A stretch of 64,000 bases of DNA. It comes from a virus. The position numbers and the translations under genes are program-made. The stretch's first letter is position 1, and each line of letters begins with the position of its first letter. The stretch covers positions 32,001 through 96,000 of IMG/VR virus record IMGVR_UViG_3300035670_000019; one strand, written 5' to 3'. The notes below the pieces were generated by a model that had not been told where the DNA came from, made no database searches, and was given only the letters and a program-made list of their open reading frames with translations. This document shows positions 1 to 64,000 of the stretch, one piece after another.

Positions 1-1242
1 AATAAAAATGACACATCAATTTATTTTGATAATTATGAAATGGCTCACTTCAGATTAATTACTGATGTGAATTATTTGCCTTATGGTCGTTCATATCTTG
101 AACCAGCTCGTAAGTTGTTTAAACAATATGTTTTGATGGAAGATGCAATGTTGATCCATCGTATTGTTCGTGCCCCAGAAAAAAGAATTTTTTATGTTAA
201 TGTAGGTTCTATTCCACCTAATGAGGTAGAAAACTTTATGCAAAAGACTATCTCACAGATGAAAAGAACTCCATATGTTGATCCACAAACTGGTGAGTAT
301 AATTTAAAATATAATTTACAAAACTCATTAGAAGACTTTTTTATACCTGTTAGAGGTAATGATACAACTACTCGAATTGAGCCTACTAAAGGTTTAGACT
401 ACACAGCAATTGAGGACGTAACTTACTTAAGAGATAAGTTATTTGCCGCTTTAAAAGTACCTAAAGCGTTTATGGGATATGAAAAAGACTTAACTGGTAA
501 AGCTACTTTAGCAGCAGAAGATATTCGTTTTGCTCGTACAATTGATCGCATTCAACGTATTATACTCTCAGAATTAAATAAAATTGCTTTGGTTCACTTG
601 TATACTCAAGGATATAGAAACGAACAATTGACTAATTTTGAACTATCATTAACTACTCCTTCTATCATCTATGACCAAGAAAGAATTGCGTTAATGAAAG
701 AAAAAGTAGATTTAGCTAAAAACATTATTGATGGTAAATTATTACCTACAGATTGGATTTACGACAATGTATTCCACTTAAGCCAGGATCAATATGATGA
801 GTATAGAGACTTAATCGCTGAAGATCAAAAGCGTATCTTTAGGTTTAAACAAATTGAAAATGAAGGTAACGACCCACTTGAATCAGGTAAGTCATATGGT
901 ACACCTCACGATTTAGCCGCATTATATGGTGCTGGTAGAAATGGAATGGGTGTTCCTGATGGTTATGATAAAGATGAACCTCTAGGAAGACCTAAAGAAA
1001 AAGCATCTATTGCTGGTACACAACAAAGTACTTTAGGTAAAGATAGATTAGGTAATATTGGTATGAAGAAAGGAGATGCTACAGGTGAAGATGGATCTTT
1101 AAAAAATAATTTTAAAGGTGGGTCACCACTTGCTTTAGAGACTAAAGATAAAAACAAAACTTTATTAGAATCTTTAGATAAAAAATTATCCCTTAAAAAA
1201 GAAGAATCTTCATTATTAGATGAATCTCAAATACGAGAATAA
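1..1242 (+). CDS. Portal protein, T4 gp20-like (5'-truncated by the window edge)
   Basis: Frame is open from base 1. Motifs PYGRSYLEPARK, LMEDAMLIHRIVRAPEKRIFYV, EDFFIPVRG, KLFAALKVPK and EDIRFARTIDRIQ are typical of gp20. Lies upstream of protease, scaffold and capsid. Confidence 0.95.
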   Translation, partial: NKNDTSIYFDNYEMAHFRLITDVNYLPYGRSYLEPARKLFKQYVLMEDAMLIHRIVRAPEKRIFYVNVGSIPPNEVENFMQKTISQMKRTPYVDPQTGEYNLKYNLQNSLEDFFIPVRGNDTTTRIEPTKGLDYTAIEDVTYLRDKLFAALKVPKAFMGYEKDLTGKATLAAEDIRFARTIDRIQRIILSELNKIALVHLYTQGYRNEQLTNFELSLTTPSIIYDQERIALMKEKVDLAKNIIDGKLLPTDWIYDNVFHLSQDQYDEYRDLIAEDQKRIFRFKQIENEGNDPLESGKSYGTPHDLAALYGAGRNGMGVPDGYDKDEPLGRPKEKASIAGTQQSTLGKDRLGNIGMKKGDATGEDGSLKNNFKGGSPLALETKDKNKTLLESLDKKLSLKKEESSLLDESQIRE

Positions 1243-1253
1243 TATCTCCATAT

Positions 1254-1262
1254 ATATTTATA
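1254..1262 (+). promoter_or_regulatory. Putative late promoter ATATTTATA (first of about 22 copies)
   Basis: ATATKTAT(A) recurs just upstream of starts at 1254, 4155, 7215, 7933, 13599, 18943, 22741, 23031, 24819, 25400, 26445, 30553, 38412, 46066, 47105, 49085, 53368, 58787, 59579, 60676, 63293 and 63689. Confidence 0.75.
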
Positions 1263-1282
1263 ACTAAAATATTACTCCTGGA

Positions 1283-2137
1283 ATGACTATAAAACATTCA
1301 AAGTATAAAAATACTGGTATCCTCTTTGAACTCTTAGTAAGACAAATTACAGCTGACACTTTATCAGGTGTTGAATCACAGGCTGTTAATATTCTTAAAA
1401 AATATTTTACTAAAACTGAATTAGGAAGAGAGTATAAATTATACGAGAGCTTTTTTAAGCATACTAACACTAGCGAAGCTAAAGCTGATATGGTTATTAG
1501 TACTCTTATAGAAAGTTCTAAGCAATTAAATCGTTCTGTTTTAAGAAGACAAAAATATAATCTAATTAAAGAAATTAAAAATCACTATGATTTAGAAGAA
1601 TTCTTTAAAACTAAGTTACCAAACTATAAAGCACAAGCTGCTTTGTTTACACTTTTAGAGGTTTACAACAGTGAAAATCTGTCTAACCCTGACCAGATTA
1701 TAGAAAATAAAACAGTTTTATTAGAATATCTTGTTAAGTCTCCTATTAATAAAAAAGAAGTTAGAGAAAATATCTTAGAAGAATTCAAAAACCAAGATAA
1801 AGATATTCGTGTGTTAGCATACAGAGTACTATTAGAAAAATTTAATGATAAGTATGCTGATTTAAATCCAAATCAGAAAGCCACATTAAAAGAATTTATT
1901 AATAGTGTTGATAACGCTCCTAAATTAAGAGAATTTTACAACACTAAAATAAACGAAATCAAAAATACTTTATTAACTCTAAACAAAAAAGTTACCAATA
2001 AAGCTATCCAGATAAAAGTAAATGAGGTTGTAAACATTTTACCAAGTCTAGGTAAAACAGATAAAGTTAATGATGATCATTTAATTAATCTCCTTCAGCA
2101 TTATCAGTTAGTTGAAGAACTAGAAACGGTAGAATGA
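1283..2137 (+). CDS. Hypothetical head-module protein (helical, 284 aa)
   Basis: Long ORF between portal and protease, preceded by the late motif. Confidence 0.8.
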   Translation: MTIKHSKYKNTGILFELLVRQITADTLSGVESQAVNILKKYFTKTELGREYKLYESFFKHTNTSEAKADMVISTLIESSKQLNRSVLRRQKYNLIKEIKNHYDLEEFFKTKLPNYKAQAALFTLLEVYNSENLSNPDQIIENKTVLLEYLVKSPINKKEVRENILEEFKNQDKDIRVLAYRVLLEKFNDKYADLNPNQKATLKEFINSVDNAPKLREFYNTKINEIKNTLLTLNKKVTNKAIQIKVNEVVNILPSLGKTDKVNDDHLINLLQHYQLVEELETVE

Positions 2138-2634
2138 GTGCTAAAGAAAAAATAAAAGAATTTGTACAGAAGCGATTAAAAGAAATAAGCGCTACAGGTA
2201 CTGGTGCTTCTACTATTCCTGGTGAAGGTATAGGTGTATCTACTAAACTTGCTTTTAATCCAAATAAAAAAGCTAAAGGTACCGCTCATAATTACTACTA
2301 CAAACTTGGTTTTAAACCTGTGAACCAAAAAGCTTTAAATAAAGCAGCTAAAGGTATTGAAGTAAAACACTTATGGGAAGAAGAAGAACCCAAATTTGAT
2401 ATTGAAGGTTTTGTTAATAGTTTAGGAGTTGATGAAGAAACAAAACAATATATAGCAGGACGATTAGGAGATTTTGATCTAATAGCAGATAAGCTAAAAG
2501 AACTTATCAAACTAATCCAGGAAGCTAAAAAAGAAACAATAAATAGCTATAGAGAAACACCAGAAAAGAAATCAGTATATGGTACTGATTTAGCTATTTC
2601 AATACTTGATAGAGCAATAAAATTATTTACATAA
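2134..2634 (+). CDS. Hypothetical head-associated protein
   Basis: ATGA overlap with the upstream gene. N-terminus ends in LKE, a possible prohead-protease site. Confidence 0.75.
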   Translation: MSAKEKIKEFVQKRLKEISATGTGASTIPGEGIGVSTKLAFNPNKKAKGTAHNYYYKLGFKPVNQKALNKAAKGIEVKHLWEEEEPKFDIEGFVNSLGVDEETKQYIAGRLGDFDLIADKLKELIKLIQEAKKETINSYRETPEKKSVYGTDLAISILDRAIKLFT

Positions 2635-2636
2635 AC

Positions 2637-3452
2637 ATGAAAACACTTCAAACACAATATAACCTTATTAAAGAAGGTAAAGGCGATAAAGCATACTTTA
2701 TGAAACTTGCTCGCTACAACTTCCCAGACCTTATTACTCCTGTATTATCATATAATGATACTATTACTGTATTAAAAAATAAAAGTATCTTATCTGAAGG
2801 TATTGGTGGTGTAGTAACTAAAGGTAAAACACCTGATTGGCATTCTATCTTTAAAGAAAATATTACTGAAGCTACTAAAGAAGCTAAAGCTGAAGAAAAA
2901 GAAACTACTAAAGAAGTAACTGACATGGCAACACGTGGTTATGACTATAAGGATGAAAAAAATTATGATAATGTATTTGGTCAAGAATTCTTAAAAGGAT
3001 TCTATACTGAAATGCAAGATCCTAAAAATGAAGATAAAACAGTAGAAGAATTAAGAGCAATTGTAGCTAAAAACTTAGCTAAAGACTGTAATTACTATGT
3101 TAAAGATGGCCAATTTGGTATTAAAGGTGTGGGTTATACTGTTGATGCTCCCGGTTTAGGAGAACCAAAACCTGCTAAAGGTAAGCATAAATCTTCAGGT
3201 TATGGTGATTTACAAGAATCAGTATTACGTTCTCAAATTTATTTGTTAGCTAAAGAAATGTTATTTGAAGAAGATAAAAAAGATTCTAAAGAAAATAAAA
3301 AATCTGAATCAAAAATAATTGATGCTTTAAGAAAAGAATATAAATTTGATTTAAAAGGTGTAGAGAATGATAAAAATTGGGACAAATTATCTACCAAATC
3401 AAAATTAAAAGTTAAAGATTATATACGATTTGATATGAATCAAGAGCATTAA
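2637..3452 (+). CDS. Hypothetical head/prohead core protein
   Basis: 271-aa charged ORF with several (L/I)xE motifs (IKE, LSE, ITE, LQE, LFE), next to the protease. Confidence 0.75.
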   Translation: MKTLQTQYNLIKEGKGDKAYFMKLARYNFPDLITPVLSYNDTITVLKNKSILSEGIGGVVTKGKTPDWHSIFKENITEATKEAKAEEKETTKEVTDMATRGYDYKDEKNYDNVFGQEFLKGFYTEMQDPKNEDKTVEELRAIVAKNLAKDCNYYVKDGQFGIKGVGYTVDAPGLGEPKPAKGKHKSSGYGDLQESVLRSQIYLLAKEMLFEEDKKDSKENKKSESKIIDALRKEYKFDLKGVENDKNWDKLSTKSKLKVKDYIRFDMNQEH

Positions 3453-3454
3453 TT

Positions 3455-4066
3455 ATGAAACAAATACTTATTGAAACCCAAACATTCTCTGCCAAACCAG
3501 TCAAATTAATTGAAGGTAAAGGTAGTAATAACAATATATTAGTTCAAGGTATATTAGCAACAGCCGAAGTAAAAAACGGTAATGGTCGCTATTATTCAAG
3601 AGATTTATGGGAAAGAGAAATTAATAAGTATATGGAGAGTGTTAATGCCAATAGAGCATTAGGCGAACTAGATCATCCTGATTCTTCTATTATTAATTTA
3701 AAAAATGTATCCCATAATATTAAAAAAATATGGTGGGATGGAGATAATGTGATGGGAGCAATAGAAATTCTACCTACCCCTTCAGGCAATATATTATCTG
3801 CTTTATTTCAAAACAATATTCCAGTAGGTGTATCATCACGTGGTATGGGTTCATTAAAACAAATGGGTGAACTAATGGAAGTACAAGATGATTTTGAATT
3901 ATTATGTTGGGATTTTGTCTCAACCCCATCAAACCCAGGTTCATATATGAAAGAAAAAGGCATGATGAATGAATCTAAAACACCTCAACAATATAACCAA
4001 TATGCTAAAGTAAATTCTATTATCACAGACATACTTTGTGCTAATGGAACTTGCCCAATATTTTAA
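3455..4066 (+). CDS. Prohead core protease, T4 gp21-like
   Basis: Motifs NGNGRYY, ALGELDHP, NVSH, GVSSRGMGS and WDFVSTPS. Confidence 0.95.
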   Translation: MKQILIETQTFSAKPVKLIEGKGSNNNILVQGILATAEVKNGNGRYYSRDLWEREINKYMESVNANRALGELDHPDSSIINLKNVSHNIKKIWWDGDNVMGAIEILPTPSGNILSALFQNNIPVGVSSRGMGSLKQMGELMEVQDDFELLCWDFVSTPSNPGSYMKEKGMMNESKTPQQYNQYAKVNSIITDILCANGTCPIF

Positions 4067-4094
4067 CCCCTCTTAAAATAGCATTTTAAGATTG

Positions 4095-4124
4095 ATGCCT
4101 CACAAAAGTGAGGCATTTCTTTTT
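4095..4124 (+). terminator. Rho-independent terminator after the protease
   Basis: ATGCCTCAC-AAAA-GTGAGGCAT followed by TTCTTTTT. Confidence 0.85.
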
Positions 4125-4255
4125 CCCAAAATGTAATTTTTAATAGATCCATATATATGTATATTCAAATATGCTACCCTTTCCCCTTATGTAGCATTAA
4201 TTAGTTAATAAATCTATTACGTTTCCTATTAAACGTATTTCCAAAACAAATTTAT

Positions 4256-5446
4256 TTGAGGACAATGAACAGAGAAATGCTAAAAGAATGCATTGCTGAT
4301 GCTAAAACTATTAGAGAAACAGCAATTGCAAGCGCAAAAGTAGCTCTTGAAGAAGCATTCACTCCCCAACTCACTGCTATGTTTGCTGAAAGGTTAAATG
4401 AGCTTGAATTAGAGGAAGCTGAAACTGAAAAAGAGCCAACTGATGAAATGTACAGTAATGAAGAAAAGAAAGAAGAAAATCTTGAAGAAGATTTTAATCT
4501 TGAAGAACTTCTTGCTGAGTTATCAATGGAAGAAGAACAAGAACCTACAATGGAAGGTGAAGACACGGAAGATGAGCCATTAGAAGAAAATCTAATGCTT
4601 GAAGACATGTCTGACGAAGAAATTGAAGAACTTGTTATGCAAGTCATTGATGACATGATCGCATCTGGTAAGCTTATGCCTGGTGAAGGCGAAGAAGAAG
4701 ACATGGAAGACATGGAAGACATGGGTGATGAAGAAGAAGTAGAAGATGAAGAAATCGATATTGATGAAATTTTATCTGAAGCTGATTCTGAAGAAGTTAA
4801 AGAAGAAATGGTAAATGAAGGAGCAGCAATGGAGCTTTTTCAAGCTATTTTAGATCAATTTAGCTCCGCTAAAGAATTCTTCCAAGGGTTATATGATATA
4901 ATACAACAAGGAGGAGATCCAGAAGTATACATGATGGAAAAAGGACAAAACCCTACAGTTTTAGCTGGCATTGGCTCAGCTTTAGGATTTGGGGTTTTAT
5001 TAGCTAAAGTATTTGGAAAATCTGCTGTTGATAAATTAAAAGCATTTTATCAAAAATATGGTAAAGGAGCTAAATCAACAACTGAAGCTACAAATGAAGA
5101 AATGGAAGAAACTATCAATGAGCTTCGCAAAGAACTCAACGAAGTTAATCTATTAAACGCTAAGCTTCTTTACACCAACAAAATCTTCAAAGCTAAGAAT
5201 CTTACCGAATCAGAAAAAATCAAGGTTTTAAACACGTTTGACAAAGCAGAAACTGTTAAGGAAGTTAAACTCGTATTCGAAACTTTAACTGAATCTTTTA
5301 AAGCTACTACAGCTAAAAAGAATCCAATTAAAGAATCATTAGGATCAGCTTCTAAAACAATTTCAACTGCTACCCCTAAACAACCAATTATTGAGGTTAA
5401 TAGCGCTTTTGCTCGTATGCAGCAACTTGCTGGCCTCAGAAAGTAA
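4256..5446 (+). CDS. Prohead scaffold/core protein (gp22-like position); start may be ATG at 4265
   Basis: Very acidic coiled-coil protein between protease and capsid, with many LxE sites. C-terminal EVNLLNAKLLY...RMQQLAGL. Confidence 0.85.
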   Translation: MRTMNREMLKECIADAKTIRETAIASAKVALEEAFTPQLTAMFAERLNELELEEAETEKEPTDEMYSNEEKKEENLEEDFNLEELLAELSMEEEQEPTMEGEDTEDEPLEENLMLEDMSDEEIEELVMQVIDDMIASGKLMPGEGEEEDMEDMEDMGDEEEVEDEEIDIDEILSEADSEEVKEEMVNEGAAMELFQAILDQFSSAKEFFQGLYDIIQQGGDPEVYMMEKGQNPTVLAGIGSALGFGVLLAKVFGKSAVDKLKAFYQKYGKGAKSTTEATNEEMEETINELRKELNEVNLLNAKLLYTNKIFKAKNLTESEKIKVLNTFDKAETVKEVKLVFETLTESFKATTAKKNPIKESLGSASKTISTATPKQPIIEVNSAFARMQQLAGLRK

Positions 5447-5484
5447 AAATTAAACATTAACAATTAAATCAATTTTTTAAAATT

Positions 5485-7155
5485 ATGGAAACAATTCAAC
5501 AATTAGTTGAGTCTGCCAACCCATGGAGATCACTTCAGAGTGATGCAGCTAAATTAGCTCGCAAGTGGGAAAAAACCGGCCTTTTGGAAGGTCTTGGTGA
5601 AGACGTCAACAAGAACAACATGGCTTTGATGTTGGAAAACCAAGCAAAGCAATTAGTAGTAGAAACATCTCAAACTGGTACTGGTGCTACTTTTACAGTA
5701 GGCACTGGTGAACAATGGGCTGGTATTGCGCTTCCTTTAGTACGTAAGGTATTTGGTCAGATCGCTGCAAAAGAATTTGTTAGCGTTCAACCAATGAACT
5801 TACCTTCAGGTCTTGTGTTTTTCCTTGACTTCCAGTATGGCACTACTAAGAGCCCATTTACCTCAGGTAATTCTATGTACGGTAATCGTACTTCAACTCA
5901 GTATCCATTTGCTACCCCAGCTGCTGAAGGTGGTTTATATGGTGCTGGTCGTTTTACTTACTCTACTAACCAATTCTCTGCTTCTGTAGCATCTGGTTCT
6001 AACGTTGTTACTCAAGCAACAATTGGTACAGCTACTTGGGCTACAGTAAATTATAATTCTGATTTATCAGCTTCAGTTGCTTCATTATACACTGTCACTA
6101 TCTCAGCTAGTGGTGTACTTTCAAACCCAGATCTAGATGCAGTTCGTGGTTTCTTAGTTAGTGGCTTAACTAATCAAGTTGGTACATACAATCTTCAAGC
6201 TTTCACTACTTATAGTAATTCAACTGATAAAATTACATTTGTAGTATCAGCTTCTTCTTCTCCAACTGGTACAGCTTTAGTAGAATATAACAAAACTACA
6301 GCTGATAACAAGCGTGGTGATTTTGAAGATGGTAGTACATATGCTATTCCTAACGCTGAAAGCTCAACAGCAATTTCTATCCCAGAAATCAACATCTCGA
6401 TGCAATCTCAAGCCATCACAGCTAAGACTAAAAAGTTAAAGGCTGTATGGACTCCTGAATTTGCTCAGGACTTGAACGCATATCAAAACTTAGATGCTGA
6501 AGCTGAATTGACTAACATCATGAGTGAGTACATCTCATTGGAAATCGACCTCGAAATCCTTGATATGTTGATCCAAGATGTTCCTTCAACCAATATTGAA
6601 TATTGGACAGCTCAAAACAATGGTGTTTATAATTCAGCTAACACTAACGGATTTGATTTCCCATCATCAACTAGCCAAACTGGATTCTACAACACTCAAG
6701 GTCAATGGTTCCAAACTCTTGGTACTAAACTTCAAAAGTTGAGCAATAAGATTCACCAGTTAACCCTTCGTGGTGGTGCTAACTTCATGGTAGTTTCTCC
6801 AACTGTAGCTACAATCATCGAGTCTATTCCTGGATTCGCTGCTAACAGCAACGGTGATGCTGCTGACATGGAATATGCATTTGGTGTACAGAAAGCTGGT
6901 CAATTCAACAGCCGTTACACTGTTTATAAGAATCCTTACATGACTGAAAACACTATCTTAGTTGGTTTCCGTGGTAAGCAATTCTTGGAAGCAGGTGCTG
7001 TGTTTGCTCCTTACATTCCATTGATCATGACACCTCTTATCTACGATCCAGATACCTTCACTCCACGTAAAGGTCTCTTGACTCGCTATGCTAAGAAGAT
7101 GTTACGTCCTGAATTCTATGGTAAAGTATTAGTAAGCGGTTTAAATACCCTCTAA
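5485..7155 (+). CDS. Major capsid protein, T4 gp23-like
   Basis: Motifs VSVQPMNLPSGLVF, AKTKKLKAVWTPEFAQDL, FAPYIPL and DPDTFTPRKGLLTRY. Confidence 0.97.
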   Translation: METIQQLVESANPWRSLQSDAAKLARKWEKTGLLEGLGEDVNKNNMALMLENQAKQLVVETSQTGTGATFTVGTGEQWAGIALPLVRKVFGQIAAKEFVSVQPMNLPSGLVFFLDFQYGTTKSPFTSGNSMYGNRTSTQYPFATPAAEGGLYGAGRFTYSTNQFSASVASGSNVVTQATIGTATWATVNYNSDLSASVASLYTVTISASGVLSNPDLDAVRGFLVSGLTNQVGTYNLQAFTTYSNSTDKITFVVSASSSPTGTALVEYNKTTADNKRGDFEDGSTYAIPNAESSTAISIPEINISMQSQAITAKTKKLKAVWTPEFAQDLNAYQNLDAEAELTNIMSEYISLEIDLEILDMLIQDVPSTNIEYWTAQNNGVYNSANTNGFDFPSSTSQTGFYNTQGQWFQTLGTKLQKLSNKIHQLTLRGGANFMVVSPTVATIIESIPGFAANSNGDAADMEYAFGVQKAGQFNSRYTVYKNPYMTENTILVGFRGKQFLEAGAVFAPYIPLIMTPLIYDPDTFTPRKGLLTRYAKKMLRPEFYGKVLVSGLNTL

Positions 7156-7177
7156 ACTAACCCAATAACTAACAATT

Positions 7178-7203
7178 AAGCCCAGAGAAATCTGGGCTTT
7201 TTT
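7178..7203 (+). terminator. Rho-independent terminator after the capsid gene
   Basis: AAGCCCAGA-GAAA-TCTGGGCTT plus a T-run. Confidence 0.9.
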
Positions 7204-7236
7204 GTTCTGTTTTAATATTTATCAATAAACAAAAAT

Positions 7237-7932
7237 ATGACTGACTTTAATCGAAGTGAAGAGGCTCAACAGATTTTTAAAGAAAAACGTAAGCCAAAAA
7301 ACCCAATCTCATTTAAAATCCAACTTAATGAAGAACAAAAGTTAGCAAAACAAGTTATTTTAGATAGTCCTGTCACATTATTAAGAGGTATGGCTGGTAG
7401 TGGTAAAACATTAGTAGCATGCCAAGTTGCTTTAGATTTAGTATTTAAAAAAGATGCTGAAAGAATCATCATTACTAGACCTACAGTTGCTAAAGAAGAA
7501 ATAGGTTTCTTACCTGGTGATTTAAAAGAAAAAATGGATCCATGGTTAGCTCCTATCTATGCTAACCTTTACATGTTGTATGATAAAGCAAAGATAGATA
7601 AAATGATCCAAGACCAGACAATTGAGATTGTACCATTTGCGTTTATGCGAGGCAGAACATTTCCTGATGCTGTAGTAATTGTAGATGAATGTCAAAATAT
7701 TACTCACGGACAAACAGAAATGATATTAGGTCGTTTAGGTAAAGGTGGTAAAATGATTTTTTGTGGAGATATAACTCAAACTGACTTGAAAAACAGAAAA
7801 GACAGTGGTATTGGATTCTTCACTCGTATGGAAGAAAATATTAAAGGAGTAAAAATATTTACTTTAAAAACAAACCATAGACATGAGATTGTAGAACCAA
7901 TCCTTAAACTTTACTCAGAATATAGAGATTAA
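7237..7932 (+). CDS. phoH: PhoH-family ATPase
   Basis: Walker A GMAGSGKT, then ITRP, IGFLPGDLKEK, FMRGRTF, VDECQN and GDITQTD. Confidence 0.95.
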   Translation: MTDFNRSEEAQQIFKEKRKPKNPISFKIQLNEEQKLAKQVILDSPVTLLRGMAGSGKTLVACQVALDLVFKKDAERIIITRPTVAKEEIGFLPGDLKEKMDPWLAPIYANLYMLYDKAKIDKMIQDQTIEIVPFAFMRGRTFPDAVVIVDECQNITHGQTEMILGRLGKGGKMIFCGDITQTDLKNRKDSGIGFFTRMEENIKGVKIFTLKTNHRHEIVEPILKLYSEYRD

Positions 7933-7954
7933 ATATTTATAATTAAAACACATC

Positions 7955-9154
7955 ATGAATATACCTATTTGGCCCGGGTCTAGCTCTTTTGCTCTTTATT
8001 CTGCTTCTTATTATAATACACCATCAACAGGTAGTGCTCCTACTCCTTTTGGTTTATTTGATAGTGATGCTCAATTTAAAACAGATGCCGATAAAATAGC
8101 CAATTATTGTGCCAGAAGATTAGGATACCCATTAACAGATATTGAATTACAGGATATAAGTTTTTGGGCTGCTTTTGAAGATGCTATTATTACTTATGGT
8201 AATGAAGTATATTCATTTCAAATAAGAGATAATTTATTATCTTTAGAAGGAGCACCCACTTCAGCTTATGTTAATGATGCTATTATCACTCCTAATATGG
8301 GAACTATAATTAAGCTATCCCAACAGTATGCTTCTGAAGCAGGAGCAGGAGGTAATATAACTTACTATAGTGGTGCTTTAGCTTTAACCCCAGGCCAACA
8401 AACATATGACTTAAAAAATTGGGCTGTAAGCCAAAGTATATCAGGTGGGATAGAAATTAAAAAAGTATTTTACCAAGACCTACCCGCTATAAATCAGATG
8501 TATGCTCCATTTGGGGGATTTGCTGGCTTAGGAGGTTTACCTGCCGCTGGTATCTATGGTGGCATGTATGGTGGCGGCTACGGTGGAGGTTACTTAATGA
8601 TGCCGGTAGCATATGATGCTGGTGTGATTCAAGGACTTGAATTAAGTAACACCATTAGATTGTCAAATTATACATTTGAAATTATAAATAATAATATTAA
8701 AATATTCCCTATACCATCCGATAATGATGTTAGAGGAGGATTTTTATGGTTTGAATATATTAAACTAGAAGATAGATATACTGATAGTATAACTCAAACT
8801 GGAGGTGATAAAGTAACAAATATATCAAATGCCCCTTATGATTACCCAACTTATTCTTTAATAAATTCAGTTGGTAGATCATGGATATTTGATTATGCAT
8901 TGGCTCTTAGTAAAGAAATGTTAGGATATGTTCGAGGTAAATATGGAACAATCCCTATCCCAGGCCGCGAAGTAACTTTAAATCAAGCTGATTTATTAGC
9001 AGCTGCTACAGCTGAAAAAACAGCTTTAATAGAACGATTAAGAGCTTATCTTGATGAAACTTCTAAACGTTCTTTACTTGAAAGAAGAGCACAAGAAAGT
9101 GACTTTAGAAAGCAAGAAATCAATAATGTACCAATGGTAATATACATAGGATAA
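7955..9154 (+). CDS. Neck/head-tail adaptor protein, gp13-like
   Basis: RRLGYP..DIEL at the N-terminus and WIFDYALALSKEMLGYVRGKY...PG...LN at the C-terminus. Position after the capsid gene fits. Confidence 0.8.
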   Translation: MNIPIWPGSSSFALYSASYYNTPSTGSAPTPFGLFDSDAQFKTDADKIANYCARRLGYPLTDIELQDISFWAAFEDAIITYGNEVYSFQIRDNLLSLEGAPTSAYVNDAIITPNMGTIIKLSQQYASEAGAGGNITYYSGALALTPGQQTYDLKNWAVSQSISGGIEIKKVFYQDLPAINQMYAPFGGFAGLGGLPAAGIYGGMYGGGYGGGYLMMPVAYDAGVIQGLELSNTIRLSNYTFEIINNNIKIFPIPSDNDVRGGFLWFEYIKLEDRYTDSITQTGGDKVTNISNAPYDYPTYSLINSVGRSWIFDYALALSKEMLGYVRGKYGTIPIPGREVTLNQADLLAAATAEKTALIERLRAYLDETSKRSLLERRAQESDFRKQEINNVPMVIYIG

Positions 9155-9663
9155 TGGCACTATTTGGCGGATCAAGAGATGTTAGTGTATTTAGACATGT
9201 CAACCGAGAGTTGCTAGGGAATGTTATCACTCAACAGTGTGCTCTATACAAATTTTCCTTAGAACAAACAACTGTTAATATGTACGGAGAAGCTTCTGGA
9301 GGTAAATTTTTACAAGGTCCATACTTATTTAATTCTTTAATTGAAGTTAATGCTACTACTTCACCTGTAAGTGAATTGGGTGTTGATTTTGATTGGGGTA
9401 TAACAGTATCTTTTTTAAGAGATGACTTAGTAGAAGCAGATGTTCATCCTGAAGTAGGTGATATTATCCTGTATCAAGAAAGTTATTTTGAAATAGATAA
9501 CACTAATGAAACCCAATATTTCGCAGGCAAAAACCCAGATTTCCCATATGAAGCTAATCCTACAAACCCAGGCTTAAGTAATTTTGGCTACAATGTTAGT
9601 ATTATTTGTACAGCCCACTACACACCAGCAGACAGACTTAATATAATCAAACAAAGATTATGA
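9154..9663 (+). CDS. Neck/head completion protein, gp14-like
   Basis: NMYGE and PEVGDII motifs; synteny with the gp13- and gp15-like genes. Confidence 0.7.
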   Translation: MALFGGSRDVSVFRHVNRELLGNVITQQCALYKFSLEQTTVNMYGEASGGKFLQGPYLFNSLIEVNATTSPVSELGVDFDWGITVSFLRDDLVEADVHPEVGDIILYQESYFEIDNTNETQYFAGKNPDFPYEANPTNPGLSNFGYNVSIICTAHYTPADRLNIIKQRL

Positions 9664-10925
9664 TAAATAAAAGAAAACCAATACCAAAAACACAAAGGGA
9701 ATTAAGTGTTGAAAGACAAGAACCTTATATTCCCCCGGCTGGTGCTCCTGGTTTTTCTCCTACTGGTAATCCTAATGACAGTAATCAACCTAATAGAGCA
9801 TTACAGACTTCTTTTAAAGGTGATACTGTCAAACCTATGTCTATTGGTATTCAAGATATAGATGAGGCTATAATGTATTATTTTCAAAACATTATTAAAC
9901 CATCTGTATCTCAAAATGGTGAAAGAATACCTGTACCTGTAATATATGGTTCACCTGAGAAATGGAAATCAATTCAAAAAGATGGCTATTATAGAGATTT
10001 AAATAATAGAATAATGGCTCCTCTTTTAGTGTTTAAACGTAATACTATCACTAAAGATAGAAGTTTAAATAATAAATTAGATGCTAATAACCCTCATAAT
10101 GTCGCTGTTGTAGGTCAATCATACACTAAAAGAAATGAATATAGTAAGTTTAACATGTTAAACAATGTTAAACCTGAAAAAACATATTATGTCACTGTAG
10201 TACCTGATCATTTAACAATTACTTATGATTGTGTAGCTTTTACCTATTATAATGACCAGTTAAATAAAATAATAGAAGCAATAGAATATGCTTCTGATTC
10301 ATATTGGGGTGATCCTGAAAGATTTAAATTTAAAGCTACTATTAATTCTTTTAATACCACAACAGATTTATCTGAAAGTGGAGAAAGAATAGTAAAAAGC
10401 ACTTTTACTTTAAACATCTATGGATATATTATCCCAGATACTATACAAAAAGATTTAAAAGCAGCTCGTAAATTCTCTGATAGAAATAGAGTTGTTTTTG
10501 GTTTAGAAACAACAGGTGGTAGTATAGAAAACTTTGAAGCTAACACTAAACAAACATCAGCTCAAGGTACTGGTGTAGCAAATATATTTGATTCTCAAAA
10601 TATAACTAACAATACAACCATTGTTTCTGGAGATATAGGATCTATTTCAACATATTTAAGTGCTAATAATCAAGTAACAGGAGCATATGTTGATTCAACA
10701 ACAGCTGTTTTTGCTTATGATTGGTTAGCAGCCCCATCACCTTTACCTGCTACAAACGCAGATCAGTTTGTATTCTTTGTTAATGGTCAATTAATAGAAA
10801 AAACAGCTATAGTATCATTCACTCAAGGGACTAACATAAGTACTTTAGTAATTGATTCTGTCGCTTTAGGATTTGGTTTTATATCAACAGATGAAATAAT
10901 AGGAATAGGAAAATTTGACGTATAA
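9660..10925 (+). CDS. Tail terminator/sheath stabilizer, gp15-like, with a C-terminal extension
   Basis: VPVIYGSPEKW motif and synteny. Confidence 0.7.
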   Translation: MINKRKPIPKTQRELSVERQEPYIPPAGAPGFSPTGNPNDSNQPNRALQTSFKGDTVKPMSIGIQDIDEAIMYYFQNIIKPSVSQNGERIPVPVIYGSPEKWKSIQKDGYYRDLNNRIMAPLLVFKRNTITKDRSLNNKLDANNPHNVAVVGQSYTKRNEYSKFNMLNNVKPEKTYYVTVVPDHLTITYDCVAFTYYNDQLNKIIEAIEYASDSYWGDPERFKFKATINSFNTTTDLSESGERIVKSTFTLNIYGYIIPDTIQKDLKAARKFSDRNRVVFGLETTGGSIENFEANTKQTSAQGTGVANIFDSQNITNNTTIVSGDIGSISTYLSANNQVTGAYVDSTTAVFAYDWLAAPSPLPATNADQFVFFVNGQLIEKTAIVSFTQGTNISTLVIDSVALGFGFISTDEIIGIGKFDV

Positions 10926-13366
10926 TGAGTATAATTAGAAAAGAACAATTAACTAATCCTCTATCAGCTTCCTATGCTTTAACAGCATCGTATGCTGAAA
11001 ATGCTTCTGTTACTATTGATACTAGTAGCTTAGTAACTACTTCAAGTTTTAACGCGTTTACTTCAAGCATAAACAACTTCACTTCATCCTATAATACAGG
11101 ATCATTTACAGGTAGCTTCACAGGTAATTTTAATGGTACTGCTAGTTGGGCAGAATATGTTGTTAATGAATCTACTACAAACACAGGTTCTCTTTTAACA
11201 ACAGCCTCTATTGTCTCAAATACTATAACCTTTACAAAAGGTGATGGATCAACCTTTCCTATAACTGTTGACACAGGATCAGGGGGTACAGGTGATACTA
11301 GTGGATTAGTAACTACTTCAAGTTTTAATGCGTTTACTTCAAGTATAAACAACTTTACATCGTCCTACAACACAGGATCATTTAGTGGAAGTTTTAGTGG
11401 AAGTTTTTATGGGACTGCTAGTTGGGCAGAGTATGTTGTTAATGCAGGAAATGTAGATACTAGTGGATTAGTTACCACTTCTAGCTTTAACGCGTTTACT
11501 TCAAGTATAAATACATTCACATCATCTTATAACACTGGATCATTCACTGGTAGTTTTAAAGGAAATTTTACTGGTTCTTTAAATGGAACTGCTACCCAAG
11601 CAAATACTGTTTATACTCAAGCACAGAATGCAAATATAGCTTACTCAATTCCATATTTAAGTGCTAATGGAACAACATATGCCGCTTTATATAATGATAC
11701 TACTCAATTAACTTATAATCCATTTTTAGGTAAGTTAACTATAAGTGGAAGTGGAATAGAGTTAACTGGTTCAATAATAGCTACTCAAGGATTTACAGGA
11801 TCATTATTTGGTACTGCATCTTGGGCTACAAATGCTTTAACAGCTTTAAATGGTTTTCCATATTTTGGTAGTGCAGCCATAACAGGTAGCTTAGTAGTGA
11901 CAAATGGAACTAACAATATTTTAATAGCTGATACGATTAATGGAAACTATCAACTAAATGATGGTAGTGGTATCCTTAGTGTAGATTGGAACAACAGAAC
12001 TTTAAATGATGGAAATAGAACCCCAGTAGACTGGTTTAATAGATATTTACAATCTTCAAATGCTGATGAGTTGTCTATTGATTGGGAAAATAGAGTTTTA
12101 TATGCGAGTGATGGCACAACTGCTCATTTAGATTGGAGTAATCCATCTTATATGCAACTAGGTTCTATAAATGAAAGCCCAATAGTAAGTGTGTTAGGTA
12201 TAGATAGTAATGGAAACATATACTCTACAGCCTCAAGTGCAATAGGTGGAGGAGGAGCAGGAGGTGATTTTGTACCTAGTAGTTGGACAGGATCAGCTGC
12301 TTCTCAATTTGCTGGAACTGCTTCTAGAGCTACCACAGCCTCTTTAGCTTTAACTGCTTCATCTTTAACAACAGGAACATATCAAATAACAAGCAGTTGG
12401 GCTACAAATGCTCTAACAGCTTCATTAGTATCAACTGCTTCGAGATTAAATGCTGATAATACTAGCATTTTTGGAGACAATAATAGAATGACTATTACTG
12501 CCTCTAATGGTATAATCATTAATGCTGGCAACCCTGGGGTAGATCTACAATCTAAAATAACTGTTACTGGTGATGTTTTGCCTGGAGGTACTATCACAAA
12601 CAATACATCTTCTTGGAGTTTAGGATCCCCTACACAAGCTTGGAAGGATTTATATGTTAGTAATGGTTCTGTGTATTTTATAAGTGGTTCTAATACTGCT
12701 AGTATTAGTTTTACTAATGGTAATATTGATTTTGGAGGAACAAATATAACTATCCCTACAGGCTCAATAGTTACTTCTGCTTCATATGCGGCTACTGCTT
12801 CTATAACTACTACTGCTACTAGTGCTTCATACGCGGCTACCGCTTCTTTATTATTAGGATCTGTAACTAGTGCTTCATATGCTGAAACAGCTTCATACAT
12901 AAGTAACGGAGTCAGTTTTATTGGAAGCGGTAGTATAATAACTGGATCCACAGCTATCTCTTCTTCCTATGGTTTGTATATTCCTGCTAATACATTTGGT
13001 GTAGGTGATTTAGTGGAAATTCATGGTGTATATACAAAACCTAATGGTGCTACTAGTACGGGATTCAATGTTTATATAAATACATCTGACCAATTATCTG
13101 GCGCTACTCAATTAGGGCAATACAGTACTACAACTTTTAGATGGATCCCATTCACCAGACTGTTGGCTATTGAATCAACTACTTCTACAGCATTATTCCC
13201 TACAAACGTATCACACTATAATGATATAATACCAATAGCAACAGCAACTGCTAGAGCATCTCTAAACATAGATTGGACAGTTGATCAATATATATTATTT
13301 GCAGCTTCAAACGCATCTTTAGCAGATAGAACAGATACATTTAGATTTTATGCTAAAAAGATATGA
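10925..13366 (+). CDS. Ser/Thr/Gly-rich tail fibre-like protein (813 aa)
   Basis: Recurrent SASYA, GTASWA and TGSFTGS motifs, plus a triple ~45-50 aa repeat. Confidence 0.75.
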   Translation: MSIIRKEQLTNPLSASYALTASYAENASVTIDTSSLVTTSSFNAFTSSINNFTSSYNTGSFTGSFTGNFNGTASWAEYVVNESTTNTGSLLTTASIVSNTITFTKGDGSTFPITVDTGSGGTGDTSGLVTTSSFNAFTSSINNFTSSYNTGSFSGSFSGSFYGTASWAEYVVNAGNVDTSGLVTTSSFNAFTSSINTFTSSYNTGSFTGSFKGNFTGSLNGTATQANTVYTQAQNANIAYSIPYLSANGTTYAALYNDTTQLTYNPFLGKLTISGSGIELTGSIIATQGFTGSLFGTASWATNALTALNGFPYFGSAAITGSLVVTNGTNNILIADTINGNYQLNDGSGILSVDWNNRTLNDGNRTPVDWFNRYLQSSNADELSIDWENRVLYASDGTTAHLDWSNPSYMQLGSINESPIVSVLGIDSNGNIYSTASSAIGGGGAGGDFVPSSWTGSAASQFAGTASRATTASLALTASSLTTGTYQITSSWATNALTASLVSTASRLNADNTSIFGDNNRMTITASNGIIINAGNPGVDLQSKITVTGDVLPGGTITNNTSSWSLGSPTQAWKDLYVSNGSVYFISGSNTASISFTNGNIDFGGTNITIPTGSIVTSASYAATASITTTATSASYAATASLLLGSVTSASYAETASYISNGVSFIGSGSIITGSTAISSSYGLYIPANTFGVGDLVEIHGVYTKPNGATSTGFNVYINTSDQLSGATQLGQYSTTTFRWIPFTRLLAIESTTSTALFPTNVSHYNDIIPIATATARASLNIDWTVDQYILFAASNASLADRTDTFRFYAKKI
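11019..11592 (+). repeat. Three copies of the DTSxLVTTSSFNAFTSSINxFTSSYNTGSF module
   Basis: Copies start near 11019, 11294 and 11457 and are also similar at the DNA level (e.g. TTTAAYGCGTTTACTTCAAGYATAAA). Confidence 0.9.
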
Positions 13367-13584
13367 TACTAGATATACAAACAATACCAAATGGAATAAC
13401 ATTACGAGGAGTAGATATGTATTTTACAACAACCTATTTTCCTAGTAGTGTTCAAATATATAATATATATCAACTAAGTATTGAATTAGATGAACAAATA
13501 ATATTTTTTGATTGTCGAGACACTACAATTGATGGAGTCTTTTATTTAGATTCAACTGCTTTTCAAAATACTTTAGGTTTATAA
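13363..13584 (+). CDS. Small hypothetical protein, possible fibre chaperone
   Basis: ATGA overlap with the fibre gene; 73 aa. Confidence 0.65.
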   Translation: MILDIQTIPNGITLRGVDMYFTTTYFPSSVQIYNIYQLSIELDEQIIFFDCRDTTIDGVFYLDSTAFQNTLGL

Positions 13585-13621
13585 TACTAAATCTTTTAAT
13601 ATTTATAACTAAAAGTAGTTA

Positions 13622-16600
13622 ATGGCCCAAGTCTATTTAAGTCAATATTCTAGAAGAGCAGCTGTAGCAGATTCTACAGACTCCGCATCATATGCTGCTA
13701 CAGCTTCATATATTAATCCTATTAGACTTGACCCTATTGAAGACCCAAATCCTACAGGTCTTCTATATCCTACCTCAACCTATTTATATCAAAGTGCTTC
13801 TAACACAGCTTTAGGATATGACTTATATATTCGTCAAGATGGAAATCTTGTAAAATGGAAGTGGGTAGAAGGTATGTTAAATACAGGCCTTCTTTATGGA
13901 GGAGTATTATCATACTCTGCTAGTTCTTTTCTTATAACTTCTGGAGCAGGTTTAATAGTTAATCATAATGCTGTAACTGGTTCTGAAATTAGTCCTATAG
14001 TAGAATATGTGACTTGGGGTCCTATAACTCAAAGTATTGAAAATATAGCCACTTTTCAAAATACATTTGTCTATATAGATGTTAGTGGTAGTGCTAGTCA
14101 ACAAAATGTATTTTTCTCTCCTGATCAATATCAAGAGTATATTCCTATAGGCCGAATATCACATTATGATAATGTGGTTACTAATGGTTCTAACATGAAT
14201 GTTCAAACCGCTTATGACATTGATGGACAACAAAGTGTTTTTGTTAGAGCATTTGGACCTTTAAAACTAACAGGTATAGCCACTAGTGGACAAGCTGGTA
14301 CTTTAAGATTAAATATAGGATCTGGAAGAGCATTTAGTTTAGGGCAATTCTATCCCTACAACCCAGAAACACCTAGTACATATGATGTATCAACTTATAA
14401 TACAGCTAGTATTATAAAAATATATAGAGATGGTGCTGGAGAGTATGTTTTTGATAACAATAGTGGAAATTATTATACTACTATAACTACTAATCTATAT
14501 GATGATGGAACAGGTACTTTAGCTGCAGTTGGTAATAATGAGTGGACTATTCAGCGTGTGATGGTAAATCCTGTCACAGGTAGAGCCCACGTTTATTATG
14601 GACAAAATGTTTATCCTACTTTTGATGAAGCAGTAGCAGATATATTTGCAGATGAATTTGTAGAAAGTGATGCTACAGCTTATTCTTATGTTTTTTCAGC
14701 TTATTTAGTTGTAAAAGGATTAACATCTGATTTAACAGATGATACTGAAAATAAAATAGTTCAAGCTGGTTTATTTAGAAATATAGCTGGTGGAGGAGGA
14801 GCAGGAGGTGGAGGAGTACCTGGTGGTCAAGACACTCAAATACAGTTTAATAATAATGGTGTATTTGATGGTGAACCTGAATTTACTTATAACTACACTG
14901 ATAGTATTGTCACATTAACAGGTTCAATGTTTGTAAGTGGAGCAATTTCTGCTTCATATGGACCTAGTACTGTAGGGTTTTATGGTACAGCAAGTTGGGC
15001 TGTGAGTGCTTCTCAAGCAGTATCTGCATCATATGCTTTTTCTGCCTCTTATGCTTTATCAAGTTCAAGAGCAACAACTGCTTCTTATGCTTTAACAGCT
15101 AGTTTTGCTACTACATCATCATATGCTTCTTCTAGCCCTAACTTTGCTAATACTGATTTAGTATTTACTTCTAATAGAAAACATGATACTAATAGATATT
15201 CTTATTTTATATATAGTGATTTAGTAGGAGGTGATGAAACAGATCCTTTTCAAGGATTTGGTGTTAGTGGTAGTTTCCATTACTTTAACACAGGATCAAA
15301 TGTTTTAGGAACAGCAGCTGGATCAACAAGTACTTACACTTACATTGAGATAACATCTCAATCTATTGATTTAAGTTTTAACGCTGATCCTGCTGTACCA
15401 AGTTCTTATACTTTTACTAAAAACTCTGCTTCTTTCTCTAGTTCTTTAACTGTAACCAAATCAGTATATTTTCCTGGTTTAACATCTGCCTCACGACCAA
15501 ATGTTGTAATGATAGATACAGCTTCAGGTCAACTATATTATTTAGACTCTTCTTCTTTAGGAGGAGCTACAGCAGATATAGCTATATCATCTTCAGGCAC
15601 TGGATTAACAGCAACTGTAGAATCTATAAACTTTGCAGGCGCTGGAGTGGTAGCTACAACTGTTGGAAACAATGTAACAGTGACTATTCCTGGAGGAGCA
15701 GGAGTTGCAGGTGGAGCAAATACTCAAATACAATTTAATAGTGGAAGTGAATTTAGTGGAAGCGGAAACTTCTCATTTAATTATGACAATAATATTGTTT
15801 ATTTAACAGGTTCAATGATAGTAAGTGGTAGTACCACATTAACAGGCTCAATGTTTGTTAGTGGTGCTATTTCCGCGTCATTTGGGCCTAACACTGTTGG
15901 ATTCTTTGGTACTGCATCTTGGGCTCAAAGTGCATCTCAAGCTGTAAGTTCAAGTTATAGTTTAAGTAGCAGTTACGCCTTATCAGCATCATATGCTTTA
16001 TCAAGTTCTTATGCTTTAAGTTCAAGTTATGCTTTATCTTCTTCGTATGCATTAAGTAGTAGCTATGCTTTAAGTTCATCTTACGCCTTAAGCTCTAGTT
16101 ATACTTTATCAAGTTCTTACAGTCTAAGTAGTTCTTATGCGTTAAGCTCTAGTTATGCTTTATCAAGTTCATATGCTCTTAGCGCGTCATACTCTTTAAG
16201 TAGTAGTTATGCTTTAAGTGCTTCATACAGTGATACAAGTTCATTCTCATTTACTTCATCATTAGCATATACTGCTTCGTTTATAACCGCTTCTAATGTA
16301 TGGGGACCATTTGGTTCTAGTAGTGTTGCAAGTGCATCCTTTGCTTCATCATCTGTTAGTGCGTCTTATGCTACTACAGCAGTAACCTCTTCTTACCCAA
16401 TTAATGTAACAGGTAGTACCTTGTATTCTGTAGCTCCTGTTTCTGGAATACCTAATATACCATCAGCTGATAATAGCATATTTTTTGGTTCTGAATCTGG
16501 TCTTAATGCTGTAAGTGCTTCATATTCAAACTTTATAGGTACCCAAGCCGGTAGGGAAGCAACCACAGCCTCATATTCAAACTTTATAGGCAATCAAGCT

Positions 16601-18196
16601 GGTAGAAATGCTTCTCGAGCTAATAATTCAAACTTCATAGGATATTTAGCAGGCAATGAAGCCACAACTGCTAGTAATTCTAACTTTATAGGAAACAGTG
16701 CTGGTAACAATGCTGCAAACGCTAATAACTCAAACTTTTTAGGGGACTCAGCGGGTAGGAGTGCTACAAATGCCTCATACTCAAATTTTTTAGGTGTTAA
16801 TGCGGGCAATGAAGCCACAAATGCTCCATACTCAAACTTTTTAGGATCTGGCACAGGTCAATCATCTACAAACGCTAACAACTCAAACTTTTTAGGTTAT
16901 CGTGCTGGTTATCAAGCTACAGACGCTTCATACTCAAACTTTATAGGTAGACAAGCAGGTTACATTGCTCTTAATGCTCAATATTCTAACTTTATAGGAA
17001 ACAATGCTGGTAACAATGCTGCAAACGCTAATAACTCAAACTTTTTAGGTAACCAGGCTGGTATTTTAGCTGCTAATGCTTCCCACTCAAACTTTTTAGG
17101 TAACGAGGCTGGTTACCAAGCCGCTTCTGCCTCATATTCAACATTGATTGGTTATCAAGTTGGATACGCTACTCATCCTTCTATGAGTATAGGTTCTAAC
17201 AATATTATAGTAGGTACTAATATAACACTTCCAACAGGTAGTAAAAATTCAATTAATTTAGGAGGAATTATATTTGCCACAGGATCATATGCTAATACTA
17301 CATTTGCTACATTCTCAGGTTCAGCAGGCGGTAAAGTTGGTATCAATGTATACCCACCAGAGTATAATTTACATGTATCAGGAACAGTAGCATTTCCTAA
17401 CTTAACAAATTCATCGCAGATTAATCTTGTTGTTGTAGATACAGCTTCAGGACAATTATTTTACTTACCTACATCTTCAGTTGGAGGAGGAGGAGGTGGA
17501 GGTGATATAACAGCAGTTAATGCTGGAGATGGTTTAAGCGGAGGAGGTTCATCTGGAGATGTAACCTTATCATTAAATACAGGATCAACCCATTTTATAG
17601 ATGGAGTGTATGCTTTAACAGGAAGTTTATTAACAACATCTTCCTTTAATAACTGGACAGGATCAACCACTAGCCAATTTGCTGGAACTGCTTCATATGC
17701 TACTTTTGCTAGTGCCGCATATGCTGCTCCTTCTGATACTTATATTCAATTTAATAGTGGAGGATTATTTTCAGGATCACAAAACTTTATTTTTGATTAT
17801 ACTGCAAATCAAGTCATTGTGACTGGTTCTACAGTAACATTAGGCACTTCATCCATTGATGGTATAGCTTTAATAGGCACTTCCTCAGCGTATGCTTTAT
17901 ACACTACAGCTAAAATTACAACTGTAAGTGGTATTAACACTATTTATTCTTTACAAACAGCCTCATATGATGGAGCATTTTTTGATTATACATTAATATC
18001 AGGATTAAATGCTAGAGCAGGACAAATAATGTCTATATGGAGTGGTAGTGAAGTAAGATACACAGAAACAACAACAACAGATATAGGATCAACCTCTGAA
18101 TTTATATTTTCAGTAGCATTAACAGCAGGTTCTGCTTCACTACAAGTGACAGGATCTACAGGTGCAGTAATAAAAACAATAATAAAAAGTATATAA
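13622..18196 (+). CDS. Large modular tail fibre/adhesin (1524 aa)
   Basis: Contains a hexapeptide SSSYAL array, 17-aa SNF(I/L)G repeats and three (Q/Y)IQFN..G.F.G modules. Late motif at 13599. Confidence 0.85.
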   Translation: MAQVYLSQYSRRAAVADSTDSASYAATASYINPIRLDPIEDPNPTGLLYPTSTYLYQSASNTALGYDLYIRQDGNLVKWKWVEGMLNTGLLYGGVLSYSASSFLITSGAGLIVNHNAVTGSEISPIVEYVTWGPITQSIENIATFQNTFVYIDVSGSASQQNVFFSPDQYQEYIPIGRISHYDNVVTNGSNMNVQTAYDIDGQQSVFVRAFGPLKLTGIATSGQAGTLRLNIGSGRAFSLGQFYPYNPETPSTYDVSTYNTASIIKIYRDGAGEYVFDNNSGNYYTTITTNLYDDGTGTLAAVGNNEWTIQRVMVNPVTGRAHVYYGQNVYPTFDEAVADIFADEFVESDATAYSYVFSAYLVVKGLTSDLTDDTENKIVQAGLFRNIAGGGGAGGGGVPGGQDTQIQFNNNGVFDGEPEFTYNYTDSIVTLTGSMFVSGAISASYGPSTVGFYGTASWAVSASQAVSASYAFSASYALSSSRATTASYALTASFATTSSYASSSPNFANTDLVFTSNRKHDTNRYSYFIYSDLVGGDETDPFQGFGVSGSFHYFNTGSNVLGTAAGSTSTYTYIEITSQSIDLSFNADPAVPSSYTFTKNSASFSSSLTVTKSVYFPGLTSASRPNVVMIDTASGQLYYLDSSSLGGATADIAISSSGTGLTATVESINFAGAGVVATTVGNNVTVTIPGGAGVAGGANTQIQFNSGSEFSGSGNFSFNYDNNIVYLTGSMIVSGSTTLTGSMFVSGAISASFGPNTVGFFGTASWAQSASQAVSSSYSLSSSYALSASYALSSSYALSSSYALSSSYALSSSYALSSSYALSSSYTLSSSYSLSSSYALSSSYALSSSYALSASYSLSSSYALSASYSDTSSFSFTSSLAYTASFITASNVWGPFGSSSVASASFASSSVSASYATTAVTSSYPINVTGSTLYSVAPVSGIPNIPSADNSIFFGSESGLNAVSASYSNFIGTQAGREATTASYSNFIGNQAGRNASRANNSNFIGYLAGNEATTASNSNFIGNSAGNNAANANNSNFLGDSAGRSATNASYSNFLGVNAGNEATNAPYSNFLGSGTGQSSTNANNSNFLGYRAGYQATDASYSNFIGRQAGYIALNAQYSNFIGNNAGNNAANANNSNFLGNQAGILAANASHSNFLGNEAGYQAASASYSTLIGYQVGYATHPSMSIGSNNIIVGTNITLPTGSKNSINLGGIIFATGSYANTTFATFSGSAGGKVGINVYPPEYNLHVSGTVAFPNLTNSSQINLVVVDTASGQLFYLPTSSVGGGGGGGDITAVNAGDGLSGGGSSGDVTLSLNTGSTHFIDGVYALTGSLLTTSSFNNWTGSTTSQFAGTASYATFASAAYAAPSDTYIQFNSGGLFSGSQNFIFDYTANQVIVTGSTVTLGTSSIDGIALIGTSSAYALYTTAKITTVSGINTIYSLQTASYDGAFFDYTLISGLNARAGQIMSIWSGSEVRYTETTTTDIGSTSEFIFSVALTAGSASLQVTGSTGAVIKTIIKSI
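15947..16234 (+). repeat. 16 tandem copies of the hexapeptide S(S/A)SY(A/S/T)L (18-bp unit, last copy SASYSD)
   Basis: Counted directly: 16 x 18 = 288 bp. Synonymous codons differ between units. Confidence 0.95.
16475..17188 (+). repeat. About 14 tandem 17-aa repeats SNF(I/L)GxxAGxxAxxAxx (beta-solenoid-like)
   Basis: Seen in the translation. Includes a 67-bp near-exact duplication (16677-16743 vs 16983-17049, one mismatch, offset 306 bp = 6 units). Confidence 0.9.
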
Positions 18197-18200
18197 CAAA

Positions 18201-18953
18201 ATGAGTATTTCAATAGGTGGAAAAATAGTAACAGATGGATTAGTAATACATTTAGATGCTTTAAACCCCAGATCATATCCTGGAAGTGGCACAGACTGGA
18301 TTGATTTAACTCTATATAATAATACAGGTAGTTTTTTAAATATTACCCCTACTGTAGCAAATGGTTATGCATCTTTTACTGGAGAAAACGATACTTCAAG
18401 GGTGTTTATAGATAACATTAATGAAATTACATCCACTACATATTATGTCACTGTTGATATGTGGGCTCGAATTAATAACCCACCATCATTCCCTGGAGAT
18501 ACCAGTGCTACAATGCTTTGTGGTTTTGGAGACCAATCCTCATATAGTGTACAAATAAGAGCTGCTAATGATTTTTTAGGTTTTACTACTGGAACAACTG
18601 ATATATATGGAATTGATACTGTAACTGAGCTAGGATTATTAGATAATTGGAAACACTATTGTTTTGTGATGATAGACACAGAACACACAGCCCTAACCGA
18701 AGATGATCAAAAAATATACATTAATGGACAATCTCAAGTTTTAAGCCAACAAGTTAACACCTTTGGCTCTAGTTACTTTAGTCTTAACCAACCAAATAGC
18801 TCATTCGGATTCCCAGGAAGAGCTTACACTAATGGTGGTATTGTTTTAACAAATATGGATATAGCTCTTGTAAAAGTCTACAATCGCGAACTTACCCAAG
18901 CAGAAGTAACTCAAAACTTTAACGCACATAAAGGAAGATTTAATATTTATTAA
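18201..18953 (+). CDS. LamG/concanavalin A-like lectin domain virion protein
   Basis: Motifs IVTDGLVIHLDA..PRSYPGSGT.W.DL, WKHYCFV, KIYING and KVYNRELTQAEVTQNFN. Confidence 0.85.
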   Translation: MSISIGGKIVTDGLVIHLDALNPRSYPGSGTDWIDLTLYNNTGSFLNITPTVANGYASFTGENDTSRVFIDNINEITSTTYYVTVDMWARINNPPSFPGDTSATMLCGFGDQSSYSVQIRAANDFLGFTTGTTDIYGIDTVTELGLLDNWKHYCFVMIDTEHTALTEDDQKIYINGQSQVLSQQVNTFGSSYFSLNQPNSSFGFPGRAYTNGGIVLTNMDIALVKVYNRELTQAEVTQNFNAHKGRFNIY

Positions 18954-18986
18954 TAACAAATCTTGGATAGGGAAAAGATTTAAATT

Positions 18987-20096
18987 ATGGCAAATGAATT
19001 TGTAATAAAAAATGGATATTTCTCCCAAGGAAATTCCAATGTGACTGGATCGTTACAAGTAACTGGATCTGTAGGTGTTACTGGATCTGCTTCTATAACT
19101 GGTTCATTAACATCAATTGGTACATCAACATTTTCTGGTTCTGTTTTAATGACAGGATCATTAAACGCTATAGTATCTGGAGCTATAGATTTAACTGGTT
19201 TTATAACAGCCTCTAAAATCTTTATTACAAGTTCAAATGGAAACCAGTTGACTGTAATAGGATCTGGTTCAACTATAGCTCAAGTATATGGTTCTCAAGG
19301 TAATCTATTAACAGTAAATGATACTTTTTCTGGTTCTATATTCACAGTCACAGACATTTCTGGCTACCCAATATTAGATGTTACTTCTGATTATTATACT
19401 GGGTCTGTGTTTTTACCTATGATGCAATCACAATCACAACAGCATGTTGTGGTGTATGATTCTCAATCCGGATTGTTAACATACACACTAGCAGATGCTG
19501 TTGGTGGAGGTATATCTTTTCCTTATACTATAACTAGTAGTGCGGTAGTACCTATATTTAATGTGTCTGGAAGTTATTATTTTGAAATAGGTCGAGATGG
19601 ATCAGGTGAGAGGTTATTTAGAATGCAATATGATGAAGCTACTGGAGGTGGAGGCGTTGTTGTTGAAATGGGAGGAATTACAGCTGGTGATACTATTCTT
19701 ACTGTCAATCAAGCTTTACAAACTATTGATATTAATGCCCCCACAGCTAGTATTCAAGGTTTAACAAATGTAGCTCAAACTAATGTTGTGACAATTGACA
19801 CAGTTACAGGCCAATTATTTTATACAGCTTCATCAGCCATTGGGGGTGGAGGTCCAAGTACTTTTAATTCAACTTCTTCCGTTATTGGAGATGGAGCACT
19901 CACAACTTGGGATATCAATCATGGTTTTAATACAAGAAATTTACACATAACAGTCTATGAAAGTAGTTCAAATGGAGTAACAGGTAATGGTGAAACAGTT
20001 TACCCTGATATAAGAAGAATTAATGAAAATACAGCAAGTATTGTATTTGCTAACCCACCAACATCATTACAGTATATAGTTTATGTATCACAATAA
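18987..20096 (+). CDS. Tail fibre-associated structural protein
   Basis: TGS-repeat N-terminus; shares the NVVTIDTVTGQLFY module with the large fibre; C-terminal INHGFNTRN domain. Confidence 0.7.
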   Translation: MANEFVIKNGYFSQGNSNVTGSLQVTGSVGVTGSASITGSLTSIGTSTFSGSVLMTGSLNAIVSGAIDLTGFITASKIFITSSNGNQLTVIGSGSTIAQVYGSQGNLLTVNDTFSGSIFTVTDISGYPILDVTSDYYTGSVFLPMMQSQSQQHVVVYDSQSGLLTYTLADAVGGGISFPYTITSSAVVPIFNVSGSYYFEIGRDGSGERLFRMQYDEATGGGGVVVEMGGITAGDTILTVNQALQTIDINAPTASIQGLTNVAQTNVVTIDTVTGQLFYTASSAIGGGGPSTFNSTSSVIGDGALTTWDINHGFNTRNLHITVYESSSNGVTGNGETVYPDIRRINENTASIVFANPPTSLQYIVYVSQ

Positions 20097-20239
20097 TGGC
20101 AAAGTTTTTAACTGAAATACAATTTGTATCCACAAGCTCAATGGAAACACCAGAGCCTGGATTTGTAACAGTATATATGAATACTAATGGATATTTATAC
20201 GCAAAATTTCCTAATGGGGAACAAGCTAGGTTAAGTTAA
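20096..20239 (+). CDS. 47-aa protein missed by the ORF track (MAKFLTEIQFVSTSSMETPEPGFVTVY...)
   Basis: TAATG overlap with the upstream stop, fills the gap, and resembles the N-termini of the next two genes. Confidence 0.75.
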   Translation: MAKFLTEIQFVSTSSMETPEPGFVTVYMNTNGYLYAKFPNGEQARLS

Positions 20240-20245
20240 TATGTT

Positions 20246-21376
20246 ATGAGTAAAATATTAAAAAGTTTACAATTTGTGACTCAATCTGCTTCACCAAGTA
20301 CTCCTAGTGCTGGTACTGGGGCTTTATTTGGCAGTGGTAGTAGCTTTTATTTTGAAAACTCTTCTGGTACAGTATTTGATTTAGCTGCTTCTAATGGTTA
20401 TATTGTTACTAGATCATATACTGGTTCAACCACAGGAGTAGATGTTCCTTACACTTGGAGTAAATCACCTAGTTTAAAATTTTTAGAAATTTGTTGTGTT
20501 GGGGGTGGAGGTGGTGGTGGTGGTGGTCGATCAATAGCTATTAATAATCAACAAGTAACAACAGGAGGTGGTGGGGGTGCTATAGCATATCTTTGGTTAG
20601 AAGCCTCACAATTAAGCTCTTCTCCATATGTTATCACTGTTGGTAGAGGAGGCACTCCTGGAGCCGCCCGGGTTAGTACTGGAACAGCATTAACAAGTAA
20701 TACCGGGTCACGTGGTGGAAACACATCATTTGGTTCATTGGTAGTAGCTGAAGGAGGACAAGGTGGGCAAAGCACAACATTTGCTTCAGGTGGATTAGCC
20801 ATTAATTGTGTACCTTCTAGTGGACCATGGATAATATCCGGAGTCCCATCTGGCCCAGCTGGAGGGACAAATGCTACTACTAATCGAAGTCAAGATGTTT
20901 TTGATCCTCTTGGTGTTTCAACATTAGTTTCTACTGTTACACGAAATTCAATTATATTTTATGGACAAGGTGGCGCAGCGGGTGGTAGTGGGGGAGGTAG
21001 AGATTCAGTAGTAGGATTGTTCGCTGGAAGAACAGGATCAGGAATAGACTCTACAGTAATTGCTGGTGGTTACCCGGGTCCAACTCCTGGATCTTCTGGG
21101 ACTGTTGGTGGTAATGGTGGAAATGGAGTTAATAATGTATTAACCTCATTATTATTGTTATCTGGATCAAATTTTGGATATGGTTTAGGTACAGGTGGAT
21201 CTGGAGGAGGAAGTGGAACAACACAAGGAGGTAATGGAGGAAATGGAGGATACTACGGAGCCGGAGGAGGAGGTGGAGGCCTACTATTTGGATTAGGCTC
21301 AGCATCCTTTCCCTCATCATCAGGAGCAGGAGGTTCTGGATCTTCAGGATTATGTTTATTAATTGAATATTATTAG
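20246..21376 (+). CDS. Glycine-rich adhesin-like virion protein 1
   Basis: Poly-Gly tracts (VGGGGGGGGG, GGNGGNGG); C-terminal LIEYY. Confidence 0.8.
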   Translation: MSKILKSLQFVTQSASPSTPSAGTGALFGSGSSFYFENSSGTVFDLAASNGYIVTRSYTGSTTGVDVPYTWSKSPSLKFLEICCVGGGGGGGGGRSIAINNQQVTTGGGGGAIAYLWLEASQLSSSPYVITVGRGGTPGAARVSTGTALTSNTGSRGGNTSFGSLVVAEGGQGGQSTTFASGGLAINCVPSSGPWIISGVPSGPAGGTNATTNRSQDVFDPLGVSTLVSTVTRNSIIFYGQGGAAGGSGGGRDSVVGLFAGRTGSGIDSTVIAGGYPGPTPGSSGTVGGNGGNGVNNVLTSLLLLSGSNFGYGLGTGGSGGGSGTTQGGNGGNGGYYGAGGGGGGLLFGLGSASFPSSSGAGGSGSSGLCLLIEYY

Positions 21377-21390
21377 AGGAATATTTTTAT

Positions 21391-22503
21391 ATGTCTAAAT
21401 TACTAAACACTACATTTTTAGTTACAATGTCATTCGCTACACCAGAAGGTGTAGGTTATGGTAGTTTATATGCTAGTAGTAGTAAAATTTACTTTACTTC
21501 TTCTTTAGGTAATTTCGATTTGACTGATGCTAAGGGTTATATTCTTATTAGAGAATATGTTTCTAACACAATATGGAGTCCACCTGCTAATGTAAAATAT
21601 GTACGTTTATTAGCAGTTGGAGGCGGAGGTGGAGGAGGTGGTGGTTCTAAACGACTCAGCTCACTTTCAGCTAATTCACCTGGAGGAGGAGGAGGAAGTG
21701 GGGGAATAATGGTTAATTATATGTACCCCGCTTCAGCATTCACTAGACCTGAATATAATGTAACTATAGGAGGTGGTGGTAATTCTGGCTCTGGTAATAC
21801 AAACGCAGCTGGTGGAAGTGGTACTAATGGTGTTAATGGTGGTATCACTGGTTTAACTAGTGGTAGTATTGTAATGATTCGAGCTGCTGGTGGTATTTTA
21901 GGACAAGGTGGTGTTAATAATGGAGCATCTATACCTGGGGGGGTATCTGTTATCGGGTCAACATTTCCCTCGTCTTTACCATACGCTCGTTTTAGTGTAA
22001 ATGGAGGATATGTACAAAGTTATGTTGGATTTAATGCTAATTTAAGCTCTACTATAGAACTAGTATCAACACATGCTTTAAATGGCCTACGTGGTACTGC
22101 GGGTGCAGGAGGAGGAGGTGGCTTTACCACCTCAACAACATTAACCCGTGGAGGATCTGGTTCTGGAGTATTTGTTAATAATACTGTTTTAAATGCTAGT
22201 GCTCCTGGAGCTACAGGCACAGGCAATGCAGGTACTGATGGAGTCAATGATGTATTAGACATTATGACTTTATTTTTTACTTCTGGTAGTAGTAATATCA
22301 CATCATCTTATGGATTTGGAAGTGGTGGAGGTGGTGGTGCTGGAGGAAATTTAAGTGGTACTATTGGAGGAGGCAAGGGAGGAAATGGAGGTACAATTGG
22401 AGCAGGAGGTGGAGGTGGTGGAGCTTGTAATACTGGTTCATTGGCAGCTGGAAATGGAGGACGTGGTGGGGATGGTTATTTAGCTATAATAGAATATTAT
22501 TAA
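21391..22503 (+). CDS. Glycine-rich adhesin-like virion protein 2 (paralog of protein 1)
   Basis: Same architecture as the preceding gene; C-terminal IIEYY. Confidence 0.8.
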   Translation: MSKLLNTTFLVTMSFATPEGVGYGSLYASSSKIYFTSSLGNFDLTDAKGYILIREYVSNTIWSPPANVKYVRLLAVGGGGGGGGGSKRLSSLSANSPGGGGGSGGIMVNYMYPASAFTRPEYNVTIGGGGNSGSGNTNAAGGSGTNGVNGGITGLTSGSIVMIRAAGGILGQGGVNNGASIPGGVSVIGSTFPSSLPYARFSVNGGYVQSYVGFNANLSSTIELVSTHALNGLRGTAGAGGGGGFTTSTTLTRGGSGSGVFVNNTVLNASAPGATGTGNAGTDGVNDVLDIMTLFFTSGSSNITSSYGFGSGGGGGAGGNLSGTIGGGKGGNGGTIGAGGGGGGACNTGSLAAGNGGRGGDGYLAIIEYY

Positions 22504-22524
22504 TAAAAAAATAATTTTTAACAA

Positions 22525-22740
22525 ATGGAAAAACGATATTGGTTTGTAATAAAAGATAACTATGTTATTGATTATGTTATATGGGATGGTGTGACGTCCT
22601 GGAATTATCCATATCCTTATGATTCTTTAAAAGAAGACACTACATATATGCCTGGTGTTGGTGATTGGTATGAAGCATCAGAAGATATTTTTTACCGCCC
22701 ACTAGGAAAGACACCCCCAGATTTTCCAGGAAATCCTTAA
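22525..22740 (+). CDS. Small aromatic-rich protein, possible fibre/adhesin assembly partner
   Basis: 71 aa with VIWDG...GVGDWY...FYRP, directly after the Gly-rich genes. Confidence 0.65.
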   Translation: MEKRYWFVIKDNYVIDYVIWDGVTSWNYPYPYDSLKEDTTYMPGVGDWYEASEDIFYRPLGKTPPDFPGNP

Positions 22741-22756
22741 ATATTTATAATAAATT

Positions 22757-23011
22757 ATGAAAATGGAAACAAAAGTTTTAACCCAAGAAGAGATTACACA
22801 ATTAAAAGCAGTTCAACAAGAACGATATTCTTTAGTAGATAAATTTGGTACTATTGAAATCCAATTCCAAGAATTAGAATCTACTAAACAGAAACTAAAA
22901 CTTGAATACGAAAAACTAAAACAAAAAGAAGAAGTTTTAGGAAAACAGTTACAAGCAAAATATGGTGATGGTACTATCAATTTGGAGAAAGGAGAATTTG
23001 TAAGCGCCTAG
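22757..23011 (+). CDS. Small coiled-coil protein
   Basis: Heptad-like helix followed by KYGDGTINLEKGEF. Late motif at 22741. Confidence 0.7.
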   Translation: MKMETKVLTQEEITQLKAVQQERYSLVDKFGTIEIQFQELESTKQKLKLEYEKLKQKEEVLGKQLQAKYGDGTINLEKGEFVSA

Positions 23012-23080
23012 TTTTTCGAATCACTTTAGGATATTTATCATCAAACCCCAATTAAAAAACAATTTAATTAAACAAATAAC

Positions 23081-24799
23081 ATGGCAGAAATTTTATTATC
23101 CCCCGGTGTTTTATCTAGAGAGATAGATACCTCATTTATAGCAGAACAACCACCACAGATTGGTGCTGCTATCATAGGCCCAACTGTTAAAGGCCCTGTT
23201 GGTATTCCTGTAACTGTTACATCTTATACTGATTTCACTAGTTATTTTGGTGAAACTGAAGTTATAGCCGGTACTGGATCATTTTCATATTTCACTTCTA
23301 TAGCAGCTTACAATTACTTCCAAAACGGAGGTGAAACATTATTAGTGACTCGTGTAGTATCTGGTTCTTACACTTCAGCTACAGCTTCAGTTTATGGTAG
23401 TGGTTCATCAACTTCTGATATAGCATTTACTTTGGAAACTATTTCTCAAGGTGCTAATATGAATGCTACAGGTAGTATGGATGCTAATGGAGCATTAGCA
23501 ACAGCTTCAATTCATAGTGTTCGTTTCCAAATTGTAGCTCCAAATACTGCTTCTGGTACGTTTAACCTATATATTCGCAGAGGAGATGATGATAACAGAA
23601 ACCCAGCTATTTTAGAAACATATACTGGATTATCATTAGATCCATTATCTGAAAATTATGTAGCTAGAAGAATTGGTGACTATAAATTCACTCAAACAAC
23701 TTTAGATGGTGAAGCTACATTGCAAATTACGGGTACTTATCCTAACAAATCAAGATATGTAAGAGTAGGTACAGTTAATAAACCAACCCCTCAATACTTA
23801 GTAGGTGGTGTTGCTAATTCAGCTTACACATCTTCTATCCCAGTAACTACAGGTCTTAATGGTACTGGTTCATTTGGTAGTGCTGTAGGACAATTAGTAG
23901 CAGGTGCTAAGTTCTATAATGATATCACTGTTGATAATATTCAAGGTGTAAGCGCTAGTGCTTATACAGCTTCTATTAACTTACTAGCTAGTGCTAATGA
24001 CTATCAATTTAATGTATTAATAACTCCTGGTCTAAATTACACAGACCATGAAGATACAATGAGTTTAGCTCTTACTAATACTGAAAACAGAGGCGATAGT
24101 GTTTACGTAATGGATTTAGGTGATTATAGTGCTTCAGCTAGCCAAGTTATTGAAACAGCTATTGATATTGATTCATCATATGGTGCCGCTTATTACCCAT
24201 GGTTACAAACACTTGATCCAGCCACTAACCAATATGTTTGGGTTCCAGCTTCAGTAATGATCCCAGGTGTTTATGCTTATAATGATAGTGTAGCTGAGCC
24301 ATGGTTCGCTCCAGCAGGTATCAACAGAGGTGGATTAAGCACTGTAATTAGAGCTGCTTCTAAATTATCTCAAAACACTCGTGATAACTTATATCAAGGT
24401 AAAGTTAACCCAATCGCTACATTCCCAGGACAAGGTGTTGTAGTATACGGTCAGAAAACCTTACAAACTAAAGCTTCTGCTCTTGATCGTATCAACGTTC
24501 GTCGTTTGATGATTGCTCTTAAGAGATATATTGGTCAAATTGCTAATGGATTAGTATTCCAACAGAACAACGCTGCTACAAGAAACGGTTTCTTAGCTCA
24601 AGTAAACCCATATCTTGAATCAGTTCAGCAAAGACAAGGTTTGTATGCGTTTAAAGTAGTAATGGATGACTCTATTAACAACGCCGCTGTAATTGACAGA
24701 AACGAGTTAGTAGGTCAAATTTACTTACAACCAACCAAGACAGCTGAATTTATTTACTTGAACTTCACCCTTACTCCAACAGGTGCTGTTTTCCCATAA
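23081..24799 (+). CDS. Tail sheath protein, gp18-like
   Basis: Motifs SPGVLSREID, PWFAPAGINRG, LYQGKVNPI, GQKTLQ, DRINVRRL and PTKTAEFI. Confidence 0.97.
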   Translation: MAEILLSPGVLSREIDTSFIAEQPPQIGAAIIGPTVKGPVGIPVTVTSYTDFTSYFGETEVIAGTGSFSYFTSIAAYNYFQNGGETLLVTRVVSGSYTSATASVYGSGSSTSDIAFTLETISQGANMNATGSMDANGALATASIHSVRFQIVAPNTASGTFNLYIRRGDDDNRNPAILETYTGLSLDPLSENYVARRIGDYKFTQTTLDGEATLQITGTYPNKSRYVRVGTVNKPTPQYLVGGVANSAYTSSIPVTTGLNGTGSFGSAVGQLVAGAKFYNDITVDNIQGVSASAYTASINLLASANDYQFNVLITPGLNYTDHEDTMSLALTNTENRGDSVYVMDLGDYSASASQVIETAIDIDSSYGAAYYPWLQTLDPATNQYVWVPASVMIPGVYAYNDSVAEPWFAPAGINRGGLSTVIRAASKLSQNTRDNLYQGKVNPIATFPGQGVVVYGQKTLQTKASALDRINVRRLMIALKRYIGQIANGLVFQQNNAATRNGFLAQVNPYLESVQQRQGLYAFKVVMDDSINNAAVIDRNELVGQIYLQPTKTAEFIYLNFTLTPTGAVFP

Positions 24800-24849
24800 T
24801 AAAAAGTTAACTGTTTAAATATTTATTAACAAATAAAAACTAAAAGAAA

Positions 24850-25338
24850 ATGGCAATTATAGACGCAAATGAAATGTTTTTTACAGCGTTTGAACCAAAA
24901 CAGGCTAACCGATTTATCCTGTACGCTGATGGAATACCAACATGGATGATTAAAGGAGTAAGTGCAGTGAACTTAACTCAAGGTGAAGTAATATTAAACC
25001 ACATTAACGTTTTACGTAAAGTAAAAGGTAAAACAGTTTGGGGTGATGTTACTATGACACTTCATGATCCGATTTCACCATCAGGTGCTCAAACAATCAT
25101 GGAATGGGTTCGCTTATCACACGAATCAGTAACAGGTAGAGATGGATACTCAGACTTCTATAAGAAGGATTTAGTTATCAATGCTCTTGGTCCTGTAGGT
25201 GACGTGGTAGCAGAATGGGTACTTAAAGGCGCATTTGTAAAAGATGCTAACTTTGGTGAATATAACTGGGATACTGAAAATACCGCTATAAACATCACAA
25301 TGACATTAGCAATTGACTACGCCGTGTTAAACTACTAA
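24850..25338 (+). CDS. Tail tube protein, gp19-like
   Basis: Follows the sheath. Motifs EPKQANRF and YKKDL...GDVVAEWVLKGAF. Confidence 0.92.
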   Translation: MAIIDANEMFFTAFEPKQANRFILYADGIPTWMIKGVSAVNLTQGEVILNHINVLRKVKGKTVWGDVTMTLHDPISPSGAQTIMEWVRLSHESVTGRDGYSDFYKKDLVINALGPVGDVVAEWVLKGAFVKDANFGEYNWDTENTAINITMTLAIDYAVLNY

Positions 25339-25361
25339 AAGTTAAACCCAATAACTATAAA

Positions 25362-25393
25362 AAGAGCTCGCATTTTTTGCGAGCTTCTTTTTT
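25362..25393 (+). terminator. Terminator after the tail tube gene
   Basis: AGCTCGCA-TTTTT-TGCGAGCT followed by TCTTTTTT. Confidence 0.85.
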
Positions 25394-25442
25394 CTTTATA
25401 TATTTATATACAACAAATAAAATGTTATAACAAAAATTATCT

Positions 25443-26177
25443 ATGGAAAATAAGTTTAGTATGCCAACAGAAATGGTTGAATTGCCTTCAAAAGGCTTAG
25501 TCTACCCAGAAACAAGTCCTCTCTCAAGCGGTAAAATTGAAATGAAATATATGACCGCTAAAGAAGAAGATATCTTAACTAACCAATCCTACATTCAAAA
25601 AGGAACAGTATTAGATGAACTAATCAAGTCTCTTATTGTTACTCCAGATATAAAATATGAAGATTTAATTGTGGGTGATAAAAATGCTTTACTAGTAGCT
25701 GCTCGTATTTTAGGTTACGGTAAAGATTATAAGTTTACATACGGTGGAGAAGAACAAACAATTGATCTATCAACTGTAGAAAATAAAGTTATTCTTGATC
25801 ATTTATATACTAAAGGTGTAAATGAATTTGAATATACACTTCCTTCAACAGGTACTAAAATTACCTTTAAACTTTTAACAGGCCATGATGAGAAAAAAAT
25901 CAATGCTGAGTTAGAAGGTTTAAAGAAAATCAATAAAAATAATGTACCTGAATTATCAACTCGTTTAAAATATATGATTACCTCAATTGAAGGTAATACA
26001 GAACCTAAAGCAATTAGGGAATTTGTTGATAATCATTTCTTAGCTCGTGACTCTAGAGCCTTCAGAGAGTACATAAAGGAGGTACAACCAGATGTTGATC
26101 TGACCTTTTTTCCCGACGGGAGCGACACAAAAGTTAACATTCCAGTTGGACTTAGCTTTTTTTGGCCTGACCTCTGA
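25443..26177 (+). CDS. Tail/baseplate hub assembly chaperone, gp26-like
   Basis: LPSKG, MTAKEEDIL and C-terminal FFWP; lies between tube and tape measure. Confidence 0.8.
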   Translation: MENKFSMPTEMVELPSKGLVYPETSPLSSGKIEMKYMTAKEEDILTNQSYIQKGTVLDELIKSLIVTPDIKYEDLIVGDKNALLVAARILGYGKDYKFTYGGEEQTIDLSTVENKVILDHLYTKGVNEFEYTLPSTGTKITFKLLTGHDEKKINAELEGLKKINKNNVPELSTRLKYMITSIEGNTEPKAIREFVDNHFLARDSRAFREYIKEVQPDVDLTFFPDGSDTKVNIPVGLSFFWPDL

Positions 26178-26445
26178 TCTAGCTAAACAACATCGAGTTA
26201 ATCTTTTTACTCAAATACATGAGATAGTTTTTCATGGCCAAGGCGGTTATGACTGGGAAACAGTCTATAACATGCCTATTTGGCTTCGTAAGTTCACTTT
26301 CCATAAAATGAAAGAACATTATGATGAGAAAAATGGAGATGGAAATGGTGATCTAGCATCTCAAACTAAAGCTATCAAAGATGGTAAAATCCAACTCCCA
26401 GACCATTTTAAAGGTAAATTAGCCAATAAAGCTCCAAAGTATTAA
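26146..26445 (+). CDS. Second tail assembly chaperone segment, probably reached by frameshift
   Basis: Overlaps the upstream gene in the +1 frame, has only a TTG start, and the overlap contains a T7 run. Core sequence QIHEIVFHG.GGY.W..VYNMPIWLR. Confidence 0.7.
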   Translation: MDLAFFGLTSDLAKQHRVNLFTQIHEIVFHGQGGYDWETVYNMPIWLRKFTFHKMKEHYDEKNGDGNGDLASQTKAIKDGKIQLPDHFKGKLANKAPKY

Positions 26446-26472
26446 TATTTATAATATATACTTTATCACAAC

Positions 26473-29400
26473 ATGGCTGAAGAATCTAAGTTATCAAAAG
26501 CGGAAATACAAGAATTAAGAGCCCTTATAAGACTTCTTAAGGAAGAAATGACTGATGTTGAGTTTGATAACTTAATCAAATCAGGTCCAGCAGCTAAAAA
26601 ACTATTAACAGAATTAAGAGTAGAAAATGGCTCTTTTAGAGATAGCATTTCAGATGCTCGTGAAGCATTTAAAAGACTTTCTGATGAAATTAAAGGTACT
26701 CAATCTGGTGTAAAAACAGTAGCCTCTATCTATAATAAAACAGCTAGACTAGCTGAAGACATCCAGCGATACCAAAAAGGTATAGTTGATTATAATGAAA
26801 AAGATATATCTAAACTTCAAGAAAAATCAAAAATTCAAAAATTAGATCTTGAAAATGCTGATAAAGTTTTAAAAGCTGAAGAAAAAGATTTAAAATTAGC
26901 TGAACAAAACAAAAAACTCCTACAAGATCAATTACTACTCCAGTACGACCTTAAAAAAGCAGCTCTACAGAGACAGGGGATAGATATTAAAAATAACAGA
27001 GAGTTAAAAGAACTTGAAAAACAATACAATAAAGTAGATAAAGAGCTTGAATCTATTAGTGAAAAACTAGAAAAGAATAGAGACACTCAAGGTGAAATTA
27101 GTGGAGCATTAAAAGATCAAGATGGTTTTTACAATGTATTAAATGCCTCTATAGCAGATCTTAATAGTAAATTAGAACAACAGAATAAATTATTAGGATT
27201 AGGTGGTGCGGTTGTAGCAAGTTTAGACACAGCTTTAAATGGTTTAGGATTAGGTAGATTAGCTGGTGCTTTAGGTATTAGTGAAGCTAAAAACGAAATG
27301 GATGAATTTTCTAAGAAAATTCTTAAAGATCGTGAAGAGCAATTAATTTTAGAAAAAGAAATTAAGGATGAGATGAAAGCTAGAGCAGGAGGTAAAGGTC
27401 AACTTTCACCTGAAGTTTTAGCTGAAAAGTATAAACAATTAAATGCTCTTAAAGCTCAAAATGCTCAATATGATGGTATAAATGGTAAGTTAGCTGTATT
27501 GAAGAAAGGTATTTCTTCAATGGGAGCGTCTTTGCTTAAAAATCTAACTGACCCTGTATCTTTAGCTGTAGCAGCAGTAGGAGCATTAATTAGTACTTTA
27601 AAAGCATCAGACCAAGCAACAGGAGAATTAGCTAAAAATTTTGGTACAAGCTACAGAGAAGCTTCCAAAATGCGACAAGAATTAAATGAAGTAGCTAACT
27701 CCACAAGTAACATTAATGTTACAACTGAAAAACTACAAAAAACTCAAATGGCTGTTGCAGCAGCTGTTGGTTCTACCGCTATGCTAAATCAAGAAGATTT
27801 AGTTACCATGACTGAAATGGTAGAACAAGCTGGCTATCAGTATGATGAGGTAATGAATATTCAAAAATTATCTCTAGCACAAGGTAAAACATTAAAAGAT
27901 AATACAACACAAATACTAGGAGCTGCTAAAGCATATGCCTCTAGAAACAAATTAGTTATAAATGAAAAAGAAGTTCTTAAAGAAGTAAACAAAATGTCAG
28001 CCTCCTTAAAATTATCATTAGGTGGTAGCGCTGATAAAATGGCTGAAGCTGTTGTTAAAACTAAAGCTCTTGGTTTAAGTATAGAACAAGCTGAAAAAAT
28101 GGCTGATGGGTTATTACAATTTGAGTCTTCTATTTCTTCTGAAATGGAAGCTGAAATGTTAACCGGTAAAGCTTTAAATTTTGAAAAAGCAAGATTATTA
28201 GCTTTAAATAATGATGTAGCAGGGGCAGCTGAAGAAATAGCTAAACAGGTAGGTACTTCCGCTGATTTTGCTAAAATGAACCGCATCCAACAAGAAGCAT
28301 TAGCTAAAGCTGCTGGTATGGAGAGAGATGAGTTGGCTCAATCGTTAATGGATAGAGAAGCATTAGCCGCTTTATCTGATGTTGAAGGTAAAACAGCTAA
28401 AGAACGTTTTGATAATTTAGTTAAAGAAGTTGGAATGGAAGAAGCTAAAAAACGTCTAGGAAACGATGAATTAGCCCAACAATATGAATCCCAATCAATA
28501 CAAGAAAAATTCCAAGCCACAGCCCAAAAAGTCATGGATATTTTTGTATCCATGGCTCAACCTATATTAGATATAGTTAACGCTTTAACCCCTGTTTTCA
28601 AATTTGTTGGTTGGATAGCTAGTGGAATAGGTTCAATTGTAAATCTTTTAAATAAAGCTACCTTTGGTATGCTTCCTGCTCTTATAGGTGGTTTTGCAGT
28701 ACTTAAATTACTATCAGGTGATATAGGTAAATCATTACTTAAAGGCTTAGTTTATCCTTTTAAAGCAGCTAAAGAAGGACTTTCCTCATTAAGTGGTGGA
28801 CTTAAATCAATGTTTTCCGAAATCAAAGAAAAAGGAATTGGAGGAGCATTTAAAGACGCATTTACATCTGTTAAAGATAAAATTTCAGGTAAATCAAAAG
28901 CTAAAGACCTAGCTTCGAAAGTTGCGGAAATGAAAAAGCAATCCCCTGGTATGACTTCTAAAGAAGCTCTAGAAAAGATTAGAGCATCAAACAAAGACGT
29001 AGCAGGAGGAGCAGCGGATAAAGCAGGTAACTTAGCAAATAAAGCTAAAGATAAAGCTGATAAAGTATCTGATAGCACTAAAGGTGGAGATAAAGCTAAA
29101 AACTTTGCTGATAGAATGAAAAATATAGCTAAAGGTATAGCAGCCTTTGGCACTAAAGAAGTATTATTCGGAGCATTAAACCTTATCCCAGTATCCGTTG
29201 GTTTAATAGCTATGCTTCCTGGTTTTTTAGGTGCTAAAGCTATTGAAAAACTTGATGGTAAAAAATTAAAAACCTCATTAGAAGGTTTAGCTAAAGGTAT
29301 TGAAGCTATGGCTAAAGGTAAAGTAGCTTTAGGAGCATTAGCTTTAACAGCCGCTGGAGTAGCTTTAGTTGCTGCTCTTCCAGGCATGATAGCGGCTGCT

Positions 29401-30546
29401 GCTTTAGGAACTATAGGTCCATTAGTTGAAAAAGGTCTTACATCATTTGCAAAAGGTATTGAAAGATTAGGTACTGGTAAAGTATTTTTAGGTGCTGCTG
29501 CTTTAGCAGCGTTAGGAGCATCTTTAATCCCAGCAGCCATTGCTTTTAAAATGTTTGCTGATATAGATTGGGAAGATATGGGTAAAGCAGGAGCTGCATT
29601 AGTTGGATTAGGAGTAGCAGGGGCTGCATTTGGTGCTTTAGGTGAATCTGGATTGCTTTTTGTAGGAGCAGCAGCGATAGCAGCTTTAGGAGCTTCATTA
29701 ATACCATTTGCTTATGCTTTAAACCTAATGGCTCCTGCTTTAGAAAAATTTACTCCAATAATTGAAGTATTTGGTAACGTTATATCAAAAACATTTTCAG
29801 GAATAGCCAGTGTAATTACATCAGCATTTGATGGATTATCAAATCTATTTAAAACTTTAGGTGAAGTTGATCCTATTAAATTATTCGCTATAGGACCCGC
29901 TTTAGCAAGTATAGGAGCAGGTTTAGTAGCTTTAGGAGGTGGAGGTTTAGTTGGAGGTATATTAGGTAGTGTAGGTAAATTATTTGGTGGAGATATAGTT
30001 GAAAAATTCAATCATTTAGCTTCTATAGATTCAAGTAAAATATTAACATTAGCTGATGCTATTAATAAATTAAGTGAATCTTTAGCTAGTTTTACTATAG
30101 CAACTGCTAATATAGGTGATACATCAAATATAGAAAAAACTATTGCTAAATTAATAGATTTGCATGATGAGTTTGAAGATACACCTATGGAAAAAGTTAT
30201 CAATACAGCAGTAACAGGAGTTAGTAATTTATTTGATAAAGCTTCATCATTTGTTTCTTCAGTATTTACTCCATCTGAAACTTCAGAAAATATGCCTGAA
30301 ACTCAGATGATGTCTCCTTCAAATATTAACAATGTTAATCAATCATCAACCTCTATTAACAATACATCATCTAATATAGATAATACTAATGTTGTAACTA
30401 TATTAAAAGAAGCTGTAAGTGTATTAAAAGCTATCCAAGCTAAAGATACAAGTGTGCAATTAGCTGTAGATGGTGAAGTTATAGCTAAAAAAATAACTCC
30501 TAATGTTAGTAGAGAACAAGTTAGAACATACTCATCAGTTTCATAA
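26473..30546 (+). CDS. Tape measure protein
   Basis: 1357 aa; long coiled coils plus Ala/Gly/Leu-rich hydrophobic repeats; follows the chaperones. Confidence 0.88.
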   Translation: MAEESKLSKAEIQELRALIRLLKEEMTDVEFDNLIKSGPAAKKLLTELRVENGSFRDSISDAREAFKRLSDEIKGTQSGVKTVASIYNKTARLAEDIQRYQKGIVDYNEKDISKLQEKSKIQKLDLENADKVLKAEEKDLKLAEQNKKLLQDQLLLQYDLKKAALQRQGIDIKNNRELKELEKQYNKVDKELESISEKLEKNRDTQGEISGALKDQDGFYNVLNASIADLNSKLEQQNKLLGLGGAVVASLDTALNGLGLGRLAGALGISEAKNEMDEFSKKILKDREEQLILEKEIKDEMKARAGGKGQLSPEVLAEKYKQLNALKAQNAQYDGINGKLAVLKKGISSMGASLLKNLTDPVSLAVAAVGALISTLKASDQATGELAKNFGTSYREASKMRQELNEVANSTSNINVTTEKLQKTQMAVAAAVGSTAMLNQEDLVTMTEMVEQAGYQYDEVMNIQKLSLAQGKTLKDNTTQILGAAKAYASRNKLVINEKEVLKEVNKMSASLKLSLGGSADKMAEAVVKTKALGLSIEQAEKMADGLLQFESSISSEMEAEMLTGKALNFEKARLLALNNDVAGAAEEIAKQVGTSADFAKMNRIQQEALAKAAGMERDELAQSLMDREALAALSDVEGKTAKERFDNLVKEVGMEEAKKRLGNDELAQQYESQSIQEKFQATAQKVMDIFVSMAQPILDIVNALTPVFKFVGWIASGIGSIVNLLNKATFGMLPALIGGFAVLKLLSGDIGKSLLKGLVYPFKAAKEGLSSLSGGLKSMFSEIKEKGIGGAFKDAFTSVKDKISGKSKAKDLASKVAEMKKQSPGMTSKEALEKIRASNKDVAGGAADKAGNLANKAKDKADKVSDSTKGGDKAKNFADRMKNIAKGIAAFGTKEVLFGALNLIPVSVGLIAMLPGFLGAKAIEKLDGKKLKTSLEGLAKGIEAMAKGKVALGALALTAAGVALVAALPGMIAAAALGTIGPLVEKGLTSFAKGIERLGTGKVFLGAAALAALGASLIPAAIAFKMFADIDWEDMGKAGAALVGLGVAGAAFGALGESGLLFVGAAAIAALGASLIPFAYALNLMAPALEKFTPIIEVFGNVISKTFSGIASVITSAFDGLSNLFKTLGEVDPIKLFAIGPALASIGAGLVALGGGGLVGGILGSVGKLFGGDIVEKFNHLASIDSSKILTLADAINKLSESLASFTIATANIGDTSNIEKTIAKLIDLHDEFEDTPMEKVINTAVTGVSNLFDKASSFVSSVFTPSETSENMPETQMMSPSNINNVNQSSTSINNTSSNIDNTNVVTILKEAVSVLKAIQAKDTSVQLAVDGEVIAKKITPNVSREQVRTYSSVS

Positions 30547-30586
30547 AATATAATATTTATAATAAACCCTTAAAATCAATAATAAC

Positions 30587-30766
30587 ATGGCAGAGTACAA
30601 AGGAATTGTAAACCGATTAGAAACAGAGGGATCATTATTAACCGCTTTTGATGGTAATACTCCACCACCTGCTGTTTTTCCTGATCCATTAGAATCATCA
30701 AACTCAATTTTATCTGGATATAAAGGTATAACTCCAAAAGGATATTTGGATAATCCCCCAAGATAA
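30587..30766 (+). CDS. 59-aa hypothetical late protein missed by the ORF track (MAEYKGIVNRLETEGS...YLDNPPR)
   Basis: Late motif at 30553, A-rich start context, and it fills the gap to 30771. Confidence 0.7.
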   Translation: MAEYKGIVNRLETEGSLLTAFDGNTPPPAVFPDPLESSNSILSGYKGITPKGYLDNPPR

Positions 30767-30770
30767 TTAA

Positions 30771-32945
30771 ATGGGTTTAGTTAATCTAAAAACCGATCTA
30801 AAATCGTTAAAGTATGGGAATGACAGACCAGGAGGTGGTTCAAGTAACCAACCCTATATTGTCACTCCTATACCTGACGGTTTAACAGCTAATGGTCCTG
30901 ACTTTTTATTGAGACAGGGAGCGTTAAAGGCTTCTTTAACAGATATTAGCCGATTAACTAAATGGTTTTCAGATACACAATCTGTAAATGGGTTATTATT
31001 TACTACTAAGCAGATAGCTTTAGAAAGACAAAATCCTAAATTAGTTAACACTAATAGAATTTATTTACCTACTTCAACTATTTCTCAAGTTGGAGCTTTA
31101 GCTGTTGGATCACACTTTAATAAACAAGGTTTAGATCCATTATCACCATTAAGTTATTTCGCTGGAGGAACTGAAGGGTATTATTTTACTACTAGAGGTA
31201 TAGGTGAATATCCTACATTTCAAACTTTACCAAATGGAGAAATTGAAAATAGATTAACCATAGCTTATACAGCTAAAATAGCTAACCAGTCTTTAGGTGG
31301 TTTAGCTATTAACCCATTTGGAATAACTACTCTTAATCCAACCACTTTATTATCTTACTCAGGTGGTCCTAATGCTGTTTTAGGTTTAGGTTCAACTAAC
31401 ATCAGAATTCAAAACCCAACCATTAAACTTAAAGATGTTTATGAAGATGGTGAGGCTAGAACCGCTGAAATATATAATAATCCTAATAATGTATCTGCCC
31501 TAGAAGGCCAGAATTTTTTATCACATAAAATACCTACTTGGATATATAATCCTTCTTATAAAAATCCTGGAGCTTCATTTGAGTACCAAGTATATGCTAG
31601 TGAGAATGGAGTTGATGATGGGTATTTATTTAGACAATTATATAATGATAATATTTCTAATATTTTAAATAGAGATACTACCACTATATATAATAAACCT
31701 TTAGGTAATACTGGGGTTTCTATTAACTATGTTTCTACTGATCCTAGTAAACCTGGTTATTTGACTCCTAAAGGAGAAAAAGGGAATGTTGCTCCTACCA
31801 ACAATTACAATATTGACCAAATAATGTCTGTTGGGGCCAGCCAAAATTATTTTGATATATACAAAGATAAATTAGGTGAAGGAGGAGGATTTAGATTATT
31901 ATCTACTGAACCAAAAGAGATTGTAGAAAGAAATAGTGCTACTAGCCCTATAAGATTTCCTGAATTTAGAGAAGAAGCCACCACTAAAATAGAATACACT
32001 AATAATACTGACCCTACCAAACCAGATTATTTAGTTCCTAAAACTATTAGTGTAGAAAAGATTTATAATCCTACTTCTTCTAATAATAATACTACTTCAA
32101 GTATTACTACTACATTAGCTTTTTTACATCCTAGTTATAATATTAAAAAAAACGGTGAACCTGTACCTCCTCCATACCCTGATATTGAAATATTTAATAG
32201 AGAAGATACTTATAAGGCAATGCCTACAGTATATAAAAATTCTAGAACTAGATTATCTAATGATACTATAAAATCTGATAGAATTAATGAGACAGATATT
32301 GTAAATTCCTCAACAGCATCTCTAGATAATATATCATTACCTAATGTTGATATAACTAAATTTTTCTTTGAAATAAATAACAATGATAGCTCTACTGATA
32401 ATTTCTTTTTATTTTTTAGAGCATACATTAATAACTTAAGTGACAGTTTCCAATCAACATGGCAAGACTACAAATATGTAGGTAGAGGTGAAAATTTCTA
32501 TAGATACAGTGGATTCTCTAGAGATATGTCATTATCATTTACTATATACGCTCACTCAAGAGCTGAGATGATACCATTATATAACAAATTAAATTACTTA
32601 GCAGGCGCCACAGCCCCAGATTACTCAGATGCTGGATATATGAGAGGTAATTTTATTAATATAACAGTAGGTGATTATATCAATAGTATGCCTAGTATAA
32701 TAAAAAACATATCATTAAAACCTTCTTTTGAAGCAGGTTGGGATATAAATAGAAAAGAAGATAATAGTTTATTCACTTCAGCTGATGGAAATTTAAATGT
32801 AGGACAAGTTCCTCGTATGATAGAAGTTGATTTAAGTTTCACTCCACTTCATAATTTTACTCCACAATTTGGAAAAGACTTCATTAGACAAGTATCCTTA
32901 TCTCCACAAATTGGAACAGGTGTTGGAGGTGAAAAAACTGTATAA
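30771..32945 (+). CDS. Baseplate/tail tube initiator-like protein
   Basis: C-terminal FRAYI...W...Y.GRGE.FY.Y.GF.R...F domain; position after the tape measure gene. Confidence 0.65.
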   Translation: MGLVNLKTDLKSLKYGNDRPGGGSSNQPYIVTPIPDGLTANGPDFLLRQGALKASLTDISRLTKWFSDTQSVNGLLFTTKQIALERQNPKLVNTNRIYLPTSTISQVGALAVGSHFNKQGLDPLSPLSYFAGGTEGYYFTTRGIGEYPTFQTLPNGEIENRLTIAYTAKIANQSLGGLAINPFGITTLNPTTLLSYSGGPNAVLGLGSTNIRIQNPTIKLKDVYEDGEARTAEIYNNPNNVSALEGQNFLSHKIPTWIYNPSYKNPGASFEYQVYASENGVDDGYLFRQLYNDNISNILNRDTTTIYNKPLGNTGVSINYVSTDPSKPGYLTPKGEKGNVAPTNNYNIDQIMSVGASQNYFDIYKDKLGEGGGFRLLSTEPKEIVERNSATSPIRFPEFREEATTKIEYTNNTDPTKPDYLVPKTISVEKIYNPTSSNNNTTSSITTTLAFLHPSYNIKKNGEPVPPPYPDIEIFNREDTYKAMPTVYKNSRTRLSNDTIKSDRINETDIVNSSTASLDNISLPNVDITKFFFEINNNDSSTDNFFLFFRAYINNLSDSFQSTWQDYKYVGRGENFYRYSGFSRDMSLSFTIYAHSRAEMIPLYNKLNYLAGATAPDYSDAGYMRGNFINITVGDYINSMPSIIKNISLKPSFEAGWDINRKEDNSLFTSADGNLNVGQVPRMIEVDLSFTPLHNFTPQFGKDFIRQVSLSPQIGTGVGGEKTV

Positions 32946-32985
32946 TATAATAAAAGTTCTAAACTAATATTTCAATACATTAGAA

Positions 32986-33285
32986 ATGAATAGATATCAA
33001 AACATACCTGTAGTTAGAAATTCACTAGGTAGAAGTTATTACAAAAATAACACATACCCTCAAATTCCATTATCTTCTGATGATATTTATGTAGTGACAG
33101 TTGAAGGTGATAGATTTGATATATTAGCTAACCAGTATTATGGTGATTCTTCTTTATGGTGGATTATATCTATTGCTAATGAAGATTTACCTCAAAATTC
33201 ATTATACCCCCCGCTAGAGACTCAAATCAGAATACCGATTAACTACGCTAATGTACTATCAAGTTATTATGCTCTTAACCAATAA
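32986..33285 (+). CDS. LysM-like baseplate wedge protein (gp53/tail X-like)
   Basis: GDRFDILANQYYGDSSLWWIISIAN. Confidence 0.85.
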   Translation: MNRYQNIPVVRNSLGRSYYKNNTYPQIPLSSDDIYVVTVEGDRFDILANQYYGDSSLWWIISIANEDLPQNSLYPPLETQIRIPINYANVLSSYYALNQ

Positions 33286-33293
33286 ATTATGTT

Positions 33294-36200
33294 ATGCCTG
33301 GAGGAAATATTTTTGGAGAAAGTTTTAAAGATTATGTTGCTAATCAGATTAATATAAGACAGCAGAAATTAGCTAAGTCTAATAGATATGATCCTAATGT
33401 TTTAAAATTTATTAATAACAACACATCATGGCTTAGATTATCTTCTGGGGTTGATGTATCATCTGAAAGAGCAGCTAGTTTAGGTATAGCTGAAACTGGA
33501 GCTAATCTAGCTAAAAAATACACTTTATTCTCAGCTCGTTTTAATAATGCTTTCACATCTGGAGTGAATGAAGGTATAAATTCATCTTATGGCTTTTTAT
33601 CCACTTCAGAATACGGTTTAGTACCCCCTCCAGGTATTATTTCAGCTGAAGTAAAACCAATGAATGATAAAGGTACTTTAAGAACAGCTACAGTCCAAAT
33701 AGAATGTCATAATTTACCTCAATTTAAAGTTATAGAAGCTTTATATTTAAGATTAAAATATAGTATGCTTTTAGAGTGGGGTCATACTGTTTTTTTTGAT
33801 AATAATGGTAATTTACAAAATGCCGGGGGGCAAGATTATCCATACCATGGATTTTTAAATGGTAGTCATAACCAAGATAGTATAATAGACACTTTAGAAA
33901 ATGCTAGGATTCAATCTTGTGGAAACTATGATGGGTTTTTTGGATGGGTTAGAAATTTTAATTGGAACTTAAAACCAAATGGAGGATATGATATAACTTT
34001 AGAGTTAATATCTTTAGGTGATACTATAGAATCATTAAAATTAAATGTTAATTATCCTCAACCTCAAAATGAAGTAGTCAATACAACTAAACCTGAAACC
34101 CCACAGCCTCCTGTTATAGCTAATAAAAACAAATCTACTATACATCAGATATTGTTCGCTATAAAAACAGAACTAGACATTCAAGGATATTTAGATGGCC
34201 CTAATATGGGTGGGAGATCTAGCCTATCAGCTGAAGAAATTGTTAGAATAACAAAAGAACATTCTAAATATGATTTAGGAGGAGTTAATTATAAAGATCC
34301 TGAAGAAAATGCTTTTGCAGTTAATAGTATTCTAACATACCAGGAAGGTATAAAATTAATATATCCTGAGTTAACAACAAAAGAAGATGGCACTGGTGGG
34401 TATTTTTATTATATAAAATTAGGTACATTATTAAGAATTATTGAATCTTTTTTATTAAAATATGATGTATCAAGAAAAGACAATAATGTTTATAGACCTT
34501 TATTTTATATAGACCATAATTATGATACTAACATATGTTTAACTTTACCAAGACAAATAAGTACTGATCCTCGCATTTGTATATTAACTGCTTCTGAAAC
34601 AGCAAATACTTCAAATAATGATTCAAATGCTCAAGCTAAAGTTTCAACAGTTTATACTAAAATATCTTTTCAACGAAAAGAAGAAGAAGTATTTGGATTA
34701 AATAATTATTATTTAGAACAATCCCCATCAGAGACAGTCACTGGAGATGATCCTTCATTTAAAGAAAGTCAAATTATAACTGATTATGAAACTATAACTA
34801 AAGAACAAACTGATGCTGCTGATCAAAATGTAACACGCGTTACTGGAGTAAAAGTTATATTAAAAGATGGTAATGTGAGAACATATTTTAATGGAGAAAC
34901 AATACCTACATTTTATTTAGATAACACATCATTGAGTGAAAACAATAAGGTATTAGTTAAAGATGAAGAAACAGGACAGGTAAAAGCTCAAAATAGTGCT
35001 AATAATACTTCTGGGATAGGACCTTATTTTAGAGTAGAAGGAAATGATTATGCTTTTTTAGGTAAATTCATGCACATACATGTTAATTTAGATCATATCT
35101 CATCCTTACTATCAGGTAACATTGATGAAAATGGTAAAATATCAATATATACCTTCCTTGAACAATTAATGCAAAGCATTCAAGATGCTACAGGTAATAT
35201 AAATGATTATAGAATTTTATATGATGAGTTATCAAACACTTTTTATATAAATGATAACTCAACCTTACCAAATGGAGATAAACTTTTTAGTAAAAATATA
35301 ACCCCAACAGTACTTAATGCTAATATATTAACTAGTACTTTAGGTAGTTTTGTAACTAATGTATCATTAAAAAGTGAATTAAACAATAATTACGCTACAA
35401 TGATTTCAGTTGGGGCTCAATCTAATGGAAATGTTGTAGGAGAAGACGCCACCGCTTTTAGTAGATGGAATGTGGGATACACAGATCGTATTATAACAGA
35501 TAGAAGTAGTGTTATTGATATGCAAAACCAACAAGAATCTGGCTCAAAACCCCCAGAACAAGTATATCTTGATAATCTAATCAAATATGGTGATCTTAAT
35601 AATGCTATAAATAGTGGATTTGTCACTTCAGAAGAAATATCAAATAATGGACAAGCTGTTGTTGATATGTTAAAATATGAGTTAGCTTATTTTACCCAAC
35701 AAAACTGCATACAAGGCCAAGGATTTATTCCTATTAATCTTCAATTAACAATGTTAGGTTTGAGTGGCCCTAGATTATTTGAGTCTTACACTATTAATGA
35801 AACTTTACTCCCAGATAATTATAAAAACAATATTAAATTTTTAACTAAGGGAATAACTCATAGAATAGATACTAATGGTTGGACTACAACTTTAGATAGT
35901 TTTAGTGGCCCAAAAGTTACAGCTTTAAACAAACCTTCTTTTTATGCTCCACCTGAATTAGCACTCTCTCAACCATCACCTAATGATCCTCAAGCAGGAC
36001 CTGCTGGAGTAATATTACCTATAAGTGATGCTAGTGTTAGATCAATTACGCAAATGAAACCAACTACTCAAAATGTTTTAAATAAAGATGGTTTAGTATT
36101 AGTTAGAGAAGGAATGACTGGAAATAGAACATATGGTGCTTTATATTATAAAAAACAATTAGTAGCTGTGACTGTAGAAGATTTAGTTAGAGATAGTAAA

Positions 36201-36563
36201 ATACAAAAACAAACAGCTATACCTGCCAACCCAGACATTGGATATAATGTAACATTAACTCCTACCACTAAAGATTTTATTAGGAAAGCAGCTGTAGATT
36301 TTGGAGATGGAAGAGGATTAATAGTACCTAGAGTAGGTACTTCAGCTAACGCTGTAGACTTAGAAGGCCCAGGTAATTTAGATTTTTCTCATGTTAGAAT
36401 ACATGGTGGTACTAGTGAAAAAAGTAGTGAAGGTTGTATAATTGTATCTAGTGTTCGAAATAAAGATGGAACTATTCAACTAGATCAAAGTAAAGCTCAA
36501 GATGTAACTAGATTGATATATGATAATAAGATTAAAAAGATTTATGTTGTAAACGATTTTTAA
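33294..36563 (+). CDS. Baseplate hub-like protein with a C-terminal DUF5675-like (His/Cys) domain
   Basis: N-terminal MLLEWG and GNYDG motifs, HRID..GWTTTL hub end, and C-terminal TYG...TVED...TAIPA...IHGG...SEGCII. Confidence 0.7.
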   Translation: MPGGNIFGESFKDYVANQINIRQQKLAKSNRYDPNVLKFINNNTSWLRLSSGVDVSSERAASLGIAETGANLAKKYTLFSARFNNAFTSGVNEGINSSYGFLSTSEYGLVPPPGIISAEVKPMNDKGTLRTATVQIECHNLPQFKVIEALYLRLKYSMLLEWGHTVFFDNNGNLQNAGGQDYPYHGFLNGSHNQDSIIDTLENARIQSCGNYDGFFGWVRNFNWNLKPNGGYDITLELISLGDTIESLKLNVNYPQPQNEVVNTTKPETPQPPVIANKNKSTIHQILFAIKTELDIQGYLDGPNMGGRSSLSAEEIVRITKEHSKYDLGGVNYKDPEENAFAVNSILTYQEGIKLIYPELTTKEDGTGGYFYYIKLGTLLRIIESFLLKYDVSRKDNNVYRPLFYIDHNYDTNICLTLPRQISTDPRICILTASETANTSNNDSNAQAKVSTVYTKISFQRKEEEVFGLNNYYLEQSPSETVTGDDPSFKESQIITDYETITKEQTDAADQNVTRVTGVKVILKDGNVRTYFNGETIPTFYLDNTSLSENNKVLVKDEETGQVKAQNSANNTSGIGPYFRVEGNDYAFLGKFMHIHVNLDHISSLLSGNIDENGKISIYTFLEQLMQSIQDATGNINDYRILYDELSNTFYINDNSTLPNGDKLFSKNITPTVLNANILTSTLGSFVTNVSLKSELNNNYATMISVGAQSNGNVVGEDATAFSRWNVGYTDRIITDRSSVIDMQNQQESGSKPPEQVYLDNLIKYGDLNNAINSGFVTSEEISNNGQAVVDMLKYELAYFTQQNCIQGQGFIPINLQLTMLGLSGPRLFESYTINETLLPDNYKNNIKFLTKGITHRIDTNGWTTTLDSFSGPKVTALNKPSFYAPPELALSQPSPNDPQAGPAGVILPISDASVRSITQMKPTTQNVLNKDGLVLVREGMTGNRTYGALYYKKQLVAVTVEDLVRDSKIQKQTAIPANPDIGYNVTLTPTTKDFIRKAAVDFGDGRGLIVPRVGTSANAVDLEGPGNLDFSHVRIHGGTSEKSSEGCIIVSSVRNKDGTIQLDQSKAQDVTRLIYDNKIKKIYVVNDF

Positions 36564-36567
36564 TATT

Positions 36568-37101
36568 ATGTATGTACCAAAAAATAAAATAAGAACTAAT
36601 CTTTACACAGAAGGTAAAGAATATATGTTTTTTTCAACAAAAACACAATATGTTGGGTATTACCATAAATTATACAATGGAAAAACATTCACAGGTAAAA
36701 CTCCAAATGATAATAATGTTAGAGAAATTGTACCTGTCCCTATCGCAGATGGAAACAATTTCTTATCCTCAGCTTTATCTATATCTACCCCATCATTATT
36801 CCCAACTCCTCAAGATTATAAAAATGGAGAATTTACCCGTTATTTTATTGTTAAACGTAATGAACTTATTTTTATAGAAATAACTAAAAAAGAATATGAA
36901 AAATATAAAAATCAAGACCCAAGTGTATATTGGCGTTTATATAGACCGTTTTCTTTATTTTGGGTATTAACAGGTGATATGAATCAAGTAGCTCAAACTA
37001 ATAAAAATGTTACTGAGTTAGTTGAACAAAGAGAAAATGTTTTAGGTTTAAGCATATATTTAAAAGAAGATTGGACTCAATATTATAAAGCTAATCCTTA
37101 A
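36568..37101 (+). CDS. Hypothetical protein (end of the baseplate module)
   Basis: 177-aa ORF, 4 bp after the hub gene. Confidence 0.75.
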   Translation: MYVPKNKIRTNLYTEGKEYMFFSTKTQYVGYYHKLYNGKTFTGKTPNDNNVREIVPVPIADGNNFLSSALSISTPSLFPTPQDYKNGEFTRYFIVKRNELIFIEITKKEYEKYKNQDPSVYWRLYRPFSLFWVLTGDMNQVAQTNKNVTELVEQRENVLGLSIYLKEDWTQYYKANP

Positions 37102-37102
37102 C

Positions 37103-37130
37103 TTGGCTTAAAATAATTTTTTGTTATATT
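37103..37130 (+). promoter_or_regulatory. Early/middle promoter TTGGCT-N16-TATATT at the structural/replication boundary
   Basis: Same family as seven other TTG(G/C)NN-N17-TATATT sites. Confidence 0.65.
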
Positions 37131-37146
37131 ATGGTAAATAAAGGTT

Positions 37147-38421
37147 ATGTATTATTTAATAGAAAGTCAACATCAATTTGAGGAGTTTGCTCAACAGCAA
37201 ACTAGCAGATGTTTTGTTGAACTTATTCTAAATCATGATCTAATACATCCTGTTTTAAATGATGTTTCATTAGTCTATATTAGACCTGAAGGTGATAAAA
37301 AAGGATATGTTATTCCTATCTCACATAATGAAGCATTTTCTATTCCATTCCAACAAATAAAAAAGTTTATAGCTAGTTATAAAGAAGTATTTGTTAGAGA
37401 TAAAAAAACAAGCATGTGTTTTTTAAATAAAAAGAATTTAATACATGCTCCTATCAATACAGAAAATTTATCATTTCCTATCTATGATTATTACCACAGA
37501 CAATATCCAAACCGAAATGATATAAATAAATTTATTCCTATTGCTAAACACTATGAGCGTTGTGAGGAATATTTTAAACATGTAAACTTCACACCACAAT
37601 CTGAGTTTTATAACAAAGCAATAGAGCTATTCCAGACAATAGAATCAAGTGGTATTAGTGTGAATACAACGCTTATAGACGATTATTTCACACCAAATAA
37701 TATCCTCTATTCAATAAAAAACAATATAATATACTCGCAGTACAACGTAGATACTACAACTAAAAGACCATCAAATAGTTTCAATGGTATTAACTTTGCC
37801 GCGTTACCTAAAGATGGTTCTAGAAAAGCATTTGTTTCGGCTAATGGAAGATTTGTTGATATTGATATTGATTCTTACCACCCAACCCTAATTGCTAAAC
37901 AAATTGGTTATGATTTTGGAGATGAGTCAATACATGATCATATGGCTCAACTATATAGAGTAGATTATAAAACAAGTAAAGAACTTACCTTTAAACAATT
38001 ATATGGAGGTATTTTTCATGATTATAAACATCTAGAATTTTTCTCTAAAACCCAAACATTAATAGATACTTTATGGGAACAGTTCAATACTGAGGGTTAT
38101 ATTGAATGTCCTATATCTAATCATAGGTTTTATCATCATCAATTACCTAATATGGGTCCTCAAAAGTTATTTAACTATTGGGTTCAAAATTTAGAAACAT
38201 CACAAAATATTTTAATATTACAAGATATATTACCAATAATAAAAGGTCATAAAACTAAATTAGTATTGTATACTTACGACGCTTTCTTATTTGACATTAG
38301 CAAAGATGAATTAGAATTGTTAGAAGATATATGTTCTGTTTTTACTAACTATGGCTTAAAATACAAGATGAAGTATGGATACAACTACTATGACCTTAGC
38401 TTACTCACAACATATGTATAA
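37147..38421 (+). CDS. Short, divergent family-A DNA polymerase-like protein
   Basis: TT.RPS..F.GINFAAL, R.AF, motif A-like DIDSYHP, motif B-like KELTFKQLYG and motif C-like LYTYDAFLFD. Confidence 0.8.
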   Translation: MYYLIESQHQFEEFAQQQTSRCFVELILNHDLIHPVLNDVSLVYIRPEGDKKGYVIPISHNEAFSIPFQQIKKFIASYKEVFVRDKKTSMCFLNKKNLIHAPINTENLSFPIYDYYHRQYPNRNDINKFIPIAKHYERCEEYFKHVNFTPQSEFYNKAIELFQTIESSGISVNTTLIDDYFTPNNILYSIKNNIIYSQYNVDTTTKRPSNSFNGINFAALPKDGSRKAFVSANGRFVDIDIDSYHPTLIAKQIGYDFGDESIHDHMAQLYRVDYKTSKELTFKQLYGGIFHDYKHLEFFSKTQTLIDTLWEQFNTEGYIECPISNHRFYHHQLPNMGPQKLFNYWVQNLETSQNILILQDILPIIKGHKTKLVLYTYDAFLFDISKDELELLEDICSVFTNYGLKYKMKYGYNYYDLSLLTTYV

Positions 38422-38851
38422 TAAACCTTATGGGTTTGATATAACAGACTTAAACTTTGATGATGTGAGTAATAAACTATTTTGCACATTTTCAGAATTA
38501 GATGAGATTGATAGTCTTATAGACAGTATAAAAAGTCAGTACGATGTACTGTATAATAAAATATTTGTTTTGCAGATTAAGAATAGTGATGAATATGTTT
38601 GTACATATAACATAGACTACTCCAATTTAAACGAAATTCCTGAAAACACTATATTGGTTCACCGTAAAAAGGAAACCAACACGCTATACACTATTAACGC
38701 ACTTAATGAACTAATTAAGAAGCTAAATGGTGGTGTAGTGGATGTGTCTTACAGAATCAACTGGATGCATTACAGAAACTGTATCTTATTAACCCAACAT
38801 AATGAATTAAAACAATTGAATACAAAAGTGTATAAGATTGTTGAGTTGTAA
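38375..38851 (+). CDS. Hypothetical protein (true start probably further downstream)
   Basis: NKLFCTF and LVHRKKETNTLYTINALN. A late motif at 38412 lies inside the annotated 5' part. Confidence 0.75.
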   Translation: MDTTTMTLAYSQHMYNKPYGFDITDLNFDDVSNKLFCTFSELDEIDSLIDSIKSQYDVLYNKIFVLQIKNSDEYVCTYNIDYSNLNEIPENTILVHRKKETNTLYTINALNELIKKLNGGVVDVSYRINWMHYRNCILLTQHNELKQLNTKVYKIVEL

Positions 38852-38919
38852 TTTATTGGTAACTAACGTTAACGCTGAATACTTAAAACACGGCCGTTTA
38901 TAAGCTCTTAGAAGCTAGC

Positions 38920-38948
38920 TTGGCCTTATTAAAAATAAGTAGTATATT
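38920..38948 (+). promoter_or_regulatory. Early/middle promoter TTGGCC-N17-TATATT
   Basis: Upstream of the SSB gene; 17-bp spacer counted. Confidence 0.7.
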
Positions 38949-38976
38949 ATATTAACAATTTAAAAACCAAATTTTT

Positions 38977-39837
38977 ATGGACATTAATGCTATTAAGCAG
39001 AGATTGAATTCTCTCCAGCAGTCGTCAAGCTCTGGTAAAAAAGAAAAAATTGACTATTCCAAGTACTATTGGAAACCAAAACAAGAAGGTAAGTATCAAA
39101 TCCGAATTGTACCTTCAACTCTCAACAAAGAAAATCCATTTCAAGAAGTGTTTGTACACTACGGATTCTCTAAATTTCCTATTTATGCTTTGACCAACTG
39201 GGGTGAAAAAGATCCTATTGTTGAGTTCGCTAAACAGCTTCGCAACACAAGTGAAAAAGAAAATTGGCAGTTGGCTAAGAAATTAGATCCTAAAATGCGA
39301 GTTTTTGCTCCTGTAGTTGTACGTGGTGAAGAAGACAAAGGTGTTCGCCTTTGGGAATTTGGTAAAGAAATCTATATGCAATTGCTTGGCATCGCTGAGG
39401 ATGAGGATTATGGAGATTTTACAGACATCAATGACGGTCGTGATTTCACAGTTGAAGCAGTGACTGGTGATATTGGTGGTCGCCAAGGCATCAAGTGCTC
39501 AATTCGTGTTAAACCAAAAACATCACCGCTTGGTACTGATAAAAATGAAATTAAGTCTTGGTTATCTGAACAACCAAATGTTCTTGAACTTCAAAAGAAA
39601 ATGACATTTGAGGATCTTAAAAGCGTATTAGAGAAGTTTTTAAATCCTGAAGCTGAAACTGAGGAAGAAGAAGTAGCAGCACCTGCAAAAGCAACTAAAG
39701 CTGCTCCTAAAGACTTACCTTGGGAAGATGATGAGGATGAAGCTCCTGCTCCTAAAGCTAATTACGCTTTGAAGACAGCTCCTACTAAAACATCTAAAGC
39801 AGCCAAGTTTGATGCTTTGTTTGAAGACGAAGAATAA
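38977..39837 (+). CDS. Single-stranded DNA-binding protein, gp32-like
   Basis: YWKP...IRIVP, DPIVE, WEFGKEIY, DFTD...GRDF and an acidic C-terminal tail (FDALFEDEE). Confidence 0.85.
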   Translation: MDINAIKQRLNSLQQSSSSGKKEKIDYSKYYWKPKQEGKYQIRIVPSTLNKENPFQEVFVHYGFSKFPIYALTNWGEKDPIVEFAKQLRNTSEKENWQLAKKLDPKMRVFAPVVVRGEEDKGVRLWEFGKEIYMQLLGIAEDEDYGDFTDINDGRDFTVEAVTGDIGGRQGIKCSIRVKPKTSPLGTDKNEIKSWLSEQPNVLELQKKMTFEDLKSVLEKFLNPEAETEEEEVAAPAKATKAAPKDLPWEDDEDEAPAPKANYALKTAPTKTSKAAKFDALFEDEE

Positions 39838-39857
39838 AAATTAATTAATAACAAATT

Positions 39858-40943
39858 ATGGCTAAAAAGAAAGAATCTTTAATGACAGCAGTCTCTGAAG
39901 AAATTAAGGCTAATTTTAACCTTGATAAATTCAAAGAGAAAAAATTGCTTAACAGTACAGTTAAGTTTAAAGAACAGAGATGGATTCCATTTTCAGAAGC
40001 ATTACAAGATTCAACTTCACTTCCAGGTGCAGCCATAGGTCATATTAATCTTTTAAGAGGACACAGTAATACAGGTAAAACAACAGCTTTACTTGAGTTG
40101 GCAATTAATGCCCAGAAAATGGGCATTTTGCCTGTGTTCATTATTACAGAGATGAAATGGTCTTGGGAGCACGCTAAACAAATGGGTTTTCAAGTTGAAG
40201 ATGTTGTTGACACAACAACAGGTGAAATTGTAGATTATAAAGGTTTTTTCCTATATAATGACAGAAGTGCATTAGGTACTATTGAAGATGTAGCAGAGTT
40301 TATAGCTGACTTATTAGATGAACAAAAGAAAGGTAATTTGCCTTATGATTTATGCTTCTTTTGGGATTCAATAGGGTCTATACCTTGTAAAATGAGTGTT
40401 GAAGCAAATAAAAACAATCCAATGTGGAATGCGGGTGCAATGTCACAACAATTTGGAAATTTTATTAATCAACGTTTTCCATTATCACGTAAAGAAAATT
40501 CACAATTTACAAATTCAATGGTAGCAATTAATAAGATCTGGATCGCACCAGCTGAAAATATTTTTGCTCAACCTAAAATGAAGATGAAAAATGGTGAAAC
40601 AATGTTTTTAGATGCTTCAATTGTACTTACATTTGGTAATATTACTAATAGTGGTACTAGTAAATTAAAAGCAACTAAGGATGGTAAAGAAGTAGAATTT
40701 GCAGTTCGCACTAAAGTATCAGTAGATAAAAATCACGTTACTGGACTACAGACTAAAAATACAGTAGTAGCTACAGTTCATGGTTTCATCAGTGATGATA
40801 ATAAAGATATTAATGAGTATAAGAAACAACATGCCCATGAGTGGGTACATATCTTAGGAAGTCTTGATGGTATTGGTCTTACTGAGGATAAATCAGAATG
40901 GGAAGAAAGTAAAGAAAACATTACATTGATTGACGAAGAATAA
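39858..40943 (+). CDS. uvsX: RecA/UvsX-like recombinase
   Basis: Walker A GHSNTGKT, catalytic TE, Walker B FFWDSIG and KNHV. Confidence 0.85.
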   Translation: MAKKKESLMTAVSEEIKANFNLDKFKEKKLLNSTVKFKEQRWIPFSEALQDSTSLPGAAIGHINLLRGHSNTGKTTALLELAINAQKMGILPVFIITEMKWSWEHAKQMGFQVEDVVDTTTGEIVDYKGFFLYNDRSALGTIEDVAEFIADLLDEQKKGNLPYDLCFFWDSIGSIPCKMSVEANKNNPMWNAGAMSQQFGNFINQRFPLSRKENSQFTNSMVAINKIWIAPAENIFAQPKMKMKNGETMFLDASIVLTFGNITNSGTSKLKATKDGKEVEFAVRTKVSVDKNHVTGLQTKNTVVATVHGFISDDNKDINEYKKQHAHEWVHILGSLDGIGLTEDKSEWEESKENITLIDEE

Positions 40944-40944
40944 T

Positions 40945-41988
40945 ATGGATAAAAAAGATCTGTTTAAGTTATTAGATAACATTCAGCCAGGTAATGAACC
41001 TGGAAAAGCAACGTTTAACAAACATGATAGAGTTCTTATCATTGATGGTTTGAATTTATTCTTACGTAACTTTGCAGTCATCAATTATGTCAATCAAGAT
41101 GGTGTCCATATTGGAGGACTAGGAGGATTTTTACGTTCATTGAGTTTTCTTATCAACCAAAATACCCCAACATCAGTTTACATTGTATTTGATGGAGTTG
41201 GTTCAACCATAAACAGGAAGAACCTTCTCCCCGAATACAAATCAGGTAGAAACTTAACTCGAGTTAATAGGAGCTCAACATTTGAAGACATAGATGAAGA
41301 AAATGAATCTAAGATAAATCAGATATCTAGACTCATTCATTATCTAAAGTGTTTACCCGTCAAACTTATCTCACTCGACAAAGTTGAGGCAGACGACATT
41401 ATAGCTTATTTATCCCACTATTTAGCCACTAAACACAACTCTAAATGTACTATAGTATCAGCAGATAAAGATTTTTTACAATTAGTGAATGAAAACATTA
41501 CAGTTTACAGTCCAATTGCTAAAGAATATTACACACCCAAATTAGTAAAAGAAAAATTTGGCCTGCCTGCTAAAAACTTTATCTTATATAAGACATTAAT
41601 GGGTGACAACTCAGATAAAGTACCTGGATTAAAAGGATTAGGACCTAAAAAATTATTTAAATTCTTTCCAGAGTTGCAAGAAGAAGAGATGTCTTTAGAT
41701 GACTTGCATAATATTTGTGAAGGGAAGTATAAAGAGCATGTTATATACTCGAGGGTTATATATGATTACGAGACGTTACAAAAACACTATAAGTTAATGG
41801 ATCTAAGTAACCCGTTAGTAGATAATACAGAGAAAGGATATATAGAAAACATTACAACATTACCATCAGAGAAAATAAAGGTAGCTGAGTTTTTAAAGAT
41901 GTATAATGAAGATGGGTTAGGACACACATTAAAAAATGTAGATTTTTGGATTAGAAGCACATTTACAACATTAAGTAGTTTTAAATAA
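40945..41988 (+). CDS. 5'-3' exonuclease (FEN/T4 RNase H family)
   Basis: IIDGLN, VFDG, YKSGR, EADDIIA, SADKDFLQL and GDNSDKVPG. ATG at 40945 preferred over TTG at 40930. Confidence 0.93.
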   Translation: MDKKDLFKLLDNIQPGNEPGKATFNKHDRVLIIDGLNLFLRNFAVINYVNQDGVHIGGLGGFLRSLSFLINQNTPTSVYIVFDGVGSTINRKNLLPEYKSGRNLTRVNRSSTFEDIDEENESKINQISRLIHYLKCLPVKLISLDKVEADDIIAYLSHYLATKHNSKCTIVSADKDFLQLVNENITVYSPIAKEYYTPKLVKEKFGLPAKNFILYKTLMGDNSDKVPGLKGLGPKKLFKFFPELQEEEMSLDDLHNICEGKYKEHVIYSRVIYDYETLQKHYKLMDLSNPLVDNTEKGYIENITTLPSEKIKVAEFLKMYNEDGLGHTLKNVDFWIRSTFTTLSSFK

Positions 41989-41997
41989 AAATAAGTT

Positions 41998-43362
41998 ATG
42001 ACATTAAGTACATTATCACAGTATGGAACACATTTCCAGACTAAGGTTTTATCTTCTTTACTTACACACAAAGAATTTCTAGTTAATATACATGATATCA
42101 TAAGTGAAGAATATTTTGAAAGTAGTGGCCACAAATGGATTATTAGTGAAATTTTAAAGTATTATGAAAAATACCATACTGTTCCTAGTATGGAGATACT
42201 TAAGGTAGAAGTTAAAAAACTAGAAAACGAAGTACTACAAGTATCAGTTAAAGAACAACTTAAAGAAGCTTATAAAGCATCAGATGAGGATTTAGCTTAT
42301 GTAGAAGAAGAATTTTCTAACTTCTGTAAAAACCAACAGCTTAAAAAAGCACTATTAACATCTGTAGATTTATTAAAAGCAGGTGATTATGACTCAATTA
42401 GAGGATTAGTTGATAATGCTTTAAAAGCAGGTGGTGATAAAAATCTAGGACTAGAATACAGCAAAGATATTGAAACGCGATACAGAGAAGAGCATCGTGT
42501 TACTATTCCTACACCTTGGGATATGTTTAACAATTTAATGCAAGGTGGATTAGGTAATGGTGATTTTGGATTAATATTTGGTAACCCAGGTGGTGGTAAA
42601 TCATGGACATTGATTGCTTTAGGTGGTATAGCTGTTGAATTAGGTTATAATGTAGTACATTATACACTTGAATTAGGTGAAGATTATGTTGGTAGACGAT
42701 ATGATGCTTTCTTTACAGGTATACCTGTAAATGAAATTACTAAATATAAAGATAAAGTTGAATCTGTTATTACTGAGTTACCAGGCAAATTAGTTGTTAA
42801 AGAATATTCACCAGGTAAAGCATCTATCTCAACACTAGAAGCACATGTTCAAAAATGTATTGATCAAGGTTTCAAACCAGATTTGATTATTATTGACTAT
42901 GTAGATCTTCTTCGTTCAAAGAAAAACAATCGTGAGAGGAAAGATGAGATAGATGATATTTATGTAAGCACAAAGGGTTTAGCTCGTGAGTTGAAAGTTC
43001 CAATTTGGAGTGTATCACAAGTTAACCGTGCTGGAGCCAAAGATGATATCATCGAGGGTGACAAAGCCGCAGGTAGCTATGACAAAATCATGATTACGGA
43101 TGTGGCTATTTCTCTCTCACGTAAAAAAGAAGATAAAGTGAAAGGTACAGGTAGATTCCATATAATGAAAAATAGATACGGCATGGATGGTTTAACATTC
43201 GGTGCCAAGATTGACACAGCTACAGGCCGCATGGAAATCTTTGACAATTACGATGATGACCCAGATCAGTATACTCCATCAAAACCAGTCAATAGTTTTA
43301 GTGACGTCACATCTTTAGATAGAGATGTCCTTCAACAAAAATTCTTTGAATTAAGCAAATAA
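41998..43362 (+). CDS. Replicative DnaB-like helicase, gp41-like
   Basis: GNPGGGKS, YTLE, IIDYVDLL, SQVNR and KNRYG. Confidence 0.93.
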   Translation: MTLSTLSQYGTHFQTKVLSSLLTHKEFLVNIHDIISEEYFESSGHKWIISEILKYYEKYHTVPSMEILKVEVKKLENEVLQVSVKEQLKEAYKASDEDLAYVEEEFSNFCKNQQLKKALLTSVDLLKAGDYDSIRGLVDNALKAGGDKNLGLEYSKDIETRYREEHRVTIPTPWDMFNNLMQGGLGNGDFGLIFGNPGGGKSWTLIALGGIAVELGYNVVHYTLELGEDYVGRRYDAFFTGIPVNEITKYKDKVESVITELPGKLVVKEYSPGKASISTLEAHVQKCIDQGFKPDLIIIDYVDLLRSKKNNRERKDEIDDIYVSTKGLARELKVPIWSVSQVNRAGAKDDIIEGDKAAGSYDKIMITDVAISLSRKKEDKVKGTGRFHIMKNRYGMDGLTFGAKIDTATGRMEIFDNYDDDPDQYTPSKPVNSFSDVTSLDRDVLQQKFFELSK

Positions 43363-43381
43363 TTTATTATATTAGGAGTAT

Positions 43382-44332
43382 ATGATCACCGACGCAAGGA
43401 ACTACTACAAGCCGTTTGAATATCAAACTGCATTTGATTTCTACAAAGACCAACATAGAGCACATTGGTTAGCAGATGAAGTCCCACTCGCATCAGATTT
43501 GAACGATTGGAAATTAAAATTAACAGAACCCGAAAAGAATTTAATTGGAAACATATTAAAGTCATTTGCTCAAACAGAAGTACATGTTAATGATTATTGG
43601 TCAACAAAAGTATCAGTTTGGTTTCCGAAACCCGAAATACAAGCTATGGCTCGTGTATTTGCTGATTTTGAAAGCATCCACGCTGAAGCTTATGCTCGAT
43701 TAAATGAAGAATTAGGTTTAGATGATTTTAAAGCATTTTTAGAAGACGAAACATCTAAGGCTAAAATCGAACGCTTGATTGAAACACCCGGTGAAACAAC
43801 AGAAGATAGAGCAGTTTCATTAGCCATATTTTCAGCGTTTACTGAGGGTGTAAATTTATTTTCTTCGTTTGCTGTGTTAATGAGTTTCCAATTAAGAAAC
43901 TTAATGAAAGGTACAGGTCAGATTGTTGAATGGAGTGTTAGAGATGAATCACTACATTCAAAAGCAGGTTGTTGGTTATTTAGAACACTACTTGAAGAAC
44001 AACCAGAACTAAACACTGACGAATTAAGAGAAAAAATAATTGAAGCATGCCATTTATCAGTAAAACTTGAATTTGATTTTATTGATAAAGCATTTGAAAT
44101 GGGAAGCATTGATGGTTTAAATAAAGAACAATTAAAAAACTTTATTAAAGCCCGTGCTAATGAAAAAATGATTGAATTAGGTTATAAAGCAATTTATAAT
44201 GATATTGATCCTAACCTTTTAAAACAAATTGAATGGTTTGGACATTTAACATCAGGTAAAACACATCAAGATTTCTTTGCGGGTAGAGTAACAGCTTATG
44301 CTAAGTCTACAGCGGATTGGGATGATTTATAA
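43382..44332 (+). CDS. nrdB: Ribonucleotide reductase class I, beta subunit
   Basis: ESIHAEAY (radical Tyr present), EGVNLFSSF, RDESLH and HQDFF. Confidence 0.96.
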   Translation: MITDARNYYKPFEYQTAFDFYKDQHRAHWLADEVPLASDLNDWKLKLTEPEKNLIGNILKSFAQTEVHVNDYWSTKVSVWFPKPEIQAMARVFADFESIHAEAYARLNEELGLDDFKAFLEDETSKAKIERLIETPGETTEDRAVSLAIFSAFTEGVNLFSSFAVLMSFQLRNLMKGTGQIVEWSVRDESLHSKAGCWLFRTLLEEQPELNTDELREKIIEACHLSVKLEFDFIDKAFEMGSIDGLNKEQLKNFIKARANEKMIELGYKAIYNDIDPNLLKQIEWFGHLTSGKTHQDFFAGRVTAYAKSTADWDDL

Positions 44333-44341
44333 TATTAAAAA

Positions 44342-46066
44342 ATGAGTATACAAGTGGATTCAACAAATTGGATTAAAGGAAAGCACTATCCGGAATGGAT
44401 GGATGAGATTGCAGTAAGTATGATTTCAAAAGGTTATTTATTACCTGATGAAGATGTATTTGATGCATATAAAAGAGTAAGTAAGTTTGCTGCTCGTCGC
44501 TTACGCCGTAAAGATTTACAACCATTCTTTTATGAGGCGATGGTTAAAAACTGGTTATGCTTAGCATCACCTGTATTATCAAACATGGGTACTGAACGTG
44601 GAATGCCTATTTCATGTTTTGGTATTGATGTAGGTGATAGCATTGAAGGTATTGCTGATGCTAACTCAGAACTAATGAGATTATCGTCTCAAGGTGGAGG
44701 TGTTGGTATTGGTGTATCTCGCATTAGAGGACGAGGTAAAACCATTAAAGACAATGGAGTATCAGAAGGTGTTGTTCCGTGGTGTAAAATTTATGACTCT
44801 ACAATCTTAGCTACTAATCAAGGTAGTGTTCGTAGAGGAGCAGCATCTGTTAACCTAAACATTAACCACTCAGACATTGAAGAATTTTTACAAATTCGTA
44901 GACCAAAAGGTGATGTTAACAGACAATGTTTAAATCTTCATCAATGTGTTGTTATTGATGATGAGTTTATGAATAAACTTGAGAATAAAGATCCTAAATC
45001 ATTAAAGATTTGGGGTGAAATTCTTAAGACACGTCTTGAGACAGGTGAACCTTATATTATGTTTGAGGATAACATTAACAATGCTAATCCTGAAGCATAT
45101 AAAAAGAACAATTTAAAAGTATCAATGACTAATATTTGTACTGAGATTGCTCTCTATACAGATGAATTACACTCATTTATTTGTTGTTTATCATCACTTA
45201 ACTTAGCTCGCTGGGAAGAATGGAATGAGTATAAGTTTGAAAACGGAATGACATTGCCTGAATTGGCTTGTTGGTTCTTGGAAGGTGTGCTTCAAGAATT
45301 TATCGATAGAGCTAAAAATATCAAATTCATGGAAAACACAGTTCGCTCAGCTACTAAAGGTAGAGCAATTGGAGTTGGTGTTTTAGGTTGGCATACTTTC
45401 TTACAACAAAAGGGATTACCATTTGTAGGTATTCAAGCAAATTCTTATACAAGAATAATGTTTGATTTTATTGAAAAAGAAGTATTAAAAGCATCTCGTG
45501 CTCAAGCAGAATTATATGGTGAGCCAGAATGGTGTAAAGGTACAGGTTTGAGACATACTCACCACATGGCACCCGCACCTACAGTATCAAATGCTCATAT
45601 TTCAGGAGGTGTATCACCTTCAATTGAACCTATTCCTGCTAATGTTTATAATTTGAAAACAGCTAAAGGTGTATTTATTAAACGTAATAAAATTCTAGAA
45701 GAATTACTTACTAAAAAAGGATATAACATTGATAGCGTTTGGGATCAGATTTTAAAAGATCAAGGTTCAGTTTTAGGACTACCTGATTATATTTTAACTG
45801 ATGAGGAAAAAGAAGTATTCTTAACATTTAAAGAAATTAATCAGTTAGAAATTGTTAAACAAAATGGCATTAGACAAAAATACGTTGACCAAGCAATTTC
45901 ATTGAATCTCACGTTTGATCCCAATGACGCACCAAAGTGGATCAGTCAAGTACATAAAGAAGCTTGGAAACAAGGAGTTAAAACATTATATTATTTACGC
46001 ACTGAAAGTGTTTTAAGAGGAGATAATTTGCAACGTCTAGCAGATTGTATCAGCTGTGAAGGGTAA
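44342..46066 (+). CDS. nrdA: Ribonucleotide reductase class I, alpha subunit (short, no evident ATP cone)
   Basis: SPVLSN, SCF, GGGVG, TNICTE, CCLSS, APTVSN, DQAISLNL, KTLYY and C-terminal CISC. Confidence 0.96.
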   Translation: MSIQVDSTNWIKGKHYPEWMDEIAVSMISKGYLLPDEDVFDAYKRVSKFAARRLRRKDLQPFFYEAMVKNWLCLASPVLSNMGTERGMPISCFGIDVGDSIEGIADANSELMRLSSQGGGVGIGVSRIRGRGKTIKDNGVSEGVVPWCKIYDSTILATNQGSVRRGAASVNLNINHSDIEEFLQIRRPKGDVNRQCLNLHQCVVIDDEFMNKLENKDPKSLKIWGEILKTRLETGEPYIMFEDNINNANPEAYKKNNLKVSMTNICTEIALYTDELHSFICCLSSLNLARWEEWNEYKFENGMTLPELACWFLEGVLQEFIDRAKNIKFMENTVRSATKGRAIGVGVLGWHTFLQQKGLPFVGIQANSYTRIMFDFIEKEVLKASRAQAELYGEPEWCKGTGLRHTHHMAPAPTVSNAHISGGVSPSIEPIPANVYNLKTAKGVFIKRNKILEELLTKKGYNIDSVWDQILKDQGSVLGLPDYILTDEEKEVFLTFKEINQLEIVKQNGIRQKYVDQAISLNLTFDPNDAPKWISQVHKEAWKQGVKTLYYLRTESVLRGDNLQRLADCISCEG

Positions 46067-46077
46067 TATTTATTACC

Positions 46078-47097
46078 ATGAAACAGAAATTATTCCCTAT
46101 ATTAATAGCATTGTCAGCATTAGCCGTAAGTGCTAGCGCTGCTTTCTATTCTATAACAGGTTTATCTAAATTATTTGCTGGAGCAAGTACTGAAGTAATT
46201 ATTATGGCTTCTAGTTTAGAAGCAGCTAAATTAGTAATGGCTTCTTTATTATATCAATATTGGGATAAATTAGGTAAATTGCTAAGAACATACCTAACAA
46301 TAGCATTATTAGTACTGATTGGTATTACTTCAGCTGGTATCTATGGTTTTTTAAGTGCTGCTTATCAAGAAACAGCTAGTAAAGCAAGTGTTGTAGATAA
46401 AGAGACTCAAGTGTATAAAGTTAAAAAAGAACGTTTTGAACAATCTAAAACAGATTATACAACTGAAAAACAAAGACTAGATAATGATATCAGCCAATTA
46501 CGAGGTGCTTTAGCTACTGGTAGTACTACTCAGTCTGTAGATGCTAAAACAGGACAAGTAGTCACCCGAGCTAATAATGCTAATAGAAAAACATTTGAAG
46601 CACAATTAAATTCTGCTATACAGAACAAAGAAATAGTTGATAATAAAATTGTAGCAGCAAATGATAGTATAACTGCTTTAGATATGAAAATATTAGAAAT
46701 TGAATCCAAAGCTGAATTAGCAGGTGAGTTAGGCCCTCTCAAATATATAAGTAAACTTACAAGTAAACCTATGGACCAAATTATAAATTGGTTCTTACTT
46801 GTAATTATATTTGTATTTGACCCCTTAGCTATATGTTTAGTAATCGCAGCTAATATCGCTTTTAATCAACTAAAACCTAAACCCACACCAGAAGCATCAC
46901 CTAAAGAATATGAGATTTATACTTCACCCGCAGTTGTAGAAAACCAATCTAATCCAATAAAAGAATCTAAATCTGATAATCTTCAAGAACAAATAAATGA
47001 CATAATGTCTCAAAATATATCAAGTTGGAAAAAGAATAAATTAATAGAAGAATTACAAAATAAAAAAAAAGATGATACAACTATAATTTATTATTAA
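46078..47097 (+). CDS. Membrane protein: about 3 N-terminal TM helices, a long coiled coil and a C-terminal TM helix
   Basis: Hydrophobic segments at both ends; GELGPLKY and IIFVFDPLA motifs. Confidence 0.75.
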   Translation: MKQKLFPILIALSALAVSASAAFYSITGLSKLFAGASTEVIIMASSLEAAKLVMASLLYQYWDKLGKLLRTYLTIALLVLIGITSAGIYGFLSAAYQETASKASVVDKETQVYKVKKERFEQSKTDYTTEKQRLDNDISQLRGALATGSTTQSVDAKTGQVVTRANNANRKTFEAQLNSAIQNKEIVDNKIVAANDSITALDMKILEIESKAELAGELGPLKYISKLTSKPMDQIINWFLLVIIFVFDPLAICLVIAANIAFNQLKPKPTPEASPKEYEIYTSPAVVENQSNPIKESKSDNLQEQINDIMSQNISSWKKNKLIEELQNKKKDDTTIIYY

Positions 47098-47148
47098 AAG
47101 AATAATATGTATAACTAAACACTAACAATCATAAAACCCTAAAATACC

Positions 47149-47547
47149 ATGCCAACATTAACCGCACAAGCAGTTTTATCATCAACCACATTATTTCCCA
47201 ATCCTGCTTCTGTTAGCTTAACAGCCACTGAAGTAGTTAGTGGATCAGCTGAATACCAATACAGAATTGTTTCTGCTTCATCTACTACTATTCTTTATGG
47301 TCCTTCAACAGCTGCTGATACTTCAGAAACAGTATATTTTTACGCTGCTTCTCCATCAACTTCTCCTGTGACTATAACTTTAAACATTACTGGATCAAAT
47401 ACATCAGCTAGCTCAGCTGTTGTGTTACGCCCAGGTGACTGGACATGGATTCCATTACACGTTAATGGTGCAGGATACACAGTAACAGCTGTTAACGCTA
47501 CTACTACATCTTCACTTCTTAACGTATTCTATGGTGAAAGATCATAA
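47149..47547 (+). CDS. Ser/Thr/Ala-rich hypothetical protein, possibly a virion component
   Basis: Has its own late motif (47105) and terminator; beta-rich, low-charge composition. Confidence 0.7.
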   Translation: MPTLTAQAVLSSTTLFPNPASVSLTATEVVSGSAEYQYRIVSASSTTILYGPSTAADTSETVYFYAASPSTSPVTITLNITGSNTSASSAVVLRPGDWTWIPLHVNGAGYTVTAVNATTTSSLLNVFYGERS

Positions 47548-47571
47548 TTAAAAATACATATTTTTCAAATT

Positions 47572-47604
47572 AGGCTTGGATTTCCAAGCCTTTTTTGTTA
47601 TATT
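47572..47604 (+). terminator. Terminator hairpin overlapping a TTGGAT-N17-TATATT promoter
   Basis: AGGCTTGGA-TT-TCCAAGCCT-TTTTTGTTATATT. Confidence 0.85.
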
Positions 47605-47610
47605 TAGGCT

Positions 47611-48240
47611 ATGAGAAAGATAATATGGTTGTTTATAACAGTTATGTTCATTTCTTGCTCTAAAGAACAAGAAACCCCAACTGAAGTATGTACAGGAGGA
47701 TGTGAAGTATTATTTGCTATCTCCACAGGTGAATTACAATCTGATGGATACTGGCATGTACCATTTTTAGGATACAATTATTTCACTATTAGAGGCAACT
47801 TGACTCCAATGAATCCCCAATATGAAGTTAATGATGTACCATTAGTGGAAACAGCCTTTGACTCTGATTATTGGATTTTAATTGACACTATTCATTTTAT
47901 TACACCTATGTATTCTTATTTAGGTTGGTTTAGTGATAATAATTTCCAAAATCCTATACCTATAGGTAACCATGAATATGATATAACTTATTTAGCTGAT
48001 ACTTATGCTCCATATAATATAGCTGGGTATCAATTAAGCCCCAACATATGCTGGGATTGTCCCTACACTGAAACTTTGTTTGGCTCTTACAGTAAGTATA
48101 CTTATATTCCGTCTCAAAACATATTTTTTGATAATGAGATGGTAGGCGATACTGCTAACATTTTTATTAGAGTTACCTTCAACACAGACTTAGGTCCTCG
48201 TGAAGTTAAAAATGAAACATTAAAAATAATCTTTGAATAA
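47611..48240 (+). CDS. Putative lipoprotein
   Basis: Signal peptide MRKIIWLFITVMFIS-C, followed by SKEQE. Confidence 0.75.
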   Translation: MRKIIWLFITVMFISCSKEQETPTEVCTGGCEVLFAISTGELQSDGYWHVPFLGYNYFTIRGNLTPMNPQYEVNDVPLVETAFDSDYWILIDTIHFITPMYSYLGWFSDNNFQNPIPIGNHEYDITYLADTYAPYNIAGYQLSPNICWDCPYTETLFGSYSKYTYIPSQNIFFDNEMVGDTANIFIRVTFNTDLGPREVKNETLKIIFE

Positions 48241-48530
48241 TGAAAATAGGCACACTAGTAGAATGCGTTGATGATCGGTTCAATGCTGAACAATTAGAAA
48301 AAATACTTAATCGCCCTAAAAAAGGTAATCACTACATGATTAGGGAAATTATTGAATTAGGACACTTAGTTGGAGTGTTATTAGAAGAAGTTCGTAATCC
48401 TATAACAGCTAAACTAAATGGTATACCTGTTGAACCTAATTTTAATATTGAACGGTTCCGAGAAATAGAAGGACTAGATGATTTATATGAAGAACTAGTT
48501 GAAGAAGTATTTGCAGAAGAATTAATATAA
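48240..48530 (+). CDS. Hypothetical protein
   Basis: 96-aa ORF with TAATG overlap. Confidence 0.7.
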   Translation: MKIGTLVECVDDRFNAEQLEKILNRPKKGNHYMIREIIELGHLVGVLLEEVRNPITAKLNGIPVEPNFNIERFREIEGLDDLYEELVEEVFAEELI

Positions 48531-48536
48531 AACAAT

Positions 48537-49058
48537 ATGGTTACAGCTAAAGAAGTTTTACAAGAATTTAATCCTACATTTGGTATCAAAGCTCCTGCTA
48601 AACCACCAAAGATGAAAAAGTTCAATGTTTTTTATTGGCATAGGCGTTATCCAACTCATAAGTTTTTGCCTGATAAAGAACATATATGGAATAAATGTAA
48701 AAATGGAGACTTTGAATATTCACCGTATGCTAAGTATATTAACTATGAGTATTGGTGGATGGCTGAAGAAATAGCTGCTCTTCGCAACAGTGACAAATCA
48801 CACTCAGTAAAACAAGAATTAGAACGTGAAATTATAACCAGTTATAACAAACGCCTAAAAAACCTCAGACAAGATTTTCAGCGTGATGAATTTGAACGTA
48901 TGCAAAATCTAAAAAACAGTCTCCGCAAAACATTTGGTGGTACTAAAGCAGATGTTGATGAGTTTATTGAGAAACGAGCATTTGGCACCACAGATGAAGT
49001 AATCAGACAGTACTATGCTTGGATAAGTACTGCAAAAACTGATACTCTTCCTTTTTAA
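48537..49058 (+). CDS. Hypothetical protein
   Basis: 173-aa ORF in the operon. Confidence 0.7.
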   Translation: MVTAKEVLQEFNPTFGIKAPAKPPKMKKFNVFYWHRRYPTHKFLPDKEHIWNKCKNGDFEYSPYAKYINYEYWWMAEEIAALRNSDKSHSVKQELEREIITSYNKRLKNLRQDFQRDEFERMQNLKNSLRKTFGGTKADVDEFIEKRAFGTTDEVIRQYYAWISTAKTDTLPF

Positions 49059-49066
49059 AAGTGTGT

Positions 49067-49095
49067 TTGGCAAACATTAAAATAATATTTATATT
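49067..49095 (+). promoter_or_regulatory. TTGGCA-N17-TATATT promoter with an overlapping late motif ATATTTATA (49085-49093)
   Basis: Both motifs read directly upstream of the dpdA-like gene. Confidence 0.7.
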
Positions 49096-49103
49096 AAATC
49101 GTT

Positions 49104-49889
49104 ATGAAAGTATCTCACGAAGTTCCATTAGCATTATTAGAAATGTCAAAAAGTTTTAATGATTATGACTACTGTCTACCTCATTTGCTAGACAAATATG
49201 AAGAATACAAAAAGTATTTTCAATGGGCTAAAGAAAATAATCGTTATATCATTATGGATAATTCATTACATGAATTAGGTCATGCTTATGATACTGACCG
49301 TTTAATGCATTGGATTAATGAATTACAACCAGATGAGTTTATTGTTCCTGATGTTTGGGAAGATATGGAAGCATCAATTAAAAATGCTGCTGAATGGATT
49401 AGAATTGCTCTTCCTCCTAATATTCTTAAAGTAGCTGTTGTTCAAGCTAAAAGTATTAGAGAAGCAGCTGAATGTTATTTTAAATATAAAACATTAGGTT
49501 ATAAGAAAATAGCATTCTCATATGGTGCCGCTTATTATAAAGAACATTTTCCGCATCCAACATCAGCTGTAGCAACAGCAGTAGGACGAGTATCTGTTAT
49601 AAGTAAACTATACAAAGAAGGTATTATCAAAGACACAGACAATGTTCACTTGCTAGGATGTGCTATTCCACAAGAATTTGTTCACTATAGAAACATGCCT
49701 TTTATCACTACTATTGATACATCAAATCCTATTATGGCAGCAATTGAAGGTACACTTTATGAACCATATGGTTTAGATCAAAAACCTAAAACTAAAATTG
49801 ATGATGTTATAGATAGTAAAATTGATAAAGTACAGTTTGGAAAAGTTATTATGAATACTAAATATTTTAGAACAATAAATGGAATATAA
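49104..49889 (+). CDS. TGT-fold DNA-guanine transglycosylase, DpdA-like
   Basis: IMDNS, IVPDV, VAVVQ, VHLLG and IDTS resemble TGT/DpdA motifs. It heads the queC/D/E/folE cluster. Confidence 0.7.
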   Translation: MKVSHEVPLALLEMSKSFNDYDYCLPHLLDKYEEYKKYFQWAKENNRYIIMDNSLHELGHAYDTDRLMHWINELQPDEFIVPDVWEDMEASIKNAAEWIRIALPPNILKVAVVQAKSIREAAECYFKYKTLGYKKIAFSYGAAYYKEHFPHPTSAVATAVGRVSVISKLYKEGIIKDTDNVHLLGCAIPQEFVHYRNMPFITTIDTSNPIMAAIEGTLYEPYGLDQKPKTKIDDVIDSKIDKVQFGKVIMNTKYFRTINGI

Positions 49890-50064
49890 ATCACTTTATG
49901 ATCATTTAGGCAGAGCCGCAGGTGGTCAACTAGGAAAACAAGTAGCTGAGGCTGCTGTTCGAGATGGAGTAAAAATTCAAACTCGACAAGTATCTAACCC
50001 TAAGTATGAAGGAGAAGTAATGCTGTATCCTTCAGATTGGCTTGAAAATTATTTTAATAAATAA
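49879..50064 (+). CDS. Small hypothetical protein
   Basis: 61 aa, overlaps the upstream stop (SLYDHLGRAAG). Confidence 0.7.
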   Translation: MEYKSLYDHLGRAAGGQLGKQVAEAAVRDGVKIQTRQVSNPKYEGEVMLYPSDWLENYFNK

Positions 50065-50078
50065 AAACAATAAAAGTT

Positions 50079-50348
50079 ATGCCTTATTTTTCTACAGACG
50101 CCGAATTAGACATTTCAATTGATGAATTTCTTTCTGAATGTGATTCAGGAGATATTAGAGAGCTTATTAACGCACTTATTGAAGATGGTCATTTAACTCC
50201 AAAACAGGTATTTAACCATAAAGCATCTGGAGTAACAGCAATGGAACAAGATCATATCAATATGTGTAATAAACTATCTGATAAATTCTATCAAATGAGT
50301 AATGAAGATATTCAAGTATTAGAAACCTTATATAAAAAATATTGTTAA
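50079..50348 (+). CDS. Hypothetical protein
   Basis: 89 aa with an AAAGTTATG start context. Confidence 0.7.
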   Translation: MPYFSTDAELDISIDEFLSECDSGDIRELINALIEDGHLTPKQVFNHKASGVTAMEQDHINMCNKLSDKFYQMSNEDIQVLETLYKKYC

Positions 50349-50349
50349 T

Positions 50350-51234
50350 ATGAAAAAACAAGCAGTATTATCCTTAAGTGGAGGAATGGATAGCTCCACA
50401 TTGCTGCTTCATCTACTTGCCAATGGCTATGAAGTAACAGCGTTATCATTTGATTATGGGCAAAAACATAATGTTGAATTAGAACGTGCTAAAGATTTAG
50501 TTAAGTATATTAATGGTAATCCAAGTCGTTTATTCCATCATGATCATGCTCCAAATGGATTTGATGAAATTTATCCACTAGTAAAACATCAAGTAATTGA
50601 ACTTAAAGGACTATCTGAACTATTAAATTCAGCATTAGTAACTGGAGGTGAAGAAGTACCTGAAGGACACTATGCTGAAGAAAATATGAAGGCAACAGTA
50701 GTTCCTAATCGTAATAAGATTTTTAGTTCAATTATTCAAGCAGTAGCATTATCAATTGCTGAACAAAAGAATACTGAATGTGCTATTGCAATGGGTATTC
50801 ATGCAGGTGATCATGCTATTTATCCTGATTGTCGTCAAGAGTTTCGAGATATTGATTTTGAAGCATTTAAAGCAGGCAATTGGGGAAGTGAGAAAGTAAA
50901 AATTTATACTCCATATCTTGATACTGATAAGTTTGGTATTTTAGAGGATGGTGATAAATGTATAGAATGCTTGAAACTAGACTTTAATGAAGTATATAAG
51001 CGCACTAATACATCTTATAAACCAATTAATTGGACCTGGACAGATGTAAATGGTGAAATTCGCTCTAAATGGTACTCAGATTACAAATCAGCATCATCTG
51101 TAGAACGTATTGAAGCATTTATGAAACTAGGAAAACCAGACCCAGTAGAATATGCTGATGAAGAAGGTCCTACAACTTGGAGAATGGTAACAAATCATGT
51201 TAAACAAATATTAGAAAATCATGCCAACATCTAA
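50350..51234 (+). CDS. queC: 7-cyano-7-deazaguanine synthase
   Basis: SGGMDS, FDYGQKH, TVVPNRN and HAGDHAIYPDCR. Confidence 0.95.
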   Translation: MKKQAVLSLSGGMDSSTLLLHLLANGYEVTALSFDYGQKHNVELERAKDLVKYINGNPSRLFHHDHAPNGFDEIYPLVKHQVIELKGLSELLNSALVTGGEEVPEGHYAEENMKATVVPNRNKIFSSIIQAVALSIAEQKNTECAIAMGIHAGDHAIYPDCRQEFRDIDFEAFKAGNWGSEKVKIYTPYLDTDKFGILEDGDKCIECLKLDFNEVYKRTNTSYKPINWTWTDVNGEIRSKWYSDYKSASSVERIEAFMKLGKPDPVEYADEEGPTTWRMVTNHVKQILENHANI

Positions 51235-51409
51235 AAAACGAGGTGGGAAAAAAGCCCACAACAAACGAGTAGCAAAACGTAATACAAATATTGCTACAGC
51301 ACAACGTGCGTATGAAAAACTTTATACTAATGCACTTCAAGAACATTTAAATAAATTAAATCAAGAACAAAATGGAACATCCAAACCCGAAGAAACACCA
51401 GCGGATTAG
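51221..51409 (+). CDS. Small basic hypothetical protein
   Basis: 62 aa with a KKRGGKKAHNKRV N-terminus; overlaps the queC stop. Confidence 0.6.
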   Translation: MPTSKKRGGKKAHNKRVAKRNTNIATAQRAYEKLYTNALQEHLNKLNQEQNGTSKPEETPAD

Positions 51410-51527
51410 TTTTGTTAAATCTGCTTTACGAATTATAGGTTATTTATTAATATTAACAGAACCAGCAGCTGCTGTCACATTTTTAGTATGTAGTGAAGCT
51501 TTAGGTATATTGGAGGAATTAGTATGA
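51372..51527 (+). CDS. 51-aa small membrane protein missed by the ORF track (MEHPNPKKHQRISFVKSALRIIG...EALGILEELV)
   Basis: Hydrophobic hairpin; its stop overlaps the thioredoxin start (ATGA). Confidence 0.65.
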   Translation: MEHPNPKKHQRISFVKSALRIIGYLLILTEPAAAVTFLVCSEALGILEELV

Positions 51528-51778
51528 GTAAACAATTATTTTATTATAGCGCACCTTGGTGCCAACCATGTGAAACATTAGGCCCAATTATGGACCAAGT
51601 AAACAAACAAATACCTATCTGTAAAATTAATATTGACTATGCTGACCCAGCTGTTATTGAATCAGCACAAATAAGAAACATTCCTACAGTGGTGTTAGTA
51701 GAAAATGGAAAAGAAGTTCGTAGATTTACAGGTGTAAAATCATATAACCAAATAATAGACTTTTTAAATTATGGCTGA
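51524..51778 (+). CDS. Thioredoxin/glutaredoxin-like protein
   Basis: WCQPC active site, IPT cis-Pro and RFTG. Confidence 0.9.
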   Translation: MSKQLFYYSAPWCQPCETLGPIMDQVNKQIPICKINIDYADPAVIESAQIRNIPTVVLVENGKEVRRFTGVKSYNQIIDFLNYG

Positions 51779-52031
51779 ATTTAGTAAACAATGGGCTGAA
51801 AAATATGACCCTGAAGGTGGTTGGGATTTTGATATTGAAGAAGTATCAAACCAATTAGATCCAAACCATTATGTACCTATGATCTGTGAAGGTTTTGGAT
51901 TTATAGCTATTGGACGAGATGAAAATTATAATGTTTTGCTTGCTATGCCTACTGGTGAAACAGAAACAGATGAAAATGGTCAAATTTCTGATATAGTAAC
52001 TTGGCAAGCATATGAAGATATCGTAAAATAA
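51771..52031 (+). CDS. Hypothetical acidic protein
   Basis: 86-aa ORF overlapping the thioredoxin stop. Confidence 0.7.
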   Translation: MAEFSKQWAEKYDPEGGWDFDIEEVSNQLDPNHYVPMICEGFGFIAIGRDENYNVLLAMPTGETETDENGQISDIVTWQAYEDIVK

Positions 52032-52037
52032 AATAAT

Positions 52038-52502
52038 ATGGGAAAATTTCAATCAACAAAATTATTTGATGGATACAGTACTTGTTTCCGTCAATGGAAA
52101 GCAGAAGGAACTCATTGTAGATTCTTACATGGTTATGCTGTATCATTTCGAGTATGGTTTGAAGGTGATTTAGATGAGCGTAATTGGGTATTTGATTTTG
52201 GAGGCATGAAACGTGCCAAACATAAAATATCAGGCATGGCTCCTAAAGATTATTTTACTTGGTTACTTGATCATACAACAATCATAGCTGAAGATGATCC
52301 TTACATGAACCAATTTTTACAAATGCATATAGACGGTGTTATTCAATTGCGAGTATTACCAGCTACTGGTTGTGAAAGATTTGCTGAGTACCTTCATACA
52401 ACTATTAATAATTTTCTAAAAAAAGAAACAGATGGAAGAGTTAAAGCTGTCAAAGTTGAAGTTTACGAACATGAAAGAAACAGTGCTAGTTATGGAGAAT
52501 AA
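52038..52502 (+). CDS. queD: 6-carboxy-5,6,7,8-tetrahydropterin synthase
   Basis: C.FLHGY, WVFDFG, LDH, GCE and EVYE. Confidence 0.92.
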   Translation: MGKFQSTKLFDGYSTCFRQWKAEGTHCRFLHGYAVSFRVWFEGDLDERNWVFDFGGMKRAKHKISGMAPKDYFTWLLDHTTIIAEDDPYMNQFLQMHIDGVIQLRVLPATGCERFAEYLHTTINNFLKKETDGRVKAVKVEVYEHERNSASYGE

Positions 52503-52549
52503 CTACTGGACTTCAACCCCAACATATAATACTAATTTTATTTATAACT

Positions 52550-53332
52550 ATGAAACCAGGAAGAATAACTGATTATAACAAAACTCTACCAATTGTAGAA
52601 CTATACCCCGCAGTGCAAAGTGAAGGCAGTAGAGCCGGAATGCCTACTATTGTTATTAGAACTACAGGTTGTACTCACAGATGTTGGTTTGGAGAAGGTG
52701 GATGGTGTGACTCATGGTACACCTCAATCCACCCCGAAAAAGGCAAATACACATTCAATGATATAATTGAAATGTATAACAAATACCCACATGCAAGAGA
52801 AATGATGCTAACAGGTGGTTCACCAACTATGCATCCTGATCTTGTTAATGAACTTACTCATTTTGCATATCAACGTGGGATATTTATTACAATAGAAACT
52901 GAAGGTTCCCATTTTATTGAAACAGACTATCCAATCGGCTTGGTATCTTTGTCTCCTAAGTTTAGCAATAGCAATCCTAGGATTGGAATTCTTACTCCTC
53001 AAGGTAAAGAAGTGGATCAAAAGATGATAGATCAACATAATAAGTTGCGTCTTAATAAAGAAGCAATTAGACAGATGCTTGAGTATCATGATGATTTTCA
53101 TTTTAAGCCTGTTTGTAATCCTATTGAGATGCCTGAAGTATGGGAAGAGATAGAGGCGTTTAGACATGAAATGGATATTTCAAAACGTAAAACATGGATT
53201 ATGCCTCCTGGTGATACTAGAGAAGAATTAATTCGAGTTTATCCTATGGTAATGGATTTCTGTAGAGACAATGGATACAACTTTACAGGTAGAGAACATA
53301 TTATTGCTTTTGATGTTCAACGGTGTGTTTGA
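52550..53332 (+). CDS. queE: 7-carboxy-7-deazaguanine synthase (radical SAM)
   Basis: VQSEG..AG.P...IRTTGC, CxxxC-x7-CDS, LTGG.P, IETEG and SLSPK. Confidence 0.92.
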   Translation: MKPGRITDYNKTLPIVELYPAVQSEGSRAGMPTIVIRTTGCTHRCWFGEGGWCDSWYTSIHPEKGKYTFNDIIEMYNKYPHAREMMLTGGSPTMHPDLVNELTHFAYQRGIFITIETEGSHFIETDYPIGLVSLSPKFSNSNPRIGILTPQGKEVDQKMIDQHNKLRLNKEAIRQMLEYHDDFHFKPVCNPIEMPEVWEEIEAFRHEMDISKRKTWIMPPGDTREELIRVYPMVMDFCRDNGYNFTGREHIIAFDVQRCV

Positions 53333-53383
53333 TCCTAAATAAAGAGTATATTTTTATATTTTTTAGGATATTTATAATAAAAT

Positions 53384-54007
53384 ATGAATTTCCCGTACAA
53401 ACAAATATGTAAAGAATGCTTAATAGATTTTAAATCTAAAGGTTCAAATAAAAAATTCTGTTCTAAAGAATGTAAACTTAAATGGAATGCTAAAAATATT
53501 TACTCATATACATCATGCTCAAATTGTGGAGAACAAGTAAGACATTCACCTAGTGATAAATATAAACACAAATTTTGCTCCAATACATGCCAGGGAAAAT
53601 GGAGAATGGATAATTTAAAAGAAGAAAATATTCAATTAGCATCTAAAATGAGAGAAAGCTGGTGTGAAGATAGTTGGAAAAAAAGTATAGAGACTCGAAA
53701 GAAAAATGGTAATATAATTACTAGTCATAATTGGAAACAATTTTGGAAAAAATGTGATTATTTAACTAGAAAAATAAGACAAAAAATGCTTGAAAATTGG
53801 GATGGATTTGATTATATTGATGGAGAATATATTAAAGACAACTTAAAACTTCATTATACAGATACTAATTATCCAACATTAGATCATGTTAAACCTAGAA
53901 GTGTATGTTTTAAAGAAGGATTAACTCCTGAAGAAACTACTAAACCTGAAAATTTAAAATGGACTAAAAGAGTAAATAATAGTTCTAAAAGTAACAAATA
54001 TGAGTAA
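53384..54007 (+). mobile_element. Free-standing HNH homing endonuclease with N-terminal Cys zinc-binding repeats
   Basis: Two CxxC...FCSxxC units and C-terminal TLDHVKP...PENL...NNSSK. Has its own late motif (53368) and interrupts the que cluster. Confidence 0.75.
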
Positions 54008-54236
54008 ACCAATTTTTATAATACGATTTCCATATAGTGATAATAATATGGATAGAGATATTTTTAAAAAAAATTATGAAGATATAAGTAACAAATTAAA
54101 TGATTATCATGTATTAACAATAATGGGTGATGATGTTGAAACAGTAACATTTGAATGTTTTAATGCTCCTCATACTGAAATAGAATTTGAAGAATTAAAG
54201 TATCGTGTATTAGAATTACTGAAATACAGAGTATAA
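54000..54236 (+). CDS. Hypothetical protein
   Basis: 78-aa ORF overlapping the HNH stop. Confidence 0.7.
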   Translation: MSKPIFIIRFPYSDNNMDRDIFKKNYEDISNKLNDYHVLTIMGDDVETVTFECFNAPHTEIEFEELKYRVLELLKYRV

Positions 54237-54237
54237 T

Positions 54238-54513
54238 ATGGATAAAAAATTACTAAAAGAAACAGTAGAAAAAGAAAATGTTATATTATTTTTCTACGCT
54301 GACTGGTGCGGTGGTTGTAAAGTAGCAAACCCAATGGTTCAAAAAATAGCTACTAAACTTAACCTTAGGTTGATTCGAATTAATGAAAATACAGAACTAG
54401 AAGAAGAATATGAAGTAGATTATTACCCACATCTTATTCTAGCTAATAAAGGCAAACTTCGACATTACCCAGGTGCAACTATGATAAGAGATCTATATGA
54501 AAGTATTATTTGA
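54238..54513 (+). CDS. Second thioredoxin-like protein
   Basis: FFYADWCGGC and YYP. Confidence 0.85.
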   Translation: MDKKLLKETVEKENVILFFYADWCGGCKVANPMVQKIATKLNLRLIRINENTELEEEYEVDYYPHLILANKGKLRHYPGATMIRDLYESII

Positions 54514-55006
54514 AAAATCCCAAATTGAAAACCGAATTAAAGAAATCGGTATTCAAATCCTTAATCGCCATAAAGAAGAAAACAATCCAATTGTATTAGT
54601 TGGAGTACTAAATGGTGGTTTTATGTTTTATTCTAAGCTAGTAGATCAACTAGCTCTTTTAGACCCACAATGTGATTTTATTAGAGTAAAATCATACAAA
54701 GGTAGAGAGCATGAAGTACCTGAAATTATTATTCCCTCATCTTTAGATGTTGAGAATAAATTTGTCTATATTATAGATGACATTTATGATACAGGTTTAA
54801 CAATGCAAGTACTTAAAAACCAATTTACAGATTTAGGAGCATCAGGAGTTAGTGTTATAACACTAGTTAAACGAGCAATTAATGAAGTAGATATGCCTAT
54901 AAATTCACTTTATGGTTTTGAGATTCATGATGAATGGGTTGTTGGTTATGGAATGGACGATGAAGATGGTAGAAAAAGAAGTCTGCCTTATATTTTGGCA
55001 ATTTAA
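54497..55006 (+). CDS. hpt: Hypoxanthine/guanine phosphoribosyltransferase-like protein
   Basis: VGVLNGGFMF, KSY, PRPP loop IIDDIYDTGLT, LVK, WVVGYGMD and RSLPYI. Confidence 0.92.
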   Translation: MKVLFEKSQIENRIKEIGIQILNRHKEENNPIVLVGVLNGGFMFYSKLVDQLALLDPQCDFIRVKSYKGREHEVPEIIIPSSLDVENKFVYIIDDIYDTGLTMQVLKNQFTDLGASGVSVITLVKRAINEVDMPINSLYGFEIHDEWVVGYGMDDEDGRKRSLPYILAI

Positions 55007-55023
55007 GAATAATAAGTTATATT
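54995..55023 (+). promoter_or_regulatory. TTGGCA-N17-TATATT promoter for folE-mazG-polB
   Basis: 17-bp spacer counted. Confidence 0.7.
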
Positions 55024-55031
55024 AAGGTTAT

Positions 55032-55727
55032 ATGGAAAACAATAGAAGAAAATTTCACAATGACATTGAATGTGTCCCTACAGGTTTTGCTAATGGATCA
55101 GCAACTGATAGGCCTCTAACAAATGAGGAAAAACAACAAATGATTGAAGAAGCCACTGTTCATTTTGGTAACTTCTTAACAGCACTAAAATGTGATTGGC
55201 AAAACGATCCTAACTCTGCTGATACACCTCGTCGTGTAGCTAAAGCATATGTTAATGATTTGTGGGCTGGTCGTTATAATGGATTTACTGATATTACTTC
55301 ATTCCCATCAGACGGATATGATGGAGTAATTATTGAACGTAATATCCCACTAACATCAATGTGTTCTCATCATCACCAAACAATTAGTGGTGTAGTTCAT
55401 ATTGGTTATATTGCTGGTGAGAAAGGTCGAGTGATTGGTTTATCTAAACTAAATCGTATTGTAGAGCACTTTGGTCGTAGAGGTGCTATTCAAGAACAAT
55501 TAACTGCTGCTATCCATCAAGCTGTAAATAAGGTTTGTGAAGGTAATAAAGGTGTAGTTGTAACTGTAGTAGCATCTCACAATTGTGTAAGTTGTAGAGG
55601 TGTTAAACATCAAGGTGCTGCAATGATTACTACTAAAGCATCAGGTGTGTTTATGGAAAATGACAATTTAGCTCGTAAAGAGTTTTTTGATTCACTTAAA
55701 ATCAATAACGGAAATGTCTCAATCTAA
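55032..55727 (+). CDS. folE: GTP cyclohydrolase I
   Basis: TPRRVAK, SMCSHH, GLSKLNRIV, QEQLT and HNCVSCRGV. Confidence 0.96.
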   Translation: MENNRRKFHNDIECVPTGFANGSATDRPLTNEEKQQMIEEATVHFGNFLTALKCDWQNDPNSADTPRRVAKAYVNDLWAGRYNGFTDITSFPSDGYDGVIIERNIPLTSMCSHHHQTISGVVHIGYIAGEKGRVIGLSKLNRIVEHFGRRGAIQEQLTAAIHQAVNKVCEGNKGVVVTVVASHNCVSCRGVKHQGAAMITTKASGVFMENDNLARKEFFDSLKINNGNVSI

Positions 55728-56199
55728 AGAAAATTATGTACCATTTGTAAGCGAGGTAGAGGAGTTTAACGCTACAATGGGCAAACCAAATAACTATACT
55801 CCTAGTATTCCAGATGAAAAAGAATGGATGTTTGTTTATAATTTTATTCTAGAGGAACTAGAAGAATATAAAGAAGCATGTCAACAAGGAGATATTGTAG
55901 GTGTATTAGATGCACTATGTGATATTACTTATGTTTCATTAGGTAACGGAGCAATGTTACACGGTCTAAAAGATAAAGTACAAGACGCGTATGCTGAGGT
56001 ACAAGCATCAAATATGTCTAAGGCTTGTAAAACAGAAGAAGAAGCTCAACAAACTGTTAACCGTAGAACAATAGAGCAAGGAATGGAATGTCACTATGAA
56101 AAACAAGGTGATTATTGGGTAGTGTATCGTACTTCTGATCGTAAGGTGATGAAGTCAATTAACTATTTTAAACCAAATCTAGAACAATTCTTTAAATAA
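55714..56199 (+). CDS. MazG-like (all-alpha) NTP pyrophosphohydrolase
   Basis: EELEEY, DALCDITYV, EVQASNMSK and KVMK. ATG at 55714 preferred over TTG at 55687. Confidence 0.85.
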   Translation: MSQSKENYVPFVSEVEEFNATMGKPNNYTPSIPDEKEWMFVYNFILEELEEYKEACQQGDIVGVLDALCDITYVSLGNGAMLHGLKDKVQDAYAEVQASNMSKACKTEEEAQQTVNRRTIEQGMECHYEKQGDYWVVYRTSDRKVMKSINYFKPNLEQFFK

Positions 56200-58787
56200 T
56201 GTACCAATCAATCTATTACGATTTTAGTACTTACACCTATTATTTACGAGACGATAAGCAAGGCTGGATGGAATTCCAATACCAGCCTACTTATTGGCAA
56301 CGTACAAACGAATGGTCTGAGAATGCTAGACCTGTTCTAACAGGTGGATGGGCTGTACCTACTAAAAAGTATAGTAAAGATGATCCTGATTTATTAGAAA
56401 AAGATATTGATAAGTCACTTGTTGTATTACGAGAGTTGTACTATAAGGAAGATGATGTTGTACCTGCTTGGCATAACATAGTTTATATTGATATTGAGAT
56501 TGAAATGGGAGGTGCTTTGACACCTCACTATATTCAACAAGCACCTATGCCTCTTACATCTATTGCTCTTATAGATGTGACCACTAAACAAAAAATATGT
56601 TTTGTTGTTGACCCATCAGGCCAAATTAAAGAAACAAATCAAGATGATAAGTTAATCATACCTTGTAGAAACGAAAAAGAATTAATAGGTAAATTCTTAT
56701 CCAAATTTGAAGAACTAGATCCCACAATATTAGTTGGTTACAATTCAGATTACTTTGATATGCCTTACCTATACTTCCGAATTAAGCAAGTTGTAGGCGA
56801 AGATGAGGTACTACGTTTATCTCCAATCAGAAAGGTAACTGCTAGAGAATTTAATGGTGAAAACCAAATTACTATTGGGGGTGTTAATTGTCTAGACTAT
56901 ATGTTGCTTCATAAAAAATACATTATGAAGGAAGAACCATCATATAAATTAGGCGACATTGGAACCAAATATGTTAATCTAGGTAAAATTGAATATGAAG
57001 GTAATTTAAATACATTGTTTAAAGACGATATAAGCAAGTTTATAGACTATAACCTTCGAGATGTTGAAATCATTGAAGCACTAGAAGCTAAACTTAAGTT
57101 TATTGACTTAACAATAATGATTTCTCATATCTGTAATATTCCATATGAAAGCATTTATTGGAATACAGTTATGAATGAGGGTGCTATTTTGAAGTATCTT
57201 AAACGTGAAGGTATTATTTCACCTAATAAACCAACAACTCATAATCCATCACTTAAAAACTTTAAAGAAACATATGCTGGTGGTTATCTATTAGAACCTA
57301 TTCCTGGATTGTACTTTGATGTTATTGATTTAGACTTTACATCACTGTATCCTTCAATTATTAAGTCACTTAATTTAGGTATTGAAACATTAGTAGGTCG
57401 AATCAAAGTACCTTATATGGCTACCTATGAACAAAATCATAGTCTAGATAAACTTAAAGAACGTGATCCAAATGAAGAAGTTGTAGTTGAAAAAGTAAAT
57501 AAAAGAAACTATACTTTAACCCAAGCAAAAGTTAAACTAGGAGACCTAATTAAAATTATTGAAGACAATAACTTTACCATCTCAGCCTCAGGTGCTATGT
57601 TTAAAACTGATGAACAAAGTGTTGTAGCTAAGATTTTGGAAGGATGGTTTGATAAACGAGAACATTATAGAGGTTTAAAGAAAAAAGCAGGTAAAGAAGA
57701 AGATTGGGCTAATTATAAATTATATGATTTGTTCCAACATGCATTTAAAATCCTACAGAATGCAATGTATGGTACATTCGCTAAAAGTGGATGGCGTTAT
57801 ACTGACGGACAATTAATTTGTAGCGCCGCTATTACTAATACAGGTCAATCATTAACTCAAAATTCAATTAAGTTTGTTAATAATAAACTAAACACTGAAT
57901 TAGAATCCGATAAACAATACATTTGTATTAGTGATACAGATTCTATGTATATTGAATTAGGTGATTTATTAAAACACAGACACCCAAATTCAGTTCCTGA
58001 AGATAAAGACAAACATATCCTAGAGTTAGCAACTGAAATTCAAGATGAATCTAATCATCATCTAAATACTTTATGTAAAGAGCTATTCAATATTGACCCT
58101 AAAAAACATTACTTCCAGTTAAAACAAGAAGTAATTGCTAAAGGTATCTTAGTTACAGGTAAGAGAAGATATGCTATGTATATCACTAATAAAGAAGGTG
58201 TCACTGTTGAAGAACTAGATATGAAAGGTATTGAATTGATGAAATCCAATATGAATAAAATGTTTAAGTCATTTGGAGAACAATTCATTAAAGATGTTTT
58301 ATTTGGTAAACCTAAATCTGAAATTGATAAGTCAATTATTGACTTCTATAAATCACTCAAATCAGTAGACCCCAAACAACTAGGCAAACCTACTGGAGTA
58401 AAACAAATATCCTCATACCATATACCAGCTCGTGCAGGTGAAATGTTTAGTAATTTTAAATTGAAAGCACCTTCAAATACTAAAGCAGCTGTTCGTTATA
58501 ATGACTTATTAAAGTTTAAAAAACTAGATAAAAAATATGAATCAATAATTGAAGGTGATAAGATTTTTATTATTAACCTAAAACCAAACATGTATAAATT
58601 AGAAACTATTGGTTTACCAAATGCTAAAGTACCTGATGAGATAGAAAAGTTTGTTAAAATGTATATTGATATAGATGAAATTTTTGAATCATTATTATTG
58701 AATAAGTTAAAAGAACTCTATAGTGATCTTAAGTGGGAATTCCCGCCACTAAATGCTAATGTAACTAAATTTTTCTCCTTTGGATAA
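56199..58787 (+). CDS. Family-B DNA polymerase, gp43-like
   Basis: ExoI DIE, GYNSDYFD, YNLRDV, DFTSLYPS, KILQNAMYG, SDTDS and KRRYA. Confidence 0.97.
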   Translation: MYQSIYYDFSTYTYYLRDDKQGWMEFQYQPTYWQRTNEWSENARPVLTGGWAVPTKKYSKDDPDLLEKDIDKSLVVLRELYYKEDDVVPAWHNIVYIDIEIEMGGALTPHYIQQAPMPLTSIALIDVTTKQKICFVVDPSGQIKETNQDDKLIIPCRNEKELIGKFLSKFEELDPTILVGYNSDYFDMPYLYFRIKQVVGEDEVLRLSPIRKVTAREFNGENQITIGGVNCLDYMLLHKKYIMKEEPSYKLGDIGTKYVNLGKIEYEGNLNTLFKDDISKFIDYNLRDVEIIEALEAKLKFIDLTIMISHICNIPYESIYWNTVMNEGAILKYLKREGIISPNKPTTHNPSLKNFKETYAGGYLLEPIPGLYFDVIDLDFTSLYPSIIKSLNLGIETLVGRIKVPYMATYEQNHSLDKLKERDPNEEVVVEKVNKRNYTLTQAKVKLGDLIKIIEDNNFTISASGAMFKTDEQSVVAKILEGWFDKREHYRGLKKKAGKEEDWANYKLYDLFQHAFKILQNAMYGTFAKSGWRYTDGQLICSAAITNTGQSLTQNSIKFVNNKLNTELESDKQYICISDTDSMYIELGDLLKHRHPNSVPEDKDKHILELATEIQDESNHHLNTLCKELFNIDPKKHYFQLKQEVIAKGILVTGKRRYAMYITNKEGVTVEELDMKGIELMKSNMNKMFKSFGEQFIKDVLFGKPKSEIDKSIIDFYKSLKSVDPKQLGKPTGVKQISSYHIPARAGEMFSNFKLKAPSNTKAAVRYNDLLKFKKLDKKYESIIEGDKIFIINLKPNMYKLETIGLPNAKVPDEIEKFVKMYIDIDEIFESLLLNKLKELYSDLKWEFPPLNANVTKFFSFG

Positions 58788-58813
58788 TATGTATAACATA
58801 TAAACTCGTTATC

Positions 58814-58969
58814 ATGAAATTTACAAATTCTTGGAAAGCAATTAATACACAACATGACAAACTTAGATTTGTTGCTCGTGTATCATCTTTAACATTACTT
58901 GAAGTTAACATTGATGTTTCTTCAAAAGTATACAAATTAACAATCTTTAACTTCGGAATTCAACTATGA
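58814..58969 (+). CDS. 51-aa hypothetical protein missed by the ORF track (MKFTNSWKAIN...FNFGIQL)
   Basis: Late motif at 58787; ATGA overlap with the next gene. Confidence 0.65.
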   Translation: MKFTNSWKAINTQHDKLRFVARVSSLTLLEVNIDVSSKVYKLTIFNFGIQL

Positions 58970-59562
58970 AAAAATCAGAATTGCAGCAAATCATAAGAGA
59001 AGAGATTAATAAAACAATCAACGAAGCAAAAATTTATAACTCATCTAGTGACGCTGCTAAAAAACTAATGCGACAATTAGAAGATCTAGTTCTTAATGGA
59101 GAAATATCAAACCCAGATATAGAAGAACTTAGAAGTAGATTACGCACTGCTAATCTATTTTCTAAATATAAACTATCTCCTGAAAAACGTAGAGCGGCCT
59201 TTGATAAAGAATTTAAAGATAGTGAAAAAGCTGAAAAAGAATTAGCTCGTGATACTAAAAAACCAGATGATGCTTTTAAAGTTGGATCATTAACTAAAAA
59301 ACAAAATAAAGAAAGAAAAGACGCTAATAAATTACCTTTAGTAATTTACACATCTGGAAGAGTAGGAGCAATCGGAACAGAATTAGGTGATATGAGAAAA
59401 TATTATGATATAGTTACACCTGAAATAGATCTTCAATTTCATACTGGTGCGGTATATGGTGATAAACCATCTTATATACTTAATCCAAAATATAGAGATA
59501 AATCATTCGCTAAAGCTAAAATCGCTTGGAGTGTATGGGAATCAATTAATGGAAAACTTTAA
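58966..59562 (+). CDS. Putative internal head protein with MKKSELQQIIREEI..INE leader
   Basis: 21-aa leader shared with the next gene; downstream of a late motif. Confidence 0.7.
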   Translation: MKKSELQQIIREEINKTINEAKIYNSSSDAAKKLMRQLEDLVLNGEISNPDIEELRSRLRTANLFSKYKLSPEKRRAAFDKEFKDSEKAEKELARDTKKPDDAFKVGSLTKKQNKERKDANKLPLVIYTSGRVGAIGTELGDMRKYYDIVTPEIDLQFHTGAVYGDKPSYILNPKYRDKSFAKAKIAWSVWESINGKL

Positions 59563-59614
59563 TCAAAAAAAAATTAATATATTTATAAACAAATGTAAAA
59601 ATCTATAATAAAAA

Positions 59615-59884
59615 ATGAAAAAATCACAATTGCAACAAATCATCAGAGAAGAGATTCAAAACACTCTTAATGAAGCATTAAAAATTAATTCTAATCCTAA
59701 TGTTACAAATGATAATCAAAGAGGATATAAAGATACAATAGTAAATAAAACTACTAGAGCAGATCGTGATACTGTATTTCCTGGGGTAGAAATTACTCAA
59801 CCTGGAAGTGGTGGACTTAAAACTGTATTTATTCCAAGTAGTGAGTTTCCGAAGTTGATAGCTTTTTTACAAAAAAGTATGTAA
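59615..59884 (+). CDS. Putative internal head protein with MKKSQLQQIIREEI..LNE leader
   Basis: Shared leader with an unrelated body; late motif at 59579 and a terminator after it. Confidence 0.7.
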   Translation: MKKSQLQQIIREEIQNTLNEALKINSNPNVTNDNQRGYKDTIVNKTTRADRDTVFPGVEITQPGSGGLKTVFIPSSEFPKLIAFLQKSM

Positions 59885-59906
59885 ATAATGTAAAATACTT
59901 TAAATT

Positions 59907-59939
59907 AGGCTTGCAAACGCAAGCCTTTTTTGTTATATT
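59907..59939 (+). terminator. Terminator hairpin overlapping a TTGCAA-N17-TATATT promoter
   Basis: AGGCTTGC-AAAC-GCAAGCCT-TTTTTGTTATATT. Confidence 0.85.
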
Positions 59940-59945
59940 ACAAAC

Positions 59946-60668
59946 ATGATATCAAAACTAGAATTACAAAGCGTTATAGAAAAATACCATCTAAATGGTT
60001 TAATTGAAAATGTTAAATGGGAAATAAGTAAAGATAAACAACTTACTATCAATTTTATGTCCCCATCTAGGGAAATGATAGGTAAAGTAGTTTATACTGG
60101 TTTTCCACTGCCTGAATCTGCTATTGGTATTAATAATACCACTCAATTAGATAAACTACTAGCCATCACAAGTGGTGATTTAGTACTTGATTATGTTAAG
60201 GAAGGTAAAGTAATATCTAAACTATTAATAGCAGATGAGCAATTTAATCTAAACTATGCTCTATCAGATCTACTAACCATCCCTAAACCAGGTGAATATA
60301 ATGGTTCTGAAGAATTTGATACCGAATCAGTATTAGATAATGAAATCATTAGTGCATTGATTAAAGCTAAAAACGCTCTAACCAATAGTGAAAATGTAGT
60401 TGTTAAACCAGATACATTAGGTTTAGGATTTACATTTGGAGGTGATGTTGAGTATGCTAATAAAGTATCTTATTACATTCAAAATGCAACACCTTCAGAA
60501 GTAGATTTTGAACTTGTATATAATTCAAATCTATTAAAAGAGATATTAGCTTGTAATAAAGATATGGAAAATGGTACACTATATGTTAAAAACATAGGTT
60601 TAATGAAACTTATGTTCACTAGCAAAAATATTCAAAGTACTTATTATATTGTCGCGAAAGAAAATTAA
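59946..60668 (+). CDS. DNA polymerase sliding clamp, gp45/PCNA-like
   Basis: 240 aa with a two-domain beta/alpha pattern and C-terminal GLMKL.F.....STYYIV; close to polB. Confidence 0.7.
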   Translation: MISKLELQSVIEKYHLNGLIENVKWEISKDKQLTINFMSPSREMIGKVVYTGFPLPESAIGINNTTQLDKLLAITSGDLVLDYVKEGKVISKLLIADEQFNLNYALSDLLTIPKPGEYNGSEEFDTESVLDNEIISALIKAKNALTNSENVVVKPDTLGLGFTFGGDVEYANKVSYYIQNATPSEVDFELVYNSNLLKEILACNKDMENGTLYVKNIGLMKLMFTSKNIQSTYYIVAKEN

Positions 60669-60675
60669 TTCACAT

Positions 60676-60731
60676 ATATTTATAATAAAGGTTACAACTT
60701 GCTTGGCTTCCCAAGCAGAAGATGTTATATT
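60676..60731 (+). promoter_or_regulatory. Tandem late motif (60676) and TTGGCT-N17-TATATT promoter (60703-60731) with a hairpin
   Basis: TGCTTGG-CTTC-CCAAGCA hairpin without a U-tail, upstream of the chaperonin operon. Confidence 0.7.
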
Positions 60732-60748
60732 TAATTAAATAATAAGTT

Positions 60749-61075
60749 ATGAAAGAAGAAAAACAAGCGTTGTCGTCTTTGACGCTAATCAAAGACCCAC
60801 TCATTGAACCTTATTTTATCGGTAAAGATGCTAGCAGTTACACTGTCTATGAAACCTTAATGCCTGGTAATAATAAAAAAGGCAGAGGACGTCAAACTCG
60901 AGAAAAAGAAGGTATTAAACCATTATCATTCCATTCTAATTTCGATTCATGTTTAGCTTCAATCGCTAAACTAAAAATTGAAAATCGCCCAGTTTACAAC
61001 TCAATTTCAGAGTATGTAGCAGAATGGAGACGAGTAAAAGAAGAAATCAACCAAATAGTTAATATAGAAAAATGA
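60749..61075 (+). CDS. Hypothetical protein
   Basis: 108 aa (IKDP.IEPYFI.KD...YTV), first gene of the groES-groEL operon. Confidence 0.75.
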   Translation: MKEEKQALSSLTLIKDPLIEPYFIGKDASSYTVYETLMPGNNKKGRGRQTREKEGIKPLSFHSNFDSCLASIAKLKIENRPVYNSISEYVAEWRRVKEEINQIVNIEK

Positions 61076-61398
61076 AAAAGTTACAAGCAACATTTAACGC
61101 AGTTATAGTTAAGCCTCGCGAAGAAGAAGAAACAATGTATGGAGGTATCATTGTACCCGATTTGGGTAAAGAAAAAGCACTTATTGGAACAATTGTCTCA
61201 ATTGGTGAAGGTTACCATTCAGCAACTGGTACTTGGATAGACACAAGTCTAAGAGTAGGAATGGAAGTAATGCTGCCTAGTATGGGTCCTAACAAAATTG
61301 AATTTGATGGACAAGAATATTGGGTATGCCCTGAAAACCAAGTGCTAGCAGTTATTGAGGATGCTAAAGAAGTTGAATTAGAAGTTACAAACAAATAA
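61072..61398 (+). CDS. groES: Co-chaperonin GroES
   Basis: VIVK...E..YGGIIVPD..KEK, GTIVSIGEG and VLAVI. Confidence 0.92.
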   Translation: MKKLQATFNAVIVKPREEEETMYGGIIVPDLGKEKALIGTIVSIGEGYHSATGTWIDTSLRVGMEVMLPSMGPNKIEFDGQEYWVCPENQVLAVIEDAKEVELEVTNK

Positions 61399-61404
61399 AA
61401 AGTT

Positions 61405-63024
61405 ATGAGTAAAATTATAGAATTCGGACCCGAAGCAAGGAAAAAACTCGTAAACGGTATCGATAAGTTGTCGAATGCTGTTACGTCAACATTAGGACCT
61501 AATGGCCGCAATGTTGTTATTTCAAACAATCAAGGCTACCCACAATCAACAAAAGATGGAGTGACAGTAGCTAAAACAATCACACTTGAAGATCCAATTG
61601 AAGAATTGGGTGCTCAACTTGTTAAACAAGCAGCTATTAAAACAGCTGATGGAGCGGGTGATGGTACAACCACTTCTACACTGTTGGCACAGGAGATGGT
61701 TAAAAACGGTTTAGTACACCTTAACAACGGTGTTAACGCTGTTAAAATCAAGCGTGATATTGATTCTGCTGTTAAAGAAGTAGTTAAGGAACTACGTAAA
61801 GGTATCTCACAAGACATTAGCTCTGAAGATCAACTTAAACAAGTTGCTACTATCTCAGCAAACAATGATCCTGAAGTGGGTGAATTGATTGCTACTGCAA
61901 TGCAAAAAGTAGGTCGTGAAGGTGTAGTTCACATTGAAGAATCAAAATCAGGTGAAACATATCTTGAAACAGTAGAAGGTATGCAGTTTGATCGAGGCTA
62001 TAAGTCACATTACTTTGTTACTGATAACAATACAATGACTTGTACTCTCGAGAATCCATTGATTCTTATTGCTGATAAGCGTTTTACTTCAATTAAAGAA
62101 CTACTCCCAGTACTAGAAGCAGTATCTAATCAAGGTAAACCATTGTTTATCATCGCTGAAGATTTAGATGGTGAAGCACTTGCTACACTTATTGTAAATA
62201 AGATGCGAGGTACTATTAAAGTATGTGCTGTTAAAGCTCCTGACTTTGGTGACCGTAGAAAATTGCTTTTGGACGACATTGCGATTTTGACAGGAGGTGA
62301 GGTATTTAGTACTGATAAGGGCATGAAGCTAGACAAATTCGATTGGAAATGGTTTGGCGAAGCTCGTTTAGTAACAGTAACAAAAGACCAAACAACAATT
62401 GTTGATGGAAAAGGAGAATCTGAGAGAATTCAAACACGTATTGAAGAATTACAACAACAAATCGAAAAAGCAAAGACCCCTTTCGAACAAGAAAAATTAC
62501 AAGAAAGGCTCGCGAAATTTGTCGGAGGAGTAGCAATCATTCACGTAGGAGGCAATACAGAAACCGAGGTTAAAGAAAAGAAAGACCGCGTGGACGATGC
62601 TTTGCAAGCCACTAAAGCCGCAATTGAAGAAGGTATTGTACCAGGTGGTGGCTCAGCTCTATTGTATGCTCGTGAAGCAATCACAAACGCAAATACTGTT
62701 GGTGGAGGAATTGTATGGAAAGCATGTTCTGCTCCATTTATGAAAATTCTTACTAATGCTGGCTATGAAGAAATGGAAGCATATCAGTTGATCAATAATA
62801 TGTTTAATGTTCGTGATAACTGGAGAGGTTATGATCTTGAAGCACAAAAGTTTGTTGATATGAAACAAGCTGGAATTATAGATCCCACCAAGGTCACAAG
62901 AACCGCAATTGAAAACGCGGCATCAGTAGCTGGAACAATTCTATTAACTGAATGTACTGTTGTAGACAAGCCTGAAGATAACAAACAGGATGATATGATG
63001 GCAGGAATGGGAGGAATGTATTAA
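61405..63024 (+). CDS. groEL: Chaperonin GroEL
   Basis: TLGPNGRNV, TKDGVTVAK, GDGTTT, EGMQFDRGY, KAPDFGDRRK, IIDPTKV and a GGM-type tail. Confidence 0.98.
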   Translation: MSKIIEFGPEARKKLVNGIDKLSNAVTSTLGPNGRNVVISNNQGYPQSTKDGVTVAKTITLEDPIEELGAQLVKQAAIKTADGAGDGTTTSTLLAQEMVKNGLVHLNNGVNAVKIKRDIDSAVKEVVKELRKGISQDISSEDQLKQVATISANNDPEVGELIATAMQKVGREGVVHIEESKSGETYLETVEGMQFDRGYKSHYFVTDNNTMTCTLENPLILIADKRFTSIKELLPVLEAVSNQGKPLFIIAEDLDGEALATLIVNKMRGTIKVCAVKAPDFGDRRKLLLDDIAILTGGEVFSTDKGMKLDKFDWKWFGEARLVTVTKDQTTIVDGKGESERIQTRIEELQQQIEKAKTPFEQEKLQERLAKFVGGVAIIHVGGNTETEVKEKKDRVDDALQATKAAIEEGIVPGGGSALLYAREAITNANTVGGGIVWKACSAPFMKILTNAGYEEMEAYQLINNMFNVRDNWRGYDLEAQKFVDMKQAGIIDPTKVTRTAIENAASVAGTILLTECTVVDKPEDNKQDDMMAGMGGMY

Positions 63025-63284
63025 TGAAAATCGAGATCCAAGAACAATTAGAACTAATCGCTACACGCGTTCCACCTGGAGACAGGTGGACGCTTGTAGG
63101 TGATAAGACTAAAGTATACAATTCAATAACTGATACTTTAGAAGCGTATTTTCAACTAACTAGGAGAGCATGTGAATATAGATTAGCTCCTTTAAAAGGT
63201 GAGTTATATGCTGTTCATTCTCAAGAAGTTGAAATTGCACCTGAACCACCTAAACGCTATGATATTTATGGAGACTATCAATAA
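63024..63284 (+). CDS. Hypothetical protein
   Basis: 86 aa with TAATG overlap to groEL; IATRVPPGDRW. Confidence 0.75.
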   Translation: MKIEIQEQLELIATRVPPGDRWTLVGDKTKVYNSITDTLEAYFQLTRRACEYRLAPLKGELYAVHSQEVEIAPEPPKRYDIYGDYQ

Positions 63285-63319
63285 AGGTAGTAATATGTAT
63301 AATAAAACATACTAATACA

Positions 63320-63592
63320 ATGAATAAAGAGTTTCTTAAAATGCAAAAATTGGCTGGTTTGATTACTGAAAGCCAAGTAGAAGAAATAATAGGTGATATT
63401 GATGATACTCCATCCCCTGATGGAAAATTTAACCCAATGGATTACGCTGATGATCCTGGGTATAGCAGTGATAAGGTTGCTTTTTTAGCAAACGCCTTTC
63501 AATATATTTGGAATATGGGTAAAGGTAATAATAAGATTGATTTTGAAGATATGGCTAAATCCACTATTGAAGATTTAGAAACCAGATTTTAA
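63320..63592 (+). CDS. Putative internal head protein with a scaffold-like KMQKLAGLITE leader
   Basis: Late motif at 63293 and a terminator after it. The leader matches the scaffold C-terminus RMQQLAGL. Confidence 0.7.
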   Translation: MNKEFLKMQKLAGLITESQVEEIIGDIDDTPSPDGKFNPMDYADDPGYSSDKVAFLANAFQYIWNMGKGNNKIDFEDMAKSTIEDLETRF

Positions 63593-63618
63593 TAATCTTT
63601 AATACAATACTTTAAACT

Positions 63619-63651
63619 AGGCTTGGGAAACCAGGCCTTTTTTATTATATT
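63619..63651 (+). terminator. Terminator hairpin overlapping a TTGGGA-N17-TATATT promoter
   Basis: AGGCTTGG-GAAA-CCAGGCCT-TTTTTATTATATT. Confidence 0.85.
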
Positions 63652-63707
63652 AAGTTATAAACACATTTGATGAAAGGGGAGATGGTGTATATTTATAATA
63701 AAATAAT

Positions 63708-64000
63708 ATGAAAGAATATACATGCCCATCATGTGGTAGCACTAAATTTTTAAAAGAAAATTCCCATTATGAAGCAACTCGATTAAAAAGAATTTGTAAA
63801 AGTTGTGCTATGAAAAAATGGCAAGATAAAAAATACGGCAAAAAAGAAATATATAAATTTAATAGCACTTGCCCTAACTGCAAACAAACCAAAACCCATA
63901 CATATAAAAATCCATTAAGCCCTACCCAGGCTCAAACCTTATCAAACAGATTATCATCTCAATTATGTTATTCATGCTCAAATTCAGAGTATTATGTTTT
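63708..64000 (+). CDS. Cys-rich zinc-finger protein, possibly the N-terminus of another homing endonuclease (3'-truncated)
   Basis: MKEYTCPSCG...ICKSC...TCPNC...LCYSC; open to the window end; late motif at 63689. Confidence 0.65.
   Translation, partial: MKEYTCPSCGSTKFLKENSHYEATRLKRICKSCAMKKWQDKKYGKKEIYKFNSTCPNCKQTKTHTYKNPLSPTQAQTLSNRLSSQLCYSCSNSEYYV

Follow-up and report, generated by a model that had tools for sequence, protein, structure and literature searches.

What does a purine phosphoribosyltransferase (PRT) do inside a phage gene cluster for 7-deazaguanine synthesis? The question is raised by a 64,000-nt stretch of phage DNA (the window), in which the initial annotation recognised a 7-deazaguanine DNA-modification cluster running into a polymerase gene and offered two roles for its Hpt-type enzyme: salvage of the guanine released by base exchange in DNA, or ribosylation of preQ0 into the nucleotide pool. 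The window belongs to the complete 163-kb genome of an uncultured, abundant myophage that is kin of Flavobacterium phage immuto and whose host is probably a member of the Bacteroidota; the searches covered the whole genome of 163,030 bp. By its gene content, the locus is a DpdA3-type 7-deazaguanine DNA-modification module, a gene set that is already known, to which the helper PRT is the point added here; no discussion of such a helper was found in the literature searched. The best explanation of the whole, to which we give slightly better than an even chance, is that DpdA3 swaps guanine in DNA for a 7-deazaguanine base while Hpt recycles the guanine that is expelled.

Organisation of the module

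Genes were called with Pfam, PHROG and NCBIfam profiles (Table 1), and the dpdA-like, queC, queD, queE, folE, hpt, mazG-like, polB and two thioredoxin genes named at the outset were all recovered in place, the DpdA-type enzyme falling in the DpdA3 subfamily. The closest comparisons are with immuto, to whose proteins QueC (over its full length), QueD, QueE and FolE are 61%, 61%, 68% and 63% identical, QueE also sharing 66% identity with that of phage phiST. The same order, RNR, DpdA3, QueC, thioredoxin, QueD, QueE, PRT, GTP cyclohydrolase, dNTP pyrophosphatase and polymerase, is fixed in 83 related IMG/VR loci, with RNR beta and alpha upstream of DpdA3 in those that extend far enough. That hpt and the thioredoxins are interleaved with the que genes thus stands, while the list was incomplete, as an HNH homing endonuclease gene and several small ORFs also lie inside the cluster. 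The HNH gene and orf78 are missing from all 83 related loci and are a mobile insertion outside the pathway; orf61 is kept in 31 loci, and thioredoxins 1 and 2, which most likely serve the neighbouring RNR, in 56 and 44, respectively. The reported lack of queF extends from the window to the entire genome, where no homologue of the QueF or DpdN of immuto and no DpdM- or DpdL-type tailoring enzyme was found.

The overlaps of folE, the mazG-like gene and polB are real: the mazG stop and the polB ATG share one base, an arrangement that points to translational coupling of polB to the mazG-like gene, and the latter most likely starts at ATG 55714 and not at TTG 55687, so that it overlaps folE by 14 nt. 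The proposal that these three genes are transcribed from one promoter is plausible, since the motif TTGGCA-N17-TAWAWT is rare and phased 9 nt before the folE ATG. The window contains four matches where 0.51 would be expected, and there are only four on the + strand of the entire genome, three of which stop exactly 9 nt short of the start codons of dpdA3, queD and folE. A generic sigma-70 scan gives 58 sites where 62.5 are expected, no more than chance.

Table 1. Features of the module and its surroundings, in window coordinates.
Feature	Position	Strand	Profile matches and remarks
RNR beta (43382-44332) and RNR alpha (44342-46066)	43382..46066	+	PF00268 2.8e-65; PF02867 4.4e-94
Promoter-like motif TTGGCA-N17-TATATT	49067..49095	+	ends 9 nt before dpdA3 ATG
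DpdA3-subfamily 7-deazaguanine transglycosylase, 261 aa	49104..49889	+	phrog_19058 1.3e-51
orf61 (49879-50064) and orf89 (50079-50348), function not assigned	49879..50348	+	no Pfam or PHROG match
QueC-like preQ0 (7-cyano-7-deazaguanine) synthase, 294 aa, long phage form	50350..51234	+	PF06508 3.8e-39
Thioredoxin 1, CQPC motif	51524..51778	+	PF00085 1.4e-13
Further copies of the promoter-like motif	52001-52029 (before queD), 54995-55023 (before folE)	+	identical 9-nt phasing
QueD, 6-carboxytetrahydropterin synthase	52038..52502	+	PF01242 3.3e-15; phrog_2389 1.6e-36
QueE, radical-SAM 7-carboxy-7-deazaguanine synthase	52550..53332	+	PF04055; phrog_2076 3.5e-47
HNH homing endonuclease (53384-54007) and orf78 (54000-54236)	53384..54236	+	phrog_1271 4e-15
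Thioredoxin 2, CGGC motif	54238..54513	+	PF00085 2.3e-15
Hpt-type 6-oxopurine PRT, module helper	54497..55006	+	PF00156 5e-18; TIGR01203 3.8e-36
FolE, GTP cyclohydrolase I, pathway entry step	55032..55727	+	PF01227 7.9e-42
MazG-like all-alpha (d)NTP pyrophosphohydrolase	55714..56199 (open from TTG 55687)	+	PF01503 1.9e-10; phrog_671 1.4e-28
Family B DNA polymerase, T4-like	56199..58787	+	PF00136 2.8e-30; PF03104

A phosphoribosyltransferase fixed beside the pathway entry enzyme

The PRT is a core, near-universal and position-fixed gene of the module, and its co-occurrence with que genes across relatives is therefore not incidental. It is present in 35 of the 38 loci that extend 2.5 kb or more beyond QueE, the three PRT-less loci matching a relative (L057) in which a cassette of about 7 kb pushes the PRT to the far edge of the locus, and in 39 of the 39 loci that contain FolE. 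The present protein scores 124 bits against TIGR01203, under the 150-bit equivalog cut-off, and aligns end to end with the E. coli and Salmonella Hpt structures. Every canonical 6-oxopurine residue is retained, and the DDIYDTG stretch, a Lys/Arg position, the W-x-x-G-Y-G-x-D motif and an Arg are conserved over 29 phage homologues.

The slot is filled by two unrelated 6-oxopurine PRT families, the Hpt type or a Gpt type resembling 1vdm and E. coli Gpt, with at least six switches on the DpdA3 tree, all six forced by well-supported branches; in the nearest relative (L004, whose DpdA3 is 89% identical) the enzyme is of the Gpt type. The PRT adjoins FolE in 36 of 39 loci (median gap 18 nt), it adjoins FolE2 where this replaces FolE, and in Sphingomonas phage MMDA13 the FolE ORF is enlarged to 295 aa and contains the PRT match, suggesting that the two genes have fused. 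The interchange of Hpt and Gpt, together with the adjacency to FolE or FolE2, argues for a common native activity, guanine to GMP, that would return GTP to the pathway, and thereby favours the first of the two roles proposed for Hpt. The argument that a guanine PRT of any kind would serve is weaker if the switches traded alleles already adapted to phages, as they may have done, and were not fresh captures. Hosts also possess their own Hpt or Gpt, so that the case for a phage copy is one of stoichiometry only, which counts against the salvage explanation.

The distribution of the enzyme follows complete base replacement. A purine PRT is present in all three fully substituted phages (immuto gp211, phiST gp064 and CP220 at 163869-164282), and no PRT match was found in partially modified deazaguanine phages of Mycobacterium (43 records), of Cellulophaga outside the phiST group, or of Haloarcula. 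Of the 50,697 phage records searched, those with a bona fide phage purine PRT carry it almost only beside que genes.

Proposed base exchange by DpdA3 and guanine salvage

In the proposed pathway, FolE, QueD, QueE and QueC would convert GTP to preQ0, the product alternatively being the intermediate ADG or CDG; the substrates are inferred. The base would be used untailored, given that no QueF, DpdN, DpdM or DpdL-type enzyme was found. DpdA3 would then exchange guanine in phage DNA for the deazaguanine base, completely or nearly so if the three DpdA3 phages that have been analysed are a guide: guanine replacement is complete in CP220, phiST and immuto, where DpdA3 is the sole transglycosylase (PMC10516641). 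The Hpt-type PRT would turn released guanine and PRPP into GMP. Such salvage would clear guanine, a substrate that competes in the exchange, and refill the GTP pool, on which FolE draws one-for-one; the roughly 52,000 G in the genome imply millions of GTP per burst.

DpdA3 itself is a bare TGT-type TIM barrel of 261 aa, matching CP220 gp056 (39% identity) and immuto DpdA (37-39%) at E 1e-57, and the top Foldseek matches of its AF2 model (pLDDT 97.9) are TGT and the DpdA structure 7ui4, with a probability of 1.0. Across 80 diverse homologues, D52, E57, D83, R162, H182, G185 and D205 are invariant and no cysteine is, which makes a TGT-style zinc site unlikely. TGT enzymes hold nucleic acid by their Zn subdomain, and this subdomain appears to be missing from DpdA3, a feature that counts against a reaction at the DNA level. 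Exchange on DNA is assumed here; tests of DpdA3 in E. coli failed, and activity on DNA is not known for any DpdA3 (PMC10516641). The under-representation of several G-containing palindromes (TGCA 0.57, GGTACC 0.21, GGATCC 0.33) also counts against the preferred explanation, not being obviously expected of a fully protected genome.

In a rival reading, exchange takes place at the nucleotide level, in the manner of T4 hmC: DpdA3 would act on dGMP or dGTP, a kinase and host NDK would yield the triphosphate, PolB would incorporate it, and Hpt would again salvage guanine. We consider this unlikely, though it is the strongest of the rivals. It would accommodate the bare barrel without an invariant cysteine and probably without the Zn subdomain, the 100% replacement in DpdA3 phages against 0.1-30% for other DpdA types, and the finding of ADG nucleoside in infected cells together with the inactivity of DpdA3 in the E. 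coli DNA assay (PMC10516641). A TMK-like (dNMP-kinase-like) gene adjoins DpdA3 in both CP220 and immuto, which speaks against salvage coupled to exchange on DNA as well; CP220 additionally encodes an HD-domain protein upstream, and a homologue of the kinase occurs in the present genome at G000:29191-29721, 52 kb from DpdA3. However, this kinase lies within 10 kb of DpdA3 in none of the 83 loci of the present lineage, the kinase-family and HD-domain profile matches in this genome are weak, and no convincing dGTP-clearing enzyme is found, the MazG-like protein looking dUTPase-like and being interchangeable with trimeric dUTPases. The DpdA3 fusions that were scanned are with the DpdN formyltransferase and none is with a nucleotide enzyme. 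To our knowledge, the characterised TGT and DpdA relatives all act on polynucleotides.

The MazG-like enzyme and the polymerase

The second role proposed for Hpt would follow the logic of the PurZ/MazZ/DpoZ system: the PRT would use PRPP to turn preQ0 or CDG into a 7-deaza-GMP analogue, host Gmk, the phage RNR and NDK would carry this to the dNTP, the MazG-like enzyme would remove dGTP, and PolB would incorporate the analogue. The predicted structure of the MazG-like protein (model pLDDT 84; 74% identity to immuto gp208) speaks otherwise. Its best and sole confident match is the dUTP-specific DR2231 (Foldseek probability 1.0), with a VIA Z of 9.2 over about 110 residues against 6.2 for S-2L MazZ (7ody), which it matches at superfamily level only. 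DR2231, a MazG-like all-alpha pyrophosphatase of Deinococcus radiodurans (2yfc, 5hva and others), has been solved with dUMP and dUMPNPP, and its acidic EExxE and DxxxD motifs recur in the phage protein; the two are only about 20% identical, a conserved C-terminal beta-hairpin region is extra in the phage protein, and the substrate of the latter is a prediction. Among the related loci, the slot holds a MazG-like gene in 29, a trimeric dUTPase/DCD-like gene in eight and both in none, with at least three switches between them, and no trimeric dUTPase was found in the present genome or in immuto. The likeness to DR2231, the alternation with trimeric dUTPases and the lack of another dUTPase in the genome make the protein probably the phage's dUTPase, most likely acting as a house-cleaner. 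Nor is mazG tied to the que genes, as its relatives occur in 237 phage records, mostly of genera without a DpdA3 match. As for a dedicated polymerase, the enzyme here (32% identity to the PolB of Microcystis phage Mel-JY01) differs in family from the PolA of the syntenic immuto, and PolB therefore looks like an ordinary replicase and not a co-inherited specialist.

Incorporation by way of the nucleotide pool is accordingly doubtful, and we place it below nucleotide-level exchange by DpdA3. In its favour, the PRT is core and position-fixed with RNR just upstream, cultured phages otherwise almost lack purine PRTs, and TubE, a purine-type PRT, is a proven CDG:PRPP phosphoribosyltransferase, so that PRT chemistry on a deazaguanine is possible (PMC6112128), a finding that counts against guanine salvage too. 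TubE and ToyH, of the tubercidin and toyocamycin clusters, also resemble the present PRT in lying beside FolE-, QueD- and QueE-type genes; those clusters differ in having GMP-reductase, decarboxylase and Nudix tailoring genes and no TGT or DpdA (PMC6112128). Ribosylation would, however, give the strictly conserved DpdA3 nothing to do, and each of two families swapped at least six times would have to have evolved an unusual specificity; canonical Hpt residues and interchange with Gpt-type enzymes leave such a specificity unsupported. The catalytic aspartate of HPRT acts on the purine N7, which 7-deazapurines lack, and the present Hpt retains the aligned aspartate. Moreover, the linkage and apparent fusion of the PRT are with FolE or FolE2, at the start of the pathway, and not with QueC at its end, and a ribonucleotide analogue would enter RNA as well. 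The Z systems of cyanophage S-2L and Vibrio phage phiVC8 (PurZ/MazZ/DatZ/DpoZ) do likewise bring together genes for base biosynthesis, for a pyrophosphatase of the MazG fold and for a polymerase, and they share the complete replacement of one canonical base, which here is predicted; they neither have nor need a base-exchange enzyme such as DpdA3, and the T4-like PolB is not co-inherited with the module.

That the PRT is an ordinary salvage enzyme for purines from degraded host nucleic acids, placed here by synteny with no deazaguanine link, would suit its fully canonical residues and the surrounding nucleotide-metabolism block (RNR, thioredoxins, dNTP pyrophosphatase, polymerase), but is improbable given that phage purine PRTs keep to que genes, track fully substituted DpdA3 phages and not large RNR phages generally, and stay beside GTP cyclohydrolase through swaps of either partner.

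Comparison with fully substituted phages

The syntenic backbone of QueD, QueE, PRT, FolE and MazG-like enzyme, followed by polymerase, GroES and GroEL, is shared with immuto, where a purine PRT likewise adjoins FolE. The two differ in the PRT, which is Hpt-type here and Gpt-type in immuto, and in the position of DpdA3, which heads the present cluster, far from the dNMP-kinase-like gene. Since the present phage, unlike immuto, has neither QueF nor DpdN, its predicted base is preQ0 (or ADG) and not formyl-preQ1. CP220 (Campylobacter, dADG genome) and phiST (Cellulophaga, dDG genome) each encode Que proteins, a purine PRT and a homologue of DpdA3; the genes are scattered in those phages and gathered into one compact run here. 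Instead of a MazG-like gene in this role, CP220 has a trimeric dUTPase; in phiST a MazG/dUTPase-like gene lies beside polymerase genes (PMC10516641). The final base also differs, being ADG in CP220 and 7-deazaguanine, made via DpdL, in phiST (PMC10516641).

Organization of the 7-deazaguanine module

The window phage carries a confirmed 7-deazaguanine modification cluster of the DpdA3 type, whose transglycosylase is presumed to act on DNA. It is a further member of this known kind and includes a conserved helper enzyme, a purine phosphoribosyltransferase (PRT). Profile matches (Pfam, PHROG and NCBIfam) recovered every gene named in the initial annotation at its position, with the RNR beta and alpha genes just upstream of the cluster. 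The source record, of which the window covers bases 32001-96000, has 163,030 bp and 32% G+C (31.65%); it is rated 100% complete in IMG/VR and has nearly all of its genes on a single strand. The absence of queF, first remarked for the window, extends to the whole genome, where homologues of QueF and DpdN from the Flavobacterium phage immuto were likewise not found. A megablast search of the 9.7-kb cluster against phages returned zero matches, which points to a lineage without a close cultured relative.

Features of the 7-deazaguanine module in the window
Feature	Coordinates	Strand	Remark
orf173	48537-49058		directly upstream of DpdA3; no family match
DpdA-like (DpdA3)	49104-49889	+	
QueC	50350-51234	+	
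Thioredoxin 1	51524-51778	+	CxxC motif intact
QueD	52038-52502	+	
QueE	52550-53332	+	
HNH homing endonuclease and small passenger ORF (78 aa)	53384-54236		between queE and second thioredoxin
Thioredoxin 2	54238-54513	+	CxxC motif intact
HPRT-type phosphoribosyltransferase	54497-55006	+	
FolE	55032-55727	+	
MazG-like pyrophosphohydrolase	55714 (likely ATG) to 56199	+	
PolB	56199-58787	+	

The mazG-like gene most likely begins at an ATG that overlaps folE by 14 nt. The HNH endonuclease and its 78-aa companion interrupt the cluster in the window genome only (0 of 83 related loci) and are thus a mobile element that entered the modification operon recently. While a generic scan for sigma-70 promoters and terminators stayed at chance level, the motif TTGGCA-N17-TAWAWT has just four copies on the plus strand of the whole 163-kb genome, three of which (49067-49095, 52001-52029 and 54995-55023) stop exactly 9 nt short of the dpdA3, queD and folE start codons (ATG). 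The motif resembles a promoter or regulatory site specific to the module, one that would split the cluster into three co-regulated units.

Affiliation of the transglycosylase

In CP220 (Campylobacter), phiST (Cellulophaga) and immuto, guanine is fully replaced by dADG, dDG and fdPreQ1, respectively; proteins of the CP220/immuto type have been placed in the DpdA3 subfamily, and post-replicative insertion of the base has been proposed, as inferred from the presence of DpdA3 (PMC10516641). The window transglycosylase (261 aa) aligns over its full length with CP220 gp056 (39% identity, E about 1e-57) and with the annotated DNA guanine transglycosylase of immuto (37-39% identity), and it matches phrog_19058 with an E value of 1.3e-51, homology that assigns it to the DpdA3 subfamily. 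A library of 1.8 billion proteins contains 1,642 representatives of this family at 50% identity, and at least 588 IMG/VR loci encode it. To our knowledge, DpdA3 systems are the sole means by which phages replace every guanine.

An AlphaFold (AF2) model built on 80 diverse homologues (pLDDT 97.9) predicts a bare TIM barrel of the TGT/DpdA type, and all top Foldseek matches in the PDB are TGT or the DpdA structure 7ui4 (probability 1.0, TM 0.6-0.7). Residues D52, E57, D83, R162, H182, G185 and D205 are invariant across the 80 homologues, with D52, D83 and D205, candidate equivalents of the catalytic aspartates of TGT, lying at strand C-termini of the model; no cysteine is invariant, which makes a TGT-style zinc site unlikely. 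A profile search of PDB sequences gave a marginal match to 7ui4 (E 0.06) together with spurious de novo TIM barrels, so that the kinship is one of fold and not of sequence.

Among 10 long homologues of DpdA3, fusions to a kinase, PRT or MazG domain, which would have argued for a nucleotide substrate, were not found; the partners are a DpdN formyltransferase, a DUF3310 tail, and GIY-YIG and NUMOD domains of homing-endonuclease type, the last two of which may represent merged gene calls. The fusions with DpdN suggest that both enzymes act on the same form of the substrate. Two metagenomic homologues, P0165 and P0228, are natural fusions of this sort with a DpdN-like PF00551 formyltransferase.

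The module in related phages and the predicted base

Comparison of 83 IMG/VR loci that encode a DpdA3 with 54-97% identity to the window protein yields a common architecture of RNRb, RNRa, orf173, DpdA3, (orf61), QueC, Trx, QueD, QueE, (Trx), PRT, GTP cyclohydrolase I, dNTP pyrophosphatase and polymerase. Within 10 kb of DpdA3, none of the 83 loci encodes QueF, DpdN or a dNMP-kinase-like protein. Immuto shares the same backbone, which extends to GroES and GroEL, and its enzymes have 61-74% identity to their window counterparts; it carries QueF, DpdN and the kinase in addition, and PolA in place of PolB. The small orf173 is kept in 42 of the related loci; the idea that it is a hidden kinase was rejected, as neither a P-loop nor a family match was found.

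FolE, QueD, QueE and QueC are all encoded together in the window phage, with 61-68% identity to their immuto counterparts. Since the QueC of immuto must supply preQ0 to QueF, and the window QueC is 61% identical to it over its full length, the modified base is predicted to be preQ0, or ADG should the last QueC step be incomplete. The phage QueC clade (294 aa, common to immuto) is marked by an insert within the protein and a long extension at its C-terminus, and the zinc cluster that four cysteines form in cellular QueC appears to be absent from it; enzymes of this clade may stop at the amide (ADG) or proceed to the nitrile. Palindrome counts were used as a proxy of protection by modification: several palindromes containing G are rarer than expected in the whole genome (observed/expected 0.57 for TGCA, 0.64 for CATG, 0.21 for GGTACC and 0.33 for GGATCC) despite the predicted full modification of G, while AT-only palindromes are near expectation.

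A phosphoribosyltransferase as a fixed part of the module

The window PRT scores 124.4 bits against TIGR01203, under the equivalog cut-off of 150, and 65.3 bits against PF00156, over the cut-off of 26.3, and it aligns end to end with the Hpt structures of E. coli and Salmonella (1j7j and 1g9s). Across 29 phage homologues the canonical features are all kept: the PRPP loop D-D-I-x-D-T/S-G, the Lys/Arg for O6, the PPi-binding Arg and the purine pocket W-x-x-G-Y-G-x-D. Residues D94, D95, D98, G100, T102, G150, G152, D154 and R161 are invariant in these homologues and W147 nearly so; the PRPP loop contains the aspartate that handles purine N7 in the HPRT mechanism. The protein is a genuine but divergent Hpt.

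This enzyme is near-universal in the relatives and not optional. It is present in 35 of the 38 loci that have at least 2.5 kb past QueE, and the three others resemble locus L057, in which a cassette of about 7 kb between queE and the PRT gene pushes the latter to the far edge of the locus. The slot holds a Hpt-type enzyme in 37 loci and, in nine loci and immuto (gp211), a short Gpt-type enzyme from an unrelated family, similar to 1vdm of P. horikoshii and to the Gpt of E. coli. The type changes at least six times on the maximum-likelihood tree of DpdA3, and well-supported branches force all six changes; the nearest relative of the window phage (L004, DpdA3 89% identical) has the Gpt type. In 36 of 39 loci the PRT gene adjoins folE, and the gap between them has a median of 18 nt. 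Where the non-homologous FolE2 (GCYH-IB) replaces FolE, as at L033:10281-11246 and L049:4859-5890 and, by position, in L043, it sits directly after a Hpt-type PRT. In the Sphingomonas phage MMDA13 the PRT match falls inside an enlarged FolE ORF, suggesting that the two are fused. The PRT is thus kept through swaps to an unrelated family and held beside GTP cyclohydrolase. The cassette of L057 (13538-19160), with a similar series of ORFs in L067, encodes an M43 metallopeptidase, a T9SS CHU_C-domain protein, ThyX and a PHO4-like phosphate transporter fragment, and its T9SS domain points to Bacteroidota hosts.

In cultured phages, Hpt-type genes are essentially absent, and those of the Gpt type are nearly confined to the neighbourhood of que genes (immuto, the phiST group, Brevundimonas, Synechococcus BUCT-ZZ01 and Sphingomonas phages). 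A PRT is encoded by each of the three fully substituted phages; that of CP220 was missed by Pfam PF00156 and recovered by a profile of phage Gpt-type PRTs and by the annotation of the record. No PRT match was found in partially modified deazaguanine phages (43 Mycobacterium records, Haloarcula viruses and those Cellulophaga phages that do not belong to the phiST group), and the PRT therefore tracks full-replacement DpdA3 systems. The word "phosphoribosyl" is absent from the text of the paper that defined these systems (PMC10516641), and no discussion of the PRT of DpdA3 modules was found within the searchable literature. The count of Hpt/Gpt swaps and the adjacency of the PRT kept with FolE or FolE2 are new here, as are the three phased promoter-like motifs and the mutually exclusive pyrophosphatases described below.

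The search for Hpt homologues was filled by more than 100 metagenomic phage variants (P0275-P0393), 92-96% identical, several of them on contigs of 160-169 kb, and no cellular donor was found among them. So many near-identical variants in public metagenomes indicate a phage species that is abundant and microdiverse in nature.

Proposed guanine salvage and possible nucleotide-level replacement

The simplest function compatible with repeated swaps between Hpt and Gpt is the activity common to both families, namely conversion of guanine and PRPP into GMP. FolE would spend one GTP on each 7-deazaguanine base, and one guanine would be released with every exchange; for a genome with about 52,000 G we estimate a need of millions of GTP per burst, comparable to the guanine-nucleotide pool of the cell. 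Salvage by the PRT would close this GTP loop and would also clear free guanine, a competitor in the exchange reaction. That the PRT is linked to FolE or FolE2, rather than to QueC or DpdA3, is consistent with a role at pathway entry. The salvage option offered for Hpt in the initial annotation holds as the favoured reading. Recycling of the expelled guanine by the PRT, if it occurs, would supply the missing driving force and the precursor economy for full substitution.

Alternatively, the replacement of guanine might take place on nucleotides ahead of replication, so that a polymerase builds an all-deazaguanine genome directly, a reading that we regard as rather unlikely by either of its two routes. 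In the first, the minimal DpdA3 barrel would swap the base on dGMP or dGTP, with a dNMP-kinase-like enzyme acting next. The bareness of the barrel, a replacement that reaches 100%, the ADG nucleoside reported in infected cells and the failure to demonstrate DpdA3 activity in E. coli (PMC10516641) are all in keeping with such an exchange, as is the dNMP-kinase-like gene that adjoins DpdA3 in CP220 and immuto; however, the case is weaker in the window lineage, where the kinase homologue lies 52 kb away and none of the 83 related loci has one within 10 kb of DpdA3. In the second, the PRT would make a 7-deaza-GMP analogue for reduction by RNR, much as TubE is a CDG:PRPP transferase (PMC6112128), but this route would leave DpdA3 without a job, would require unusual specificity in each of two PRT families, and would call for acceptance of preQ0 or CDG by an enzyme whose residues are those of an ordinary Hpt. 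Should either the PRT or DpdA3 act on nucleotides, 7-deazaguanine genomes would be a further case of pre-replicative replacement beside the hmC, Z and dU genomes. Either answer would help to engineer DNA that is fully modified and resists restriction.

Pyrophosphatase and polymerase

It had also been suggested that the MazG-like enzyme and a phage polymerase might follow the logic of PurZ/MazZ/DpoZ, the aminoadenine system, and this is not supported. The MazG-like protein is a member of the MazG/all-alpha NTP pyrophosphohydrolase superfamily (41.4 bits against PF01503, cut-off 21.3), with invariant E47, E48, E51, D66 and D70 in the metal-binding motifs EExxE and DxxxD and a mean column identity of 68% among homologues in related loci. 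Structural matches to its model are DR2231, HisE and MazG, of which Deinococcus DR2231, a MazG-like enzyme with structures in complex with dUMP and dUMPNPP, is the sole confident one (Foldseek probability 1.0). VIA Z scores are 9.2 for DR2231, 6.2 for S-2L MazZ and 5.9 for mouse dCTPase, so that the protein shares a superfamily with MazZ yet is closer to the dUTPase DR2231.

Wherever a locus extends at least 1.5 kb past FolE, a pyrophosphatase lies ahead of the polymerase. This enzyme is MazG-like in 29 loci and trimeric dUTPase/DCD-like (for example L073:16949-17446) in eight, with both in none; at least three switches between the two are needed on the tree. Trimeric dUTPase was not found in the window genome or in immuto and is present in CP220. 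Relatives of the MazG-like protein occur in 237 phage records, most of them from genera without a DpdA3 match. The MazG-like protein is most likely a dUTPase-type house-cleaning enzyme, not one specific for dGTP. Of the initial interpretation, the deazaguanine cluster and the guanine-salvage option stand, while the PurZ-like logic is not supported.

Nor is a dedicated polymerase inherited together with the modification genes: PolB is found in the window phage and 22-31 relatives, PolA occupies the equivalent slot of immuto, and no homologue of the immuto PolA was found in the window genome. Between the window phage (56199-58787, family B) and immuto (L007:18807-21140, family A), one entire replicase family thus stands in place of another at the same position, within a backbone of FolE, MazG-like protein, polymerase, GroES and GroEL that is otherwise syntenic.

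Follow-up and report, generated by a model that had tools for sequence, protein, structure and literature searches.

The window, a stretch of 64,000 nucleotides, belongs to an uncultured T4-like phage of a host in the phylum Bacteroidota, whose 163-kb genome is related to that of Flavobacterium phage immuto. All three of the small ORFs that the first-pass annotation had read as late-expressed capsid cargo (named here by their start positions, 58966, 59615 and 63320) were confirmed; their place is the replication module, on either side of the phage groES/groEL genes (Table 1). A 51-aa ORF precedes the first of them and has homologues in two IMG/VR contigs (73-90% identical, with second codon positions least changed); each homologue has the putative promoter motif upstream and a different ORF with the leader described below (leader A) downstream.

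Table 1. Features of the putative cargo cassettes and of the head-assembly genes, numbered from the first nucleotide of the window.
Feature	Position	Strand	Remarks
Putative late-type promoter motif ATATGTAT	58787..58794	+	Overlaps polB stop codon; head of first cassette
51-aa ORF, conserved, without leader	58814..58969	+	ATGA overlap of its stop with the start of 58966
Putative leader-A cargo gene, 198 aa	58966..59562	+	Leader is codons 1-20 (58966-59025), INE end
Putative late-type motif ATATTTAT	59579..59586	+	36 nt before 59615
Putative leader-A cargo gene, 89 aa	59615..59884	+	Leader 59615-59674, LNE end
Intrinsic terminator, end of first cassette pair	59907..59932	+	8-bp stem (5 GC pairs), then TTTTTT
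TTATATTA element, native upstream region of clamp-like gene	59933..59940	+	Right insertion edge
Putative late-type motif ATATGTAT	63293..63300	+	27 nt before 63320
Putative leader-B cargo gene, 90 aa	63320..63592	+	Leader 63320-63370, ITE end
Intrinsic terminator, end of 63320 cassette	63619..63644	+	Stem-loop with T-run
Scaffold C-terminal tail, P-I-I-E / VNSAFARMQQLAGLRK	5384..5443	+	I-x-E site, then motif resembling leader B
Prohead protease, T4 gp21 type (Peptidase_S77)	3455..4066	+	E 1.8e-29; N-terminus MKQILIE
Predicted maturation site L-V-V-E60, Gp23-type major capsid protein	5653..5664	+	ORF 5485-7155

The leader that the first-pass annotation had recognized in both 58966 and 59615 was recovered and delimited to 20 residues: BLASTP similarity between the two proteins (E 4e-11) is restricted to the N-terminus, and the first 63 nt of the genes are approximately 84% identical. 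This leader A (consensus MKKSELKQIIKEEIxKVLNE) is predicted to be an amphipathic helix, with a helix over residues 3-20 in the AF2 model of 58966. Both copies and the leader of 63320 end in I/L-x-E as proposed (INE20, LNE20 and ITE17, respectively). A signal peptide was considered and rejected because the leaders are charged amphipathic helices.

Since a word-indexed protein search with 59615 returned only homologues of the same body, an exhaustive profile search was adopted. At E <= 1e-3, the leader-A profile matched 1,496 cluster representatives, with the match at residue 1 in nearly every case. Information content is 3-4.3 bits at most of positions 1-20 and below 0.6 bit from position 22, and conservation collapses directly after L-x-E20. 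Among the 136 best matches, 134 have [LIVM]xE at positions 18-20, and the bodies behind the leader fall into 102 unrelated BLAST components; a single fold spanning leader and body was therefore rejected. One passenger is an ART-PolyVal ADP-ribosyltransferase (45.8 bits), and an S77 protease is encoded in both complete leader-A genomes that were examined. The leader-A profile had no match in the T4 genome at E <= 10, and tblastn with leader A gave none in 50,697 phage records (cultured phages). Within the genome studied here, each leader type occurs in 4-7 copies.

The phage has T4-type head machinery, comprising a Gp23 capsid protein (E 2.6e-72), the S77 protease and, between the genes for these two, an acidic scaffold ORF of 396 aa. 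Aliphatic-x-Glu sites are conserved in the protease (residues 5-7), immediately ahead of the scaffold tail and at the junction of the capsid propeptide, where NQAKQLV[VTMI]E, kept in approximately 70 relatives, precedes a variable G/S/T-rich linker. The aliphatic-x-Glu motif is short and common in these Glu/Lys-rich proteins. In T4, gp21 cuts after L/I-x-E, and the 10-residue capsid-targeting sequence (CTS) is enough for packaging (PMC9026906).

The leader of 63320, leader B, has 17 residues (MNKEFLKMQKLAGLITE) and shares the motif of its core, F-x-[KR]-M-Q-x-L-A-G-[LI], with the conserved C-terminal tail of the scaffold. This leader is near-invariant across at least 12 unrelated bodies, so that, together with the 102 unrelated bodies behind leader A, the earlier proposal of at least two leader types on varied passengers was strongly supported. 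The further proposal that the 63320 leader copies the scaffold C-terminus held at the protein level but not at the DNA level. The scaffold ORF has RMQQLAGL at its end, exactly at 5414-5437, and a profile built solely from the scaffold tails of 57 relatives ranked the scaffold first among the 916 six-frame ORFs of the genome (E 5e-11), with three N-terminal B-leader ORFs, including 63320, next (E 0.008-0.014). Because scaffold and leader B write the motif in different codons, the likeness is one of protein sequence, with no recent DNA copy.

The scaffold tail pattern, PI[IVLM]E-x(6-8)-R[MWF][QKR]xLAG[IL], is kept in 57 distinct tails of relatives and in phage immuto, which was also the only match of leader B in a tblastn search of cultured phages. 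The aromatic position of the tail is M, W or F while the leaders keep M, and strict covariation of scaffold tail and leader B was accordingly rejected. One complete relative has the scaffold tail and no B leader. In relatives, the B core has x-E sites on both flanks and also occurs internally and at C-termini. The leaders appear to be interchangeable, judging from one orthologous body (genome position 18486) that carries leader B here and an A-like leader in the immuto homologue (E 3e-8).

A conserved 5' coding stretch could also work as DNA or RNA, either as a recombination arm for cassette shuffling or as a translation-initiation region, with a functionless peptide. Many loci conserve the leader together with its upstream 45 nt, shuffling of the cassettes is clear and the leader pair in the window is similar in DNA, all of which would fit such a role; however, the invariant leader residues use 3-5 synonymous codons each, which argues for selection on the peptide, the B core is written in other codons in the scaffold, and the B motif also stands inside proteins and at their C-termini. 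A functionless peptide is therefore very improbable. The DNA may well take part in recombination in addition to encoding a functional peptide, yet this would leave the amino-acid conservation unexplained.

The first-pass annotation had placed a late motif before all three ORFs. ATATKTAT is indeed found 36 nt upstream of 59615 and 27 nt upstream of 63320, whereas 58966 is preceded by it at the operon level only, at a distance of 179 nt, because the 51-aa ORF intervenes. The terminators proposed after 59615 and 63320 were located as stem-loops with T-runs (59907-59926 and 63619-63638), so that the cassettes have promoter-terminator flanks, with a putative promoter function of the motifs. The raw count of ATATKTAT in the window is not above chance (31 vs. 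24.8 expected). Genome-wide, it is biased in strand (64 on + vs. 15 on -) and lies mostly 12-45 nt before the start codons of sheath, tube, baseplate and adaptor genes, and not upstream of SSB, UvsX, DnaB, RNR or polB. In the profile scan of related genomes that the first-pass annotation had suggested, 18 of 24 independent leader-A loci carried the motif upstream at a distance of 22-27 nt. It differs from the T4 late consensus, TATAAATA; T4 gp55 as a single-sequence query had no match in the genome, and the gp55 PHROG profile gave one weak match that is non-specific, as control bacteria also match. The association with structural genes suggests a putative late-type promoter, as the first-pass annotation had assumed, the timing itself being read from position only.

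Gene context in IMG/VR loci indicates two insertion slots, the first between polB and the clamp-like gene and the second between a GroEL-adjacent ORF and the clamp loader. The polB/clamp junction is 24-40 nt long in most relatives and empty in most of the 18 examined; relatives that lack the insertion pass straight from the polB stop to ..TTATTATATTA.. and the start of a 240-aa gene. In the second slot, downstream of GroEL, there are 0-3 tagged ORFs, whose leaders occur in any mix; in relatives, the motif is at -22 to -27 of the first tagged ORF. The plug-in system envisaged in the first-pass annotation is thereby borne out to the extent that slots are empty in many relatives or refilled with other tagged mixes, and the three ORFs are probably best explained as accessory, moron-like cassettes in two hypervariable slots.

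The position of these cassettes in the replication module, around groES/groEL, and the generic character of the predicted amphipathic helices would also suit docking or oligomerisation helices for a non-capsid hub (the phage chaperonin or a replication-associated factor, for example), to which the x-Glu ending would be incidental. This is quite unlikely, given that many relatives keep GroEL and polB while these slots stay empty, that most of the remaining tagged genes are grouped a short way upstream of the head module in this genome, and that the motif ties tagged genes to structural genes; furthermore, conservation ends exactly at the Glu and the B core is the scaffold's own tail.

The passengers in the window differ in charge, two being basic and one acidic. 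The predicted mature part of 58966 has a pI of 9.5 and a charge of +9, the 59615 body is a small predicted three-strand-plus-helix domain (pI 9.6), and the predicted mature part of 63320 has a pI of 4.05 and a charge of -10.5. Neither these passengers nor the 51-aa ORF had a match in Pfam or PHROGs, and the 58966 body had no usable match in the ESM Atlas. The AF2 model of 58966 is poor (pLDDT 53) and not fit for structure search, and that of 59615, of moderate quality (pLDDT 69), gave no match below E 0.15 in a Foldseek search against the PDB.

Combined, these results make it most likely that the leaders act like the T4 capsid-targeting sequence on passengers loaded into the prohead. By this analogy, the leader would dock its passenger in the assembling prohead as the T4 CTS does, leader A perhaps into the scaffold core and leader B onto whichever site receives the tail of the scaffold itself. 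Cleavage behind the terminal aliphatic-x-Glu by the gp21-type protease would follow, and the mature passenger would be retained in the head and probably exit with the DNA. Docking, cleavage, packaging, injection and a host function of the passengers are steps that we infer. A search of the accessible literature turned up neither virion proteomes nor N-terminal sequences or expression measurements for the clade, nor any match to the leader strings.

Prohead docking would equally be expected if the passengers were transient core or assembly accessories like T4 gp67/gp68, degraded or expelled at maturation. This possibility draws on a protein at genome positions 19155-20189, which combines an A-like N-terminus, an internal B motif between LNE and ITE and a hydrophobic Gly-rich segment as in the scaffold, as well as on head-module ORFs 2134 and 2637, which also start with a helix plus LxE, and on the largely helical or disordered prediction for 58966 (AF2). 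Nevertheless, such a role is unlikely for the window ORFs: the cassettes are dispensable, with a presence that varies among close relatives, which suits accessory cargo more than components of assembly, an ADP-ribosyltransferase is among the passenger families, and internal aliphatic-x-Glu sites are few in the three window bodies when set against the scaffold.

If the leaders are CTS-like signals, a more tentative extension is that B leaders may load by mimicking the docking tail of the scaffold. In that case, F-x-R-[MWF]-Q-x-L-A-G-[IL] might be the interface where T4-type scaffold cores and cargo bind the prohead, and the A, B and MIKLT-type leaders could label thousands of clusters of head-delivered, fast-turnover effectors.

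The T-even internal proteins are a diverse set with only the CTS in common (PMC3012670, PMC9026906). In both T4 (the CTS of IPI, IPII and IPIII and the propeptide of Alt, which gp21 removes) and the phage studied here, a short N-terminal peptide with an aliphatic-x-Glu end is carried by unrelated, fast-changing proteins, and both phages have a gp21-type S77 protease, a gp22-like acidic scaffold and a Gp23 capsid; the packaged Alt ADP-ribosyltransferase is paralleled by the leader-A ART-PolyVal protein. In contrast, the leaders have no detectable sequence relation to the T4 CTS, are 17-20 rather than about 10 residues long, come in at least two and probably three interchangeable types, tag over 1,000 clusters, against a handful in T4, and, in one type, repeat the C-terminal tail of the scaffold. 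Additionally, the tagged genes are promoter-terminator cassettes in the replication module of a phage with a Bacteroidota host, where T4-like packaging is predicted from sequence, and the mixed charge of the window passengers departs from the uniformly basic picture of T4 internal proteins.

Morons and the mobile regulatory cassettes of T4-type hyperplastic regions, whose genes are flanked by promoter and stem-loop, resemble the cassettes here as single small ORFs with a promoter motif and a terminator, located between conserved genes and present or absent among syntenic relatives. The T4-type mobile cassettes have an early-type promoter, unlike the late-type motif here, and those described here share a coding leader in addition to regulatory flanks. 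In the giant phages phiKZ and SPN3US, with their propeptide-bearing ejection and inner-body proteins, a diverged homologue of gp21 cuts many head-internal proteins after a Glu that lies in a short motif (PMC9026906, PMC7411985). Those propeptides are long and do not form one portable tag, and their cleavage was proven by mass spectrometry, whereas cleavage is predicted here. Encapsulin cargo-loading peptides are short terminal peptides that bring a range of cargo to the inner surface of a shell with the HK97 fold, but they are usually C-terminal, are kept on and involve no scaffold or protease; their likeness to leaders A and B is one of analogy only.

A cargo tag that repeats the conserved tail of the scaffold provides a concrete docking hypothesis, and because the cultured phage immuto carries both leader types, the idea is testable at the bench. 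A working orthogonal pair of leaders would also serve to load foreign proteins into phage heads. As a sequence label, the leaders could allow a profile search to list, for a large group of uncultured phages, the probable head-delivered proteins, which are prime candidates for anti-defence and host-takeover functions. If the scaffold-mimicry reading is true, this effector set would belong to an abundant clade of aquatic Bacteroidota phages.

The window covers bases 32001-96000 of a phage record that spans 163,030 bp with a G+C content of 31.7%. Among cultured phages, Flavobacterium phage vB_FspM_immuto is the closest to it (capsid-protein identity of 56%); a related capsid protein is encoded by at least 594 IMG/VR contigs. 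Following polB, the replication module comprises a 240-aa clamp-like ORF, groES, groEL, an 86-aa ORF and, just beyond the window end, an RFC-type clamp loader. ORF 60749 is the first of the groES-groEL unit; the motif occurs at 60676, and the presumed 5' leader that separates it from the ORF (60676-60748) contains a GC-rich hairpin (cttgcttgg cttc ccaagcag).

Head, replication and cassette features of the phage (window positions)
Feature	Position	E-value	Context
Peptidase_S77 prohead protease (T4 gp21-type)	3455-4066	1.8e-29	
Scaffold-like ORF, 396 aa, very acidic	4256-5446		between protease and capsid protein genes
Gp23-type major capsid protein	5485-7155	2.6e-72	
polB	56199-58787		replication module
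51-aa ORF	58814-58969		between motif and ORF 58966

The leader that the first-pass annotation had proposed to be common to ORFs 58966 and 59615 was recovered, with similarity between the two proteins being N-terminal only (BLASTP E 4e-11) and the first 63 nt being approximately 84% identical. This leader A is found strongly on five proteins of the genome and weakly on two more. A 30-column profile from six copies, searched against 1.84 billion cluster representatives, returned 1,496 matches at E <= 1e-3, nearly all of which begin at residue 1. Among the best 136 of these, on which conservation and body grouping were computed, information content was 3-4.3 bits at most of positions 1-20 and dropped to less than 0.6 bit at position 22 and beyond, [LIVM]-x-E occupied positions 18-20 in 134, and there were 102 unrelated BLAST components, bearing out the proposed fusion of the leader to unrelated bodies. 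The invariant residues use several synonymous codons each (e.g., five for Leu6), so that leader A is under selection as a peptide; it had no detectable relationship to the T4 CTS. The metagenomic proteins P0081, P0082, P0093, P0102 and P0179 carry two or three complete in-frame leader A copies in the order leader-body-leader-body (with leucine-rich repeats in one), an arrangement suggestive of cassette fusion or of natural polyproteins. With respect to the passengers, the bodies of 58966, 59615 and 63320 had no recognizable family or fold, and two are predicted to be basic and one acidic. An ART-PolyVal ADP-ribosyltransferase is found among the leader-A passengers and recalls Alt, an enzyme that T4 packages.

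Leader B, carried by ORF 63320, resembles the scaffold C-terminal tail: the N-terminus of 63320 reads MNKEFLKMQKLAGLITE, the scaffold ends in ...PIIEVNSAFARMQQLAGLRK and RMQQLAGL lies at 5414-5437, where it had previously been placed. When a profile of 57 distinct scaffold tails from relatives was searched against all 916 six-frame ORFs of the genome, the scaffold ranked first (E 5e-11), followed by three ORFs with N-terminal B leaders (E 0.008-0.014), and an internal copy was sixth. In this genome, leader B is N-terminal on three proteins and internal in a fourth, in addition to the scaffold-tail match. The scaffold uses different codons for the residues common to both, and the likeness is therefore one at the protein level rather than a recent DNA copy. 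In public data, leader B is nearly invariant across at least 12 unrelated bodies; in relatives it takes the form MKxxLNE-QFxRMQKLAGIITE, with x-Glu on either side of the core, and a second protein of relatives has the core at its C-terminus. The aromatic-type position of the scaffold tail varies (M/W/F), whereas the leaders stay M. One complete relative has no leader B.

Both leader types are present in immuto, in which the scaffold C-terminus is ...ISEVSEQVSRWQKLAGIIK and tagged ORFs begin near NC_055915 positions 25079, 102294, 102880, 111690 and 113188. The immuto scaffold homologue (L001:4725-5966, NC_055915) carries the annotation "DNA polymerase phi-like protein", probably an artefact to which its acidic low-complexity region gave rise. 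At genome 18486 (whole-record coordinate) lies a protein with leader B and hydrophobic segments, and its homologue in immuto (E 3e-8 over 175 residues) has an A-like leader instead; since homologous bodies carry either type, leaders A and B look interchangeable. Two neighbouring tagged proteins at genome 18486-20189 have hydrophobic Gly/Ala-rich segments resembling a scaffold segment (VLAGIGSALGFGVLLAKVFG), the second combining an A-like N-terminus with an internal B motif between LNE and ITE.

The distance from the motif ATATKTAT, initially assigned to all three ORFs, to the ORF is 36 nt for 59615 and 27 nt for 63320, but 179 nt for 58966, with the 51-aa ORF intervening. This small ORF is conserved in two other contigs, each having the motif upstream and a different leader-A ORF downstream. 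The proposed terminators after 59615 and 63320 are both present. In 24 independent IMG/VR loci recovered via leader A alone, ATATTTAT occurs at -22 to -27 in 18. Within the window, the motif is found ahead of the sheath, tube, baseplate-hub and adaptor genes and not of the SSB, UvsX, DnaB, RNR and polB genes, a distribution that supports, but does not prove, its being a promoter of a late class. At genome 147074-147370, a candidate late sigma factor is encoded; the match to the T4 gp55 late-sigma PHROG is weak there (E 3.8e-5, 20 bits), and 8 of 14 control genomes likewise give hits with this profile.

The cassettes occupy two variable slots. At the first slot, most of 18 relatives have polB followed by the clamp-like gene within 24-40 nt, via a conserved TTATTATATTA element; in this phage, an insertion of 1.16 kb separates that element from the polB stop, and in other relatives the slot is occupied by a B-leader ORF or by one beginning MIKLT(D/N)LLKE, a third leader type. 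The second slot lies between the GroEL-adjacent 86-aa ORF and the clamp loader. Relatives have from none to three tagged ORFs in it, with leaders A, B and the third type in any combination; here it is occupied by 63320 and by a Zn-ribbon protein whose C-terminal region is nuclease-like. The third type, MIKL(T/L)D(I/L)LKEI..., occurs on unrelated ORFs in both slots of relatives (L165:584-1357; L118:3918-4445; L122:3951-4457; L123:7794-8614). Every relative has a conserved (T)TATTATATTA element 8-10 nt upstream of the clamp-like gene. The element also occurs immediately downstream of the two cassette terminators, at 59933-59940 and 63645-63652, and may represent a second promoter class or an initiation signal. 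A 212-aa ORF behind the late-type motif (63708-64000; full ORF L167:109-747) combines Cys-x2-Cys pairs at its N-terminal end with a ...VLVEIDGVYWHG... region of Vsr/DUF559-type nuclease appearance at its C-terminal end, making it a possible homing endonuclease in the second slot with the 63320 cassette. In several relatives (L112:649-4462; L114:87-2826; L118:612-3909), polB is split in two by an ORF that begins MIKIYYLH.GD..PFYIGYT, has the late-type motif upstream and resembles homing endonucleases of the GIY-YIG type.

In T4, cleavage by gp21 follows L/I-x-E, and an N-terminal stretch of 10 residues from IPIII is enough for foreign proteins to be loaded into the head (PMC9026906). The internal proteins of T-even phages have been described as a diverse set with the CTS as the sole shared part (PMC3012670). 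Judged against this model, the x-Glu signature was found at every expected place: aliphatic-x-Glu at the ends of leaders A and B, L-V-[VTMI]-E upstream of a variable linker in the capsid protein (at a position matching the gp23 cut), P-I-[IVLM]-E immediately upstream of the scaffold tail, and L-I-E7 in the protease, comparable with LIE-9 of gp21. The best reading by analogy is that the tagged proteins would be loaded into the phage head. Leader A led to two complete genomes, and each encodes an S77 protease. The initial sequence observation is confirmed, and the plug-in capsid-cargo system initially proposed is supported in part, namely in its portable leaders on unrelated bodies, its variable-slot cassettes and its link to the motif. 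No description of leaders A or B was found in the searchable literature. The leaders are classed as a putative variant of the T4 capsid-targeting system, differing from it in that the leader sequences are new, the scale is much larger and one leader imitates the scaffold tail.
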